Part shown: positions 1 to 64,000 of the stretch, piece after piece
Position numbering within the stretch: position 1 is the stretch's first letter
Layout: each line of letters starts with the position of its first letter
From: Halarcobacter sp.
GTDB lineage: Bacteria > Campylobacterota > Campylobacteria > Campylobacterales > Arcobacteraceae
Assembly (NCBI GenBank): GCA_963676565.1
Contig: OY781089.1
Location: 2,304,001-2,368,000 of the forward strand
Direction: 5' to 3'
DNA length: 64,000 nt
Notes under the pieces: generated by a model
The model's database searches: none
The model's input: only the letters and a program-made list of their open reading frames with translations
What the model was told of the DNA's origin: nothing
Program-made: the position numbers and the translations under genes

Positions 1-89
1 TTTATTGTTGTAATATTAATTAGAGTCTGTTAATTAAGTGTTAATCTTTTGATAAGTCTTATATTTTTTTTAAGTATTTAAGTTAATTA

Positions 90-953
90 TTAGTTTATGA
101 TGTTTTTAAAGTTTAGAATAAATTTATTTCCATTGGTTAATGGCTCAATTTTTATGGCTATTTTATTTTTGTCACAAAACTCTTTTACCATAGAAAGTCC
201 TAATCCAAATCCATGTTTAGAAGAATCTTCTTGAAAAAATTTATCAAAAATGATAAATAAATTCTTTGTATCAATCTCTTTTCCCGTATTATAAATAGAA
301 AAAAGATTATTACTATATGTGATTTGTATTAAACCATTTTCTTCAAGATTATATTTTAAAGCATTTGAGATAAGATTATCAAGCATTTTAGAAAAACCAT
401 TTAAATCAGTTTTTAATTGACAATCTTCAATTTTAACTTCTATTTTTATATCTTTTTTCAAATCTTCGAACTTATCTAAACTTTTGTAAGTAATCTCTTT
501 TAGATTAAAAGTAGAAACATCAATCTTATCAATCTCTTTTTTTATTTGATATTCCATATCTTCATAAAGTTTTAATAATTCATTTGAAGCTTTTTTTATT
601 CTACTTAATCTTTTTAAAGCTTTTTCATCTGTAATTTTTTTCTCTAACATTTGTGTATTTAAATTGATTGTTGAAACTGGGATGTTTAATTCATGTAATG
701 TCTCTTTTACAGTCTTTTGTAGGTTTTCATCACTTTTAAAAAGTGGTTCAAAAATAGATTTACTTAATAAAAGATATAAACCTAGACCAAAAATTAATAC
801 TGTTAATGTAATAAGCATAAATGTATCTTGATTAAAACCAATATAAGAGTTTAAATAAAAGTTTAAAAGCAATGATAAAAGTAAAACGAATACAACAATT
901 ATTGAATTAGTGATTAAAAAGTTTCTTTTTTTATAATTCAATTTTATATCCAA
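90..953 (-). CDS. Two-component sensor histidine kinase
   Basis: Two N-terminal TM helices, H-box LHELNIP, N-box NLISNALKY, G-box GFGLGL; overlaps upstream response regulator. Confidence 0.93.
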   Translation of the reverse strand: MDIKLNYKKRNFLITNSIIVVFVLLLSLLLNFYLNSYIGFNQDTFMLITLTVLIFGLGLYLLLSKSIFEPLFKSDENLQKTVKETLHELNIPVSTINLNTQMLEKKITDEKALKRLSRIKKASNELLKLYEDMEYQIKKEIDKIDVSTFNLKEITYKSLDKFEDLKKDIKIEVKIEDCQLKTDLNGFSKMLDNLISNALKYNLEENGLIQITYSNNLFSIYNTGKEIDTKNLFIIFDKFFQEDSSKHGFGLGLSMVKEFCDKNKIAIKIEPLTNGNKFILNFKNIIN

Positions 954-1590
954 TACCTTTTATATTTTTGATTGAGTCTTTTCCAAGAAGTTTTTTAATA
1001 TTGTTAATATAAACTCTGATTGAACCTTCACTATACCCTTCTGAACATCCCCAAAGTCTATCAATAATCATCTCTTTAGTAATAATTTTTTCTTTTTTTT
1101 CTAAAAATAGCTCAAGTAAATCAATAACCTTTCCTGCAAGATTTATATCATTACCATTTGATAAAACTCTCCTATTCATTGGGTCAAAGGTCAAATCTTC
1201 AGTTAATTTAATATCTTCAAATGATTTCCCACTTCTTTTTAATAAAGATTGGATTCGAAGAAGAAGTTCATCAAGGTCAATTGGCTTTTTTAAATAATCA
1301 TCACAGCCAGTTAAAAACCCTTGGGTTAATTTATCTTTATCTTTATATGAAGTTAGATAGATTGCAGGGGTATTATCTCCAGAGTTTCTCAACTCTTTTA
1401 ATAAACTAATTCCATCTAAAAGAGGAACATTGATATCAAAAAGATATAAATCAAAATTATTCTCATATGTAATACTTAAAACCTCTTCACCATTTGATGC
1501 AGTTTTTATTTCAAAACCTTCATCTTCTAAGAAATCTTCAAGTGTTTCAAGAAATAGTTCATCATCTTCTAAAACAAGTATTTTGTGCAA
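931..1590 (-). CDS. OmpR-family response regulator
   Basis: Receiver domain (LEDD, FDINVP, KP) plus winged helix ending GIGYKI; TTG start with GGAG SD. Confidence 0.95.
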   Translation of the reverse strand: MHKILVLEDDELFLETLEDFLEDEGFEIKTASNGEEVLSITYENNFDLYLFDINVPLLDGISLLKELRNSGDNTPAIYLTSYKDKDKLTQGFLTGCDDYLKKPIDLDELLLRIQSLLKRSGKSFEDIKLTEDLTFDPMNRRVLSNGNDINLAGKVIDLLELFLEKKEKIITKEMIIDRLWGCSEGYSEGSIRVYINNIKKLLGKDSIKNIKGIGYKIEL

Positions 1591-1603
1591 GGAGTCTCCA
1601 AAA

Positions 1604-1724
1604 AATATTTATTTTATTATATTCTTACTAAGTTAAAATACTATTAATTTGTGACTTAAGTTAATATTTATTTTATTATATTCTTACTAAGTTAAAATAC
1701 TATTAATTTGTGACTTAAGTTAAT
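1604..1724. repeat. Perfect 59-bp tandem duplication in a divergent promoter region
   Basis: 1604-1662 is identical to 1663-1721 (AATATTTATTTTATTATATTCTTACTAAGTTAAAATACTATTAATTTGTGACTTAAGTT). Confidence 0.95.
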
Positions 1725-1779
1725 TTTTTACTTTATTTATTTATCATTATTTTTAAAGTAATAAAATATAGGCAAAGAG

Positions 1780-3549
1780 ATGATAAAAAGAATTTTTATA
1801 TTATGTGTATTAATAATCACTGCATTTTATGTTATATCCGAAGATAATATAAAAACAATTTTAGCTGGTATTGCAATTTTCCTAATTGGAATGCACTTTA
1901 TGGAGGATGGTTTTAAACTTTTTTCAGGGGGAACATTAGAAAATGTTTTAAAAAAATTCACTTCAAGTTCATTTAAATCTGTATTAACAGGTTTTGTTAC
2001 AACATCTATTGTTCAAAGTTCCTCTTTAATATCTGTAATTGTAATATCTTTTTTATCTGTTGAACTAATTTCTCTTACAAAAGCAATAGCAATAGTTTTT
2101 GGTGCAAATTTAGGAAGTACAACAACTGCATGGATTGTTTCAGCATTTGGATTAAAGTTAAAAATTTCACTATACGCTATGCCAATGATTATATTTGGTG
2201 TAATTTTTAGATTTTCTAAATCCTCTACATATGTTGGTTTAGGAAATATTTTATTAGGTTTAGGTTTTATTTTTTTAGGAATCTCTTACATGAAAGAGGG
2301 ATTTGACACATTAAGTGCTTCTATTGATTTGGCAAAATATTCTGTTGGTGGATATTTAGGAATTTTTATTTATATTTTAATTGGAGCTGTTTCAACTGTA
2401 ATTATTCAATCTAGTAGTGCAACAATGGCTATTATTATTACAGCACTTGCAGGGGGAAATATTCTTTATATCGACGCTCTAGCCCTTGCAATAGGTGCAA
2501 ATATAGGTACTACTGTTACAGCTATACTTGGTTCTTTAACCTCTAATCAAAATGGTAAACGTCTTGCATTTGGGCATTTTATATTTAATATCTCAACGGG
2601 ATTAATAGCAGTTGCATTAATATATATATTAAAAGATTTAGTAGACTTTTTGTCCCTTTATATAGGAATAGAAAAAGATAATTACTCTATGAAACTGGCA
2701 TTATTTCATACAATATTTAATCTTTTAGGGATAATAATTCTTTACCCATTTATACAAATAATTGTAAATCTTTCGAAAAAGTTTATTAGTGATGAAAAAT
2801 ATAAAAAACCTTCAAAACCAATCTATCTTGATAAAGCTAATATCAAAATACCATACAATGCAATGGTTTCAATTCAAAAAGAGTTACATCATCTATATGA
2901 TAATGCTCAAAAAGCTATACTTCATGCAATCTCTATTCACTCAACTGAATTAAAAACAAAAGAAGACCTTGATAAAATAATAAACACAGAAGTTAAAAAA
3001 ATTGATACTGATTTAGATTCATTTTACCAAAATAATTTAAAGCTTCTTTATAGTGAGATTATTGAATTTGCCTTACTTTCTCAACAAAATATGAACAAAG
3101 AACAAAATGAGTACGTAGCCCAATTGAAACTTGCTTCAAATATAATTGTAAAAATTTTAAAAGATACAAGAGATATACAAAAAAATATGAATTTTTATTT
3201 AAATAGTAAAAATGAGTACATAAAAAAAGAATATCTTGAAATAAAAAGGGAATTAGCTAGTACAATTCTTTTAGTTAATACAGTAAAAGATCCAACAATA
3301 AACGAATTGGATACATCTATTATGATTCAGGAGCAAAAAGATATAACTGAAACTTTTAATACGTCAATAAACAATCAAATAGATGAACTAATTAGAAATG
3401 AAAAAATTACATCAAAAATGGCAACTTCATTAATAAATGATTCAACAACAACTTATAATATTTGTACAAATCTACTAAGAATTGCAAATATCATATTTAT
3501 TAGAGATGAAAGTTTAAGAAAGTTAGGGGAGATAGAAAATGAAAATTAA
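1780..3549 (+). CDS. Na/Pi cotransporter family protein
   Basis: Repeated QSSS and GANLG/GANIGT motifs, multiple TM helices, PhoU-like C-terminus. Confidence 0.92.
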   Translation: MIKRIFILCVLIITAFYVISEDNIKTILAGIAIFLIGMHFMEDGFKLFSGGTLENVLKKFTSSSFKSVLTGFVTTSIVQSSSLISVIVISFLSVELISLTKAIAIVFGANLGSTTTAWIVSAFGLKLKISLYAMPMIIFGVIFRFSKSSTYVGLGNILLGLGFIFLGISYMKEGFDTLSASIDLAKYSVGGYLGIFIYILIGAVSTVIIQSSSATMAIIITALAGGNILYIDALALAIGANIGTTVTAILGSLTSNQNGKRLAFGHFIFNISTGLIAVALIYILKDLVDFLSLYIGIEKDNYSMKLALFHTIFNLLGIIILYPFIQIIVNLSKKFISDEKYKKPSKPIYLDKANIKIPYNAMVSIQKELHHLYDNAQKAILHAISIHSTELKTKEDLDKIINTEVKKIDTDLDSFYQNNLKLLYSEIIEFALLSQQNMNKEQNEYVAQLKLASNIIVKILKDTRDIQKNMNFYLNSKNEYIKKEYLEIKRELASTILLVNTVKDPTINELDTSIMIQEQKDITETFNTSINNQIDELIRNEKITSKMATSLINDSTTTYNICTNLLRIANIIFIRDESLRKLGEIENEN

Positions 3550-3772
3550 AGAGTTATTTGAAAACTTTGAAAATGTTTTTTCTTGGAATAAAAGTGAAAT
3601 AAAAGAGAATAAAAGTGAAATTGATGACTTAATGAAAAATCTTACACAAAAAAGAAAAAAACTAGAGAAAAAAATCAAAAAAGAAGAAAATCAAGAAGAA
3701 AAAACTGAGTTAAATAAAAAATTAAAAGCTATAAAAAAACTAATAAAAAAAGCTAAAAAGAGTTTATACTAA
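3539..3772 (+). CDS. Small Lys/Glu-rich hypothetical protein
   Basis: Overlaps the cotransporter stop, GGGGAG SD, coiled-coil composition. Confidence 0.7.
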   Translation: MKIKELFENFENVFSWNKSEIKENKSEIDDLMKNLTQKRKKLEKKIKKEENQEEKTELNKKLKAIKKLIKKAKKSLY

Positions 3773-3775
3773 TAA

Positions 3776-4240
3776 TTAGTTAAACTCTTTAAAGTTTTGT
3801 CTTAATGCTTCATATGCAACAATTGATACAGAGTTTGCTATGTTTAAACTTCTTGCATCATTTGTCATTGGGATTGTAATACACCCTTGTTTATTTTTAT
3901 TCATAATAGATTCAGGGAGCCCTGCATCTTCTCTTCCAAAATAAAAATAGTCACCTTTTTTATATTCCATATCAAAATAAACTTGTTTTGTTTTTGTAGT
4001 TGCAAAAAAATGTCTATCTGTCATGGGATTCTTTTCCCAAAAATCTTCAATATTTTCATATTCTCTAACATCTAAATCAAACCAATAATCAAGACCCGCT
4101 CTTCTAACCTCTTTTTCTGTAATCTCACCAAAGCCATATGGTTTGATTAAATGAAGTGTACAGTCAAGTGCAAAAGCCAATCTTCCTATAGTCCCAACAT
4201 TTCCAGGGATTCTTGGTTCATGAAGTACTAAATTAAACAT
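3776..4240 (-). CDS. trmL: tRNA (cytidine/uridine-34-2'-O)-methyltransferase
   Basis: SPOUT motifs PRIPGNVG, RRAGLDYW, FGRE, RSLNIANS. Confidence 0.93.
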   Translation of the reverse strand: MFNLVLHEPRIPGNVGTIGRLAFALDCTLHLIKPYGFGEITEKEVRRAGLDYWFDLDVREYENIEDFWEKNPMTDRHFFATTKTKQVYFDMEYKKGDYFYFGREDAGLPESIMNKNKQGCITIPMTNDARSLNIANSVSIVAYEALRQNFKEFN

Positions 4241-5073
4241 TATAAGACTACCGTTTTATTTCCATATACAAATACTTTATCTTCTAAAAGAAGTTGTAAA
4301 GCATTTGATAATACAACCTTTTCAACATTTCTACCTGCTCTTCTCATATCTTGCCAAGAATATGTATGGTCAACTCTAACTACATCTTGAAAAATAATTG
4401 GCCCTTCATCTAAATCATCAGTTACATAGTGTGCTGTAGCACCAATAATCTTTACACCTCTATGGTGTGCTTGTTTATATGGGTTTGCTCCAATAAAAGC
4501 AGGTAAGAAAGAGTGGTGAATATTTAAAACTTTTTTAGGGTATGTTTCAACAAACTTTGGAGTTAAGATTCTCATATATTTAGCTAAAACTATTAGTTCA
4601 GGATTATATTCATTGATTTTTTCAATAACTAAATCCTCATGATCTTCTCTAGCCATATCTTCAGCACTTATACAGTGAAAAGGTATATTGAATTTTTCAA
4701 CTAAATCTTGAAGATAATCATGGTTTGCAATAACTGCTTGAATATTTGCATCAAGCTCACCATCAATATATCTAATTAATAGGTCACCTAAAACATGAGA
4801 CTCTTTTGTAGCTAAAATCACAATGTTTTTCTTTGATTTTTTGTTAAGTTTTAATGTTGATTCTTTTGGTAAAACCTCTGTTAATTCTTTAAGTAAAATA
4901 TTTTCATTTAATTCACCAGAGATAACTGTTCTCATAAAGAACTTGTTAGTTTCTTTATCAACATATTCAGCATTTTGTTCAATATTTAAATTGTTTGCAA
5001 AAAGAACTTTTGAGACATTGTAAACAAGTCCTTTTGCATCAAAAGTATCAATTAAGAGTATATATTCTTTCAT
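4240..5073 (-). CDS. purU: Formyltetrahydrofolate deformylase
   Basis: LAKYMRIL, NIHHSFLPAFIGANPY, GVKIIGATAHYVT, DEGPII. Confidence 0.96.
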   Translation of the reverse strand: MKEYILLIDTFDAKGLVYNVSKVLFANNLNIEQNAEYVDKETNKFFMRTVISGELNENILLKELTEVLPKESTLKLNKKSKKNIVILATKESHVLGDLLIRYIDGELDANIQAVIANHDYLQDLVEKFNIPFHCISAEDMAREDHEDLVIEKINEYNPELIVLAKYMRILTPKFVETYPKKVLNIHHSFLPAFIGANPYKQAHHRGVKIIGATAHYVTDDLDEGPIIFQDVVRVDHTYSWQDMRRAGRNVEKVVLSNALQLLLEDKVFVYGNKTVVL

Positions 5074-5123
5074 AGTATTATTCCATCCTAAAATTAAGAA
5101 TGGAATAATACCAAAATAAAGAT

Positions 5124-6386
5124 TTAAATCATTTTAGATAGCTGTTCTCTATATGCCTCATGGTCATAATTTTTTTCTCTAGCAACGCCAGACTCAACTG
5201 CAGCACGTGCTACTGCACTTGAAATTTCAACAATAAGTCTTTTATCAAATGGTTTTGGAAGAATATACTCTTTTGAATAAGTAATATGATCACCAAAAAT
5301 CTTTTTAATATCATCAGTAACTGGTTTTTTAGCTAAATCTGCAATTGCATATGCAGCAGCTTTTTTCATAGCCATATTTATTTTTTTAGCTTGAACATCT
5401 AATGCACCTCTAAAAATGAATGGGAATCCAATTACATTGTTTACTTGGTTATTAAAATCACTTCTTCCTGTACCAATTAAAGCTTTATCTCTAATTGCTA
5501 AAATCTCATCTGGAAATAATTCAGGAGTTGGATTAGCCAATGTAAATACAATAGGTTCATCTGCCATTACAGCAATATGTTCTTGTGTAAAAGTTCCAGG
5601 TCTAGATAATCCAAGTACCATGTCTGCTTCCCTAAAAGCATCCATCTTTGTCATTGCTTCTTTTACTGAAAATTCTTTTTTGAATTCATTTAAATCATCT
5701 CTACCATCATGACATACACCTTTAGAGTCAATCATAATTATATTTTTGATTCCAATAGCTTTATACATTCTTGAACAAGAAATCGCTGCTGCACCTGCTC
5801 CAACAACAACAACTTTTAACTCTTCAAGATTTTTTCCTAAAATATCACAAGCATTAATAACACCAGCAGATGTAATAATCGCTGTACCATGTTGGTCATC
5901 ATGCATAACTGGAATGTCAAGCTCTTCAATTAATCTTTTTTCGATTTCAAAACACTCAGGTGATTTTATATCTTCAAGATTAATTCCACCAAATGTTGGA
6001 GCAATAGCTTTACATACATCAATAAATTTTTCTGGATTCTCTTCATCTACTTCAATATCAAAAGAATCAATCGCTGAGAACTTTTTAAATAATACTGATT
6101 TCCCTTCCATCACTGGTTTTGCAGCTAATGCTCCAATATTACCAAGTCCTAATACAGCTGTACCATTTGTAATTACTGCAACAAGATTTCTTTTTGCAGT
6201 ATATTTAAATGCATTTTCTGGGTTTTCTTCAATTTCTAAGCATGGAAATGCAACACCTGGAGTGTAAGCTTTTGATAAATCATCTTGAGTTTCTAATTCA
6301 GTTGTAGTTTCAATAGCTAATTTTCCAGCTTTTGGGTATTGGTGATAATCCAATGCTTCTTCTCTAGTAACAGGTTGTTTACTCAT
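5124..6386 (-). CDS. NAD(P)-dependent malic enzyme (no PTA domain)
   Basis: AYTPGV, PVMEGK, INLEDI, HDDQHGTAI, GAGAA, NQVNN. Confidence 0.94.
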   Translation of the reverse strand: MSKQPVTREEALDYHQYPKAGKLAIETTTELETQDDLSKAYTPGVAFPCLEIEENPENAFKYTAKRNLVAVITNGTAVLGLGNIGALAAKPVMEGKSVLFKKFSAIDSFDIEVDEENPEKFIDVCKAIAPTFGGINLEDIKSPECFEIEKRLIEELDIPVMHDDQHGTAIITSAGVINACDILGKNLEELKVVVVGAGAAAISCSRMYKAIGIKNIIMIDSKGVCHDGRDDLNEFKKEFSVKEAMTKMDAFREADMVLGLSRPGTFTQEHIAVMADEPIVFTLANPTPELFPDEILAIRDKALIGTGRSDFNNQVNNVIGFPFIFRGALDVQAKKINMAMKKAAAYAIADLAKKPVTDDIKKIFGDHITYSKEYILPKPFDKRLIVEISSAVARAAVESGVAREKNYDHEAYREQLSKMI

Positions 6387-6539
6387 TTTCTATCCTCTCT
6401 CTTTGTTTAGGGGTTACCGAATTGTAACTCATTAAAACTTACAAAAAAGAAGAAAATCATAATTTAAGCTTATGAACTTTAATATTTCTTTAAGAGACAT
6501 AATATTTACATGAAATATACATAATTTTTACATAAGTGC

Positions 6540-7208
6540 CTATATTGTGACAATTCCAGCAAATCTACCACACTTTTTATCCACCCTATATGAGTAATAT
6601 GGCTCATTTGAGCACCTTGTGCAAGTATTAGATATAGTTATATTACTGATATTTAAGCTATTAAGTAAACTCTCATTTATACCTTGAAGGTCAATAAATC
6701 TTCCCTTTACAAACTCTTTTCCAAAACTTTTTTCAACTATGGTAACCAGTTCATCATTTACTTCATAACAACATTTTTGTATTGATGGACCCATATGTAC
6801 TTCTATATCAGAATAGTTGCACTTAAATTCATTAACCATTTTTTCAACTGTAATTTCGGAAATTCTTAAAAAAGTTGAATTTCTACCTGCATGAACAGCA
6901 GCCACAACATCCTTTTTTCTATCAATAAAAATAATTGGTATACAATCTGCTACCATAACCATCAAAACAACATCTTTATCTTTTGTAATTATCCCATCAC
7001 AATCATCTATTATATTTGGTGAGTATTTATCTACAACTTTGACATTATTCCCATGAACTTGATTCATTGAAATAAGTTTTTTATCCTCTAAATTATATTT
7101 TTTTAGGAGGTTTTTTCTATTTTTATCAACATTTTCTTTAATATCAGGAACATGGAAAGCAAGATTTCCATCATCAATATTTGTAAAAGTAAAGAATATT
7201 TTATCCAT
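6540..7208 (-). CDS. pgeF: PgeF/YfiH family purine nucleoside phosphorylase / peptidoglycan editing factor
   Basis: QVHG, VADCIP, VHAG, GPSI..CCYEV motifs. Confidence 0.9.
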   Translation of the reverse strand: MDKIFFTFTNIDDGNLAFHVPDIKENVDKNRKNLLKKYNLEDKKLISMNQVHGNNVKVVDKYSPNIIDDCDGIITKDKDVVLMVMVADCIPIIFIDRKKDVVAAVHAGRNSTFLRISEITVEKMVNEFKCNYSDIEVHMGPSIQKCCYEVNDELVTIVEKSFGKEFVKGRFIDLQGINESLLNSLNISNITISNTCTRCSNEPYYSYRVDKKCGRFAGIVTI

Positions 7209-7379
7209 ATAAAATCCAATTAATTTTTATAGTTATTGTACTTATTATAATTTAATTTACTCTTATTGTTTTTTTGATAAAACCGCCACAATTAAAGGAT
7301 TATAATGACAAACAAATTTGCAATTTTTGGAAACCCAGTAGCACATTCAAAATCACCACAAATGCATAATGCAGGATTT
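7202..7379 (+). repeat. Direct repeat copy 1 (178 bp: pgeF start, divergent promoter, first 25 codons of aroE)
   Basis: Matches 9039-9216 at offset 1837 with 5 mismatches by manual alignment. Confidence 0.93.
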
Positions 7380-7382
7380 TAA
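7305..7382 (+). pseudogene. aroE: Truncated duplicate of the aroE 5' end (MTNKFAIFGNPVAHSKSPQMHNAGF*)
   Basis: Identical to the first 25 codons of 9142-9933, followed by TAA. Confidence 0.88.
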
Positions 7383-7945
7383 AGTAAGTTTATCAGAATT
7401 TGAAATAATATTTTCTTCAATAAGTTTATTGTAAAAATTATTCATTGATACTTCTTGTGCTGTAAACCCTAATATAGATAAATGATAATCAGAAAGTAAA
7501 TCTTGTGCAGAATTAACAGTAAAATCAAACTCTGTCCCTCTTATATTAAAACTTAATTCTCCAGTTTCATTATTTTTTAATACTAATGCATCAAATCCAC
7601 TTATAGTTCCTATACCATAATCAGATGCTGAGGCTAGGATTGTGTGTCCATTAGTTTTTACAGTTTTAGTACTTCCATCATCTTGGATAACTTCTTTAGT
7701 TAAAAACTCATATTGAATCTCGTCTTTTTCATTTTTAATAACTTCCCCTGTTGTTTCATTTCTTTGTTCTGTAACCCCTACAAAATTTTTTGCTTGTGCT
7801 AAAGTTATTTTTATTTCACCACCTGAATCAACTCTTGTAAGTTCTTCTATATATTTATTAGCATCATTGTTCATTTCAACATTTAAATCACCATAACTTA
7901 CATTAAACTTTATTGCATTATCTAAATATGTTTGGCTAATGACAT
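7353..7945 (-). pseudogene. Frameshifted and truncated lipase-type (Tle/RTX-associated) toxin N-terminus
   Basis: SD plus ATG at 7945 is one base out of frame with the long ORF; SGFDA..RGTE..DLLSD motifs of class 3 lipase-like proteins; ORF runs into the antisense aroE stub after DKLTL, where GHSLG would be expected. Confidence 0.7.
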
Positions 7946-7946
7946 T

Positions 7947-8747
7947 TTATTTTCCTTTTGTTGTTTTATTTTGTTTATAAGGGTTTGGAATAACAAGCTC
8001 TTTTAAGGCTTTAATTCCAATTTCTTTGGGACATCCACTACCTCTAAACTCATAAGGACTCATAGTATTTACATACCAACCTCCACCATAAGAATAATGC
8101 CTATCTATCGCTAATGTTTCATTATTTTTCTTATTAAACACTTTGTGTATACTTAGTGAAATGCGAAATAAATCTGATATTCTATGGTTATAGCTTTGAT
8201 CAAAAGCACTTATATAAGTGCCATATGGACTCTTAGGTACTTTGATAATATTTTTTAAATTATATTTTTTTATGATTTCATCAGTATTCTTGCATGAACT
8301 TTTGTAGTTTTGATGATTAGGTGATAGATTATTATATTTATCACTACAATAGTTCAAATAAACTTCTTTAAACCCACCCTTAGAACAAAGACCTTTTTTA
8401 ATTAAATCTGTACAAATACCTCTTTTAACCAATTTATTTTTGGCAAAAAAATCAAATTCTTCACCTGAATATGAATTATTAAAGATATTCAACCCTTCGT
8501 AAAACCAAAAATCCTTCTGCTCTTGTAAATTAGTAACAGTTTTATAAATTTTAACTCCACCTTCTGTAAAACAAAGATATTTAAAATAAGCATATCCAGC
8601 AATATGATCCCAAAATGGTAAAGTTACAAGTAAAATAAAAAATACTCTTTTTTTTATCTTACTTATAGCCCTATAAAATTTATCAAATAACCATTTTATT
8701 ATTAGCATATATATAATAATCGGCAAAAATATCATTAATACACCCAT
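7947..8747 (-). CDS. Membrane-anchored hypothetical protein, putative immunity protein
   Basis: Two N-terminal TM helices then PFWD..Y..LC..EGG..IY and a Cys-containing periplasmic domain; directly upstream of the lipase-like remnant. Confidence 0.6.
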   Translation of the reverse strand: MGVLMIFLPIIIYMLIIKWLFDKFYRAISKIKKRVFFILLVTLPFWDHIAGYAYFKYLCFTEGGVKIYKTVTNLQEQKDFWFYEGLNIFNNSYSGEEFDFFAKNKLVKRGICTDLIKKGLCSKGGFKEVYLNYCSDKYNNLSPNHQNYKSSCKNTDEIIKKYNLKNIIKVPKSPYGTYISAFDQSYNHRISDLFRISLSIHKVFNKKNNETLAIDRHYSYGGGWYVNTMSPYEFRGSGCPKEIGIKALKELVIPNPYKQNKTTKGK

Positions 8748-8818
8748 TATGCAACCTTTCTATTTGTAATTTTAACTTAGAACTCTTTAATTTCTGTGTC
8801 TCATTTACTGTAGTCAGA

Positions 8819-8920
8819 TCAATATTTATCATTTGTATGATTAAAGACATCACATCTATTTACTCCTCTATTTATAACATGATGATATCCTGTAAAATCT
8901 ACTCTTAATCTTGTGGGCAT
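8819..8920 (-). mobile_element. N-terminal stub of a REP-associated tyrosine (Y1/HUH) transposase
   Basis: Translates MPTRLRVDFTGYHHVINRGVNRCDVFNHTNDKY*; YHHVINRG.NR..VF is the typical RAYT N-terminus; AAGGT SD upstream. Confidence 0.8.
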
Positions 8921-9038
8921 CTTTTTACCTTTCTTTTTATCTACAAATTAAAACTTCTCAGATAGAAACTTTAATTTATTGATTTATATTTTTTATCTCA
9001 AAAGTGGAGATTCATCCTCTGGGGTGTAACTGTAACTG

Positions 9039-9216
9039 TATCCATATGAAATCCAATTAATTTTTATACCTATTGTACTTATTATAATTTAATATACTCT
9101 TATTGTTTTTTTGATAAAATCGCCACAATTAAAGGATTATAATGACAAACAAATTTGCAATTTTTGGAAACCCAGTAGCACATTCAAAATCACCACAAAT
9201 GCATAATGCAGGATTT
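9039..9216 (+). repeat. Direct repeat copy 2 (178 bp)
   Basis: Matches 7202-7379 and continues into intact aroE. Confidence 0.93.
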
Positions 9217-9933
9217 AAACAACTAAATTTCGACGGTGAATATGTAAAGCATTTAATCGAAGATGCAAGTACCCTTAAAAATACTTTTTTACAAGAAAAA
9301 TACTTAGGTGCTAATATTACAGTTCCCCATAAAGAAGTAGCTTTTAAAGATGCTGATGAAGTTAGAGGTATCGCAAATAAGATTAAAGCAGTAAATACTT
9401 ATATAAATGAAAATGGCAAAATTGTTGCATATAATACTGATGCTCCAGGATTTTTAAAAGCAATTGAAACCTTTGGAGTAATTAAAAAAGTACTGCTTCT
9501 TGGTGCAGGAGGAACAGCAAAGGCTATTAGTCTTGCTTTAAAAGAAAAAAATATTGATGTAACTGTATTAAATAGAAGTGAAGGGAAACTAGACTTTTTC
9601 AAACAATACAATATAAAATGCTCAACTTGGGAAAACTTTGAAGATAAGGATTTTGACCTAATTGTAAACTCTACAAGTGCTGGTTTAAAAGATGACTATT
9701 TACCTTGTCCTAAAGAAATTTTAGAAGAAGTTTTAAAAAATGCTTTATATGCTTTTGACTGTGTTTATGGGAAAGTAACACCTTTCTTAGCACTTGCAAA
9801 AGAAAAAGGTTTGCAGATAAAAGATGGAGAAGACATGCTTCTTTATCAAGGTGTATTAGCCTTTGAATACTTTACTAAACAAGAGGCAAATCAAGAAACT
9901 ATTGAAACTATGAGAAAAGCACTAAAAGAATAA
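9142..9933 (+). CDS. aroE: Shikimate dehydrogenase
   Basis: GNPVAHSKSP, NITVPHK, AVNT, NTD, GAGGTA, MLLYQG. Confidence 0.96.
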   Translation: MTNKFAIFGNPVAHSKSPQMHNAGFKQLNFDGEYVKHLIEDASTLKNTFLQEKYLGANITVPHKEVAFKDADEVRGIANKIKAVNTYINENGKIVAYNTDAPGFLKAIETFGVIKKVLLLGAGGTAKAISLALKEKNIDVTVLNRSEGKLDFFKQYNIKCSTWENFEDKDFDLIVNSTSAGLKDDYLPCPKEILEEVLKNALYAFDCVYGKVTPFLALAKEKGLQIKDGEDMLLYQGVLAFEYFTKQEANQETIETMRKALKE

Positions 9934-9944
9934 AAGGAAGAATA

Positions 9945-10589
9945 TTGAAAAAAAGAAATCATATAAAAAAGATATCAAATTACACTATAGTTGGTGGTCT
10001 TGGAGCAATTTTAATTGCTGGATTAGCAGGATGTGAAGATAAATCTGCAAATAACCAAAATCAAGCTCAGAACAATGCCTTTACAAGTGCTTCTCAAAAA
10101 CAAGAAGCTTTTGTAATTATTGAAAAACTACAAGGTGGTGGATACACTATTGCTGATGAATTTCCTGCTTCTAAAACTACAATTGTTTTAAGAGAACTTG
10201 ATGGAAGTGAAAGAATTCTTTCACAAGCAGAGATTGATGCTTTAATAAAAGAAGAAGCTGTTAAAATAGATAATGGAACTTCAGGACTTACAAACCCAGA
10301 GATGTCAAATGGAATGGGACTTGGTGGAGTTTTATTATCTTCTATAGCTGGAGCGATGCTTGGATCATGGATTGGTAATAAACTATTTAACAATCAAAAC
10401 TATCAAAATCAAAGAAAAGCTCAATATAAATCTCCTCAAACATATAGTAGATCACAAAGTTCATTTACAAAAGCTGCTAAATCTAGTACTTCAAGTTCTA
10501 GTAGTAAAAAAAGTGGATTTTTTGGGAGTAAATCAGGAACATCAAAATCTGGTTCATTCTTTGGTAAAAGTTCAGGGTTTGGTGGATAA
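9945..10589 (+). CDS. UPF0323 family lipoprotein
   Basis: Lipobox LAGC, Ser/Gly-rich tail ending SSGFGG; precedes Gsp synthase as in other Campylobacterota. Confidence 0.85.
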   Translation: MKKRNHIKKISNYTIVGGLGAILIAGLAGCEDKSANNQNQAQNNAFTSASQKQEAFVIIEKLQGGGYTIADEFPASKTTIVLRELDGSERILSQAEIDALIKEEAVKIDNGTSGLTNPEMSNGMGLGGVLLSSIAGAMLGSWIGNKLFNNQNYQNQRKAQYKSPQTYSRSQSSFTKAAKSSTSSSSSKKSGFFGSKSGTSKSGSFFGKSSGFGG

Positions 10590-10594
10590 AAAAG

Positions 10595-11773
10595 ATGAAT
10601 TTAGAAAAACTTCAACCCTTAACAGACGAATACTTAGAATCAATAGGTTTTGTTTGGCATACCGATGAAGATGACTCTTCGTATGTAGCAGATGAGATTG
10701 TACAAATCACAGAAGATGAGGCAAATGCTTTTTATGAAGCTACTAATGAGCTTTATGATATGTTTTGTGAAGCTGGTGAATATGTGATTGAAAATAACCT
10801 ATTCCATGAAATCAATATCCCTTTTAACCTTGTTGAGCTAATAAAAGAATCATGGGAGAATGATGTTCATTGGCATCTTTATTCAAGATTTGATTTAGCT
10901 GGTGGTATTGATGGAAAACCTATAAAATTGATTGAGTTTAATGCTGATACACCAACTTCATTATTTGAAACTGCAATTATTCAATGGGCACTTTTAAAGA
11001 AAAATGGACTTGATGATGCAAGTCAGTTTAATAATCTTGTAGAAGCATTAAAGGACAATTTTAAAAGAATTATAACCTTAGATTCTGATATAGAAAAATT
11101 TGATGAATATTATTCAAAACTAGGTTGGAAAATATTATTTTCTTCAATCTCTAGTTCGAGTGAAGATATAAACACAACTAAACTTCTTCAACATCTTGCT
11201 AGTGAAGCTGGTTTTAATACTGATTTTGAATATATTGAAAATGTTCAATTTAACGATGAAGGTATTTACAAAGAAGATGAACTTTTTGAATTTTGGTTTA
11301 AACTTATTCCATGGGAAGATATTGCAATCGAAGAGAGTGAACTTGCATTAATGTTAACAGAGATTGTAAAAGAGAAAAAAGCTATTATTTTCAATCCTGC
11401 TTATACATTGATGTTTCAATCAAAAGGTTTTATGAAAATCCTATGGGATTTATATCCAAACCACCCTCTTCTTTTAGAAACTTCATTTGAACCATTAGAA
11501 GGAAAAAAACAAGTTGAAAAAAGATGTTTTGGAAGAGAAGGTGCAAACACAAAAATCATAAATGAAGATGGTTCAATTGATTGTGAAACTCAAGGTGATT
11601 ATGAAGGTCATAAAGCAATATTTCAAGAATATATAGAACTTCCAACTGATGAAAATGGAAACTCATATCAAGCTGGAGTATTTTATGCTTATGAGGCATC
11701 TGCTTTAGGTTTTAGAAGAGGTGAAAAAATTTTAAATAATATGTCAAAATTTGTAGGTCATATAATAAGATAA
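10595..11773 (+). CDS. Glutathionylspermidine synthase family protein
   Basis: RFD, EFNADTPT, FKLIPWE, GREGAN. Confidence 0.93.
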   Translation: MNLEKLQPLTDEYLESIGFVWHTDEDDSSYVADEIVQITEDEANAFYEATNELYDMFCEAGEYVIENNLFHEINIPFNLVELIKESWENDVHWHLYSRFDLAGGIDGKPIKLIEFNADTPTSLFETAIIQWALLKKNGLDDASQFNNLVEALKDNFKRIITLDSDIEKFDEYYSKLGWKILFSSISSSSEDINTTKLLQHLASEAGFNTDFEYIENVQFNDEGIYKEDELFEFWFKLIPWEDIAIEESELALMLTEIVKEKKAIIFNPAYTLMFQSKGFMKILWDLYPNHPLLLETSFEPLEGKKQVEKRCFGREGANTKIINEDGSIDCETQGDYEGHKAIFQEYIELPTDENGNSYQAGVFYAYEASALGFRRGEKILNNMSKFVGHIIR

Positions 11774-11783
11774 GCTTTAAAGC

Positions 11784-12698
11784 TTATCTTTTTGAATGGT
11801 GAGTTTTTTTCTCCTCATACATTCTTAAATCAGCAGTTGATATTAGTTTTTCAATATCCTTTCCATCTTCAGGAAAAATAGAAATACCAATACTACATTT
11901 AATAAAAAAACTATTATATTTAAACTCTATCTTTTTTGAAATTATTTGTGCTATTTCATTTTTTATACTCTCATGAACTTGCTCTTCATTTTGAGAGATA
12001 GTAAAGATTAAAAACTCATCTCCACCAAATCGACTTATAACATCAGATGCTCTAAAATTTTCTTTTAATCTATTTGCAATAACTTTTAAAACTTCATCAC
12101 CTGCATCATGTCCATAATTGTCATTTATATCTTTAAAATCGTCTAAATCAATAAAATATAGAACTGCTTCTTTACATTCTCTTTTACAAAGTTCAAGTAG
12201 TTTTTTTGATTGTTCAAAGAACATCCTTCTATTATAAAGCTTTGTTAAGGTATCAAAGTCAGCATGTTTTTGTAAATCTTCTTCTAGTTTTTTCTTGTTT
12301 GTAATATCTCTACATATTGCAAAAACTCCAACTATATTACCCTCTTCATCAAAAATTGGACTTTTTGTTGTACTTACATAACATACTTTTCCATCTCTTA
12401 TATAAGGTTCTTCTCTTGCAGTAAGATTCTTCCCTTTTTCCAAAACTTTTTTTTCCTCAGTATAATAGATTTTTGCAAACTCTTCTGGAAATAATTCAAA
12501 ATCTGTTTTACCTGCTAGTTGGGATCCCTCTTCAAAACCACAGTTTTTTGCAACTGTATCGCTGGCATATAAAAATTTATGTTCTTTATCTTTTATGAAA
12601 ATATAATCTGGAGTAGTTTTAAGTAAATAGAAAAAAAGAGACTCAATTTCTTTGAGTTTTTCTATATTATTTAATGATAGTTCATCGAAAAACTTCAT
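11784..12698 (-). CDS. PAS-domain diguanylate cyclase
   Basis: PAS (IFIKD..GKTDFELF) plus GGDEF; start placed at 12698 (MKFF) because of the AAGGA SD. Confidence 0.92.
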   Translation of the reverse strand: MKFFDELSLNNIEKLKEIESLFFYLLKTTPDYIFIKDKEHKFLYASDTVAKNCGFEEGSQLAGKTDFELFPEEFAKIYYTEEKKVLEKGKNLTAREEPYIRDGKVCYVSTTKSPIFDEEGNIVGVFAICRDITNKKKLEEDLQKHADFDTLTKLYNRRMFFEQSKKLLELCKRECKEAVLYFIDLDDFKDINDNYGHDAGDEVLKVIANRLKENFRASDVISRFGGDEFLIFTISQNEEQVHESIKNEIAQIISKKIEFKYNSFFIKCSIGISIFPEDGKDIEKLISTADLRMYEEKKTHHSKR

Positions 12699-12762
12699 AA
12701 TATATTCCTTCTTTACTAAAACTAGTACATATAAGAAATTATAACACAAAATTATTAATATT

Positions 12763-13737
12763 TTAAATTTTATTTAACTCTATATATTTATCTATTAAAG
12801 AAAGTTTATCTTTATTTATAAACTCTAAATCAAGTTTTGTAAGATAGAGATTATCAAAATTAAAGTTTTGTAACTTTACAAAATCTTTTTCAGTTGTAAT
12901 AAAGCTATACCCTTCATACTTTGATTTTATATCATTTATTTCGCTATTAGTAAAATTATGATGATCTTCAAAAGCTATCATTTTTGTATTTTCAGGTAGA
13001 AATTCTAAAACTCTTTTTGGCTTAGAAATTGCTGTTAAAAGTACAAGTTTAAAAGGTAGTTCATTTACGACTTTATCATCTTTATAAATTGTGACAACTC
13101 TTTTAAAATCAATACTTTCTTGAAGTTCTAAATTTGCTAAAGAGTATGCCATTTTAGGTTCTCTATAACCACCACTTGGCAAACACAAAAGATTTGTTGG
13201 TTCATCTTTAGGTCTTATTAAAATATCAAATTTTTTTATATCGTATTTAGAAAAACCATCATCTAAAAATATTAACTTACAGTTTAATTCTTTTGCTTTT
13301 AAAATAGCTTTCTTTCTATCCTCACTAACAATTATTGTAGCATTTGGCAATGATTTTGCTAGAAGCATTGCCTCATCTCCACTTGTATTAGTATCAGTTA
13401 ATATTTTCCCATTCTTTGAAACTACAAATAAACCCTTTGATTTTCTTCCATAACCCCTTAAAATAACTGAAACATCTTCATAATTTTTGGCAAGTTTTAT
13501 TGTTAATGGTGTTTTTCCACTTCCTCCAACAATAATATTTCCAATAGAAATAATTGGAATTTTAAAATCAATTGGAGTTGCCTTAACTCTTTTAAAAGCA
13601 ATAATTAACATATAAACTAAGGTAAAGGGGAGTAAAAGTATTGAGATGAATCTTTGGAAAAGGTTTGGGAAGAAGAGATAATCTTCTACCCATAAAAAAA
13701 GCTTTTGCTTCAAATATTTATACCCATTCAGAAGCAA
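12763..13737 (-). CDS. lpxK: Tetraacyldisaccharide 4'-kinase
   Basis: GNIIVGGSGKTP, RGYG, GDEA, LDDGF, TTEKD; exact start uncertain. Confidence 0.93.
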   Translation of the reverse strand: MLLNGYKYLKQKLFLWVEDYLFFPNLFQRFISILLLPFTLVYMLIIAFKRVKATPIDFKIPIISIGNIIVGGSGKTPLTIKLAKNYEDVSVILRGYGRKSKGLFVVSKNGKILTDTNTSGDEAMLLAKSLPNATIIVSEDRKKAILKAKELNCKLIFLDDGFSKYDIKKFDILIRPKDEPTNLLCLPSGGYREPKMAYSLANLELQESIDFKRVVTIYKDDKVVNELPFKLVLLTAISKPKRVLEFLPENTKMIAFEDHHNFTNSEINDIKSKYEGYSFITTEKDFVKLQNFNFDNLYLTKLDLEFINKDKLSLIDKYIELNKI

Positions 13738-14866
13738 TTTCTATAATTTGATCACAAATATAATTCGCATCTTCATCTGTCATTCCTGGATACATTGGGA
13801 TTGACAAGATTTGTTGATATGAAGTTAAAGCCGAACTAAATGTTGTAATTTTAATAGAATATTTATTTTTATAATATGTTAATAGGTGTAATGGAATATA
13901 GTTAAGTCCTGTTGAAACACCTCTTTCTTTCAATGCTCTTGCAAAAGCATCTCTATTTCTTGAGATTTTAATGATAAATTGTGTGAAGATATGCTCTTCT
14001 TTATGAGGAGGAATTGTAACATGTCTAATACCACTTAATCTATCTTTATAAATCTTTGCAATCTCTTTTCTTCTTTTAATAAATTTATTAGTTTTTTTCA
14101 ATTGTGCCAAAGAAAAAGCTGCATCTAACTCAGACATATCATATTTATGTCCAATATCAACAACATCATAAATATAGTCTAAGTTACCAAAATCATCATA
14201 TGTAGTTGTAATTGCATGGGTTCTTAAAAGTTTTGCTCTTTCAGCAATCTCTTCGTTATTTGTAACAATTACCCCTGCTCTACTCACTGAATATTTACCA
14301 TTTGATGGGTTTGTTGAGAAAATTGTCATATCAGCTCTTAAGCTTCCAACAGTTTCATCATTGTAAGTTACACCTAATGCTGATGTAGCATCTTCAATTA
14401 ATATAATTCCATATTTCTCAGCAATATCATAAAGTCTATCTAAATCAGGAGTTTGTCCTGCAACAAAAGTGATAATTGCCCCTCTTAATTTTTTTGATTT
14501 ATTCTCTTCCAATGCTTTTTCAAATTTATTTAAATCAATATTCATATCTTCAGGATTTATATCAATAAAAATTGGCTCAGCATCAAAATGTCTTACAACT
14601 TCAGGAACATTAACAAAAGAATTAACTGACATTAAAATTTTATCACCTCTTTTTAATTTTATTGCACTTAAAGCAAGGTGAATTGCACCTGTTGCATTAC
14701 AAGTTGCAATTGCATGTTTTGCTCCTACAAAGTTTGCTATATTTTCTTCAAATTCTATAACTTTGTTTTCATCTCTATTCATTTCAAGAACATCTTTTAA
14801 TTGTCCTAATTCTTCATCTCCCAATGATGTTTGATAAAAAGGTATTTCTTTCATTCTTTGCTCCAT
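13718..14866 (-). CDS. DegT/DnrJ/EryC1/StrS aminotransferase family protein
   Basis: NATGAIHLAL, IEDA, family-typical C-terminus LSIPMYP; true start possibly MKEIPF. Confidence 0.88.
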   Translation of the reverse strand: MEQRMKEIPFYQTSLGDEELGQLKDVLEMNRDENKVIEFEENIANFVGAKHAIATCNATGAIHLALSAIKLKRGDKILMSVNSFVNVPEVVRHFDAEPIFIDINPEDMNIDLNKFEKALEENKSKKLRGAIITFVAGQTPDLDRLYDIAEKYGIILIEDATSALGVTYNDETVGSLRADMTIFSTNPSNGKYSVSRAGVIVTNNEEIAERAKLLRTHAITTTYDDFGNLDYIYDVVDIGHKYDMSELDAAFSLAQLKKTNKFIKRRKEIAKIYKDRLSGIRHVTIPPHKEEHIFTQFIIKISRNRDAFARALKERGVSTGLNYIPLHLLTYYKNKYSIKITTFSSALTSYQQILSIPMYPGMTDEDANYICDQIIEIASEWV

Positions 14867-14991
14867 TTAGTATTTGCTAGGCTAAAGTATTTTTCTTTGC
14901 CTCTTTTAAAAATAATTTATTGTAAAGTACACAATTATGTAACAATCTATTTATTTCTTCTTCCTAGTTGCCCTAATAATTTTATTATAAA

Positions 14992-15213
14992 TTAATTTTC
15001 CTTTGTTTTTTCATAAATCTCATCTAAATAATCAAAAGTAGTTTCTCTTATTTGGCTTTTTTTAAAAATTAAGTCATTTTTTATAGCTTCTAATTCATAT
15101 TCTTGAAAATATTCTAAAAAAATTGGATTAATATCAATTTTTTCATTTTGATTAGTTGCAATTAATTTTTTTATATCTTCTATTAATTCTTCTTTTTTCA
15201 TTTTATCCTGCAA
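14992..15213 (-). CDS. Hypothetical protein
   Basis: In an operon, overlaps the upstream gene. Confidence 0.65.
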   Translation of the reverse strand: MQDKMKKEELIEDIKKLIATNQNEKIDINPIFLEYFQEYELEAIKNDLIFKKSQIRETTFDYLDEIYEKTKEN

Positions 15214-15430
15214 ATTTATTTAATATTTGAGTTAAATATAGTTCCATCTTTTCTGAACCTATATCCTTCTCTTCACTTTGACAACATTTACAACAAGTCC
15301 CTGCATCAGTAATCTCTCCAAGTTTGTCTAAAGTTGAAGCATCTCTTTCTTTTATTGCATGCATAATTTCACCCAAAGTAACATGTTTACACTTACATAC
15401 TTCATAGGAATGATGAAATTTTCTAGCCAT
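15203..15430 (-). CDS. BFD-like [2Fe-2S] protein
   Basis: VCKC...AGTCCKCC. Confidence 0.85.
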   Translation of the reverse strand: MARKFHHSYEVCKCKHVTLGEIMHAIKERDASTLDKLGEITDAGTCCKCCQSEEKDIGSEKMELYLTQILNKFAG

Positions 15431-15653
15431 TTAAAACCTCTTTTAAAATATCTTTACAATAAATCTTTTTCTTTATTTTGCCAAAATCCCCTTCAGGGAA
15501 AATGCAATGCCTACAATCTGTACCAGCAGTTGTAATATCTTGAATAGCGCCTAATGTTTTAGCATCTTTTTCTAAGATTGCATCTTTTATTGTTTTTAAA
15601 GAAACCTTTCTACAGTTACAAACTTCATATTTCTCATCGAATTCTTCAAGCAA
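15423..15653 (-). CDS. BFD-like [2Fe-2S] protein
   Basis: VCNC...AGTDCRHC. Confidence 0.85.
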   Translation of the reverse strand: MLEEFDEKYEVCNCRKVSLKTIKDAILEKDAKTLGAIQDITTAGTDCRHCIFPEGDFGKIKKKIYCKDILKEVLNG

Positions 15654-16409
15654 TTATATCTTTCTCTCTTTCTTTATTAATTCATAAGCTTCATTAATCT
15701 CTTGAAGTTTTTTTGTAGCCTGGTCTATAATATCTTGCCCTGCACCACTTCCAGAAACAATATCAGGATGATGTTTTTTTACAAGAGTTCTATAGTTTTT
15801 CTTCAATGTTGCATTATCATCATTTGAATTTGATTCTAAAACCTCATATGCTTTTTCTAAAGATAAAGCTTGACTTGCTTTTTGACTAGCATAAAAGTTT
15901 TCAAATTTTTTAACAAGATTTTCAAAGTCTTGCTTTTTGATCTTTAAAGCATTTGAAATATCTTCACAAATCATCAATTCAGTTTTAGAGAATTCTTTAT
16001 CGATAAATGCAATATTTAATAAGTATTCTATAATTCCTACTCTTTTTTCGTAGTGTTTTTTTGTTATTTTATAAAGTTTTTCAGTAAGCTCTATTGTATT
16101 TTCAAAACTTTCTTTCTCTTGTTTATAAATATCTTTTAATTTTTCTCTAATCTCATCTTGATTTTCAAAATGTCTTGAGATATCAGAAAAAGTATGTTTT
16201 AACATCTCTGCTTCTAGCTCGCAAACTTGTCCATCTGCCTTTGCAACTTTTGCCATTAAAGCAACAAGTAAACCTGCTTCATGATTTAACAAATCGCCAT
16301 CAAATCTCTCTTTTATATCAAGTTTAATATTTTCAAACTTTTCAGTTTTATAACCTCTTGCAATAAAATATAAAATAATTCCAATTACAAGTAAAACTAT
16401 AATCTTCAT
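15654..16409 (-). CDS. djlA: DjlA-like co-chaperone (TM + TerB + J domain)
   Basis: AKVAKADG TerB-like motif, C-terminal J domain with HPD and INEAYE. Confidence 0.85.
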   Translation of the reverse strand: MKIIVLLVIGIILYFIARGYKTEKFENIKLDIKERFDGDLLNHEAGLLVALMAKVAKADGQVCELEAEMLKHTFSDISRHFENQDEIREKLKDIYKQEKESFENTIELTEKLYKITKKHYEKRVGIIEYLLNIAFIDKEFSKTELMICEDISNALKIKKQDFENLVKKFENFYASQKASQALSLEKAYEVLESNSNDDNATLKKNYRTLVKKHHPDIVSGSGAGQDIIDQATKKLQEINEAYELIKKERKI

Positions 16410-16566
16410 TTCAATCCTTTATTTATAATAAATATAAATTTTGGCAAATTTTAACAAAAAACAATTGAATTTTTGGATTAGATTATTTTTTGTATTATTT
16501 AAGTAGATTTTGTCTAGAATAAATCCGAAATAATATACTATACTTAACTTTACAATAGGTCAATAG

Positions 16567-18819
16567 ATGATTCAATCAAAAAAAATGAAAAAACTTAGAT
16601 TATTATTTGTATTTTTACTTTTAATTTTTCTAATTTTATCTTATGTAGTTACAAATTATTCAACAAAAAAATTTGTAAACAATGAATTAAACAATAAAAG
16701 TGATTCCTATTTAAAAGTTTATAAAACTGTTTACAACCAATATAAAGAGATGTCAGAAGTTTTTTGTAGTGGCTTAGTTACAATGAATCAATTAGATGAA
16801 AAATTATTAACCTATCCACAAAGTTCAGAAAATGCTCAAAAAAGCATTAGAGATAAGCTATATAAAAATATACAAAAAAGATATAAAACATTAGAAGAGA
16901 AGCATATTACAAGTATTAATATAGTTTTACCAGATAATACTTTTTTATTAGTAATGAAAAATCCTAAGAGATATAATTTTCAAGCAAGTGAATTAAGAAC
17001 AGATATTAGATATGTAAATAAAACAAATAAACCCTTAGATAGTTTTAGTATTGGAATAAAAGGTAGTGGTTTTAGGTTTTTATACCCAATTTTTCACAAA
17101 GAGAAATATGTTGGATTACTATCTTTTACCTTCGATGCTTCAGCAATAACATCAAGTATAATGAAACAGTATTATGTATTAAGTAATTTTTTTATTAAAG
17201 AGAGTTATTTTACAAATGATTTTTTAAATACTTCAAAGTTATATCAACCATCACATTTTAAAGGCTATTTGAATAATACAAAAGTTTTAAAAGAGCTAAA
17301 AAGTACCACAAGAAAAGATATAAATAATTTAATTTCAACTAAATCTAGTCAAGATAAAATTTATAAAAACTTTTCATCTTTAAATGTAGAAACTATTTAT
17401 GATAAAGAAGCAAATCTTACTGTTACAACTATTCCTATAATAAATAAAATTGATAATACTATTCAAGCTATTCTTACTATTGGAGCAAAAGCAGATTATA
17501 TTACTTCATATCTTTGGATAATGTATTTAATTAATGTCTTGATAATCTTAATAATATGTTTATTATTATATTTATTTTATAAAATCATTAATGAAAAAGA
17601 AGCATTAAAACTTGAAGTTAAGAAAAAGACTTATCAACTTCAAGAAATAAATGATAACTTAGAACATAAAATAGAAAAAAATACCCAAGAATTAAAAGAA
17701 AGAAATAATGAACTTCTTCAGCAAAAGAACTTTTTAAATGCACTAATTGAAACATCGCCTGTACCTTTTTTTATTAAAAATATTGAAGGAAACTATATAA
17801 ATGTAAACAAAGTTTGGTCTGAATTTACAGGTTTTTCAAAAGAAGAAATCTTAAATAAAAGTGTTTATGATGTTGCACCAAAACATATTGCTGATGTTTA
17901 CTATAGTCAAGATTTAAAAGTTTTTAACCTTGAAGAGAATCCTCAAGTTTATGAATCACAGGTTGTAAATAAAAATACTAAAAATATATATGATGTAATT
18001 TTTTATAAATCTGCATTTTTCAATGATGAAGGTGAAGTTGCAGGACTGATTGGAACACTACTTGATTTAACAAAAATCAAAAATCTTGAAGAGGAAAAAA
18101 TAAAAAAAGAAAAATTGATCTTAGAGCAAAGTAAATTTGTACAAATGGGTGATATGATAGGAAATATTGCCCATCAATGGAGACAACCATTAAGTTTGAT
18201 TTCTACTGTTACTTCAGGATTAAAACTTGACTTTGAACTTAATAAAATAGAAAAAGAAAACTCAATAAAAAACTTGCAAACTGTATTAGATACAGTTATT
18301 TACTTATCAGATACAATAAATCAATTTAGCAATTTTATTAAAGAGGATAGAACTTTAACAAAAGTAAAAGTACAAGATAGAATTTTAGAAGTTCTTAAAA
18401 TACTTGAAGCTTCACTAAAAAACAATCATATTAATATAAATTTACAATTAAATGAGGAAACTCCTTTATATGTTGAATTAGTAATAGGACAGTTATCACA
18501 AGTTTTAATTAACATTATCACAAATACTAAAGATGCTTACATTATTAATAAAATAACTACAAATAGAAAAATTGATATTAAAAGTTTTAAAAAAGATAAT
18601 TTTGCTTGTATTACTGTTGAAGATTATGCCGGTGGTATAAAAGAAGATATATTATCACAAATATTTGATCCATATTTTACAACTAAACATCAATATCATG
18701 GAACTGGTTTAGGGCTTTATATTTGTAAAGATATTATAGAAAAGCACTTAAAGGGTAAAATTTATGCGCAAAATACAAATAAAGGTGTTAAATTTACAAT
18801 TAAACTTCACTTAGTTTAA
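16567..18819 (+). CDS. PAS-domain sensor histidine kinase
   Basis: TM-periplasmic-TM, PAS, AHQWRQPL H-box, GTGLGL. Confidence 0.93.
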   Translation: MIQSKKMKKLRLLFVFLLLIFLILSYVVTNYSTKKFVNNELNNKSDSYLKVYKTVYNQYKEMSEVFCSGLVTMNQLDEKLLTYPQSSENAQKSIRDKLYKNIQKRYKTLEEKHITSINIVLPDNTFLLVMKNPKRYNFQASELRTDIRYVNKTNKPLDSFSIGIKGSGFRFLYPIFHKEKYVGLLSFTFDASAITSSIMKQYYVLSNFFIKESYFTNDFLNTSKLYQPSHFKGYLNNTKVLKELKSTTRKDINNLISTKSSQDKIYKNFSSLNVETIYDKEANLTVTTIPIINKIDNTIQAILTIGAKADYITSYLWIMYLINVLIILIICLLLYLFYKIINEKEALKLEVKKKTYQLQEINDNLEHKIEKNTQELKERNNELLQQKNFLNALIETSPVPFFIKNIEGNYINVNKVWSEFTGFSKEEILNKSVYDVAPKHIADVYYSQDLKVFNLEENPQVYESQVVNKNTKNIYDVIFYKSAFFNDEGEVAGLIGTLLDLTKIKNLEEEKIKKEKLILEQSKFVQMGDMIGNIAHQWRQPLSLISTVTSGLKLDFELNKIEKENSIKNLQTVLDTVIYLSDTINQFSNFIKEDRTLTKVKVQDRILEVLKILEASLKNNHININLQLNEETPLYVELVIGQLSQVLINIITNTKDAYIINKITTNRKIDIKSFKKDNFACITVEDYAGGIKEDILSQIFDPYFTTKHQYHGTGLGLYICKDIIEKHLKGKIYAQNTNKGVKFTIKLHLV

Positions 18820-18935
18820 AATTAACTTAATTTTTTTTAATAATCTTAATTAATTGCTTTAAAGGTCAAAATCTCAATCATCTTTTAACAAAGTTTTGGT
18901 AAAATCATCCCTTATTAATAGAATGGAGAAGTATA

Positions 18936-19436
18936 ATGTTCGGAATGGGCTTTATGGAAATATTCTTAATTGCAATTGTTGCAATTATAGCACTAGGACC
19001 AGAGAAATTACCAACAGCTATGGTAGATATAGCTAAATTTTTGAAAAAATTTAAATCAGGTTTAGATGATGCAAAATCAACTTTAGATAATGAACTTAAT
19101 ATTGCAGAGATGAAAGAAGAAGCTGCAAAATATAAAGCACAAATTGAAGAAGCAAAAAATACTCTAAATGTAAAACAAAATCTTAATTTAGGTCTTAATG
19201 AAATTATAAATGAAGATGATAAGCCTTCAAAAGATAATGGAACTAAAAAAGATAAGAGTGAAAAAGAGGAAAAAGTTTCTTTAAAGGAACCAAAAACTAA
19301 AAATGAATCATCATCAAAAGAAAAACCTAAAAAGAAAGAAAAAGAAGAAGTTGAAAAAACTGCTTTAAATGATGATTCAACTGATAAATTTAAAGTAGAA
19401 CTTGAAGAATTTGATGGAACTGAGGAAATTAAATAA
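18936..19436 (+). CDS. tatB: Tat translocase subunit TatB
   Basis: MFGMGFMEI..GPEKLP; upstream of tatC. Confidence 0.93.
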   Translation: MFGMGFMEIFLIAIVAIIALGPEKLPTAMVDIAKFLKKFKSGLDDAKSTLDNELNIAEMKEEAAKYKAQIEEAKNTLNVKQNLNLGLNEIINEDDKPSKDNGTKKDKSEKEEKVSLKEPKTKNESSSKEKPKKKEKEEVEKTALNDDSTDKFKVELEEFDGTEEIK

Positions 19437-20170
19437 TGTTAGAAGATTTAAAACCCCATATAGCAGACCTTAGAAAAAGATTAATAAATTCTACACTTTG
19501 TTTAATAGTCGCATTTTTTGCATGTTTTTTCTTTTATGAACCAATTTTAGAATGGATGATGGTTCCAGTAGAAGCTGCCCTTCCAGCAAATACTCAAATG
19601 ATTGCTGTTGAAATTCAAGAAACTTTCTTCACAGCTTTAAAAGTTGCATTTTTCTCTGGATTCATTCTTTCATTACCAGTAATATTTTGGCAAATGTGGC
19701 TTTTCTTAGCACCAGGGTTATACGACCATGAGAAAAAATTGGTTTTTCCATTTGTTTTCTTTGCAACATTAATGTTTCTAACTGGTGCTGCCTTTGCGTA
19801 TTATGTTGTTGTACCATTTGGTTTTGAGTTTTTAATTAATTTTGGTTCTGCTGTGGTTACAGTATTACCAAGTATTGGTAAATATGTAGGGTTCTTTACA
19901 AAGCTATTATTTGGTTTTGGTATTGCCTTTGAGTTACCAGTTATTACTTTCTTTTTAGCAAAAATAGGTTTAGTTGATGACCAAATGTTAAAAGACTATT
20001 TTAAATATGCAGTTGTTATTATATTTATTGTTGCATCTTTATTAACGCCACCTGATGTATTAACTCAATTTTTAATGGCTGGTCCATTAATTTTCCTTTA
20101 TATCGTATCTATTTATATTGCAAAAGTTTTCAACCCAGCAGTTAAAGATGATCAAGATGAAGAGGAATAA
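19436..20170 (+). CDS. tatC: Tat translocase subunit TatC
   Basis: HIADLRKRL, FLAPGLY, FELP, TPPD. Confidence 0.96.
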   Translation: MLEDLKPHIADLRKRLINSTLCLIVAFFACFFFYEPILEWMMVPVEAALPANTQMIAVEIQETFFTALKVAFFSGFILSLPVIFWQMWLFLAPGLYDHEKKLVFPFVFFATLMFLTGAAFAYYVVVPFGFEFLINFGSAVVTVLPSIGKYVGFFTKLLFGFGIAFELPVITFFLAKIGLVDDQMLKDYFKYAVVIIFIVASLLTPPDVLTQFLMAGPLIFLYIVSIYIAKVFNPAVKDDQDEEE

Positions 20171-21197
20171 CAATATTTTAGACCCACTTAAAACTTCAAG
20201 CTATGATTACTCTTTACCTAAAGAGCTCATAGCTACACATCCTGTCCATCCCGCTGATAGTGCTAGACTATTAGTTTATAATAGAAAAACAGACTCTATA
20301 ACCCACACAACTTTTAAAAATCTTATGGAGTATTTACCTGAAGATATTTCTGTTTTTTTAAATGATACAAAGGTTATAAAAGCAAGGATTTATGGTTCAA
20401 AAGAATCTGGTGGAAAGGTTGAATTATTATTTAATAAACCTTTATTTATGGATAGATATTTAGTGATGATTAGAGGAAAAGTAAAAGTTGGAAATAAACT
20501 TTTCTTTGATAAAAATCTATGTGCTGAAGTTTTAGAAGTGAACGATGATGGAAGTAGAGTTGTAAACTTTTTTCAAGGTGAAAATAAATTAGATTTTCTT
20601 TCTTTAGTGGAGATTTTAAATGAGATTGGACACCTACCCCTTCCTCCTTATATGAATAGAGAAGATGAAGAGAAAGATAATCAAGATTACCAAACACTCT
20701 TTGCTAAAAACTATGGAGCTGTAGCTGCTCCAACTGCATCTTTACATTTTACGCAAGAATTATTAGAAAAAATCAATAATAAGTATCCAGTTAACTATTT
20801 AACACTTCATGTAGGAGCTGGAACTTTTAAACCTGTTGATGCAGAAGATATTCTATCACATCCTATGCATAGTGAATATTTTGAGATAGGGATTGAAGCA
20901 AAAAAAGCTTTAGATGAAGCAAACAAAACTTTAGCAGTAGGAACAACAGTTACAAGAACTGTTGAATACTATGCTAGAACAAATAAAATTCAAGGGGAAT
21001 GTGATTTATTTTTAAATCCATCAAATACACCTATTAAAGTTGATCATTTACTTACAAATTTTCACTTACCAAAATCAACTTTAATTATGTTAATTGCGTC
21101 ATTTATAGGCTTAGAAAAAACCCTTGAAGTTTATGAAGAAGCCTTAAGAGAAAAATATAGATTTTATTCATATGGCGACGGAATGTTAATAATTTAA
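20118..21197 (+). CDS. queA: SAM:tRNA ribosyltransferase-isomerase
   Basis: PLPPY, AAPTASLHF, TLHVGAGTF, TNFHLPKST, YSYGD; real start probably a little downstream (20148 or 20157). Confidence 0.96.
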   Translation: MQKFSTQQLKMIKMKRNNNILDPLKTSSYDYSLPKELIATHPVHPADSARLLVYNRKTDSITHTTFKNLMEYLPEDISVFLNDTKVIKARIYGSKESGGKVELLFNKPLFMDRYLVMIRGKVKVGNKLFFDKNLCAEVLEVNDDGSRVVNFFQGENKLDFLSLVEILNEIGHLPLPPYMNREDEEKDNQDYQTLFAKNYGAVAAPTASLHFTQELLEKINNKYPVNYLTLHVGAGTFKPVDAEDILSHPMHSEYFEIGIEAKKALDEANKTLAVGTTVTRTVEYYARTNKIQGECDLFLNPSNTPIKVDHLLTNFHLPKSTLIMLIASFIGLEKTLEVYEEALREKYRFYSYGDGMLII

Positions 21198-21215
21198 TTT
21201 TGGAGATATTATAAA

Positions 21216-21956
21216 ATGCCTTTTTATGTACTATTTGATACTGAAACAACAGGAAATACTGAAGAAGATAGAGTTATTCAATTTGGAGCTATGATTTTTA
21301 ATCACAAGGGGGAGATTGAATGTTATGATGAACTATGCTCAAGTGATGTAGAAATTAAACTTGAAGCAATGGAAGTTCATAATATTACCCCAGATTTAAT
21401 TGAAAATAAACCAAAAGCTGTAGAAACTTCTTTTTATAAAAGATTAGAAGAATTAAACTCTGCAGAAAACTATATAATTGCACACAATATAAATTTTGAT
21501 ATGGGAATGATTGAAAAAGAGGGATTTGTAAACTCTTATCAGACTATTGATACTTTAAGATGTGCTAAACATCTTTTCCCTGAAATGCCTTACCACAGAT
21601 TACAATATCTAAGATATGCACTTGAATTATATAAACAAGAGCAAAATGAAGCTGCAAAACACAATATTACGATAAAAGCACATGATGCCATCGGTGATGT
21701 TTTAGTTATGAAATTATTTTTATCTAAACTAGTTGGAAAATGTAGAGAAATTTACCCAGATTATAATCCTATGGAAAAACTTGTAGACCTCACGAGAACC
21801 CCTGTTATGGTTAAAACTTTTAGATTTGGTAAATATAAAGGTAAAGATATTGCTGAAGTAGCTCTTGAAGATCCTAGTTATTTAAATTGGATGAGAAGTT
21901 CAATGGAAAACCTTGATGAAGATTTAAAATATACACTTGATAAAGTTTTAGGTTAA
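21216..21956 (+). CDS. DEDDh 3'-5' exonuclease (ExoX-like)
   Basis: DTETTG, AHNINFD, AHDAIGD, C-terminal FGKYKG. Confidence 0.9.
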   Translation: MPFYVLFDTETTGNTEEDRVIQFGAMIFNHKGEIECYDELCSSDVEIKLEAMEVHNITPDLIENKPKAVETSFYKRLEELNSAENYIIAHNINFDMGMIEKEGFVNSYQTIDTLRCAKHLFPEMPYHRLQYLRYALELYKQEQNEAAKHNITIKAHDAIGDVLVMKLFLSKLVGKCREIYPDYNPMEKLVDLTRTPVMVKTFRFGKYKGKDIAEVALEDPSYLNWMRSSMENLDEDLKYTLDKVLG

Positions 21957-22031
21957 TAACAGCTTTTATTCATATAAATTTCATTTTATTTCACTATAAT
22001 TACATATAAATTTTTTAGATGAGGATTAGTT

Positions 22032-23366
22032 GTGAATAAATTTTCACGTATAGGTTTTATTCTCACAGCTGCAGGTTCAGCTGTTGGGTTGGGTAATATA
22101 TGGAGATTTCCCTATATTACAGGAGAATATGGTGGTGGTGCTTTTATCTTAATCTATTTACTTGCCATATTATTTATTGGTTTAACTGTTTTTCTTGCTG
22201 AAGCAGTTATTGGACAAAATGGACAATCTGATGTTTCTACTTCTTTTGTTGCACTTTCAAAAACAAAAAATAAAAACTGGAAATATGCCGGTTTTATGGT
22301 AGCTACAGGATTAATTATCTTATCATTTTATTCTGTTGTTTTAGGTTGGATTTTAGATTACGTGATTAAATCTTTTTATTCACTTCCTTCTGAAGCTAGT
22401 ATTGCAGGTGCAAACTTTGAAAACTTAATTTCAAATGATATTAGCTCTTTAGTTTTTTACCATACGCTTATAGCAGTAACTGTTATTTTTATTGTTTTAA
22501 AGGGTATAAAAGATGGGATAGAAAAAATAAATCTTATTTTAATGCCATTATTAGGATTAATTTTATTTGGTTTATTAATTTATGCCTTTACTCTAGATTC
22601 TTTTTCTCAAGCTGTATCTTTTATGTTTAGTCCTGATTTTTCAAAAATTGATAGTAATGCTCTGCTTGCAGCTTTAGGACAAGCATTTTTTACTCTATCC
22701 CTTGGAGTTGGAACAATTTTAACCTATTCTGCTTCTTTACCTAAAGATGCGAATATTGTTAAATCATCATTTATAGTAGCCTCTGTTGATACAATAATTG
22801 CTTTAATCGCAGGATTAATAATCTTCACATTTCTTTTTACAGCTGGAGCAAAAAGTGCAGCGGGACCTGGACTTGTATTTATTTCACTTCCTGTAATTTT
22901 TTCTTCTTGGGGAGTATTAGGAAATATTATTGCAGTTTCATTTTTTATTGCTTTAGTATTTGCAGGTATTACTTCTGCTGTATCTATGATAGAACCATCA
23001 CTTAGATTTTTTATTGAAAGATTTAAAATATCTAGAGCAAAAGCAACAATACTTTGTGGAACAATTTTTTATCTTCTAGGTATTATTGCCCTACTTTCAA
23101 TGTCAAAATCTTTTGGTGCAGAACTTACTTTCTTTGGTAAAAATGCCTTTGATATTATGGATTTTACAAGTTCATCAATTATGATGCCTATTGCTGCAAT
23201 TATGATTTGTATCTTCTTGGGTTATTTTGTTGAAAAAAAGATTTTGGAAGAGAAATTCACAAAACATACAAGTCTAACAATATTTAGTATCTGGTACTTT
23301 CTTATTAGATATATAGTTCCCGTTGCAATTATCATATTATTCTTAAATAAATTAGGAGCTATCTAA
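22032..23366 (+). CDS. SNF/NSS family sodium-dependent transporter
   Basis: GSAVGLGNIWRFP, QAFFTLSLG, GPGLVF. Confidence 0.95.
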   Translation: MNKFSRIGFILTAAGSAVGLGNIWRFPYITGEYGGGAFILIYLLAILFIGLTVFLAEAVIGQNGQSDVSTSFVALSKTKNKNWKYAGFMVATGLIILSFYSVVLGWILDYVIKSFYSLPSEASIAGANFENLISNDISSLVFYHTLIAVTVIFIVLKGIKDGIEKINLILMPLLGLILFGLLIYAFTLDSFSQAVSFMFSPDFSKIDSNALLAALGQAFFTLSLGVGTILTYSASLPKDANIVKSSFIVASVDTIIALIAGLIIFTFLFTAGAKSAAGPGLVFISLPVIFSSWGVLGNIIAVSFFIALVFAGITSAVSMIEPSLRFFIERFKISRAKATILCGTIFYLLGIIALLSMSKSFGAELTFFGKNAFDIMDFTSSSIMMPIAAIMICIFLGYFVEKKILEEKFTKHTSLTIFSIWYFLIRYIVPVAIIILFLNKLGAI

Positions 23367-24710
23367 ATGAAAACAAACAGTTTTTCAAGAATCGGATTTA
23401 TATTAGCAGCAGCTGGTTCTGCTGTAGGTCTTGGTAACATATGGAAATTTCCATATGTTACAGGAGAAAATGGTGGTGGAGCCTTTGTAATTTTATATAT
23501 ACTAGCAATTACCTTTATTGGACTTTCAATTTTTATTGCAGAATCATATATTGGAAAGGAAGCAAAAGCAAATGCTGCTGCTTCATATGAAGTTATTTCT
23601 AAGACAAAAAATAAAAATTGGAGATGGGCAGGTTTTCAAATCTTTGCAGGTATTATAATTTTATCTTTCTATGCATTTATTATTGGCTGGATTCTTGAGT
23701 ATCTAATTATAAGTGTTACAGGACTTCCAACTACAATAAAAGAAGCCGAAGATACTTTTACAAATCTTATTACGCAAAAAATCGGTACTCAAATATTATT
23801 TCATACCTTAGTTGTTGCAACTATGGTTTTTATTGCTTTGAAGGGTATTAAAGCTGGTATTGAAAAACTTAATTTAATACTTATGCCTTTACTTGCTTTA
23901 ATTTTATTTGGATTATTAATCTATTCTATGAGTCTTGATTCATTTGGTAAAGCAATAAACTTTATGTTTATGCCTGATTGGTCAAAGGTTACTGTTGATT
24001 CTATCTTAGCAGCTATTGGACAAGCATTTTTTACACTATCTCTTGGTATGGGTATTATAATAACTTATTCTGCATCAATGGGAAAAGATACAAACTTTAT
24101 TAAATCATCTGTTTTTGTAGCTGTTGTTGATACTGCTGTTGCATTAGTTGCAGGAATTATTATCTTCTCATTTTTATTTGCTGCTGGAGCTAAAAGTACT
24201 GCTGGTCCAGGACTTGTATTTATCTCTTTACCTTTAATCTTTTCTGAGTGGGGAGTTTTTGGACAGGTTATTGCAGTTGCTTTTTTCTGTGCCTTATTAT
24301 TTGCAGGGATTACGTCAGCTGTTTCTCTAGTTGAGCCATCAGTAAGATATCTAATTGAAAAATTCCAAATGAGTAGAATCAAAGCTGTGTTTTTTACAGC
24401 AACATTTCTTTGGATTCTAGGAATTTTTGCATTATTATCTATGAGTGCTGATTATGGTGAAATATTAACCTTCTTTGGTAAAAGCTTATTTGATCATATG
24501 GATTATCTAACCTCTTCTGTTGCTCTTCCAATCTCTGGTTTTGTAACTTGTATCTTCTTAGGATATTTTGTTGATAAAAATATTTTAAAAACTAAATTTA
24601 CTTCAGTTACTAGTGTAGTTGTATTTAATATTTGGTATACATTAATTAGATATATAGTTCCAATTGCAATTGCTTTACTATTTTTTAATAAACTAGGATT
24701 AATTGGTTAA
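23367..24710 (+). CDS. SNF/NSS family sodium-dependent transporter (tandem paralog)
   Basis: GSAVGLGNIWKFP, QAFFTLSLG, GPGLVF. Confidence 0.95.
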   Translation: MKTNSFSRIGFILAAAGSAVGLGNIWKFPYVTGENGGGAFVILYILAITFIGLSIFIAESYIGKEAKANAAASYEVISKTKNKNWRWAGFQIFAGIIILSFYAFIIGWILEYLIISVTGLPTTIKEAEDTFTNLITQKIGTQILFHTLVVATMVFIALKGIKAGIEKLNLILMPLLALILFGLLIYSMSLDSFGKAINFMFMPDWSKVTVDSILAAIGQAFFTLSLGMGIIITYSASMGKDTNFIKSSVFVAVVDTAVALVAGIIIFSFLFAAGAKSTAGPGLVFISLPLIFSEWGVFGQVIAVAFFCALLFAGITSAVSLVEPSVRYLIEKFQMSRIKAVFFTATFLWILGIFALLSMSADYGEILTFFGKSLFDHMDYLTSSVALPISGFVTCIFLGYFVDKNILKTKFTSVTSVVVFNIWYTLIRYIVPIAIALLFFNKLGLIG

Positions 24711-24720
24711 TATAAAACCA

Positions 24721-24756
24721 TTATCAACTGTGAACTTAAAAGTTTACAGTTGATAA
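24721..24756. terminator. Hairpin between convergent genes, probable intrinsic terminator
   Basis: TTATCAACTGTGAACT-TAAA-AGTTTACAGTTGATAA, 16-bp stem with one G-U. Confidence 0.75.
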
Positions 24757-24761
24757 AACAT

Positions 24762-24959
24762 TTAAAACAAAGCTTTATCTAATCTATAAAGCAACTTATT
24801 TGACTGTTTTTCAATCTTTTCCTGTGTATCTTTTATATCAATAAACATCAAAGCAATAAATAAAACTGCTAATGCACTACCAACTGACCAAAAAACTAAA
24901 CTACCATATAAAAAGTAAAGAATAGTACCTAAAGTGATTGTAAATAAAAAGTTTCCCAT
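24762..24959 (-). CDS. Small membrane protein
   Basis: AAGGA SD, two hydrophobic helices. Confidence 0.65.
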   Translation of the reverse strand: MGNFLFTITLGTILYFLYGSLVFWSVGSALAVLFIALMFIDIKDTQEKIEKQSNKLLYRLDKALF

Positions 24960-25115
24960 GATGTTTCCTTTTTTTGATTTTAAACATTATGAGGTATAAA
25001 GTAGACAAGATAATGTCCGAAAAATTATAAATTTTTATTTTTTTCCTTTACATTTGATTAATTTTATGTTACTATAAATGAATAAAAGTAATAAAATATA
25101 GTGAAAGGATAGAAA

Positions 25116-25238
25116 ATGAACTATTATTCAATACAACTAAATGGCAATTATATTACTAGTAAAAAAGACTCTAGTAAAATTCTTATTAGCTCAATAGCAA
25201 TAATAAGTGTTATTGTTTTAGTGGTGTCAACATTCTAA
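25116..25238 (+). CDS. 40-aa small protein with C-terminal TM helix (not in ORF track)
   Basis: MNYYSIQLNGNYITSKKDSSKILISSIAIISVIVLVVSTF*, AAGGA SD 6 nt upstream. Confidence 0.55.
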   Translation: MNYYSIQLNGNYITSKKDSSKILISSIAIISVIVLVVSTF

Positions 25239-25244
25239 GGAATA

Positions 25245-25412
25245 TAAGAGGAGCCATTGGGAAAGTTGAAGCTCCTCTTACAAGTAAAGTAAGTATTATG
25301 ACGCGAATCACACTGAGTATTTTTATTTGGTTTCAATAGGAAATATAGGGACGAGAAACGAACAAATACTTCAGCATCAAATAGTATTAAATATTGGTGA
25401 CTACTTAGTTAC
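25245..25412. ncRNA. Candidate structured RNA (strand uncertain)
   Basis: Perfect 10-bp stem 25245-54/25271-80 plus a long nested hairpin 25284-25412; richer in G+C than its surroundings. Confidence 0.4.
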
Positions 25413-25427
25413 AAAAAAGAATAAATG

Positions 25428-26111
25428 TTATTCTCTTCTTAAAATTTTATCATTTAGAAAGTTTGCTAAGAAGTTTACTTTAAACTCCTCTTTCATTTTT
25501 TTAAGATTCGCTACTTCTCTTGACCAAGTGATTAAATCTATATTAGGGTTATCTTGTTTATATTTAGTAAATTGTTCAAAATAATAATCGCTTCTACCTG
25601 CTTTTGAGTACTTAACATGTCCAAATGGTAAAAATTTTAATTGATTTGTATCTTTTATATCTCTTTTTTCAATAAAGTATTGGTACAAAGTACAAAAAAT
25701 TCCTGTTCTATCAGCACCTGCTTTACAATGAATCAATGTAGGATTTTCCATCTCTTCTTCCATAATTCTTTTATACTCCAAAAGTTCTTTAGTTGTAGGC
25801 ATCTCCCTTGAACGAATATTTACATTAATAAGTTTTAACCCCAGTTTTCTACACTTTTCCTCTTCAAATAAAAAATATGCACTTTTTCTATTTTCTGATT
25901 TTAAATTAATAACAGTTTTTATTCCATATTTATTTTTTAACTCTTCAAGTTTCTTCATAGTAGGTTGCCCTGAACGATATACGCCATTAGAAACTTTATG
26001 AAAATTAAACCTAAAGTAGTTTGTAAAATTATGGTCTTCAAAAAACATTGAATAAAACCATGCTATCTTTCTATCATATCTATCTTCTAAATCAAATCTA
26101 AGAGTTTGCAT
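25428..26111 (-). CDS. Tyrosine/dual-specificity phosphatase family protein
   Basis: YRSGQP, HCKAGADRTG (CX5R). Confidence 0.9.
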   Translation of the reverse strand: MQTLRFDLEDRYDRKIAWFYSMFFEDHNFTNYFRFNFHKVSNGVYRSGQPTMKKLEELKNKYGIKTVINLKSENRKSAYFLFEEEKCRKLGLKLINVNIRSREMPTTKELLEYKRIMEEEMENPTLIHCKAGADRTGIFCTLYQYFIEKRDIKDTNQLKFLPFGHVKYSKAGRSDYYFEQFTKYKQDNPNIDLITWSREVANLKKMKEEFKVNFLANFLNDKILRRE

Positions 26112-26233
26112 ATAATTCCTTCTTAACTAAATCTTTATATTTTAGATTTATATGATTTCATTTTAGCGACAGTAATTAAGAATTTCTAAAAGTATTTCTT
26201 GGCTAAACTTTAAAAAAATAAAATAGGTTTAAT

Positions 26234-27781
26234 TTGAGCAGGTATTTAAAACATAAATATTACAACTTTACAATTCTTTTAATTTTTTCTTTTTTTGCTC
26301 TTCTTTTACCAATTGCAAATATTCCTTTATTTGATTTAGATGAAGGAGCTTTTAGTGAAGCTACAAGGGAGATGTTATTAAATAAAAACTTTCTTACCAC
26401 ATATTTAAATGGTGAATTAAGATTTGACAAACCAATACTTATATATTGGTTTCAAGCATTAAGTGTTTCTATTTTTGGATTAAATGAATTTGCATTAAGA
26501 ATTCCAAGTGTATTATCCTCACTTATATGGTTAAGTGCAATATATATTTTTACTAATAAATATTTTAGTGAAAAAATTGCGTTATTTGCAAGTATAATTT
26601 TTTTATCTACACTACAAACAAATATTATTACAAAAGCTGCAACAGCGGATGCTTTGTTAAATATGTTTATAGTTTTAAATATGTTTAGTTTTTATAACTA
26701 TTTTAAAACAAAAAAAATCAACTTTTTATACTTTACCTTTGCCTTTATTGCTTTAGGAGTTTTAACAAAAGGTCCTGTGGCAATTTTGATTCCACTAGCT
26801 TGTACCTTTTTCTTCTTTTTACTTAAAAGAGAACTTTTATTTTGGATAAAATCTGTATTCAATATAAAAGGGATATTGATTTTTTTAATTATTGCTTTAC
26901 CTTGGTATATCTTAGAATATCTTGAACAAGGGCAACTTTTTATTGATGGTTTTTTTCTAAAACATAATCTTTCTAGATTTAACTCCACTTTTGAAGGGCA
27001 TTCAGGCTCATACTTTTATTTTGTACCTGTATTAATTTTTGGATTATTACCATTTTCAAGTTTAGTTATAAAAACACTTACAAAAATAAAAACTTTTTTC
27101 ACTAATGATTTAAATCTTTTTCTTTTTATTTGGTTTATTTTTGTTTTTATATTCTTTTCATTTTCAAACACTAAACTTCCACACTATATAGTTTATGGTT
27201 ATACACCACTTTTTATTTTAATGGCAATGACATTTAATAAATACTTAGAACAACAAGACAAACAAGTTTTTCTAGTACTATTTTTACCACTTTTATTTTT
27301 CTTAATGCTTTTTCTGTTTTTACCTAACTTGTTACAAATAATTCCTATAAAAGATAAATTTGTTAATTCAATACAAAATGAGATTATTGAAGTTTTAGAT
27401 ATATACTTTCAAACAAAACTATTCATTCTAATTATTGTGACTTTTTTTATTTATAAAATAAAACATTTTAAACTTGAAGATAAATTCTTACTAATAAGTT
27501 TTATTTTTATAATTTCAATAAATTATATAGTTATACCAACTGTAGCAAAAATCCAGCAAGAGCCAATAAAAAATTTAGCTTTATATGCAAAAGAAAAAAA
27601 ATTAAAAATTAATATGTATAAAATGAATAATCCAAGTTTTAATGTATACTCCAAAAGTTTAGTAAGAAGAGGTGCCCCTAAAAAAGGTGAATATATTTTA
27701 ACCAAAAAGATTTATTTAAAAGATTTTAATATTTATACAGTAGTAAAAGAAGAAATGGGGATTGTACTGATTAAATATTAG
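26234..27781 (+). CDS. ArnT-family (GT83/GT39) glycosyltransferase
   Basis: DEG..EATREM, RFDKP, LTKGP, KLPHY; many TM helices. Confidence 0.9.
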   Translation: MSRYLKHKYYNFTILLIFSFFALLLPIANIPLFDLDEGAFSEATREMLLNKNFLTTYLNGELRFDKPILIYWFQALSVSIFGLNEFALRIPSVLSSLIWLSAIYIFTNKYFSEKIALFASIIFLSTLQTNIITKAATADALLNMFIVLNMFSFYNYFKTKKINFLYFTFAFIALGVLTKGPVAILIPLACTFFFFLLKRELLFWIKSVFNIKGILIFLIIALPWYILEYLEQGQLFIDGFFLKHNLSRFNSTFEGHSGSYFYFVPVLIFGLLPFSSLVIKTLTKIKTFFTNDLNLFLFIWFIFVFIFFSFSNTKLPHYIVYGYTPLFILMAMTFNKYLEQQDKQVFLVLFLPLLFFLMLFLFLPNLLQIIPIKDKFVNSIQNEIIEVLDIYFQTKLFILIIVTFFIYKIKHFKLEDKFLLISFIFIISINYIVIPTVAKIQQEPIKNLALYAKEKKLKINMYKMNNPSFNVYSKSLVRRGAPKKGEYILTKKIYLKDFNIYTVVKEEMGIVLIKY

Positions 27782-27879
27782 TACATTTTTTGTACATAAC
27801 TGTATATATTATATTACTATAAATATTTCTTGGGTAAAATTCATTGAACGAATGTTCAGACAATATTTGGAGATGCAAA

Positions 27880-28080
27880 ATGCCATATGTAAAATTACTA
27901 AAAGAACTTAATATATCATGTTTTTCATTTGATGAAAAACAAAGAATTATCAAAAAAGTATCAACTGAAAAAACATCTTATACTTCTACAGCAGAAAATA
28001 TAAAATTAATTAGAGGATTAAAAGAAAATAATCTTAAATTTAAAGAAACAAAAGAAGGTCATTTAAAAATAGAAGATTAA
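27880..28080 (+). CDS. Hypothetical protein (MPYVKLL...)
   Basis: GGAG SD before ATG at 27880. Confidence 0.55.
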   Translation: MPYVKLLKELNISCFSFDEKQRIIKKVSTEKTSYTSTAENIKLIRGLKENNLKFKETKEGHLKIED

Positions 28081-28086
28081 ACTCTT

Positions 28087-28353
28087 CTATTTTTCAAACT
28101 CTTTCCTCTTAGCAAATCCAACTCCAGGTTTAGTTTTTATAGCTAAGTCAAGTTGGTCTATAAATAACCTATAATCAATGCCTATTATATTCATTTTTGC
28201 AAAGCAAGTAGCAACAACTGCTATTGCATTTGGAATTTGATCTTTTTTCTTATAAGATTGAACATTTTTTTCACTAACTTTAATTAACTTACAAAATTTG
28301 GGTATAGAAATCTCTGCATCAAGTAAACACTTTTTAAATTCTATAAATGTCAT
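28087..28353 (-). CDS. Small XRE-like HTH protein
   Basis: FKK..L..AEISIPKF.KLIKVSEKNV.SY pattern resembles an HTH; AAGGA SD. Confidence 0.55.
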   Translation of the reverse strand: MTFIEFKKCLLDAEISIPKFCKLIKVSEKNVQSYKKKDQIPNAIAVVATCFAKMNIIGIDYRLFIDQLDLAIKTKPGVGFAKRKEFEK

Positions 28354-28477
28354 AAATATCCTTCATATTTAAAAAATAATTATAATTTTAACATTATTTT
28401 ATTTATAATTAAGTTAAAACATATATAATAGTCATAATATATTACTTAATGTAATAAAAAACAAAAAAGGAAGCTAA

Positions 28478-28666
28478 ATGGCAAAAGAATTAAAGAAAAA
28501 AGTGATTGCAAAAGTTGCAAAAAAAGCAGTTAAGAAAGCTGATATCAAAAAGAAAAAGGCACCTGTGGCAATTAAGGCAGTTAAAAAAGCAGTAGCTAAA
28601 AAAGCACCAACTAAAGTAAAGGATGCTAAGAAATTAGCTAAAAAAGCAGTTAAAAAAGCTGCATAA
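28478..28666 (+). CDS. Histone H1-like Lys/Ala-rich small basic protein
   Basis: KKAV/KKAP repeats, AAGGA SD, followed by a terminator. Confidence 0.75.
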   Translation: MAKELKKKVIAKVAKKAVKKADIKKKKAPVAIKAVKKAVAKKAPTKVKDAKKLAKKAVKKAA

Positions 28667-28669
28667 TCA

Positions 28670-28699
28670 TAATATAGGAAGTTAAAACTTCCTATATTA
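28670..28699 (+). terminator. Hairpin terminator after the H1-like gene
   Basis: TAATATAGGAAGT-TAAA-ACTTCCTATATTA, perfect 13-bp stem. Confidence 0.75.
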
Positions 28700-28761
28700 A
28701 TCTCTACTTCCAAAACCACCAAACTAATCTTGATTTTAATTTAAATACAATACACTTTCGT

Positions 28762-29688
28762 ATGAAAAAACATGACTATGATAAAATACTTTTTAGGCTA
28801 AATAGTATTTGGCAAAGACTAAGAGAGGGTGAAGTTCTTTCAGTAAAAGATTTAGCCCAAGAGTTTAATGTATCCACAAAAACAATTCAAAGAGATTTTA
28901 ACGAGCGACTTATTCAAAAACTTCCAATAGAGAAAATTGGACATAAATGGAAAGTAAAAGATGGTCATAGCATAGACAAGAACCTTTCTTTTGAAGAAGA
29001 CTTGATTTTAGATGTATTAAAAGAGTTTGCAAGTTCTATAGGAAGCGGATTTGGAAGTAAGGCGAATTCACTATTTTCAAAGTTGCAAAATACCCATGAA
29101 AACCCAATATATAGTAAAATAGAGATAGAAGATATTTCTGAAAAAACTCAACTTATAAAGCAACTCCAAGAAGCAATAATCTCCTTAAAGCAAATAAATT
29201 TCCAATTTAAAAATAAATATAGAACTTTAGAACCATATAAAATCACAACCTTTGATGGGTATTGGTATCTTTTTGGAAAAGATTTAAAAGACAATAAACT
29301 TAAAACATTTTATATCAAAGATATAAATAATTTAGTTGTAGAAGATATTAGTTTCAAAAAAAATCTTAAGGCACTTAAAAAGCTTGATTTAGCAATTAAT
29401 ATTTGGTTTGAACCAAATAATGATATTTTTGAAGTAAGATTACTTGCAAAAGAAGATATAGCAAAATACTTTAAAAGAAGACCCCTTTCAAAGTCTCAAT
29501 TAATTATAAAAGAACATAAAGATAAATCAATTGAGATTTTATTAACTGCTACATCAAAAAAAGAGTTGATTTATGAATTAAAAAAATGGCAACCAAATTT
29601 GTTAGTTATTGAACCAACAAATTTAGCTAAAGAGATGTTAGAGATTTCAAAAAGCTATTACGATGAGCAATTAGCTTTAATAGGTTAA
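28762..29688 (+). CDS. HTH-WYL domain transcriptional regulator
   Basis: LAQEFNVSTKTIQRD HTH; EPYKI...YWYL; WCX-like C-terminus. Confidence 0.92.
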   Translation: MKKHDYDKILFRLNSIWQRLREGEVLSVKDLAQEFNVSTKTIQRDFNERLIQKLPIEKIGHKWKVKDGHSIDKNLSFEEDLILDVLKEFASSIGSGFGSKANSLFSKLQNTHENPIYSKIEIEDISEKTQLIKQLQEAIISLKQINFQFKNKYRTLEPYKITTFDGYWYLFGKDLKDNKLKTFYIKDINNLVVEDISFKKNLKALKKLDLAINIWFEPNNDIFEVRLLAKEDIAKYFKRRPLSKSQLIIKEHKDKSIEILLTATSKKELIYELKKWQPNLLVIEPTNLAKEMLEISKSYYDEQLALIG

Positions 29689-29689
29689 A

Positions 29690-30976
29690 TCACCCTCTTC
29701 TAAAACTTCTATTTGAATCTCTTTTTGTAGTTTTTTTAGACTTGGTATTAGTTCTAGTTGGCTCTTTACTTGAAGGTGACCTTTTACCTTTTTTCTCACT
29801 AAGTTTTTTCTTAGTTTGAACTTTCTGTCTAGGTTGTCTATCTTTTAATGGGAAGTTTTCGTGAACTTCTCTTTTTACATTTAATTTTAAATCCCTTTCA
29901 ATTTTTGTAAAGGCATTATAATCTTCAACAGTAAGTATAGTAATAACTTCTCCAGTATTTCCTGCACGACCAGTTCTTCCAACTCTGTGAGTAAAATCAT
30001 CTGTTGTTTCAGGTAGTGTATAGTTTATTACTAAAGGAAGTTTTTCAATATCAAGTCCACGTCCAGCAATATCAGTAGCAACTAAAACTTTTACCTTCTT
30101 ATTTCTAAAATCTTTAATTGCTTGAACTCTATCTTTATATTCAATTCCACCATGCACCGTTGCAACTTTTACACCTTGTTCTTTGAAATATTGTAAAGCA
30201 GCATCAACACCATCTTTTTTATTTACAAAAAGAAGAATTTGATCATATTTAGATTCTTTTATAAGTGTGGTTACTAACTCTTTTTTCTTTTTCTTATCAA
30301 TTTTATAAGCTTTGTGAGAGATTAAACTTACAGTATCTCTTCTATCATGAACTTGAACTGTTACAGGGTCTTTTAAAAACTCTTTTGCAAGTTTTCTAAT
30401 ATTTTGAGAGATAGTTGCAGAGCACATAATAATTTGTTTATAAGGAGAGCATGAAGAGAAGATAGTTTCAATCTCTTCTAAAAAGCCTAATTCAAGCATA
30501 GTATCAGCTTCATCTAAAACTATAAAGTTTACAGAACTTAAATCTATAATCCCCTCTCTTGACAAATCAAGTAGTCTCCCAGGTGTTGCTACAACAATAT
30601 CAATTCCACCATCTAAAATTTCTGCTTGTTTAACTCTACTTGTTCCACCCATGATTTTCGTGTGTTTTACTTTTAAAAACTGTCCATAATCATTTAAAGC
30701 CTTTGAAACTTGTTCAACTAACTCTCTAGTTGGAACTACTATCAAACCTCTTAATACCCTATTTTGCAAGCTTAAATTATTGTTTATTTTTTCAAGCATA
30801 GGAAGTACATAAGCAGCTGTTTTTCCTGTTCCTGATTTAGAAGCTGCTATTACATCAATCTTTTTATTTACGATTGGTATTATTTTTTTTTGAACTTTTG
30901 TAGGATTTTTGTATCCTTTTGTCTCTATTGCTTTTAAAATAGAATCATTTAGTTTTAACTCTTTAAACCCTTGTAT
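29690..30976 (-). CDS. DEAD-box RNA helicase, extended to a probable AUA start
   Basis: DEAD, SAT, HRVGRTGR; Q motif and SGTGKT lie in frame upstream of the ORF-track start; ATA at 30976 has an AAGGA SD. Confidence 0.9.
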   Translation of the reverse strand: MQGFKELKLNDSILKAIETKGYKNPTKVQKKIIPIVNKKIDVIAASKSGTGKTAAYVLPMLEKINNNLSLQNRVLRGLIVVPTRELVEQVSKALNDYGQFLKVKHTKIMGGTSRVKQAEILDGGIDIVVATPGRLLDLSREGIIDLSSVNFIVLDEADTMLELGFLEEIETIFSSCSPYKQIIMCSATISQNIRKLAKEFLKDPVTVQVHDRRDTVSLISHKAYKIDKKKKKELVTTLIKESKYDQILLFVNKKDGVDAALQYFKEQGVKVATVHGGIEYKDRVQAIKDFRNKKVKVLVATDIAGRGLDIEKLPLVINYTLPETTDDFTHRVGRTGRAGNTGEVITILTVEDYNAFTKIERDLKLNVKREVHENFPLKDRQPRQKVQTKKKLSEKKGKRSPSSKEPTRTNTKSKKTTKRDSNRSFRRG

Positions 30977-30996
30977 AACAAATCCTTTTTATTTTG

Positions 30997-31338
30997 TTAG
31001 TAAACACTTGACATAATTTCATCGTCAAGATATTCATCTATTTTTTTGATTAAATCATCATAAGAGATATCACCATCTTTATTAAAAACAACAATCTCTT
31101 CTCCAAAATCATCTTTAATAAAATGCTCACCTTTTTTAACTTTTTTGTATAAAGATTTTATCTCACTTGGTGACTCAGCATCATTGTATAAAAACCAGTT
31201 GGCAGTTGTTTTTTCAAGTCTAATCAAACCATACGTTTGTTCATCGTCTATATAGTCTTGAATTGTTCCATTCTCAAATTTTGCACCAACAACCATATCA
31301 AATTCGTTTAAAATCATCTCCATAAATAAAGCCTTCAA
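30997..31338 (-). CDS. Hypothetical protein
   Basis: 113-aa acidic ORF filling the intergenic space. Confidence 0.65.
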   Translation of the reverse strand: MKALFMEMILNEFDMVVGAKFENGTIQDYIDDEQTYGLIRLEKTTANWFLYNDAESPSEIKSLYKKVKKGEHFIKDDFGEEIVVFNKDGDISYDDLIKKIDEYLDDEIMSSVY

Positions 31339-31499
31339 ATATTTTATAATTTCGCAATCATACCTAGATTTTCATTAAAATAATTGTAGGTCAAGGAGTA
31401 AGCTTAATCTTAACTGAAATAATTAGATTCATATTATAAATATTACTTTATTCCTATTCGTTAGAATAATAATTATAACTTAAATAAAAGGAGTCAGTT

Positions 31500-31835
31500 A
31501 TGAAACTTTATGGAGTAAGAATAGACTTTAATAACATCAAGTCATGCGGGATACTTCCAGATATGTGTTTAGATTTTGATCATAGATCTGATGAATTATC
31601 TGAAAATGAAAAACTGCTTGCATATTGGAATAATCACATAAATGATTTACTTGAAGAGACAAAAAATTTAGTTGTTATTAATGATGAAACTACATCAATG
31701 GTATATTCAGCTGATAACAATGCAATTGAGTTAATTAAAAAACATTTTAAAGAGATGCAATTAGAGACAATAGAGTATGAAAATATTAATAAATGTGACT
31801 ATTGTGTGCAACATGATTATTTGCAAAACTCATAA
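31500..31835 (+). CDS. Hypothetical protein
   Basis: AAGGAG SD, C-terminal CxxC. Confidence 0.75.
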   Translation: MKLYGVRIDFNNIKSCGILPDMCLDFDHRSDELSENEKLLAYWNNHINDLLEETKNLVVINDETTSMVYSADNNAIELIKKHFKEMQLETIEYENINKCDYCVQHDYLQNS

Positions 31836-31841
31836 AGGTTT

Positions 31842-33080
31842 TTATAAATATAAATAAATATTAAATAATACCATTAAAATATTCAACACAATAAAGGCTC
31901 TATTATAAAAAATAGAGCCAATTGATAAAAAGATATAAGATATGAAAAACCATAGTGGTGTTTCAACATCAAATACCAAAATCTTGTACTCTAAAAAATC
32001 TAAAATATAACTATCTAAAAAATTTCCGTAACCTAATATATGAGATATCAATTCAAAAGGATAAAAAATAGTAAATCCTAAAGTTATTAGAGGTGATAGA
32101 AGTTGTTCATAGGAGGTATTAAAAAAGAAAAAATGAACAATAGGATTAAAAACGAGGAAAATCCAAATATTAAATAATAGAAAACTAAATATTTTTGGTA
32201 ACTCTTTAAAATACTGAAGATATAAAAAGATATAAAATACACCAATAATTGAGAACCAAAAAGATATTGAAAATAAGAACTGAGGGAATAAAGAGATTAT
32301 TATCAAAAAAGTTAATACTAAAGTTTGAAAAGAAAGAATTTTCATGTTTGAACGAAGAAATAAAAAAGCTAAAACAAACATTATAAAGCTTCTTAACAAA
32401 GATGGTACCAAGTTGGATAAAAGTAAATATAAAAATAAAATTATAGTTGTTAATACCATTACATCAGCTCTTTTATTTCTAAAAATAAAATATCTTTTAT
32501 GAAAATAACTATAAGGAAAATAGATCAACCAATAAACTATAAAAGAGAGTATTGCCAAATGGAACCCAGATATTGCTATTAAATGGCTAATACTAAAGTT
32601 TGTATAAACCTCTCTATATTCTTTTGAAATTGGAATTGCTAAAAATAAAGCAGAGAATAATTCTTGTAATTTTTTATTGTCATGTTGTTCATTTATTTTT
32701 AAAAGAAGTTTTTCTTTTAGGGTATCATCTGAAAAAATCTCATCATGATAAAGTGATTTTGAATAAAAACCTTTTAAAAATTCATAAAAACTTATATTAG
32801 TGGTTAAAATAGCGATATTTATATTACTAAGCTTTTTTATCAAAGTGTCTTTTTCAATAGATGTATACAAAACTAGGTTCTTTTCTTGAAGTTTCAACAC
32901 ATAAAAATCTTCTTTATCATAAATATTTTGTATTTTAAAGTTTGAATAATAAACTTCTTGGGAAGTAAAATCTTTATATTTCATATACTCATGAATTATA
33001 TTAAATAAAAATACAAGTGATAAAAATAAAATTATTAAAATAAAATCTTTTTTTGAAGAGAGTACTTGTAGACTGTTCAT
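31842..33080 (-). CDS. comEC: ComEC/Rec2 competence protein
   Basis: SHLIAISGFH, PSLLRS, multiple TM helices. Confidence 0.9.
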   Translation of the reverse strand: MNSLQVLSSKKDFILIILFLSLVFLFNIIHEYMKYKDFTSQEVYYSNFKIQNIYDKEDFYVLKLQEKNLVLYTSIEKDTLIKKLSNINIAILTTNISFYEFLKGFYSKSLYHDEIFSDDTLKEKLLLKINEQHDNKKLQELFSALFLAIPISKEYREVYTNFSISHLIAISGFHLAILSFIVYWLIYFPYSYFHKRYFIFRNKRADVMVLTTIILFLYLLLSNLVPSLLRSFIMFVLAFLFLRSNMKILSFQTLVLTFLIIISLFPQFLFSISFWFSIIGVFYIFLYLQYFKELPKIFSFLLFNIWIFLVFNPIVHFFFFNTSYEQLLSPLITLGFTIFYPFELISHILGYGNFLDSYILDFLEYKILVFDVETPLWFFISYIFLSIGSIFYNRAFIVLNILMVLFNIYLYL

Positions 33081-33096
33081 AAAAAACAGTCTACAA
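33066..33096 (-). promoter_or_regulatory. 12-bp perfect hairpin enclosing the comEC start codon
   Basis: Minus strand reads TTGTAGACTGTT-TTTTATG-AACAGTCTACAA. Confidence 0.55.
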
Positions 33097-33116
33097 TAAT
33101 ATAAGTTTATAAATTA

Positions 33117-35246
33117 TTAATTAACTTTTTTCCAAATACTCATTTGAGAAAGTGTATGTTGATGTTTTCTAGCTGTTTCTCTAATAACGAAAGGTACGTC
33201 AATAGTTTCAAGTAATTCAAATTTATCTTGTAAATTCTCTTTTAGAGTATCTAAAGTTTCTACTTCCTTGTTATCTTTTAGAAAACCTCCAAGCCAGTTT
33301 TCTTTTGGTGTATAATCCTCTAACCAAGTATAAGGACTTAAAATTACTAATAAACCATCTTTATTTACCCTATTTGGAATATCATCTAAAAATTTTTGAG
33401 GATAATATAATCTATCAATTAAATTTGAACAAAAAATCAAATCATATCCAGTGTATAAATCTTTTAAATTACAAGCATCACCTTGCATAAAAGTTACTTT
33501 GTTTTTAATCTCATCAAGACCAAAACCTTTTAAAGATACAGTTTTTTCTTCAAAAAGTTCACCTTGAGTTGCTACTTTAAAAGTTAAAGAATCATATTTT
33601 TTTAGCTTTACTCCTACATTGATAAAGTTTGCTGAAAAATCAATTCCTAAAACTTCATCAAAATATTTTGCTAGTTCAAAAGTACTTCTTCCAACCGAGC
33701 ATCCTAAATCCATCGCTTTTTTAGTTTGTATATCTTTTAAATATGGTTTTAATATTTCCACACTATTTTTTGGAAAGTTTTTAACCCCAAAATACTCATC
33801 ACCATAATGAAATTCACAATACTGAGAGATTTGTTCATCTGTTTCATAAACATTGTTATTTAGTTTTGTTCTATAATCATTATCTGATTTAACATATCTA
33901 AATCCTGCATGTTGAAAAAAATGTTTTCTAAAGGCATATCTTGCACTTCTTAAAATCTCATTTCCTAAAGATATAAAAGAACCACCTTTTATTAAAGCGT
34001 GTCTATCATCAAAAGTTGGAGTAGTAAAGTCATCATATATAGGATGTGTTTTAAAGCCATCAAAAGGATATGTAGGAGTTACGCTCCATTGCCATACATT
34101 TCCAACTACATCAAAGAACTCGTCAAAATTGTATTTATCAACAGGCGTTTGATTAAAGAAATTTAATCCTAAGTTTGCTTCACCATTTTTAACCTTATCT
34201 TGAGCATTTACATAATCATTTAATCTATAAAATTCATCTTCACTTGGAAGTCTAACCTCAAAACCTAACTTTTCACTCTTATATTTACAAAATGCTTCAG
34301 CTTCATATACATTTATATCAACTGGATAGTTTAAAGGAAGAGGTACAATTCTATTTATCTCTCTTAAAAAATATTCTCCATCTTGTTTTAACCAAAATGT
34401 TGGCATTTTAGCTTGCTTGAAATCTAACCATTTTATACCATCTTCACTAAAGTAATGAAGTTTTGAATATCCTCCATCTTTAACAAACTCCAAAAATTCT
34501 CCATTTGAAACAAGATATTTACTTGCTTTAAAATCTTTTATATATGCTTTATGAAAGGCAAACTCATTATCCCATCCATAAAAAACTGGATTTTCGTAAT
34601 CTTTTTCCAAGAAAACTTCTCCACCTTTTACATCAATAAGTTCATTTTGTGGATATTTTTCAGAGAATTCATTACAGTATTGAAAAGTTTCATCTTTAAT
34701 TAGATATTTAATATCTAATTCCCTTAAAAGTACAGAAGATGTTTCAATATGGATATTTTCATGTTCAATTCCCATAAGAATAATCCACATAGGAGATTCC
34801 CAATTAATTGGAATAGTAAACTCAATGGTATCAATTATTTCCAAAACCAATGCCTTTACTTCATCTCTATATTGTTTTACCTCTTCATATGTTGGCCATT
34901 CATAGTTTTCACTATTTAAATCATCCCAACTCATCTCATCAACGCCAATAGCAAAAATAGATTCAAATTTTTTATTAATTCTTTTTGTTGTGATATTTGA
35001 GATATTTAATTTATTCATAAAAAAAGTAGCAGTATGCCCATAATAAAAAATAAGAGGTTGTCTTAATTTATTTGGTTGTTTATGAAAATATTTTTTGTCT
35101 TCAAGTAACTCGAATAGTTTTTCGTCTAATTCATATGTTTGAAGAAAGTAATTTCTAATCTCAGCTCTCTTTTCTTCAACAGTGCCCTCATCTAATCTAA
35201 TTGTGTCTTTTCTATAACTTCCCATGCTTTCTTTTCTATAATTCAT
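33117..35246 (-). CDS. ovoA: 5-histidylcysteine sulfoxide synthase / methyltransferase (ovothiol biosynthesis)
   Basis: GVDEMSWDD, HxxxHxE (HENIHIE), FGE-like domain, C-terminal SAM MTase DLGCSVGR...RETARK. Confidence 0.92.
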   Translation of the reverse strand: MNYRKESMGSYRKDTIRLDEGTVEEKRAEIRNYFLQTYELDEKLFELLEDKKYFHKQPNKLRQPLIFYYGHTATFFMNKLNISNITTKRINKKFESIFAIGVDEMSWDDLNSENYEWPTYEEVKQYRDEVKALVLEIIDTIEFTIPINWESPMWIILMGIEHENIHIETSSVLLRELDIKYLIKDETFQYCNEFSEKYPQNELIDVKGGEVFLEKDYENPVFYGWDNEFAFHKAYIKDFKASKYLVSNGEFLEFVKDGGYSKLHYFSEDGIKWLDFKQAKMPTFWLKQDGEYFLREINRIVPLPLNYPVDINVYEAEAFCKYKSEKLGFEVRLPSEDEFYRLNDYVNAQDKVKNGEANLGLNFFNQTPVDKYNFDEFFDVVGNVWQWSVTPTYPFDGFKTHPIYDDFTTPTFDDRHALIKGGSFISLGNEILRSARYAFRKHFFQHAGFRYVKSDNDYRTKLNNNVYETDEQISQYCEFHYGDEYFGVKNFPKNSVEILKPYLKDIQTKKAMDLGCSVGRSTFELAKYFDEVLGIDFSANFINVGVKLKKYDSLTFKVATQGELFEEKTVSLKGFGLDEIKNKVTFMQGDACNLKDLYTGYDLIFCSNLIDRLYYPQKFLDDIPNRVNKDGLLVILSPYTWLEDYTPKENWLGGFLKDNKEVETLDTLKENLQDKFELLETIDVPFVIRETARKHQHTLSQMSIWKKVN

Positions 35247-35316
35247 TATTACCCCTTTTTATATGAGGGTTATTTTAGTAATTTTAAATTACAACTTGTA
35301 TTCAATAAATGTTAGT

Positions 35317-37518
35317 TTATAAATTTATGTTTTCAATTTTACCTTTTTTAACAAACTTTTCAATTAAACAATCTATTTGATTTTTTTCGTAAGTATCCAC
35401 TAAATTTATATGTTTCTTTAATCTAATCATTAAATCTTTAGTTGATTTTCCCATTAACATATTAGCAATAATATTTTCACAAAGTATAATACCTAATCTT
35501 TTTATTGAATTTGTAGTATCTAAAATCTCTATTGCTTCTAGGGTGAGTTTATCAACCGTTTCTAAACACTTTTTATCATCAATAACTAAAGATTTATATA
35601 AGATATTTAATGCCTGATTATGAAGAACTACAGGCATCTCATCTCTATCTCCAACTGAAGTTTTTAATAATAAACCTATATTCCCCATATGAACTGATTT
35701 ATCTATTGTTTCAATATTTTCAAGATTTTCAAAAATAAATTTCAATCTATACGAAATAGACATATTAATAAAGGTTCCACCATACTCAAAGTCACCTAGA
35801 TTTGGTATCGCTAGACATTTTTTGTAGTTTTTTATTGCATTTTCATAATCTTCATTCCATTCACAATAATTAGCCTTAATATTATAGTAATGCCATAACC
35901 AAATAGGTTCATTATCATAATTGTGAGAATACAATAAACTTTCTAACTCTTCTAATAGTTTTATTCCCTCTTGTTTTTTCTCTTCATCTCTTTTTGAAAC
36001 AATAATCCAAGATTTTCTTTGTAAAAATTTTACTTCTATTTCTTCTATTTTATTATCTCTTTTTTTAACAATATTTTCTGGTAAAGTTTCATATGCTTTA
36101 TTAAAATCTCCCATTCTTTCATATAATGAGCTAATATCAACAGCATATTTATTTGGGTTTATTTCAAAAAGATATTGAGAGATCAATAATGCTTGCTGGA
36201 AGTAACCATTTCTTTCAAATAAAAATTTTAAATCAGCTAAAGATTTAATTGATAATTTTCTATATATGGAATTATTTGTTAATTCAAAGTTTTCAATCTG
36301 CTGTGGATCAAACATTTCACCAGCTATATCAAACCAATAATTATCAATCAATGAGTATTGTTGTTTATTCTTTATTGCAAGAATAAGTTTTTGTAAAATT
36401 GCTATGGTTCTTTTATCATCTAAAACTATATCTTTTACATAATAATATAAAATAAGTAAAGAGATAGGATTATCAAAATACTCTAAGCACTCTTCTATAT
36501 GGTTTCTTAGATAGTAAGATAGTCTTCTTTTTTCATCTTCTAAATCTTTATTTTTTACAATATCAGAAAAATATATTTGTGCAGATTTTTCCTGCTTTAC
36601 AAATTTAAAATCATCAAAACTTCTATTTATAAAGTTTTGAAAACCTGAAATTAAAATATTTGAATCATTTTTAGTATCAAAAAAGTTTCTACCACAATAT
36701 TCAAATAACTCTAAAGAGATAAAAGTTTTTTGACATTTACTATTTGTAATAAACTTAGTTGAGCTTAAATGCATCAAAGAATAAAGGTTTTTTTCCTTTG
36801 AAGATAACAAAAATTCAATATCAGAATCAAATTTCCCATTTTTAACATTTTCAAAAACAATCTCACTTACTCCAAGTTTTTTTAATCTATTTTCAAGAAC
36901 TTTTTTTAAATCATTTCTCACATAAAAGTTCACTTCATCAAAGTTTTTCAGTAAAGTTGGAATAATCAAACGATTCATCCAATGATTTTTTTCAAGAATA
37001 TCAACATTGTAAATATTTACTGAAGTCTTTCTGTTTAGTTCTTTTAAAGCAACTTGAAGCCTTTTTAATCTTCTTGTATCTTTATTAAACCATGATTGTA
37101 AACCATCTTTTAATTGACTGCTTTCACCTTCTAATATTGAAGGCATCATTAAAAGACCAAAAAAGAAAATCAAAACAAAAAAAAGTGAGATATAATCATC
37201 CAAGCCCATATTAAATGGTGTTTCAAATAAGATTTTTTTGAACATATCTTCATATAAAGAGGAAGAGATTAAAGCAAAAAGGATAATAATAACAGAAATA
37301 ACACTTAAAAAAAGTGTTGATATTTTTTTTCTAAACCTATAAAAAGATGATGAATTTCCACACACACTATTTAAAGAAGATTCAAAATCATCTAAACTAT
37401 CTGTATCAAAATATGTAATTTCAATGCCATTTTCATTTTTTTTGATTAGTGAATCATCTTTTGTTTTTCTACTAAATTTATTTAAATCTCCACTTATAAT
37501 AGTCGATTTACTCTTCAT
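35317..37518 (-). CDS. Membrane-anchored hypothetical protein with TPR-like C-terminus
   Basis: Two TM helices near the N-terminus; helical repeats (YERMGDFNKAY, YENAIKNYKKCL). Confidence 0.7.
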   Translation of the reverse strand: MKSKSTIISGDLNKFSRKTKDDSLIKKNENGIEITYFDTDSLDDFESSLNSVCGNSSSFYRFRKKISTLFLSVISVIIILFALISSSLYEDMFKKILFETPFNMGLDDYISLFFVLIFFFGLLMMPSILEGESSQLKDGLQSWFNKDTRRLKRLQVALKELNRKTSVNIYNVDILEKNHWMNRLIIPTLLKNFDEVNFYVRNDLKKVLENRLKKLGVSEIVFENVKNGKFDSDIEFLLSSKEKNLYSLMHLSSTKFITNSKCQKTFISLELFEYCGRNFFDTKNDSNILISGFQNFINRSFDDFKFVKQEKSAQIYFSDIVKNKDLEDEKRRLSYYLRNHIEECLEYFDNPISLLILYYYVKDIVLDDKRTIAILQKLILAIKNKQQYSLIDNYWFDIAGEMFDPQQIENFELTNNSIYRKLSIKSLADLKFLFERNGYFQQALLISQYLFEINPNKYAVDISSLYERMGDFNKAYETLPENIVKKRDNKIEEIEVKFLQRKSWIIVSKRDEEKKQEGIKLLEELESLLYSHNYDNEPIWLWHYYNIKANYCEWNEDYENAIKNYKKCLAIPNLGDFEYGGTFINMSISYRLKFIFENLENIETIDKSVHMGNIGLLLKTSVGDRDEMPVVLHNQALNILYKSLVIDDKKCLETVDKLTLEAIEILDTTNSIKRLGIILCENIIANMLMGKSTKDLMIRLKKHINLVDTYEKNQIDCLIEKFVKKGKIENINL

Positions 37519-38074
37519 CTTTTAAACCATCTTTTGCAAACTTATTTTGAATAGGATCACTAAAAATATAGTTTCCATCTTTTATTGAAAAAGGGAAATT
37601 TGAATATGATTTTATAAATTCCTCTTTAAACTCTTTCGAATATGGTTCTAAACCATCTTCTAAAAGTTTAATATACTTTTTAGGGATAAAAGCTTTTTGA
37701 TTTGAACTGTGCGCTACTTTTTCAGGGTTTGTAGTCATAAAAGTAAAAATCTTTTCATCTGTTTTAAAACCTTTTATAGAATCGATTTCTATACATGAAT
37801 AATTCTTTTCTCTAAGCTTTAAAAACTCAAACTCTTCATCTGTAATTTTAAGTAAAACACCATTAGTTGACTCATTTGTATCTTTTTCTAAGTTTAAAAA
37901 AACTGCATCAGTAATCTTTTCTTCACCTTCAAAAATCACATGTTCAATGGAGTTCCAAACCTTTTTAAAACCCTTTACTTCAACTGTAATAAAATCACTA
38001 TTTCTAAGTTTTCTTTTAAAAGATTTTTGAGCACTATTTATGTTTACTAAAGAACCAAAACCAAAGATATACAT
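37508..38074 (-). CDS. Gamma-glutamylcyclotransferase family protein
   Basis: YIFGFGSL N-terminus, L..RE..Y. Confidence 0.8.
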   Translation of the reverse strand: MYIFGFGSLVNINSAQKSFKRKLRNSDFITVEVKGFKKVWNSIEHVIFEGEEKITDAVFLNLEKDTNESTNGVLLKITDEEFEFLKLREKNYSCIEIDSIKGFKTDEKIFTFMTTNPEKVAHSSNQKAFIPKKYIKLLEDGLEPYSKEFKEEFIKSYSNFPFSIKDGNYIFSDPIQNKFAKDGLKDEE

Positions 38075-38554
38075 TTAAACAATTTTTTCTTTTGAAAGGA
38101 TAATTCCATCTGTGTCAGCATAGATATAATCACCATCATTAAACTGTACACCACAAAAAGATAATTCAATATTTCTTTGACCTTCAGTTACAGGTATATA
38201 TTTTCTTGGACAAGTCCCTCTAGCAAATAGAGCAACAGGAATATCTTTTATCTGAAAAGTGTCTCTAATATATCCATTTACAATTATCCCTTCAAAATTA
38301 TTCTGATGGGCAAACTTCATCAAGTTATCACCTACAACAGCATAATATTCCTCTTCAACATCAACAACAACAATTTTTCCTGTTCCATCTTCATCTCTTA
38401 GTAATTTAACCAATTCACTGTTATTTCTATCAAGCTTTAGAGTTACTACTGTTCCACAAATTTTATCTTTTGCACCATAGTTTTTAAATTCATTGTCTAA
38501 AACATGAACTTTATCTGCATGTTCATCACAAATATCAGCTGTAAAAAATTCCAT
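38075..38554 (-). CDS. rraA: RraA family protein (RNase E regulator / HMG aldolase)
   Basis: TADICD, AVVGD, GYIRD, GDYIYADTDG. Confidence 0.9.
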   Translation of the reverse strand: MEFFTADICDEHADKVHVLDNEFKNYGAKDKICGTVVTLKLDRNNSELVKLLRDEDGTGKIVVVDVEEEYYAVVGDNLMKFAHQNNFEGIIVNGYIRDTFQIKDIPVALFARGTCPRKYIPVTEGQRNIELSFCGVQFNDGDYIYADTDGIILSKEKIV

Positions 38555-38663
38555 ATAATATATCCTTATTTATTTTTTAAGCTTCAATTATCTCTAAAAT
38601 GTTATTAAAATCACTTTTTCTATACAATAAACTTTTAAAATATAAAAAACAAAAGAGAGAAAG

Positions 38664-39653
38664 ATGAAAATATATTTTATTTTATTTCTAACAATATTTT
38701 TATTAGGATGTTCTAATAAAACAGTTACTATAAAATCTTTACAGCCATCACAAATTTCTAACATAAGAGTACATGATGTTATTTTAGAGGAGTTTGTAAA
38801 TGATAATATTAATCAAACAAATTATTTAGAAGAGCAAATTGTCAATAAAATAGTTGAAAATAAAAGAGTTTTTACCCTTAGACCTTCGTACAAAAATATT
38901 GATGCAATAATAACAGGTGAGGTTTTAAACTCATCTATACATTTTAGTTATTATTATGAAGATGATGTAGATTATTCTAGATGTGTTAGATTTGAATATA
39001 AAGATGGGAAAAGAACAAATAAATGTATAGAGTATAAAAAGATTAAAATCCCTTGTGAAAGAAAAGATTATTATGTACAAACAAAAATTGATGTTTTAGA
39101 TTATAATGAAACTACTCTTTTTTCTAAAATCTATAAAGGACATAGACAAAATATCGATTGTAACTATACAAGAAGATTTTTTACTCAATATTTTTTAAAT
39201 GTAGACAGAGTAAAAAACAACTCAACAGATTCTATGAATCTAGATATTGCAAAACAAATAGCAGCAAAGGCAATCAATGATATTTCACCCCACTATGAGT
39301 ATACAAAGATTGAATTCTTTTCAAAACTTCATAATGACAACTATCCAGAAATGATAAATAAAAGCTTTGAAAATATTGTAGAGTTATTAGAAAAGAACCA
39401 AACTAATATTGCTCAAGAAAAGCTTATTATTTTAAACGAGCAATTAAATTCAAACTCTTACGAGGTTTTATATAATTTGGCTTTAACTTACGAAAATCAA
39501 AGTTTATTTACAAAAGCTAGAAGATATTATTTAGAAGCAAAAGATATATGTTCAAATAGTGAGGATTTAATATTGATTAATAAAGCTATTGAAAGAGTAT
39601 CTGTAAATTCATATAATAATTCCAAAGCAAAATCTCAATTGATTAAAAACTAG
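38664..39653 (+). CDS. Lipoprotein with C-terminal TPR
   Basis: Lipobox LLGC, YNLALTYE. Confidence 0.75.
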   Translation: MKIYFILFLTIFLLGCSNKTVTIKSLQPSQISNIRVHDVILEEFVNDNINQTNYLEEQIVNKIVENKRVFTLRPSYKNIDAIITGEVLNSSIHFSYYYEDDVDYSRCVRFEYKDGKRTNKCIEYKKIKIPCERKDYYVQTKIDVLDYNETTLFSKIYKGHRQNIDCNYTRRFFTQYFLNVDRVKNNSTDSMNLDIAKQIAAKAINDISPHYEYTKIEFFSKLHNDNYPEMINKSFENIVELLEKNQTNIAQEKLIILNEQLNSNSYEVLYNLALTYENQSLFTKARRYYLEAKDICSNSEDLILINKAIERVSVNSYNNSKAKSQLIKN

Positions 39654-39724
39654 TATTAAAGTACAAAAAGTTGATACCAAGATATTACTACAAATGGTAA
39701 ACTTAAAAGAAATAAGGATTTATC

Positions 39725-41149
39725 ATGAAAGTTTTGTTAACAGGTTCAACAGGATATATTGGAAGAAGATTAAAACAAAGACTATCAACTAGAGATGATA
39801 TAGACTTAAAAATTTTTGTACGAAATAAAAAATCACACTCAAACTTAACTTTAAATAGTTTTGAAATTTTTGAGGGTGATACCTTTGATAAAGAAAAACT
39901 TGAAACAGCTTTACAAGGTGTAGATATAGCTTTTTATCTAATACATTCACTAAATAATAAAAACTATAAAGATTTAGACAAAATCTCCGCTAAGAATTTT
40001 ATAGAAGCAGCAGAAAAATGTGGTGTAAAAAGAGTAATATACCTTGGAGGATTAGGTGTAAAAAATGAAAACACCAGTGAACATCTTTTAAGTAGAATTG
40101 AAACAGGTGAAGTTCTTTCTTCATCTAAAAAAGTGCAAACTATATGGATTAGAGCTGGGGTTATTATTGGTTCAGGAAGTACTAGTTTTGAGATTATTAG
40201 AAATTTAACAGAAAAACTTCCTATAATGACTACACCAAAATGGGTTTATACAAAAACACAAGCAATAGGTGTTGATGATGTATTAAACTATTTAGAACAA
40301 TCAATAGATTTAGAATCTAAAGAAAACCTAGTTGTAGATATTGGAAGTGAACAATTAACCTATAAAGATATGATGATTCAAACAGCTCAAGCACTTGACT
40401 TAAAAAGGATAATTATCCCCTTGCCTTTTTTGTCAATTACCCTCTCATCTTATTGGTTAAACTTATTTACCCCTGTACAATTTACTGTTGCAAAAGCTTT
40501 AATCGAAGGATTAAAATCTGAAGTTGTAATTCAAAATGACAATGCCCAAAAATATTTTCCAAATATAAAACCAATAAGTTATAAAGAGGCTGTCAAAAAA
40601 GCAATTAAAGAGATAAAATCAAACCAAGTTATTAGTAGATGGAGCGATACAGGTGGAAGAATTTGGGAGAAAAATCACACCCAAGAGATAGCTGATGCGA
40701 TTTTCGTAGATAGAAAAGAAAGAATAATAAATAATATCAATAAAGAAGCTATATACAAAAGTTTTATTTCAATAGGTGGTAAAAATGGCTGGTTTGCTTA
40801 TGATTTTCTTTGGGAGATTAGAGGTGTTTTAGATAAGTTAATTGGTGGAGTTGGATTAAAAAGGGGGAGACGAAGCCAAAATGATTTAAGAATTGGTGAA
40901 TCGTTGGACTTTTGGAAGGTTGTAGATATTAAAGAAAATGAAAGACTTTTACTTTTTGCTCAAATGAAACTTCCAGGCCTTGCTTGGTTAGAGTTTAAAA
41001 TTGAAGATAATAAACTAATTCAATCAGCTTATTATTATCCAAAAGGTGTTTTTGGTAGATTGTATTGGTATTGTTTAATCCCAATTCATTATTTAGTTTT
41101 TAACAATATGATAGATTCAATTATAAAAAAATCTGCCAATGCTGACTGA
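39725..41149 (+). CDS. YbjT-like SDR oxidoreductase with DUF2867 domain
   Basis: TGSTGYIG, YLIHS, SEHLLSR, LDFWKV, MKLPGLAWLEF. Confidence 0.88.
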   Translation: MKVLLTGSTGYIGRRLKQRLSTRDDIDLKIFVRNKKSHSNLTLNSFEIFEGDTFDKEKLETALQGVDIAFYLIHSLNNKNYKDLDKISAKNFIEAAEKCGVKRVIYLGGLGVKNENTSEHLLSRIETGEVLSSSKKVQTIWIRAGVIIGSGSTSFEIIRNLTEKLPIMTTPKWVYTKTQAIGVDDVLNYLEQSIDLESKENLVVDIGSEQLTYKDMMIQTAQALDLKRIIIPLPFLSITLSSYWLNLFTPVQFTVAKALIEGLKSEVVIQNDNAQKYFPNIKPISYKEAVKKAIKEIKSNQVISRWSDTGGRIWEKNHTQEIADAIFVDRKERIINNINKEAIYKSFISIGGKNGWFAYDFLWEIRGVLDKLIGGVGLKRGRRSQNDLRIGESLDFWKVVDIKENERLLLFAQMKLPGLAWLEFKIEDNKLIQSAYYYPKGVFGRLYWYCLIPIHYLVFNNMIDSIIKKSANAD

Positions 41150-41870
41150 AATTTCTATGAAATTCCCCAAGGGCATTTTTAGAAAAATAGTGAATATATT
41201 TATCTTTTGAAATAAAAAAATAAACCCTTGGAGAATATGGTTTATGTTTTATGGCAATAACTTTAAAAAACCTATTTTCCAATTTTTCTTTTATAATTTT
41301 AATTTGATTATCGTGGGGCATTGAACGGTTTAGATGATGATAAACGACAACTGATCTTCCAATATTATATAACTGTTCTATTTCATCAAGAAAAATATAT
41401 TTTCCTGCTTTAGATTTCTTAGAGAAGTTGTCAAACCCTAATAGGTCTATATCTTTTTCTTCTTTTCTTACCTTTGTTGCAATACCATTATCAGGATCAA
41501 CAAAAATAAAATCAGCATCTTTTGAAAATCTTAGTGCTTCTAAAAACCACTCTTTTCTAAAATCTAATCTATCTTTTCCATTTTCATTTACATATTTTGA
41601 AAAATATTCGCAGTTAGATAAAAGATTTAAACTCTCCAAAGCTTTTACACTTCTTTGTCCACTAACAAGCTTTTTAAAAGAGTTTTCTAAATATATGTCA
41701 ATATCTTTTACTTTATCAAAATAATTGATATACATACCATCACTATTGTGGGATTCATCTGGATACATGTACCAAATTTGTTTTAATTTATAACTATTAT
41801 GATTAAAAAGTGTTCTTAATAGATGAAACTTTCCAAAATCTCCAATATCAGCCGCATATCTATCTTGCAT
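41121..41870 (-). CDS. Conserved hypothetical protein
   Basis: MQDRYAADIGDFGK N-terminus and FVDPDNG motif; 3' end overlaps the convergent gene. Confidence 0.75.
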   Translation of the reverse strand: MQDRYAADIGDFGKFHLLRTLFNHNSYKLKQIWYMYPDESHNSDGMYINYFDKVKDIDIYLENSFKKLVSGQRSVKALESLNLLSNCEYFSKYVNENGKDRLDFRKEWFLEALRFSKDADFIFVDPDNGIATKVRKEEKDIDLLGFDNFSKKSKAGKYIFLDEIEQLYNIGRSVVVYHHLNRSMPHDNQIKIIKEKLENRFFKVIAIKHKPYSPRVYFFISKDKYIHYFSKNALGEFHRNFSQHWQIFL

Positions 41871-41874
41871 AACA

Positions 41875-44800
41875 TCAACTTTTTCTTAAATAGATAAGTC
41901 TGTAAACCATTGGTACATAATAAAGATTCAAAATTGTTGCCCACAATATTCCATATCCTAAAGATAAAGCCATAGGTTGTAAAATCAAAGCTTGTCCAGA
42001 AGCAAAAAATATCAATGTACTTAAACCTAAAACAGTTGTAATAGAAGTTAATAAAATAGGTCTTAGTCTTAATACAGCATAATCTTTTAACTCTTCTAAG
42101 TTTTTGGCTCTTTTAATGAAGTCCATCATAATAATACCATCATTTACAATTACACCTGCAAGTCCAACCATACCAATTAAACTTGGCATTGTAATATTTA
42201 CACCCATAATAAAATGTCCAAAATAAACACCTAAAATAGATAAAGGAATAGTACTAATTATAATAAGTGGTTTAATCATGGAGTCAAACATCCATACTAA
42301 GGCAATAAAAATTAAAATGATAGCCATTAAAGCAGCTTGAAGCATCTCTTTTTTTACTTTTTCATTCTCTTCTTGCTCACCTTTTATATCAATATTTACA
42401 CTTGTTTTTGTTTTTAATTCTTCTAATACAGGATTTAATTTTTCAAAAACATCACTAGAAGTTGTATCAGTAAAAGATGCTGTTACACTTGTAATTCTTT
42501 TATTGTTTTCTTTAAATATTTGAGAGTAAGCAGGAACTTTAATAAAATCAGCAACTTGAGATAATAATACTTTTTGATTAGTTCCGGGAACTGTAACTTC
42601 AAAGGAATTTAAAGATTTTAATTCATCTTTATTTTTACTTTTAAATACAATATCAATAATACCTTTATCATCAAACATTTTTGAATAAGTACCTTTAAAA
42701 TATAAAGGTCTAAGCTCATTTAATATTGATTCTTCTGAGAAACCTAGCTCATAACCATATGCGTTTACTTTAAATTTTAGCTCATAATTTCCTGTTAAAG
42801 AATCATCAGCAATATTGGAAACACCTTTGATCTTTGATAATTCACCTTTAAGTATTTGTGCAATTTTTCTAACCTCTTTATCATCACCCGAAACTGCTAA
42901 TTCCAAATCATTTTTAACAATTCCAGCTTTTGGTACAAATACTTTTAACTCATCGAAATCATCTGAGTTTATATACTTTTGTAACTTTTCTTTAACTATT
43001 TTCTCAATATCTTGAGCACTATTACTTCTAATCATATCTTTGTCATCATATTTAGGTGAAAGATATGGATTGATATATTTTTCAAAACTATTTTGTGGTG
43101 CTCTTTCATACAAGTTAACAAATATTTGGAAATAAAACTCTTCATATTGCGGTTGATTCTGTCCATCAAGTTTCATTCCTATAACAGAACTAACTGATTG
43201 GATTTCAGTTTTAAAATCAAGTGTATTTAAAAGTTGTTTCTCCAACTGAAAAACTGTTTGTTCTGTCTGCTCAATCTTTTTACCAACTCCTACTGAACCA
43301 GTTATATAAATCTGCGTAGAATCAAAATCTGGTAAAAATTGAAATTTTGAAGATTTAATAAGTATAAAAGTTGATCCAATTATAAAAAAAATAAAAATTA
43401 TCAATGCGATAAATCTACCTTTTAATAAATAGGATAAAATATTTCTATATAGATTTTTATTAAAATCCCAAACTTTATGGGATTTTCTATCTTCATGACT
43501 AACCTTTAAAAGTTGATTCGCATGTAAAGGCAAAAAGAAAAATGCTTCAATAAGTGAACTTAGTAATAATATTGATATCATAATTGGTAAGATTTGCATA
43601 AATTTACCAGTTTGACCTGTCATAAGTAAAATTGGTAAGAAAGCAAATATTGTAGTAGCAGTTGCTGTTAAAACAGCTGGATACATCTCAATTGCACCAT
43701 CTCGTGCAGCTTCAAACTTATCTTTTCCCATCTCCATATGTCTATAGATATTTTCTCCAACAACAATCGCCTCATCAACTAACATCCCTAAAGCAATTAA
43801 TGCCCCAAGAAGAGATAACATATTTAAACTATAGCCTAATGCGTCTGCTGAGATAAGCCCTATCATAAATGAAGTTGGGATACCTATTGCAATTACTAAA
43901 GCAATTCGCATATTAATAAATATCAATAGAGCAATAAATAAAAGAACAAGACCAAATAAGATATTTGAAACTACTGTATTAAGCCTATTTTTTACCCAAA
44001 TAGAAGTATCAATATATGTATCAAATTGTACATTTGTATATTTATTTTCAAATTCTTTTGTAATCTCTTTGATTTGTTTAACTAAATCAATCGCATCACC
44101 CTCTTCACTTTTACTGATACTAACAGCGACATTTCTTTCACCATTAAAGTGAGACTTATCTTGAACATCTCCATATGTATATGTAATATCTGCAATATCT
44201 TTTATTCTAAGTTTAGTATCACCTACTTTTATTATTGTGTTTTTAATATTTTCAACATCTTTTTCACCATTAAAAGTACTTAAATAATAGTGTTTTGAAG
44301 TATCTTTTATAATTCCAACAGGAAATATTGTACTTAATGATTGTACTGCAGTTATTACAGCTGTATTAGATAGATTAAAAGCTTCAATTTTAGCTTCATT
44401 AAATATGATATGTAGTTCTTTGTCACTTTTACCTAAAACACTTACATTTTCTAAATCTTTTAACTGTTGTATTTTTGATTTAACATCATCTGCAATATCT
44501 AATAATTCTTCTTTAGAAGCATTATTCTTTGAATAAACAGCCACAGTAATCAAAGGGAAATTGTGAATCATACTTTTAACTGTTGGTTCATCCATATCTG
44601 AAGGCAAGTTAGTTTTAACTTTTGTAACAATATCTTTTACATCATCAACAACAAAATTTGAATCTTCCCCCTGCTTTAGTTCAGCAGTTATTGTAAAAAA
44701 TCCATTTTTAATAACTGATGTAATCTTATCAACTTCACTAACACTTAAAAGTTCATCTTCAATATCTTCAACTGCAATTTTGTCAAGTAAATCTGAACTT

Positions 44801-44967
44801 GCTCCTGAGTAAGTCCCAGTTATTGTAACTGCATCCATATTTGATGGAGGGAATATCTCCTTTGGAATTTGAAAATATGCGAATACTGATAATATAAAAA
44901 TGAAAAATAGTAAGAAATGGTTTAGTATTGGCTTTCTTAGTCCAAACTCAATAATTGTTTTTATCAT
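41875..44967 (-). CDS. RND (AcrB/D/F) efflux permease
   Basis: GMLVDEAIVVGENI, GVIVNDGI, RLRPILLTSITT. Confidence 0.95.
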   Translation of the reverse strand: MIKTIIEFGLRKPILNHFLLFFIFILSVFAYFQIPKEIFPPSNMDAVTITGTYSGASSDLLDKIAVEDIEDELLSVSEVDKITSVIKNGFFTITAELKQGEDSNFVVDDVKDIVTKVKTNLPSDMDEPTVKSMIHNFPLITVAVYSKNNASKEELLDIADDVKSKIQQLKDLENVSVLGKSDKELHIIFNEAKIEAFNLSNTAVITAVQSLSTIFPVGIIKDTSKHYYLSTFNGEKDVENIKNTIIKVGDTKLRIKDIADITYTYGDVQDKSHFNGERNVAVSISKSEEGDAIDLVKQIKEITKEFENKYTNVQFDTYIDTSIWVKNRLNTVVSNILFGLVLLFIALLIFINMRIALVIAIGIPTSFMIGLISADALGYSLNMLSLLGALIALGMLVDEAIVVGENIYRHMEMGKDKFEAARDGAIEMYPAVLTATATTIFAFLPILLMTGQTGKFMQILPIMISILLLSSLIEAFFFLPLHANQLLKVSHEDRKSHKVWDFNKNLYRNILSYLLKGRFIALIIFIFFIIGSTFILIKSSKFQFLPDFDSTQIYITGSVGVGKKIEQTEQTVFQLEKQLLNTLDFKTEIQSVSSVIGMKLDGQNQPQYEEFYFQIFVNLYERAPQNSFEKYINPYLSPKYDDKDMIRSNSAQDIEKIVKEKLQKYINSDDFDELKVFVPKAGIVKNDLELAVSGDDKEVRKIAQILKGELSKIKGVSNIADDSLTGNYELKFKVNAYGYELGFSEESILNELRPLYFKGTYSKMFDDKGIIDIVFKSKNKDELKSLNSFEVTVPGTNQKVLLSQVADFIKVPAYSQIFKENNKRITSVTASFTDTTSSDVFEKLNPVLEELKTKTSVNIDIKGEQEENEKVKKEMLQAALMAIILIFIALVWMFDSMIKPLIIISTIPLSILGVYFGHFIMGVNITMPSLIGMVGLAGVIVNDGIIMMDFIKRAKNLEELKDYAVLRLRPILLTSITTVLGLSTLIFFASGQALILQPMALSLGYGILWATILNLYYVPMVYRLIYLRKS

Positions 44968-45233
44968 TTAATTTTTGTTCCGTTTGCTTCTTCAATTGAA
45001 TAAATTAAAAGTGAATCTTCAACTTGGTTTTTAAATTTCATGTCCTCTAATTGTTGGGCAAGGAATTTATTTTCCTCTTTTAATGAGATGTAATGGGCAT
45101 ATAATTTATTTATATCCTTACTTTTATAATATATATTATTCATAATATACAATTTAGGTACAAATAAAATCAAAGCAATTAATAAAATACCTAAAACAAT
45201 AAGTATTGAATTTTTCGCATTTAATCTAGTCAA
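44964..45233 (-). CDS. ftsL: FtsL-like small bitopic protein
   Basis: Single TM plus coiled coil, immediately after rsmH. Confidence 0.6.
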   Translation of the reverse strand: MTRLNAKNSILIVLGILLIALILFVPKLYIMNNIYYKSKDINKLYAHYISLKEENKFLAQQLEDMKFKNQVEDSLLIYSIEEANGTKIK

Positions 45234-46128
45234 ATTTAAAAACCCTTAATTTTGAGCTTCTACTTCTCGGATTTTGTCTTATCTCTTCTTTTGTAGGAAC
45301 TATTGGTTTTTTTGTTATAATTTTTCCTAAAGCATGATTATTTCCACAAGTACATTTAAAAGCATCTTTTGGACAAATACAAGATTTACTCCATTTTTTA
45401 AAATAGTTTTTTACAATCCTATCTTCTAAAGAGTGAAATGAAATAATTGCAATAATGCAATCTTTTGGTTTATTCTCTTCGATAGAATCAAAAAGTCTTT
45501 CTAATACTCCAAGTTCATCATTAACTTCAATTCTAATACCTTGAAAAGGTAATGTAGCTGGATGTATTTTACCCTTAGACATTTTTTTTGCTAAAAAGTC
45601 TGCAAGCTCTTTGGCCGAAGAGAATGGTCTGTTATTAACAATTAAAGAAGCGACTTTTTTATATTCTCGTACTTCTCCTAAATCATGAAAGACTCTTTCT
45701 AAATCATGTTGAGAGTAAGTATTTACCACAACTGAAGCATCTAATGCTTTTGTTTGATCCATTCGCATATCAAGGGTATCACTATCAAAGCCAAATCCCC
45801 TTTCATTTTTATCAAGTTGTAAAGATGATACACCAATATCAGCTAAAATCCCTTTAATATTGAAGCCTCTAAAGGTTTCAATTACATGTTCAAAGTTTCC
45901 TTGATTGAATAAAACTCTATTTTTATAAGGTTCTAATCTATTTTTAGAAAATAATAATGCCTCTTCATCTTGATCATTACAAATTAATTGAATATTTTCA
46001 TTTTGCTCTATCAAACCGATACTATGTCCCGCATAACCAGTTGTACAATCTATAATATAACCTTCATTAATTTCACTAAAAGTTTCCAGAACCTCATTGA
46101 AAAGTACTGGAATATGTGGTATTTCCAT
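45226..46128 (-). CDS. rsmH: 16S rRNA m4C1402 methyltransferase
   Basis: HIPVL, DIGVSSLQLD, LDMRMD, SFHSLEDRIVK, NPRSRSSKLR. Confidence 0.97.
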   Translation of the reverse strand: MEIPHIPVLFNEVLETFSEINEGYIIDCTTGYAGHSIGLIEQNENIQLICNDQDEEALLFSKNRLEPYKNRVLFNQGNFEHVIETFRGFNIKGILADIGVSSLQLDKNERGFGFDSDTLDMRMDQTKALDASVVVNTYSQHDLERVFHDLGEVREYKKVASLIVNNRPFSSAKELADFLAKKMSKGKIHPATLPFQGIRIEVNDELGVLERLFDSIEENKPKDCIIAIISFHSLEDRIVKNYFKKWSKSCICPKDAFKCTCGNNHALGKIITKKPIVPTKEEIRQNPRSRSSKLRVFKFD

Positions 46129-46214
46129 TCATTAAGCCTTTAAAAGCAATTTAGTATTTTAATCGCTATTTGATATAATATTCTACCCAAAATTTTATTT
46201 AAGGTTTTTTAATA

Positions 46215-46790
46215 ATGATTGATCCTAATACTGTAAGACTTCTATCCAATTTATCTCTAACTATGTTTAGAAAAAATTTCTTTGGAATATATCATGGTGC
46301 AATATCCGCAAAAATTGACCATAACTCATTTATTATCAATACATCAGATGCTATTTTTGATGAGATGGATGAAAGATCGTTTTGTAAACTAACAATGAAT
46401 AAAAAAGATTATAGATGGAATATTGCAAGTATTGAATCAGATATACATTCAACTATTTATACTAATATTCATGAAGCCAAATATATCGCCTTTGGAGTTC
46501 CTATTTATACAACAGCTTATACCTTTGATAATGATGAAATTATATTTGATGATTATTTTGGAAAAACTACATTTGGAAAAATCAATATTTATGATCCTGG
46601 TAATTTTGATACTTGGTATGATAGAAATGCTTTAGAGATCACTAAATATCTCAAAGAAACAAACAATCATGTTATGGTAATTAGAGGAATTGGAACATAT
46701 GTATATGATAGAGACATCAATAATTTAGTTAAGAGAGTAGCAATTTTAGAGAACTCATGCAGACTTTTAAGTATAAAATCTTCTTATTAA
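46215..46790 (+). CDS. Class II aldolase/adducin-like protein
   Basis: GAISAK, ASIE..IH..IY pattern. Confidence 0.8.
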   Translation: MIDPNTVRLLSNLSLTMFRKNFFGIYHGAISAKIDHNSFIINTSDAIFDEMDERSFCKLTMNKKDYRWNIASIESDIHSTIYTNIHEAKYIAFGVPIYTTAYTFDNDEIIFDDYFGKTTFGKINIYDPGNFDTWYDRNALEITKYLKETNNHVMVIRGIGTYVYDRDINNLVKRVAILENSCRLLSIKSSY

Positions 46791-46908
46791 TAACAAATTT
46801 CTCTATATTTACAGAAAATAAGTCATGCAAGCCCCTAGTTTTAGCTATTTCAAAGGAAACATACTATAAAGTTTACTGATATTTTAATCTTACACAAGGA
46901 GTTCTTCT

Positions 46909-47184
46909 ATGAACAAAGCTGAATTTATTGATGCAGTTGCAGCAAAAGCTGGTTTATCTAAAAAAGATGCTAAAGGTGCAGTTGACGCTGTATTAGATAC
47001 AATTACTGAGACTTTAGTAAAAAAAGAAACTGTTAGTTTCATCGGGTTTGGTACTTTTAGTACTGCTGATAGAGCTGAGAGAACTGCAAAAGTTCCTGGA
47101 ACAGACAAAACTGTTAAAGTTCCAGCTACAACTGTAGCAAAATTCAAAGTTGGTAAAGCTTTAAAAGAAGCAGTAGCTAAGTAA
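46909..47184 (+). CDS. hup: DNA-binding protein HU
   Basis: MNKAEFI, GFGTF, R.AR..KVPGT, FKVGKALK. Confidence 0.96.
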   Translation: MNKAEFIDAVAAKAGLSKKDAKGAVDAVLDTITETLVKKETVSFIGFGTFSTADRAERTAKVPGTDKTVKVPATTVAKFKVGKALKEAVAK

Positions 47185-47208
47185 TTACTTACTTCTTCAT
47201 ATAAACAT

Positions 47209-47240
47209 AAAAAGGGTCTATCGTAAGATAGGCCCTTTTT
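47209..47240 (+). terminator. Intrinsic terminator of hup
   Basis: AGGGTCTATC-GTAA-GATAGGCCCT followed by a T-run. Confidence 0.88.
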
Positions 47241-47323
47241 TAATTCTTAATTAATTTAATTTTTACTAATTAAACATAAATTAATTAAATAACGGATAAA
47301 ATTTCATCCTTAATTTATTAGGT

Positions 47324-47365
47324 GCCGCTATGGTGAAATTGGTAAACACGCCGGATTCAAAATCC
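47324..47365 (+). pseudogene. 5' half of host tRNA-Leu(CAA), broken at the island junction (att site)
   Basis: GCCGCTATGGTGAAATTGGTAAACACGCCGGA-TTCAAAA-TCC, then unrelated AT-rich DNA; no variable arm, T arm or acceptor 3' strand. Confidence 0.88.
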
Positions 47366-47426
47366 AATGTTTAATTTCACTAGGTATTCGGTAATATAGG
47401 ATATAGATAGTTATTTAGAAATACGA

Positions 47427-47450
47427 GGGTATCACTTATGGGTATCACTT
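47427..47450. repeat. Tandem 11-bp direct repeat GGGTATCACTT (integrase arm-type site candidate)
   Basis: 47427-47437 and 47440-47450, about 65-85 bp from the att core. Confidence 0.7.
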
Positions 47451-47460
47451 TACTTTTTGT

Positions 47461-47547
47461 GCCGCTATGGAGAAATTGGTAGACTCGAGAGATTCAAAAT
47501 CTCTTTTCAGCAATGAAGTGTCGGTTCGAGTCCGACTAGCGGTACCA
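47461..47547 (+). tRNA. tRNA-Leu(CAA), complete, island-borne
   Basis: Acceptor GCCGCTA/TAGCGGT+ACCA, D stem GAG/CTC, anticodon stem AGAGA/TCTCT with CAA, variable arm TTCA-GCAA-TGAA, T arm GTCGG-TTCGAGT-CCGAC. Confidence 0.95.
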
Positions 47548-47678
47548 TTTAAAATTTCGATACTTACACTTTTTATATAAATATTATTTAAACTTGAAAT
47601 ACTATTTCTAATTCTATATAGGAGAGGAAATACTTTAAATAGGCTATTAAAAGAGTAGTATTTTTAAAGGTGTACTTA

Positions 47679-47987
47679 TTATTGCTCTTTAGTTATAAAC
47701 ATTATAAAAGCTGAAATAATTAGAATTGGTACAACTATATAAACTAAGTATACACCAACATAAGATACAGTTGTAACTGTAACCACTGTAAGTATTAAGC
47801 TCAACCAAAATATCATCGAAGCAGTATTATGAATATTTTTAAAACTTCCAAACCCTAACAATCCTAAGATTGTTAAAGCTGGAATTGAAAAGTATGTAGC
47901 ATATACACTAACATAAGAACCTGAACTTAATATTGCAATATATGAGATAAGAACAATGAAAAAAGCTAATCTTATTTTATCTCTCAT
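47679..47987 (-). CDS. Small 4-TM membrane protein
   Basis: Starts 5 nt after the res stop; hydrophobic, with an internal repeat SYVSVY/SYVGVY. Confidence 0.7.
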   Translation of the reverse strand: MRDKIRLAFFIVLISYIAILSSGSYVSVYATYFSIPALTILGLLGFGSFKNIHNTASMIFWLSLILTVVTVTTVSYVGVYLVYIVVPILIISAFIMFITKEQ

Positions 47988-47992
47988 ATTTC

Positions 47993-50938
47993 TTACTTCA
48001 ATATATCACTAATTAACTGTGATAACTCAGGATTGTTAAGTTTAGTTTTGTATTCAACATTTACACCACTTTTTCTTAACTCTTTAAAAAAGGCTTCGGC
48101 ACTTTTAATCTGTAGTTTCTCTTTTGTAGTTATATCATCAAACTTTTCATAGCCTTTAGTTTCAACTACAAAATATAATTCTTTATCATCTTTCGATTCT
48201 ATTACATATCCAAAGTCTGGATTGTAGTTTCTTCCATGAGCTGTAGGAATATTTACTTTTGGTAGTTTTCCAAATACAGTAATTCTTTTATCACTAGATT
48301 CATCTATAGTTATCTTTTCAATAGTACTATCAACTTCCATAAAGTCTTCATTATAGATTGACTTTTCTACTATGTTCTTAGATTTTATTTTATAAGTTTC
48401 AACACCTAAACTACCCTCAGGTATAAATTCTCTAACTTTACCATCTTTGTCAATGAGTGAGGTATTACTAGTCTTTATCTCTTTTAGATCATATGAAATT
48501 TTATTGATTATAGTATCGTAAATAGCACTTACTAATTGCTCTTCAATTTTCTTAAGTGCTAAGTTTTCATTTTGTGGAATCAAATCAAACTTTTCTTTTT
48601 TAATTCCATGTAAAACTTTTGCAACTGTTTGCATACTAAGTTTTGTGTTATTAGATAGTGCTTTAATAAATTCATAAAGAGTAAATATTGAGTGAGTTTC
48701 TACTTTTACAGTATCTTTATCACTATCATACTTTTCACTATCTTCTATATTTTTATCTCTTTTAACAATGATATCTTGCCCACTTATTGTAAAGTTATCA
48801 TCTATCTTCTTTTTAGCCGTATTTATTAATGTAATACTATTAATATCATATTTAACCACAGCATCATAATTTAAATTGTCCCATAAAGCTTTAAACTTTT
48901 TAAAATTCTCTTGATGAATTTTAATTTTACCCTTATCTTTTTTCTTACCACTTCTGTCTTTTGCTTTTACTCTAGTAGATGTTTTAAAGAAGCTATCAAA
49001 ATACTCTTTAAGCTTTTGAGTATCACAACCTTTCATTTCTAAAGACTCCAGTTCTTTTGACTTAGTACTATAATCTTCTTTTGAAATAGTTATTTCACTA
49101 TTACCCTCATCATCAATATCTATGAAACCTTTAGTTTGTAAGTTTGTAAGAATATTAACTGCAGCAAAGGCATTGGCTGCAATTCCATTTTCTGAAATGA
49201 CTTCTGCTGTAAATAATTTTGTTACCTGTTTAATACTATTTTCACTTATCTCTTTTTGAATAGATGTTACAAAGTTTTCTTCTGTCGATGGAACTACTAC
49301 AAAAAGCTCATTTATAAACTCAAAGTTACTGTCTTCTTGAGTAATTCTTTTCCCATCTTGATCTACAGCAAGTCTTAATCCCCTACCTATTTGTTGTAGT
49401 TTTGAAATTTTAGAGTTACTTGGTGCTAATTTACATAGAGTCATTACATTTGGATTATCCCAACCCTCTTGTAAAGCCCATTGTGAAAAAATAAATCTTA
49501 AGTCACTATCAAAAGATAGTAACTCTTCTTTCTTATTTAAAATTAGCTCAATAGCTTCTGCTTCATCGCCCTCTTTTTTAGATTTAGCAAAGTATCCACT
49601 ATGAATTTGGTTTAAACTATCTTTTGTCTTTAGAAGATACTTTTCATAATCTTCATCTAGATCATCTCTTTTTAGTACTTCATTTAGGTTTTTGAGATAT
49701 AACTTTTCAAAAAGTTTTGCTAGTTCACCATTAGTACCCTCATCAGTAAGATACTTATCAACTCTATCTATAAAGAAAAGACAAAGTGCTTTAATATCCA
49801 TTTTAAAAAGCTCTTCTTCTCTTTCAAAATGGTTTTTTATAGCAGTATCAACAATAACCTTTTGCATCTCATCAAGAAGTACACCATAACTTTCACTAAC
49901 TCCTAAAGGTAAAGAGATACCATTGGTAAATAAGGTTTCACTCTTTGTAATCTTTTCAACAACATAACTATTTAGATATTCAATATCTACTTTCTCTCCT
50001 AAATTCTCACCCTTTATAAGTACTGTTTTTTTATTTTTAGAATTGATGTCCTTGTATTCTATAGTTGCTTTATAATCTTTTTGAGTTTTACCTTCTATTT
50101 TAGTAAGAGCAATAGTATGGTTATCTACATTTTCATTTCCAACTGTATCAACTGTAATAGCCTTAACAAGTCCTCTACTAAATGCATCTACACTATCGAG
50201 TATATAAATAAGATTTTTATATTCATCACCTTTAAATGTTGCACCAAACCTTAGTGTAAAAAGAGCATTAAATGCTTTTAAGTATTTTGCAGTTTGTTTA
50301 CCTTCAAATCTATGTGGTTCATCAATTATAATTACAGGTCTAAGATATGAGATAGCTTCCATATAACTTTTTGCACGACCTATAAGGCTTTGCTCTATTT
50401 TACTTTTATTTATATTGTTAGAAGCTTTATTAAATGATTGATACGTTGATACAAGTACTGAAATATTTTGATCACTTGCATTGATATAGTTTAAAACTGT
50501 TTTCTCACTATAGTTATATACTGATATTTGTTTTCCATACTCTTTGACAAAGAACTCTTTTGTAATTTTAATATTTTTAATCGTACCTTGTCGTGTAGGA
50601 TTAGACGGTACTAAGATTATAAACTTTGAAAGTCCATAATCTCGGTTTAATCTATAAATTGATTCTAAAAATGTAAAAGTCTTACCGGTACCAGTTTCCA
50701 TCAATGTATCAACTACAAGTTCATCTTTGATAGATACTTCCCCAATATCTACTTTATTTGACTTTCTAACCTTTTCAATATTATTTACTAAAATACTTTT
50801 AGAATATTCAAGCTCAAAAGACGGGTTACTTTTTCTATTATCATTTTTAGTAAATGATATATTTTTAAATACATCACTTATACTATTTACTGCTTGTTCT
50901 TGATAATCAAGTCTATCAAACTTTATTTTTAAAGACAT
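47993..50938 (-). CDS. res: Type III restriction endonuclease subunit
   Basis: METGTGKT, DEPH, EGWDNPNV, QQIGRGLR, C-terminal NPDF...VETKG nuclease. Confidence 0.95.
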   Translation of the reverse strand: MSLKIKFDRLDYQEQAVNSISDVFKNISFTKNDNRKSNPSFELEYSKSILVNNIEKVRKSNKVDIGEVSIKDELVVDTLMETGTGKTFTFLESIYRLNRDYGLSKFIILVPSNPTRQGTIKNIKITKEFFVKEYGKQISVYNYSEKTVLNYINASDQNISVLVSTYQSFNKASNNINKSKIEQSLIGRAKSYMEAISYLRPVIIIDEPHRFEGKQTAKYLKAFNALFTLRFGATFKGDEYKNLIYILDSVDAFSRGLVKAITVDTVGNENVDNHTIALTKIEGKTQKDYKATIEYKDINSKNKKTVLIKGENLGEKVDIEYLNSYVVEKITKSETLFTNGISLPLGVSESYGVLLDEMQKVIVDTAIKNHFEREEELFKMDIKALCLFFIDRVDKYLTDEGTNGELAKLFEKLYLKNLNEVLKRDDLDEDYEKYLLKTKDSLNQIHSGYFAKSKKEGDEAEAIELILNKKEELLSFDSDLRFIFSQWALQEGWDNPNVMTLCKLAPSNSKISKLQQIGRGLRLAVDQDGKRITQEDSNFEFINELFVVVPSTEENFVTSIQKEISENSIKQVTKLFTAEVISENGIAANAFAAVNILTNLQTKGFIDIDDEGNSEITISKEDYSTKSKELESLEMKGCDTQKLKEYFDSFFKTSTRVKAKDRSGKKKDKGKIKIHQENFKKFKALWDNLNYDAVVKYDINSITLINTAKKKIDDNFTISGQDIIVKRDKNIEDSEKYDSDKDTVKVETHSIFTLYEFIKALSNNTKLSMQTVAKVLHGIKKEKFDLIPQNENLALKKIEEQLVSAIYDTIINKISYDLKEIKTSNTSLIDKDGKVREFIPEGSLGVETYKIKSKNIVEKSIYNEDFMEVDSTIEKITIDESSDKRITVFGKLPKVNIPTAHGRNYNPDFGYVIESKDDKELYFVVETKGYEKFDDITTKEKLQIKSAEAFFKELRKSGVNVEYKTKLNNPELSQLISDILK

Positions 50939-50941
50939 TGA

Positions 50942-52810
50942 TTATCCTCTAAATCTTAATTTATCAGGTTTAATACCAAGCTTTGAAATATTACTTTCAA
51001 GCTCTAGAGTAAATTTATCATCACTTATATTTGGAGAATACACAGTAATATACTCACACTCTTTTTTATCTTTTAAAGCATCTACTAATTCATCAGATGT
51101 TATATCTCCAAGAATAAAGGCTACATTTGACGCAAGATAAAGCTTATCTATTATAAGTTCTTCATGTTTTATACTAAAAGGTAATGCTTCTGCAACAAAT
51201 AGATTATAAAGTATCTCTTCATTAGATTCTATATCAGGTTTTTCCATCATAGCTAACAAATCATCTTGACTTACTTCTTCTAGTGATTTTTGGTAGATTT
51301 TTTGTTTTTGATCTTCTACAATTTCAAAAATTCTAAAACCAATATCTCCATCATTCACTTTATTTCCAGCTCGCATTAACCTTTCTGCTGTAATTTCAAA
51401 AATATTAATAGGTTTATTGAGCTTAGTTAAAAAGTCAATTCTTTTCTTTATAGCTTCTTTTTCTTTTTGAGTCAATCCTGTTGTGTATTCTATTTTTTCA
51501 TCTAGTTGAACTAATATAAATTTTACTTTTTCATCTTTACTAAAAACTGCATGACCTGTTGAGCCAGAACCTGCGAAAAAATCTAAAACAATATCATTGT
51601 CTTTTACATTTGCTATATCTATTAAGTTCTTTATTAATTTAGTTGGTTTTGGGTTTGTAAAAATACCTTTTTCATTTTCAAAAAGTTCTGCAAGTTCATC
51701 TGTAGCCTCTTGATTATTTCCAAATTTATCATGAGCCCACCAGTTTGTAGCACATTGTCCTTCTTGTTCTCTCTCAAATTTAAAATACTTTTTTCTAGGA
51801 AAACCATCACCGTTTTTTGTAAAAATTATTCTATTATCATTTTTTAATTCCAAAAATGTTTTTTCTTCTCCCATCCATGTTTCATTAAATTTTTTTCCTG
51901 TAGGACTTTCAATTATATATTTACTACCATCTTGTCCTTCCCCTGCTTTCCAAGGCTTAGAAGCCCATTCACCTCTAGGATCATTGTCTGGATTTGAAAA
52001 TGTACCTGTAAGACCTATTTTACCTACACCAGATTTTTTATATTCCTCTTTATCTTTTGAATACACTAAAATATGTTCTGTAACCAATGCAATCATTTTG
52101 TTTTTATCATTTGGCTGATTAGAACGTCTTCTCCAATGAATATGACCTTCAAAGTTATCTCCACCAAACACTTCATCACAAAGTAATTTAAGTTGAGCAA
52201 CTTCATTATCATCAATTGATATAAAAATTACACCATTATCTTTTAACAAGTCTTTTGCAAGCAAAAGTCTAGGATACATAAAACTAAGCCATCCACTATG
52301 AGTTTTTGCTCCTTGGATATTTTCTATATAATCTATATACTCTTTATCATAACCAAGTTCTTCAAGTGTTTGCTCAGTTGAAGTAGTAAAGTCATCATTG
52401 TAAACAAAACCATCATTTTTAGTGTTATAAGGTGGATCAATATATATCATTTTAATAGATTCAAAGTAGTTTTGACGAAGTATTTTTAAAGCATCAAGGT
52501 TATCACCTTTAATAAGAATATTTTCTGTTTCATTCCAGTTTTTTGAATCACCTTTTAAAGGCTTTAATACTTTATAGTTTTTTTCAAATGCCTTATGATA
52601 AGCCTCTTTTTTACCAACCCAGTTAAGACCATAGCCATCTTCTCTTATTTCTGCTTTTGAAGGGTCTAGACTCATCTGCAATTTTTGAGGGTCAATAACA
52701 TATTTACCATTTTCATCTACAGTTACGGCATGAGGAAACTGTTTTTTTAATAACTCATAATTTATATCATTTATACTTTGTTCTTTTATAACATTAATTT
52801 TTTTATGCAT
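50942..52810 (-). CDS. mod: Type III R-M adenine methyltransferase subunit
   Basis: YIDPPYNT, HSGWLSFMYPRL, LDFFAGSGSTG. Confidence 0.95.
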   Translation of the reverse strand: MHKKINVIKEQSINDINYELLKKQFPHAVTVDENGKYVIDPQKLQMSLDPSKAEIREDGYGLNWVGKKEAYHKAFEKNYKVLKPLKGDSKNWNETENILIKGDNLDALKILRQNYFESIKMIYIDPPYNTKNDGFVYNDDFTTSTEQTLEELGYDKEYIDYIENIQGAKTHSGWLSFMYPRLLLAKDLLKDNGVIFISIDDNEVAQLKLLCDEVFGGDNFEGHIHWRRRSNQPNDKNKMIALVTEHILVYSKDKEEYKKSGVGKIGLTGTFSNPDNDPRGEWASKPWKAGEGQDGSKYIIESPTGKKFNETWMGEEKTFLELKNDNRIIFTKNGDGFPRKKYFKFEREQEGQCATNWWAHDKFGNNQEATDELAELFENEKGIFTNPKPTKLIKNLIDIANVKDNDIVLDFFAGSGSTGHAVFSKDEKVKFILVQLDEKIEYTTGLTQKEKEAIKKRIDFLTKLNKPINIFEITAERLMRAGNKVNDGDIGFRIFEIVEDQKQKIYQKSLEEVSQDDLLAMMEKPDIESNEEILYNLFVAEALPFSIKHEELIIDKLYLASNVAFILGDITSDELVDALKDKKECEYITVYSPNISDDKFTLELESNISKLGIKPDKLRFRG

Positions 52811-52868
52811 TAATTTTCTTACCTTATATTAAAGTTGATATTGTATTAAAATTCTTGTTATGAGATGA

Positions 52869-53774
52869 TTATAATAAAGCTAATTTATCCATATGTTTGT
52901 TTAAATTAAGTAGAACATCATAAATTTCTTTTGCACAAGAACTATAATCATTTGATTTAATAATTGGTAAACTATTTTCTATTCCTTTAGCTGAATTTCT
53001 AATAGTTATTTTTGTATTTGAATGTGTATCAGACCAAAAAACAACAACTAAAGGAACATCTAAAAGTTTACAAAAATCATCAAGAACACTAAATCTAGTT
53101 GAATCTGCCGTATATTTTTGGATAGACTCTTCCTCTAAGATTCTTCCTTGTGTATCAGACTTATATTCTAAAATAGCTTGAACATTATAGTTTTCATCCA
53201 TTAGAATACCATCAGCATCGCCAGGGAAAGCTATTTTCCATTGATCTCTTGGGATATTTGCCAAGTAATATTCTAATCTTGTAGGAATAAATGTAACTGG
53301 TTTTCGTGTAGCTCTTTTTTCATAATTTTTCAACAGAACTCTTAAACCATCAACATTAATTCTTTTTACTTTTTTTTCTATGTTAATTTTGGGGAATAAT
53401 ATTATTTCCTTCTTTAAAGCATCTTCATCATCTTTTGGATAATTATATGGAGTAAAAACACAAGATAGATCACATTCAAGTTTTTTACTAAATTTTCTAG
53501 CAATATTAAAATCTACTTCTTTATCCATTTCATCAAATAAAATTCGTGCTAAGTCAGCCAACTCTGTATCCTTGACAAGTTCTTGATTATATTCACGACA
53601 ATATAATAATAAAGTTACTCTATTTCCATTTTTAGGAATAACATATCCATCAAAACCAATTATTTTATGCGTTGAATTAATTATTCTCTCCAGTTCTAGT
53701 ATTAAGTTACCTTTAGCAGGTTTTCTTTTATATTTTCTATTATCATGTTCTCTTGTTATTCTTTCATAAAGCAT
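52869..53774 (-). CDS. Hypothetical protein, putative PD-(D/E)XK nuclease
   Basis: GDADG...LEYK motif in the C-terminal half; GGGAG SD. Confidence 0.6.
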   Translation of the reverse strand: MLYERITREHDNRKYKRKPAKGNLILELERIINSTHKIIGFDGYVIPKNGNRVTLLLYCREYNQELVKDTELADLARILFDEMDKEVDFNIARKFSKKLECDLSCVFTPYNYPKDDEDALKKEIILFPKINIEKKVKRINVDGLRVLLKNYEKRATRKPVTFIPTRLEYYLANIPRDQWKIAFPGDADGILMDENYNVQAILEYKSDTQGRILEEESIQKYTADSTRFSVLDDFCKLLDVPLVVVFWSDTHSNTKITIRNSAKGIENSLPIIKSNDYSSCAKEIYDVLLNLNKHMDKLALL

Positions 53775-53791
53775 ATTAAACTTTAACTCCC

Positions 53792-56700
53792 TTATTTGAA
53801 ATATTTATAGCTTCTTTTGTCAAAGGCAGGTCTTGTACCTTCTAAGATATCAACTATACACTGATTGATTTCAGAATCTTCTATAGCTCCACTTTTAACA
53901 GTAAATCTATTATTATCTTGTTTATCAATACTTGCATAAATAATTTGTTCAGCATCTGCAACAACTGCTAGATTGGGATTATGAGTTACCATAATAATCT
54001 GCCGCCTTTTTTTAGCTAACTTTATAAATTTAACAACAATTTTATATACACTCTGATTATCTAAATTATCTTCTGGTTGATCTATAATTAATGGGATTTC
54101 TTCCTTATCAAGCATTAGATAAAATACTAATAGTAATGCACCTTTTTCGCCAGGAGATAACTCAACAAGATTTTTATTATCTAGTTTTAACTCGTAATTA
54201 GGAAGTAGGTAATCTAAATTAAAAAGATACGAATAAAAAGTCTCAATATTATCTACTTGATCAACAATTATTCTAGCTTCACCTTCTCTATCTTCTCTTT
54301 TATCAACTTCTAGATAAGTAATAAGCTCTTCTAGAATATCTTTAAAGTCTTCTTTTAAATCTAGATTCTTTGTTTCTATAATTTCTCTAAGTTTTACTTT
54401 ACCTTCTTCTGAACCATAAAAACTTCCCATTTTGTTTTGCTTAATAAATTTAAAAAAGTCTATCTCAAAACTATTAAGCTTATAAGTTGCATCAATTGCG
54501 ATATTATAATTTGACAGTAATTCTGTATATTGATTTAATGTTATATCAATAGTTTCCTTTAATGATTTAAAGACTTCAACTATTTCGAACTTTTTATCAT
54601 ATATCTCAAGAGATAAGTTAATCCTTTCTTCTCTTTTTTGATTTAAATCACTATCTAAGTCATTTTCAATATATTTTAATTTACCTCTATAATATTTTAA
54701 TGTACCAGTTGTTTCTTCATCACCAATAATTTCTTTACTCTTTTCTTTCCAACTATTAAATTCAGATAGATATTTTCTATACTCCTGTTCTGGTTTAGAT
54801 AACTCTTTTTCTGTAATTGTGATGAACTCTTTTATATTTTCAATATCAACTTTTAATCCTGTTCTTTGATTTTCACTCTCTGATAATATTTCTTTTTTTA
54901 GTCTCGATACCTCTTCATTTTTTGTTTTTATAGTTTCATCAATTTTTGATAAATCACTGTTAATTTTTAGTAAAGCATCAAATTCAAGTGTATACTTATC
55001 TAATAACTCTTGTTTTGATTGCCTAAATTCATTAATTGAAGTAATTAGTCTTTCAAAATCACTCTTTAATGTATTAAGTTCTGAGACTTCTATTAGTCGT
55101 ATCTTAATAGTTTGTTCATAAGATTTTAATATATTTTCTTTTTGTTCTAACTCAGCTTTTTTTTCATTAACACTTTTTATTAATTTTTCTTGTTCTTCAT
55201 CAACTTCACCAGATTGTGAAGGATTAGCTATTTTAATAGGTCTATTTTTTTTATGGTCGAAAAGCTCTTTAAATTTTAATTCATAATTATTTTGTAGAAA
55301 TTCTTTAAAGGATGATAGCTTATGATTTTCTAATTTAATAATCTCTTGATTTATGTTACTTATTTTAGGGATAATTGTTTTAATATCTTCGTTAATGATG
55401 TTAGTTTTTATATCAATTAATTCATCAAAACTATCAGTTCCAAGCTTTTGTTCATCTGGTAAATGTGAAAAAACAACTTTTTTTAAAGCTTTTTCAAATC
55501 CTTCACCTTCTAAATCATTACAAAGCTCTTCAAAATAGTTTTGTGGTAAATATCGTACTCTTTCAGGTCCATTAATATCTGAATTATCGTTTAAGTTAGA
55601 AATAGTTTGCTCTCCAGATTCATAATGTAATGTAGCATTAAAGTTTTCAGCTAACTTTTTCTTTTTAAATTTTCTAGTATTTAAAAAACTAAAGTGATTC
55701 TCTTTGTGACTATTTCCTAGAAGTGCAATAATATCAGACAAAGCACTTTTACCACTTCCTTTATTCCCAATAATTGCTACAAGTTCATTATTTAATTTGA
55801 GGCTTATATCATCAAACCAAATTCCTTTAGAACCATTATAAGTAGCAGTTTTATCTATATTAAGTTCTTTAACATACTTTGTTCTATTATCTTTTACTCT
55901 TTTTAAAACCTCAGGTTCTTCTCCTATAAAAACCCTTTCTTCATATTCATGTATTACTTGCTTTAATCCTTCAAATGTTGGATTCGCTTTAATCCATGTT
56001 AGTGTATTCCCAAGTTTATCTTTATTATCTGATGAACTAAATGAGTGAGCATCACTACAATCTAATAAATATGAATTAACACCCTCATTTTTTAACTTTT
56101 CCTTACTTTTCTCATAGTTTTCTTTACTATCTGTTGAAATAAAAACGAAGTTTGCCTCATTTATTATTGTTTTTTTATCAGTTACTGATCCAGTCCATCT
56201 CATTGCATCCCATTCTGTTTTCCCAACTGCTAACAAAAATTTATCTTTAAAGTAATGAGATTCTAATGCTTTTTTTACTTGATCGTAACTATGAGTAAAA
56301 TTACTAAATCCAACTTTTAAATCTGAACCACTTATTGATACAGTTGCACTTTTTTTGATTTTTTTTCCTAAATCAGATAAAGATTCTTTTGTAATTACTC
56401 CAAAGAACGAGATACTATCTTGATTAAATTCATCAATTGGAGAAAGTGTATAGTTAACTTGTATAGCATTTAAAAATTGACTTTCTATTGTTTCTGCACT
56501 TATTTCATCTGAAAAAATTATATGTAAATTTACTCGCTTCCAAGCTTTATCATCTAGATTACCATACTTATCAATACGAAGTTCAACTACTGGCAGAAAT
56601 AAATCTATATTAGACATCCTTCCTTGACTTTTATATTTCAAAACTTCTTTGTAACCATCCAAAAAAATATAATCATTAATGCCAAGTACTTTTATATCTT

Positions 56701-56836
56701 CAGGTAAACTTTCAATGTCATGAACAAAATTTTCCCAAGCATCACTTGTATCTCCACCATAATGCTGTTCGATTGATTTTGGCGTGTGAACGTGTAAATC
56801 CCATTTTCTCCACTCTGAACCTCTACTAAAACTCAT
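53792..56836 (-). CDS. PHP-domain + SMC/ABC-type ATPase (TrlF family / Ppl-like antiphage protein)
   Basis: GSEWRKWDLHVHTP, SDAH, WIKA.PTFEGL, GNKGSGKS, LSPGEK, IIDQPEDNLDN, THNPN. Confidence 0.9.
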   Translation of the reverse strand: MSFSRGSEWRKWDLHVHTPKSIEQHYGGDTSDAWENFVHDIESLPEDIKVLGINDYIFLDGYKEVLKYKSQGRMSNIDLFLPVVELRIDKYGNLDDKAWKRVNLHIIFSDEISAETIESQFLNAIQVNYTLSPIDEFNQDSISFFGVITKESLSDLGKKIKKSATVSISGSDLKVGFSNFTHSYDQVKKALESHYFKDKFLLAVGKTEWDAMRWTGSVTDKKTIINEANFVFISTDSKENYEKSKEKLKNEGVNSYLLDCSDAHSFSSSDNKDKLGNTLTWIKANPTFEGLKQVIHEYEERVFIGEEPEVLKRVKDNRTKYVKELNIDKTATYNGSKGIWFDDISLKLNNELVAIIGNKGSGKSALSDIIALLGNSHKENHFSFLNTRKFKKKKLAENFNATLHYESGEQTISNLNDNSDINGPERVRYLPQNYFEELCNDLEGEGFEKALKKVVFSHLPDEQKLGTDSFDELIDIKTNIINEDIKTIIPKISNINQEIIKLENHKLSSFKEFLQNNYELKFKELFDHKKNRPIKIANPSQSGEVDEEQEKLIKSVNEKKAELEQKENILKSYEQTIKIRLIEVSELNTLKSDFERLITSINEFRQSKQELLDKYTLEFDALLKINSDLSKIDETIKTKNEEVSRLKKEILSESENQRTGLKVDIENIKEFITITEKELSKPEQEYRKYLSEFNSWKEKSKEIIGDEETTGTLKYYRGKLKYIENDLDSDLNQKREERINLSLEIYDKKFEIVEVFKSLKETIDITLNQYTELLSNYNIAIDATYKLNSFEIDFFKFIKQNKMGSFYGSEEGKVKLREIIETKNLDLKEDFKDILEELITYLEVDKREDREGEARIIVDQVDNIETFYSYLFNLDYLLPNYELKLDNKNLVELSPGEKGALLLVFYLMLDKEEIPLIIDQPEDNLDNQSVYKIVVKFIKLAKKRRQIIMVTHNPNLAVVADAEQIIYASIDKQDNNRFTVKSGAIEDSEINQCIVDILEGTRPAFDKRSYKYFK

Positions 56837-56839
56837 TGT

Positions 56840-58855
56840 CTATTCTCCTAAACTTTTTTTATCTTCTAACACATCCATCATAGAACCATCTACTAAAACC
56901 GTATCTAACTCTTTTTTAGGTTTAATATTTGACACTTTCTTTAACATGGTTACTTGACTTATCAAATTACCACGCCCACCACTAAGCTTTTTAAATGCTT
57001 CATCATAGTTAGTTCTAGCAGTTTCAAGTCCTTTATCTACTTTCTTTAAATCATCTATAAATCCATGGAACTTTTTATATAGTTCTTCTGCCCTTTTATA
57101 CACATCTGCAATATTCTGTGCTTGTCTTTCATATCTCCACGTATTTTCAACTGCTCTTAATGCTACAAGAAGTGTAGTAGGACTAACTAATATAATCTTT
57201 TGTTTAAAGGCTTCATCGTATAAATTAACATCATTATCTAGTGCTAAAAGTAAAGCTCCTTCTATTGGCACAAACATAAATATAAAGTCTAAACTATTTA
57301 CATTTTGTAAATCTTCATACTTTTTATTTGCAAGCCCTTTGATATGATCTTTTACAGATTTAATATGATTCTTAAGATATATTTGTTTAAGACTATCATC
57401 TTCTTCTGCCATATAATCATTATAAGCTGTAAGTGATGTCTTCGCATCTATAATAATATGTCTATTGTCAGGTAAATACACAATTACATCAGGTCTGAAA
57501 GGTTTATTTTCATCATCTTTTAAACTAACTTCTCTTTTAAATTCATGTCCTTCTCTTAGCCCTGAACTCTCAAGTACTTTTTCAAGTACCATTTCACCCC
57601 ATTTACCTTGCTTCTTACTATCACTTCTTAGTGCATTTGTAAGGTTATGAGCTTCTGCACTCATTTTTTGATTTAGTTCTTTTAGTGTTTTTAGTTCTGC
57701 AGAAAGTAGACTTCTATCTTTTGCTTCTTTATCATATACATCTTCAACTTTCTTTTTAAAATCTATAAGCTGTGCTTTCATAGGATTTAAAATTAACCCT
57801 AAATCTTTTTGATTTTGTTCACTAAATTTTTTACTATTATCAGTGAAAATTTTGGTTGCTACATTTTCAAATTCCAGTTTTAATTTTTCTTCACTATTAT
57901 GTAATATTTGTAATTTCTCTTCTATAGCTTTTTTTTGTTCTTCAAGTTGAGTTTGCAATTGAGATATAGTAGCATTATCTTTAGTTACTTGAACTTGTAA
58001 CTCTTTTTTATCATCTGTTAATGTATTAATTGTTTGTTTTAGATCACTGATATATGATTCTTTATCAGATAATATTTTTTTAGTATTTTGTACACTTTCA
58101 TTTACTTTTGTTTCTAATTCAGATATCTCTGATTTATATTTCTTTATCTGTTCGTTATAATCTGAATTAGTTGATTTTAAAGTTTGACTTTCATCTTTTA
58201 ACTCTTCAATTCTTTTATTTAAAGAAGTAGACAGTTCTGTATTTTTTTCTTTTTGCTCTTCAAATGAAGTTTTATATTTTGATAAGTCTTCTTTTAATTG
58301 TCCTATTTCTAAAGACTTACTTTCATTTAACTCTTTCAACTGTATATTTTCATTTTTTAACTCTTCAATTCGTTTATTCAAAGAGCTAGATAACTCAATA
58401 TTCTTTTCTTTTTGTTCTTCAAACGAAGTTCTATATTTTGATAAATTTTCTTTCAATTGCCCTATCTCTAAAGACTTATTTTCCTCAGAATCTTTTAACT
58501 GTATATTTTCATTTTTTAAATCATCAATTCTTTCAGTTTGTGACTTTTCAAAGGCATTATATTTATTTATCTGCTCATCGAGTAAAGCTTTTGTTTTTGT
58601 CAAATCTTCTTTAAATTGATTTGATTCTTGCTTTTTTTCCTCTAGCTGTTTAGAAGATTCATTGTATAAATCTTTTATATTATTAGCGTTATTAAGACTC
58701 ACAGTTAACTCTGAGTTTTTTATCTCTAAATTTTGTCTATCATTTGATAAATCTTTAATCTCAGTATTCTTATCTTTAACTGTTTTATAAAATAATAATC
58801 CTCCTATAACTAATATAGCTGAAAACAATGCTACCAGTACTTCAAAGTTTTCCAT
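56840..58855 (-). CDS. rmuC: RmuC-family protein with extended coiled coil
   Basis: N-terminal TM, QGKWGE, RPDVIV.LP..IIIDAK, FMFVPIE, SPTTLLVALR. Confidence 0.9.
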   Translation of the reverse strand: MENFEVLVALFSAILVIGGLLFYKTVKDKNTEIKDLSNDRQNLEIKNSELTVSLNNANNIKDLYNESSKQLEEKKQESNQFKEDLTKTKALLDEQINKYNAFEKSQTERIDDLKNENIQLKDSEENKSLEIGQLKENLSKYRTSFEEQKEKNIELSSSLNKRIEELKNENIQLKELNESKSLEIGQLKEDLSKYKTSFEEQKEKNTELSTSLNKRIEELKDESQTLKSTNSDYNEQIKKYKSEISELETKVNESVQNTKKILSDKESYISDLKQTINTLTDDKKELQVQVTKDNATISQLQTQLEEQKKAIEEKLQILHNSEEKLKLEFENVATKIFTDNSKKFSEQNQKDLGLILNPMKAQLIDFKKKVEDVYDKEAKDRSLLSAELKTLKELNQKMSAEAHNLTNALRSDSKKQGKWGEMVLEKVLESSGLREGHEFKREVSLKDDENKPFRPDVIVYLPDNRHIIIDAKTSLTAYNDYMAEEDDSLKQIYLKNHIKSVKDHIKGLANKKYEDLQNVNSLDFIFMFVPIEGALLLALDNDVNLYDEAFKQKIILVSPTTLLVALRAVENTWRYERQAQNIADVYKRAEELYKKFHGFIDDLKKVDKGLETARTNYDEAFKKLSGGRGNLISQVTMLKKVSNIKPKKELDTVLVDGSMMDVLEDKKSLGE
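58195..58532 (-). repeat. In-frame 159-bp (53-aa) tandem repeat inside rmuC
   Basis: RIDDLKNENIQLK...SSSLNK / RIEELKNENIQLK...STSLNK / RIEELK; DNA period 159. Confidence 0.85.
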
Positions 58856-58890
58856 TAATATCTCCTAATTATAAATTATCACATTATATT

Positions 58891-58924
58891 TTAAGTAAGT
58901 CACCTAGTTAGGTGACTTACTTAA
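58891..58924. promoter_or_regulatory. Perfect 16-bp inverted repeat (terminator or operator)
   Basis: TTAAGTAAGTCACCTA-GT-TAGGTGACTTACTTAA overlapping the jetD-like stop, next to a minus-strand TATAAT at 58883-58888. Confidence 0.7.
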
Positions 58925-59788
58925 GTATTCTTGTTCAAGTGTGATTTTTCGATTTTTTATAAAATCTATAAGTTCCTTTAATTTTACATCATTTTTTGAG
59001 TCAATATTTAAATATCTTGTTTGGTTGGAATAGTCTTTTTTATAATTCTTTTCTACCATTATTTTATAAATATTTTCAGGAATCAAAAAAGAATGTGATC
59101 TGCAATGTCTAAGCCTAGGTAATATAGAGTTAAGATAAATATTTATACCCGCTAAATCAAAATCACCAAAATGAATATACTCTCCTTTAAAGGACTCCAG
59201 CCATTTGTATTGGAAGGAAGTCTTAAATTCACTAAGAGACAAAAATATATATTGTTTATCTTGATTAAAAAGGTGTCTATATCTATTTATAAACCAAACA
59301 ACTTGAGGATTTTCTACACCTACTAAAACAATATCATTATCCAATTCTAATTTAGTACTATAATGCATAAATAAGCCTGTACCTTCTATAGGATAGATAT
59401 ATTGTTTTACTCCATTTAAAGTAACTTCTATCTTCTCAAATACACTAATCATAAGTCCGTTAAAGCTTTTTGATTCTATTCTTTTAGTATCTGAGAATTT
59501 TTCAGCGACTTCATCACGACTTTTTGATTTTTCACTTTCTTCAATAAAATAGTCTATATCTTCTATACAATTAATGTTATAACCATTTGATTTTAGAACT
59601 GCAAATAAAGTATTTATATCTTTTAAATACATACATTGTGGCTTTCCATCTATATCTATTGCATTACACTCTTTAAGTGAATTTATAAGTTTTTGAGAAG
59701 ATATCTCTTTTTTTAATATATATTCATCTTTTAAAAGTTTTTTTAGTGCTTCAAAATTTCTTGTATTAATATTTATAGCCATTACCAT
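58904..59788 (-). CDS. jetD: Wadjet JetD/MksG-like Toprim nuclease
   Basis: VGVEN, HFGDFDLAGINIY, terminal LEQE; follows the SMC gene. Confidence 0.8.
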   Translation of the reverse strand: MVMAININTRNFEALKKLLKDEYILKKEISSQKLINSLKECNAIDIDGKPQCMYLKDINTLFAVLKSNGYNINCIEDIDYFIEESEKSKSRDEVAEKFSDTKRIESKSFNGLMISVFEKIEVTLNGVKQYIYPIEGTGLFMHYSTKLELDNDIVLVGVENPQVVWFINRYRHLFNQDKQYIFLSLSEFKTSFQYKWLESFKGEYIHFGDFDLAGINIYLNSILPRLRHCRSHSFLIPENIYKIMVEKNYKKDYSNQTRYLNIDSKNDVKLKELIDFIKNRKITLEQEYLSKSPN

Positions 59789-62700
59789 TCATCCATAGCA
59801 TTTTGTGCATCTATAAGACTTAGCTCAACATGATTTGAGCTTTCTCTTGTTCCCATATATATTCTAGGATATGCATCAATAATATCGTCATCATTTGCAG
59901 CAGTTCCATTGATAAATACAAAATCCAATAATTTTGCATAATTCATAAGTTCAGTAAAGTAATCTGCAGATATCTGACCAATTTCATCAATAATACAATG
60001 ATATTTTATGTTCTCGCTATTGGCAAATTTCTTTGTAACCATACGTAATAATGTTATATAAATAATTGCTTTTACCATTATTGATGTTCCGTTACTACCT
60101 ATATTATCTAATGTTGCAATACCTTTTGTAACCTGGTTGTTTTCACTTACATCAAAAGTTAATGTACTTATATCTGAAACAGTAATATTCTTTTTAAATG
60201 TTCTTTCTAATATTACTTGAAGATCTTGAGCTATTTTTACTAATTCATCTTTTACTGATTCTGATCTTTCGCTATTTTCATAGCCAATAAGCATATTTGC
60301 ACTTAACATATCACCTATGTTTTCAATTCTACTGACAATTTCATCATTACCTATATTTCTGAAATTTAACTTGATAAAATCAATCACTGTAATATTTGTA
60401 ATACCATCATTAATAGTTGAATTAATTTTATTTACATCTTTTACAATACTATCAAATGTGCCTTTGATATGGGATATTCTACTAACAGCATCATTTATAG
60501 TTTCAATTAGAATATGTAACTGTAAGCTTGTTCCTTCAATATCAAATTTTGTTTTGATAAAATCTGAGTATGATTTTGCAATTACAATATACTGTTCGAT
60601 ATTATCATCGAAACTATTTATATCAGATTTTGATTTGAGCTTCATCATATTATCACTAGGAATATCATCAACAATTCTTCTAGTATCAAGTTTAATTGTT
60701 TTTTCTTTTTCATCTTGTTGTATTTCAAGAGTTTTGTATCTCTCTAAAAGAGTAATATTTTGTTTAGAGTTCAAGAGAGATACAACCTCTTTTTCGATAT
60801 AAGAATCATAGTTTATATTAGTAGTTATTTCAAATTGAGATAATGCATTTTTAAAATCTTTAAATGATCTGGCATGAGATTTCCAAATATTTATAGAATC
60901 CTCTAATTGCTTTAACACACCACCAATAACTTTTAATTCTTTTTCATAATAATCTTTTTCTTCAGTTCTTTGTTTATCTGTTTGCACTAACTGATCTTTT
61001 AATAAAGGGATTTGATTATAATTAGGTAATACTTCATCATCATATCTTTTAACTAAACCTTTATTATCTTGTATCTCTTTTATAGTTTTTGTTAATTGTT
61101 TAATTGTCTTATTATAAGAATCAAGTTCATCAGTATCAATATTCTGACTTCTTTTAATTTCATTATATATTTCATGTATCTTTTTATCTGACTCGTTGAC
61201 AAGGTTTTCATATTTTTTATTTATCGATTTAATGCTATTTTTACACAAAGAAAATTGAGCATTTAAATCCTTTTCTTTCCCCTCATATTTTGCATTTATC
61301 TCTTGAATAAAAGTATCTTTTTTTCTTTTCTTAGTAGAGATATATTCTATTAAAGTAGTTAAGCTTTCTCTGTCTTTTAAAAGTTGTTTCTTTGTTTCAA
61401 TTATTCTTTTATCATTTTCATCTTTTAAACGTGCTATCTCTTCATCTAATCTTCTTTGCTCATTTGCTATTTTTATCTCATAATCTTTAATTTTAGGACT
61501 TAAGTCATAAATTTCTCTTGACTTTTCTTTTATTGATTTTTTAAATTTATTAGATGAAGATTTTAGATTATCTTCAAGTCTTTTATATCTTATCTTATGA
61601 TTTGACACTAACTCATTTAGTTGTTTTTGAAGTGCTGTTTTATTATTCTCAAGGGTTTCTATATCATATTTACTTGCCATTGTTTCAATATCACCGTCAA
61701 TCACTAAACCATAAAAATTATCATTGCTAGTTTCAAGCGAAAACTTAAAGTTTTTTTCTTCAAATAAAATTTCATCATTTGCTATAGCTAAAATCTTTCT
61801 TTTATTTGGAACTTCATTTTTATTTAGAAAACCAAAAAGGTTGTTTTTTCCAATGTCTAATTTTTTATTAACTAACTCTATTTTCTCTTTTAGCTTACTT
61901 TTCTTATTGTTATATTGGCTAACTTCATCTTGAATTTTTTTATTAAGCTCTTCAAAACTAGCATCCCTTTGTTTTTCAAGTTCTAACTTTTCACTCTCTA
62001 ATACTTCTATACTTGATTCAATCGAACCTTTTAAAGTTATTAATCTATTAATCTCTTTTTCAAATTTAATAGAAGCATTACTCTCTAACTTTTGAGATGG
62101 TAATAATCTTAAAGTAGTCTCATCTTCTGATATTTTTTTATCTAATTGGTTATACTTAGTTGTTTTTAGTTCTATTTCTTCGTCAAATGCATTTATACTA
62201 TTTTTAAGCTCAACCTCTTTGTCCTTTGATAATTGTAGTATTTCTTCTGCAAGTTGTTCTTTTTTTTCTTCTAGTTGTATTTTTTCTTCTTCTTTTTTAC
62301 TATTAAAAGAAATTCGTTCTTTTTGTTTTTCTGTTTCCTCTTTAATATCAAGTTCTTCAAGGCTACTAGAAATTGCAACTACTTTAATTTCTAGATTTTT
62401 TTTCTGCTCTTCATATTTATTTTGTTTACTATCTTCTTCTATTAATCTTTCAATTTTATATTCATCAATAAATTTATTGTATGTAGTTTCATTACTTTTG
62501 ATAGTTTTATTAAGTTCTGCAATTTGATCGTTGTAATTAGTAGACTTTTTATCCCATTCATTCGACAACTTTTCACTTTTTTCAGTCTCTATCTTCTCTT
62601 GAGCATATAAATCTAGCTGTTTTGTTTCTATTACTTCACTTATTATATCTTTATTATAAGACATTGTTTCAAGTTCAAAAACAGTTTTATCTATTTCACT

Positions 62701-63504
62701 ACATAATGCTCTATAAGAAACAATAGTTTCATCAAGTTCTAATATTTTTTCTCTTCTGTCTTTTATTAATTCAAAATGTTCTACATTTTTCAAGGCTTCA
62801 TCTAACTTATGTTTAAAACTTGATATATCTAAAGAATACTCTTTTTCTCCAATTAAAGAAATAAGCATATCTTTAATACCTCTATCTCTAACTGAAGAAT
62901 TTGAATATATATTAAATAAATATTTACCAAATAAACTTGCAGACTCTTCACTATCATATAGTGAAAAATCTAACTCAGATTTATCTTTACTTGGTAACAT
63001 TTTATAACTTTTTCTACACATCATTTTTCTAAAAGTAGGAACAGTTTCACTTTTGTAATATGTTAAACCATGTTTTAAACAATTTGACAAAATCTCTTTT
63101 AGATTTAAACTTCGATTGTTCTCATCGAGATATAAAATACTTATGTCTTCTTGAAAATTATGTATATTTATAAAAATATGTTTGATTGATTTTCCATCTT
63201 CTTTACTTAATAAAAGAAGATTCTTTCCTATCTTATTTTCATAAACATAAATCAAATGAGAGTAACTACCTTCAATATGCCAATCATAAAAAGTTTTCTC
63301 TTTTGGAATAGGTCTTGTTTTAAATTTATCCATTGTATAAAAGTAACATATAGCACTCATAACAGTTGTTTTACCTACACCAGAACTACCAAGTAGCAAA
63401 GTAAAATCATCAATGATTATTTTTTCATGAGGGAAGTGTCCACTATTTATAAATCTTAACTCTTTTAAGCCTAATTGATTATAACTCATATTCAACATCC
63501 TCAA
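59782..63504 (-). CDS. jetC: Wadjet JetC/MksB-like SMC ATPase
   Basis: Walker A GSSGVGKTT, long coiled coils, SNGTS signature, Walker B IIDEIG; start probably 63489. Confidence 0.85.
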   Translation of the reverse strand: MRMLNMSYNQLGLKELRFINSGHFPHEKIIIDDFTLLLGSSGVGKTTVMSAICYFYTMDKFKTRPIPKEKTFYDWHIEGSYSHLIYVYENKIGKNLLLLSKEDGKSIKHIFINIHNFQEDISILYLDENNRSLNLKEILSNCLKHGLTYYKSETVPTFRKMMCRKSYKMLPSKDKSELDFSLYDSEESASLFGKYLFNIYSNSSVRDRGIKDMLISLIGEKEYSLDISSFKHKLDEALKNVEHFELIKDRREKILELDETIVSYRALCSEIDKTVFELETMSYNKDIISEVIETKQLDLYAQEKIETEKSEKLSNEWDKKSTNYNDQIAELNKTIKSNETTYNKFIDEYKIERLIEEDSKQNKYEEQKKNLEIKVVAISSSLEELDIKEETEKQKERISFNSKKEEEKIQLEEKKEQLAEEILQLSKDKEVELKNSINAFDEEIELKTTKYNQLDKKISEDETTLRLLPSQKLESNASIKFEKEINRLITLKGSIESSIEVLESEKLELEKQRDASFEELNKKIQDEVSQYNNKKSKLKEKIELVNKKLDIGKNNLFGFLNKNEVPNKRKILAIANDEILFEEKNFKFSLETSNDNFYGLVIDGDIETMASKYDIETLENNKTALQKQLNELVSNHKIRYKRLEDNLKSSSNKFKKSIKEKSREIYDLSPKIKDYEIKIANEQRRLDEEIARLKDENDKRIIETKKQLLKDRESLTTLIEYISTKKRKKDTFIQEINAKYEGKEKDLNAQFSLCKNSIKSINKKYENLVNESDKKIHEIYNEIKRSQNIDTDELDSYNKTIKQLTKTIKEIQDNKGLVKRYDDEVLPNYNQIPLLKDQLVQTDKQRTEEKDYYEKELKVIGGVLKQLEDSINIWKSHARSFKDFKNALSQFEITTNINYDSYIEKEVVSLLNSKQNITLLERYKTLEIQQDEKEKTIKLDTRRIVDDIPSDNMMKLKSKSDINSFDDNIEQYIVIAKSYSDFIKTKFDIEGTSLQLHILIETINDAVSRISHIKGTFDSIVKDVNKINSTINDGITNITVIDFIKLNFRNIGNDEIVSRIENIGDMLSANMLIGYENSERSESVKDELVKIAQDLQVILERTFKKNITVSDISTLTFDVSENNQVTKGIATLDNIGSNGTSIMVKAIIYITLLRMVTKKFANSENIKYHCIIDEIGQISADYFTELMNYAKLLDFVFINGTAANDDDIIDAYPRIYMGTRESSNHVELSLIDAQNAMDEW

Positions 63505-64000
63505 TAATATCTTCTACGAATTTAAATGATCTTAGTATTAAAAATTCTTCTTCCCTATTACCAATACTTTCAGCAAAACCATCATTTTTTAATCTTGTGA
63601 TGATTGAATCTATAGCTTCACGATTAGTTGACCTTTTCTTTAAAAAACTCATTTTATCAATCATTGCTTTTAATTCTATATCTCCATTTAACCTAGTTTC
63701 CATGTCACTTGCACTATACGGACCTGCATCTGATGAACCAATATCGCTATTTAACAATTTTAAAAATCTATATATATCAATATAGTCAACATAACCATTA
63801 GAATAAGGTTTGGGAATATTTTCATAAATATCAATAATAAAATAAAAAAAGCCTGTATCTGATCTTAATGTATATCCTATGATGCTATAATAATCTTTTA
63901 CATCTTGCTTGTATTGGTATATAAAATTGTATGCTTCTTTAATTTTATAATCTGAACTATTTTCATTAATGAATTTACCATTTACTCTACACTCTTCAAT
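63479..64000 (-). CDS. jetB: Wadjet JetB/MksE-like protein (5' end outside the window)
   Basis: Frame is open to the window edge: ...GKFINENS...DYYSIIGYTL...GFFYF..., an MksE-like pattern; directly upstream of the SMC gene. Confidence 0.7.
   Translation of the reverse strand: MEECRVNGKFINENSSDYKIKEAYNFIYQYKQDVKDYYSIIGYTLRSDTGFFYFIIDIYENIPKPYSNGYVDYIDIYRFLKLLNSDIGSSDAGPYSASDMETRLNGDIELKAMIDKMSFLKKRSTNREAIDSIITRLKNDGFAESIGNREEEFLILRSFKFVEDIIEDVEYEL

Follow-up and report, generated by a model that had tools for sequence, protein, structure and literature searches.

The window analysed here is a stretch of 64,000 nucleotides from Halarcobacter sp. (contig OY781089.1; G000:C1:2304001-2368000, where G000 is the genome under study). 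Its G+C content is about 27%, and the GC profile showed neither a contrast between the island described below and its flanks nor a compositional break at the site. The conserved left flank is formed by the hup gene, whose synteny is kept in 23 of 24 genus relatives. It is followed by a terminator hairpin and by a segment (47241-47323) that is conserved in the relatives G010 and G014. The promoter region of the host tRNA must lie between this hairpin and position 47323. A consensus scan, which was not tuned to the host phylum, detected no sigma-70-like promoter on the + strand of 47100-47700, including the sequence upstream of the fragment and the spacer. Next comes the 5′ part of a tRNA-Leu(CAA) gene, 42 nt long, which consists of the acceptor strand GCCGCTA, the D arm, the stem strand CCGGA, the loop TTCAAAA and TCC, after which the sequence continues with AATG. 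This fragment was not detected by the Rfam tRNA model at E≤1. Beyond a spacer, a complete tRNA-Leu(CAA) follows in the same orientation, and no terminator-like site separates the two. The complete copy is the single ARAGORN tRNA of the window. The earlier note had described a 5′ half stopping 3 nt past the anticodon loop and a full tRNA-Leu(CAA) 95 bp further on, and both the sequence and ARAGORN bore out every detail. The genome-wide ARAGORN run that it had proposed gave 49 tRNA genes, among which the island tRNA is the only one with the anticodon CAA, while tRNA-Leu(UAA), (UAG) and (GAG) are represented by one gene each. The features of the locus are collected in Table 1.

Table 1. Features of the tRNA-Leu(CAA) locus and of the island (window positions unless marked as genome positions)
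Feature	Position	Strand	Remarks
hup, HU-type DNA-binding protein, 91 aa	46909..47184	+	Pfam PF00216, E 1.1e-29
hup terminator hairpin	47209..47240	+	sole terminator-like site within 47100-47700
tRNA-Leu(CAA) 5′ part, host side of attL	47324..47365	+	sequence reading; no ARAGORN tRNA
attL copy of 13-bp common core GGATTCAAAATCC	47353..47365	+	anticodon loop plus 3 bp on each side
Spacer, 95 bp, read as P′ arm of attP	47366..47460	+	two direct GGGTATCA repeats, 47427-47434 and 47440-47447
Complete island-borne tRNA-Leu(CAA)	47461..47547	+	ARAGORN, Rfam
Island body	47548..64000, onward to genome 2388253
ORF, 102 aa	47679-47987
Type III restriction subunit	47993-50938
Type III methylase	50942-52810
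Ppl-like ATPase	53792-56836
RmuC	56840-58855
DUF7281	58904-59788
SMC-like DUF3584 protein	59782-63504
WYL regulator; LHH nuclease with SUKH partner; HerA-like ATPase; dynamin-like GTPase; AbiEii	beyond window
DUF932, Gam-like and Rad52-like proteins	beyond window		recombination module
Tyrosine integrase, 430 aa	genome 2386742-2388034	-	Pfam PF00589 (Phage_integrase)
attR-side GGGTATCA pair	genome 2388094 and 2388116		138-160 bp inside attR
attR copy of 13-bp core GGATTCAAAATCC	genome 2388254-2388266		window position 84254-84266, outside window

The closest relative found, G010 (flank 96% identical), has an empty site. There, hup is followed by one intact tRNA-Leu(CAA) and then by the right flank, which is 89% identical to that of the studied genome and misses an 855-bp stretch shared by the studied genome and G014. 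Neither the fragment, the spacer nor the AGAGA tRNA is present at the G010 locus. When the island tRNA was compared with this host type, the acceptor strands were identical (GCCGCTA/TAGCGGT), one D-stem pair was changed with compensation (GTG..CAC to GAG..CTC), and the T arm had the same stem and one loop change. The 7-nt anticodon loop is that of the host, while the anticodon stem is AGAGA/TCTCT in the island tRNA and CCGGA/TCCGG in the host type, and the variable arm is unlike the host one. The Rfam tRNA model gave 53.9 bits for the island tRNA and 62.2 bits for the G010 host type (gathering score 29). Hence, the segment comparison upheld the claim of a shared acceptor strand, a compensated D stem and a different anticodon stem, and the island-free relative that had been asked for carries the host-type tRNA in intact form.

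A whole-genome search with the region gave a second match about 36.7 kb downstream. The 3′ end of the island tRNA is repeated there over 29 bp (97% identical, genome 2388281-2388309). At genome 2388254 the far end reads aattGGATTCAAAATCC|GGTG, and here the missing 3′ half of the host gene starts, comprising a variable arm of the host type, the T arm, the acceptor strand and ACCA. The two copies of GGATTCAAAATCC form a direct repeat, 36,901 bp apart, and the identity between attL and attR is confined to these 13 bp. When the flanks were joined in silico across the 13-bp core, an 85-nt tRNA-Leu(CAA) was obtained, identical to the intact G010 gene at 84 of 85 positions. On the attR side, ARAGORN found no tRNA on the tRNA strand within the 700 bp that run from the integrase through the core to the 3′ half.

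The integrase reading frame lies about 220 bp inside attR; thus, both things that the earlier note had proposed to look for at the far end, the 3′ half and an integrase, were found there. The catalytic residues R245, K272, H340, R343, H367 and Y376 do not vary among six aligned homologues, and much of an N-terminal domain is likewise invariant. Four GGGTATCA repeats, all in one orientation, are located on the island side of both cores, and 24+29 copies of this motif occur in the whole 3.34-Mb genome. The same repeats adjoin the integrase of G105, which is 90% identical. By analogy with the arm sites described in the available excerpts of PMC10865867, the repeats are probably arm-type integrase sites. 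The attB sites of this integrase type, in the studied genome and in G105, both contain GGATTCAAAATCC, and the stems diverge further out.

The island is about 36.9 kb long, and its genes were called from Pfam, PADLOC and PHROGs. The Pfam and PADLOC assignments showed that its cargo consists of defence systems. No capsid, portal, tail or lysis families were found among the island proteins scanned with Pfam and PHROGs, and the only phage-like match (PHROGs) was a weak P-loop match to terminase. There was also no relaxase among the island proteins scanned, only a HerA/FtsK-like ATPase. These contents identify the element as an integrative defence island rather than a prophage.

The hup loci of 19 relatives were compared. 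A single intact tRNA was present in 12 of them and no tRNA in five, while the remaining two, G014 and G007, had the split-plus-replacement layout. In both, the host 5′ part is cut after GATTCAAAATC and is followed by an 89-95-bp spacer and a full tRNA-Leu(CAA); the spacers hold two direct repeats, which are GGACAC in G014 and AGGACGCTTT in G007. At the far end of the G014 island (about 24.6 kb) the 3′ half lies behind CCGGATTCAAAATC, beside an integrase 40% identical to the one studied here. This island is a mobilisable element, because it carries a TrwC relaxase and a TrwB-type coupling protein, together with ParA, McrBC and a Schlafen-like helicase. In G007, the tRNA 3′ half was not found genome-wide, and no integrase was found in the 20 kb beyond the tRNA; one defence-like gene and then ordinary genes follow the tRNA. 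G007 probably holds a decayed island whose tRNA became the resident gene, an assembly gap being the less probable explanation. The persistence of its fragment and replacement tRNA is consistent with the earlier suggestion that the tRNA could make the island end hard to delete. Among Logan contigs, one from run X3 contains a diverged copy of the fragment, spacer and tRNA, and one from run X2 departs from the host 5′ part at 47362 into other DNA.

Integrase homologues were searched for in 184 Arcobacteraceae genomes (E≤1e-25). They were found in 24, and in 11 of these they were near full length with at least 39% identity. The replacement layout of fragment, spacer and full tRNA was present in seven of the 11. 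Both ends were seen in G000, G014, G077 (about 54.6 kb), G079 (about 22.4 kb) and G176 (about 23 kb), and the attL end only in G082 and G097. Overall, the split-and-replace layout with related integrases occurs in at least seven species of the family. One of the 11, G093, has a classical arrangement on a single contig: an intact tRNA, a 16.4-kb island, the integrase and the displaced 3′ half, with an identity block of about 60 bp and no extra tRNA-Leu(CAA) in between. One integrase family therefore uses both modes, rebuilding and replacing. G105 is ambiguous, as its assembly holds both an empty site (contig C15) and attR (contig C9). It was considered as a second classical, rebuilding relative and rejected, since the right flanks on C15 and C9 are near-identical and the assembly looks like a mix of strains. 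The last two, G153 and G195, showed no link to tRNA-Leu(CAA) in the parts examined. In the family cases reached through the integrase, which were not preselected for spacing, the carried tRNA has the orientation of the target, at a distance of about 80-110 bp from the core.

A motif scan covered one genome per species in 185,579 species, with a pattern of two GATTCAAAATC copies 105-135 bp apart. It gave 111 stretches, and 80 loci were examined. Ten of them (nine distinct sequences, as L074 equals L104) consist of a 5′ tRNA-Leu(CAA) fragment, a spacer of 78-104 bp and a full tRNA-Leu(CAA), where the spacing is fixed by the pattern itself. These loci belong to Aliarcobacter vitoriensis, an Aliarcobacter MAG and a Poseidonibacter MAG within the family, and to Sedimenticola, a Cellvibrionaceae strain, a Paraglaciecola MAG, two Bacteriovoracaceae MAGs and a Planctomycetota MAG outside it, so that the layout extends to Gammaproteobacteria, Bdellovibrionota and Planctomycetota. 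The Paraglaciecola fragment breaks off in the T loop, and the Planctomycetota fragment extends beyond the anticodon stem. In eight other loci a full tRNA is followed by a motif copy downstream, and six of these have recognisable 3′ halves, which makes them classical scars. A further locus, L101, is a tandem pair of full tRNA-Leu(CAA) genes, and in the other 61 neither motif falls within an ARAGORN tRNA. The island tRNA and the GGACGCTTT repeats of G007 recur unchanged in the Poseidonibacter MAG, where the host fragment in front of them is a different one (acceptor GCCTCTA vs GCCCGTA), and therefore the tRNA travels with the island. When the integrase studied here was searched against five genomes of the motif scan, a single weak match was obtained (28% identity, G043), so these other taxa use other integrases, or none that could be found with this query.

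Taken together, these data support the reading that an integrase-bearing defence island split the tRNA-Leu(CAA) gene in its anticodon loop, left the gene unrebuilt and supplies a whole cognate tRNA instead; we give this reading a probability of about 0.87. The tyrosine integrase would recombine through the 13-bp core, which comprises the anticodon loop and three flanking base pairs on each side. Williams, in 2002, reportedly distinguished an anticodon-loop sublocation class of integration sites. Neither junction rebuilds the gene: its 5′ part remains behind hup at attL, and its 3′ half is found at attR, next to the integrase and 36.9 kb away. The loss would be covered by the complete island tRNA-Leu(CAA), which lies in the P′ arm of attP at a distance of 95 bp from the core. 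After integration, this co-oriented tRNA would occupy the place of the host gene, downstream of the host promoter region, from which it is predicted to be transcribed. The integrase is probably active and the island tRNA probably expressed and charged. Precise excision would restore the host gene. The essentials of this scheme, a crossover in the anticodon loop, an unrestored gene and a whole tRNA shipped with the element, had been put forward in the earlier note, and they agree with the two halves, the 13-bp core, the integrase and the G010 empty site.

The alternative that survives best accepts the split and disputes the compensation: tRNA-Leu(CAA) would be dispensable, and the carried tRNA would serve the codon supply of island genes, counter tRNA-targeting defences or be a hitch-hiking remnant of a captured target. 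The gene was not found in four congeners, G019, G024, G011 and G008, each 99% complete, with a 5′-half query and a D-arm/loop pattern. The studied genome has a tRNA-Leu(UAA), and a tRNA-Leu(UAA) may read UUG. E. coli strains without leuX are viable, which also speaks for dispensability. Moreover, anti-defence roles of phage tRNAs are raised in the discussion of PMC10865867, as excerpted. On the other hand, in all seven short-core islands of the integrase family the carried anticodon is that of the destroyed gene and the tRNA lies beside the core, while the classical relative G093 has no extra copy, and the decayed G007 island kept its tRNA when neither the integrase nor the 3′ half could be found. 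The anticodon loop is also the host's, unlike the loop changes for which van den Berg's work of 2023 is said to be the source on nuclease evasion. Hence, we regard the lack of compensation as improbable. Because every short-core island brings a cognate tRNA and the classical relative does not, compensation by the island tRNA is the most economical reading. It may be an effect on fitness rather than on survival, since four congeners have no detected tRNA-Leu(CAA) and tRNA-Leu(UAA) is present in the studied genome.

A conventional integration at the 3′ end of a tRNA gene was also considered. In that case the AGAGA/TCTCT tRNA would be the host gene, the 29-bp far repeat its displaced fragment and the upstream 5′ fragment an unrelated relic. 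The 97% identity of this repeat to the island tRNA fits such an arrangement, which is exactly what an automatic island finder would report. However, the far fragment extends 5′ as far as the anticodon loop, has a host-type variable arm and stops at the shared 13-bp core, and the two halves rebuild the gene of G010, whose empty site contains neither the spacer nor the AGAGA tRNA. Moreover, the repeats at 47427 and 47440 would fall outside such an island, yet they match those on the integrase side. This explanation is thus very improbable. The least probable one, that the fragment is a decayed tandem duplicate unrelated to the island, can point to tandem tRNA-Leu(CAA) pairs elsewhere (L101), but the fragment ends at the core that is repeated at the far end, matches the single gene of G010 rather than the adjacent full tRNA, and has its matching 3′ half next to the integrase.

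The reading of a split target with a replacement tRNA raises the question of how the carried copy differs from the target. In 10 of 10 Arcobacteraceae cases, which represent only three or four lineages, the target and the carried tRNA have different bases at position 29, which belongs to the pair 29:41 at the core's edge. When the G007 island tRNA is set against the host-type tRNA of G013, the acceptor stem, D arm, anticodon loop and T arm are identical, and the only differences are the pair 29:41 (G:C to T:A) and the variable arm. In G082, position 29 and one D-loop base are the only differences between the target fragment and the 5′ part of the island tRNA. In G176, the anticodon stems of the host and island tRNAs differ in 29:41 and at position 42, and in G000 and G014 the pairs 27-29 differ. 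The swap is not general, as G29 is kept outside the family in L062, L102 and L073.

In G077 and G079 the common core consists of nothing but the 11-bp GATTCAAAATC, which is retained in every carried tRNA; therefore, the core by itself gives no indication of immunity to the integrase. It is only suggestive that the swapped 29:41 keeps the carried tRNA from acting as an integration target, as the earlier note had it, and together with the new variable arm the swap may prevent its use as a second att site by the island's own integrase. The likeliest reason for the swap would be to avoid integrase-mediated deletion of the P′ arm, which is located between the two loops. The further suggestion that the carried tRNA might resist anticodon nucleases finds no support, because its 7-nt loop is unchanged.

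It is conceivable, and we propose it only tentatively, that the integrase, an attP with a short core and the tRNA travel together as a portable cassette, the carried tRNA being a copy of a natural target changed only as much as is needed to make it unusable as an att site (the 29:41 swap, often with a new variable arm). If this were true, non-phage islands would colonise tRNA genes without a long identity block, while integrase-mediated self-deletion and tandem pile-up would be prevented and the attL end anchored. Decay as in G007 would then amount to a permanent swap of the host tRNA gene for a foreign allele, and the cassette would provide a general route of horizontal tRNA gene turnover.

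The system most similar to this island is tRNA-dependent lysogeny, which was defined experimentally in actinobacteriophages (Guerrero-Bustamante and Hatfull, mBio 2024; PMC10865867, here and below as excerpted). In this system, a tyrosine integrase acts on an attB within a tRNA gene, the core measures about 10 bp, the tRNA is not rebuilt, and the phage encodes a cognate tRNA that is required. The phages described are Fionnbharth K4, cluster L, Cain K6, BrutonGaster/OneUp and Mollymur, as well as Gaia, which integrates at tRNA-Leu-CAA. The tyrosine integrase, the attB in a tRNA gene and the carried cognate tRNA are common to these phages and the island, and the tRNA is rebuilt neither with their cores of 8-17 bp nor with the 13-bp core found here. 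Pairs of arm-type sites flank the core in the phages, as the putative ones do in the island. Similar integrases that rebuild or replace were also described for Boilgate versus Fionnbharth and for Omega versus Gaia (PMC10865867), which parallels the case of G093.

Other properties set the two apart. The carriers in the excerpts of PMC10865867 are phages, while here they are a defence island (G000) and a mobilisable element (G014), in a host from Campylobacterota; the studied island has defence cargo and no phage structural families. The Fionnbharth tRNA is encoded elsewhere in the phage genome, overlapping gene 37, and a promoter of its own has been demonstrated, while the tRNAs described here lie about 80-110 bp from the core and are co-oriented with the target. 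The Fionnbharth tRNA is not closely related to that of the host (PMC10865867), in contrast to the near-copies of target-type tRNAs found here.

Classical genomic islands that target tRNA genes (Islander database, PMC4383910, in excerpt) share with this island the tyrosine integrase beside one att site, the tRNA target, the crossover in the anticodon loop and the displaced fragment at the far end. They carry the displaced 3′ part and regenerate the gene, as in the classical form seen in G093, while here the identity is limited to a 13-bp block and there is no tRNA-gene regeneration at either junction. In prophage Lj965 of Lactobacillus johnsonii the target tRNA is reportedly left unrebuilt or is substituted by a carried tRNA gene, and the excerpts of PMC10865867 cite this prophage and express the expectation of a wider occurrence. 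Substitution by carried tRNAs is also described for phage-related sequences of Sinorhizobium meliloti (PMC11476347, PMC12429752, both in excerpt). As far as these excerpts go, the Lj965 and S. meliloti elements are phage-derived, unlike the island. No paper that describes replacement tRNAs in non-phage islands turned up in a literature search, whose coverage of subscription journals was sparse.

The principle was thus published for phages in 2024 (PMC10865867, in excerpt). What looks new here is the non-phage carrier, the placement of the tRNA, which follows the host promoter region within the P′ arm of attP, and the near-identity of the island tRNAs to their targets with the pair 29:41 swapped. 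For programs that seek an intact tRNA with a 3′ repeat, the consequence would be that attL is misplaced by about 180 bp at this locus and the foreign tRNA is mistaken for that of the host. The relatives offer a comparison set around one locus and one integrase family, which includes an empty site, a classical rebuilder, a decayed island with a fixed replacement tRNA, and two intact islands with integrases 40% identical. It could help in learning how integrases distinguish the target from the carried tRNA and how tRNA genes are exchanged horizontally. The split-and-replace strategy reaches past phages and Actinobacteria, to the defence islands and mobilisable elements of Arcobacteraceae, and its layout is also present in Gammaproteobacteria, Bdellovibrionota and Planctomycetota.

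The fragment that remains behind hup in G082, a family genome with the replacement layout, is of the GGCTCTG type, and the host type at this position in two further genomes with this layout, G077 and G079, is GCCGCTA. Because the GGCTCTG type is carried as the island tRNA in other members of the G082 genus, the hup-side fragment hints at serial replacement, in which an island inserted into the tRNA of an earlier island. In the assembled contigs of sequencing run X2, one contig was identical to positions 47150-47362 of the window, and continued from 47362, within the anticodon loop of the host 5′ part, into unrelated DNA. This contig may represent a third type of insertion at the same tRNA site, in another strain. 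On the other side of the island, an 855-bp stretch encoding a 255-aa ORF without known family directly follows attR; it is present in the genome under study and in G014, a congener with a related island, and absent from the empty site of the closest relative, G010. Either a small indel of its own or what is left of an older insertion at the 3′ end of the tRNA could account for this stretch.

Coordinates of the features at the insertion site and inside the island (L003 and L004 are stretches of the genome past the window)
Feature	Position	Strand	Remark
Fragment behind hup in G082	G082:C72 (L190), about 1480-1750 of the reverse complement	minus	
SMC-like operon	window 58904-63504, on to genome 2369225 (L003:47-1225)	minus	
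LHH nuclease with SUKH-family partner	L003:2524-3523		adjoins the HerA/dynamin cluster
HerA/FtsK-like ATPase, ORF and dynamin-family GTPase cluster	genome 2371536-2377315 (L003:3536-9315)	minus	
855-bp stretch	genome 2388313-2389168 (L004:8313-9168)		immediately right of attR

The SMC-like operon of the island encodes a 1240-aa SMC-like DUF3584 protein and a 294-aa DUF7281 protein, preceded upstream by ORFs of 188 and 392 aa without family. PADLOC returned no match for any member of this operon. A defence system of Wadjet-like or SMC type that is not yet catalogued may be encoded here. The island also contains, side by side, genes for a 1004-aa HerA/FtsK-like ATPase, a 151-aa ORF and a 746-aa dynamin-family GTPase, which together with the neighbouring LHH-SUKH pair form a candidate defence or toxin-immunity module.

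The motif scan also returned loci from other taxa. In Verrucomicrobia/Akkermansiaceae MAGs (L036, L046, L106, L099 and L072), dozens of GATTCAAAATC motifs formed long tandem arrays that repeat about every 198 bp. Such arrays were also seen in L067, together with small Lactococcus petauri contigs; ARAGORN called no tRNA within the arrays of either group. Two consecutive partial copies of the 3′ half, spaced by about 110-135 bp, came after a full tRNA-Leu(CAA) in L081 (a MAG of the Gammaproteobacteria) and in L043 (Leptospira weilii). The arrangement resembles scars that repeated classical integrations have left one behind the other.

In the genome G020, hup with the 5′ region of tRNA-Leu(CAA) was found twice, on separate contigs (G020:C17:5747-6131 and G020:C18:504376-504760). 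The locus could have been duplicated, its island could be divided between contigs, or the assembly could combine two strains. Among the congeners, four that are 99% complete (G019, G024, G011 and G008) had no tRNA after hup, and tRNA-Leu(CAA) was not found in the whole genomes with two queries, the 5′-half sequence and a D-arm/loop pattern. Some species of the genus may lack the tRNA-Leu(CAA) isoacceptor.
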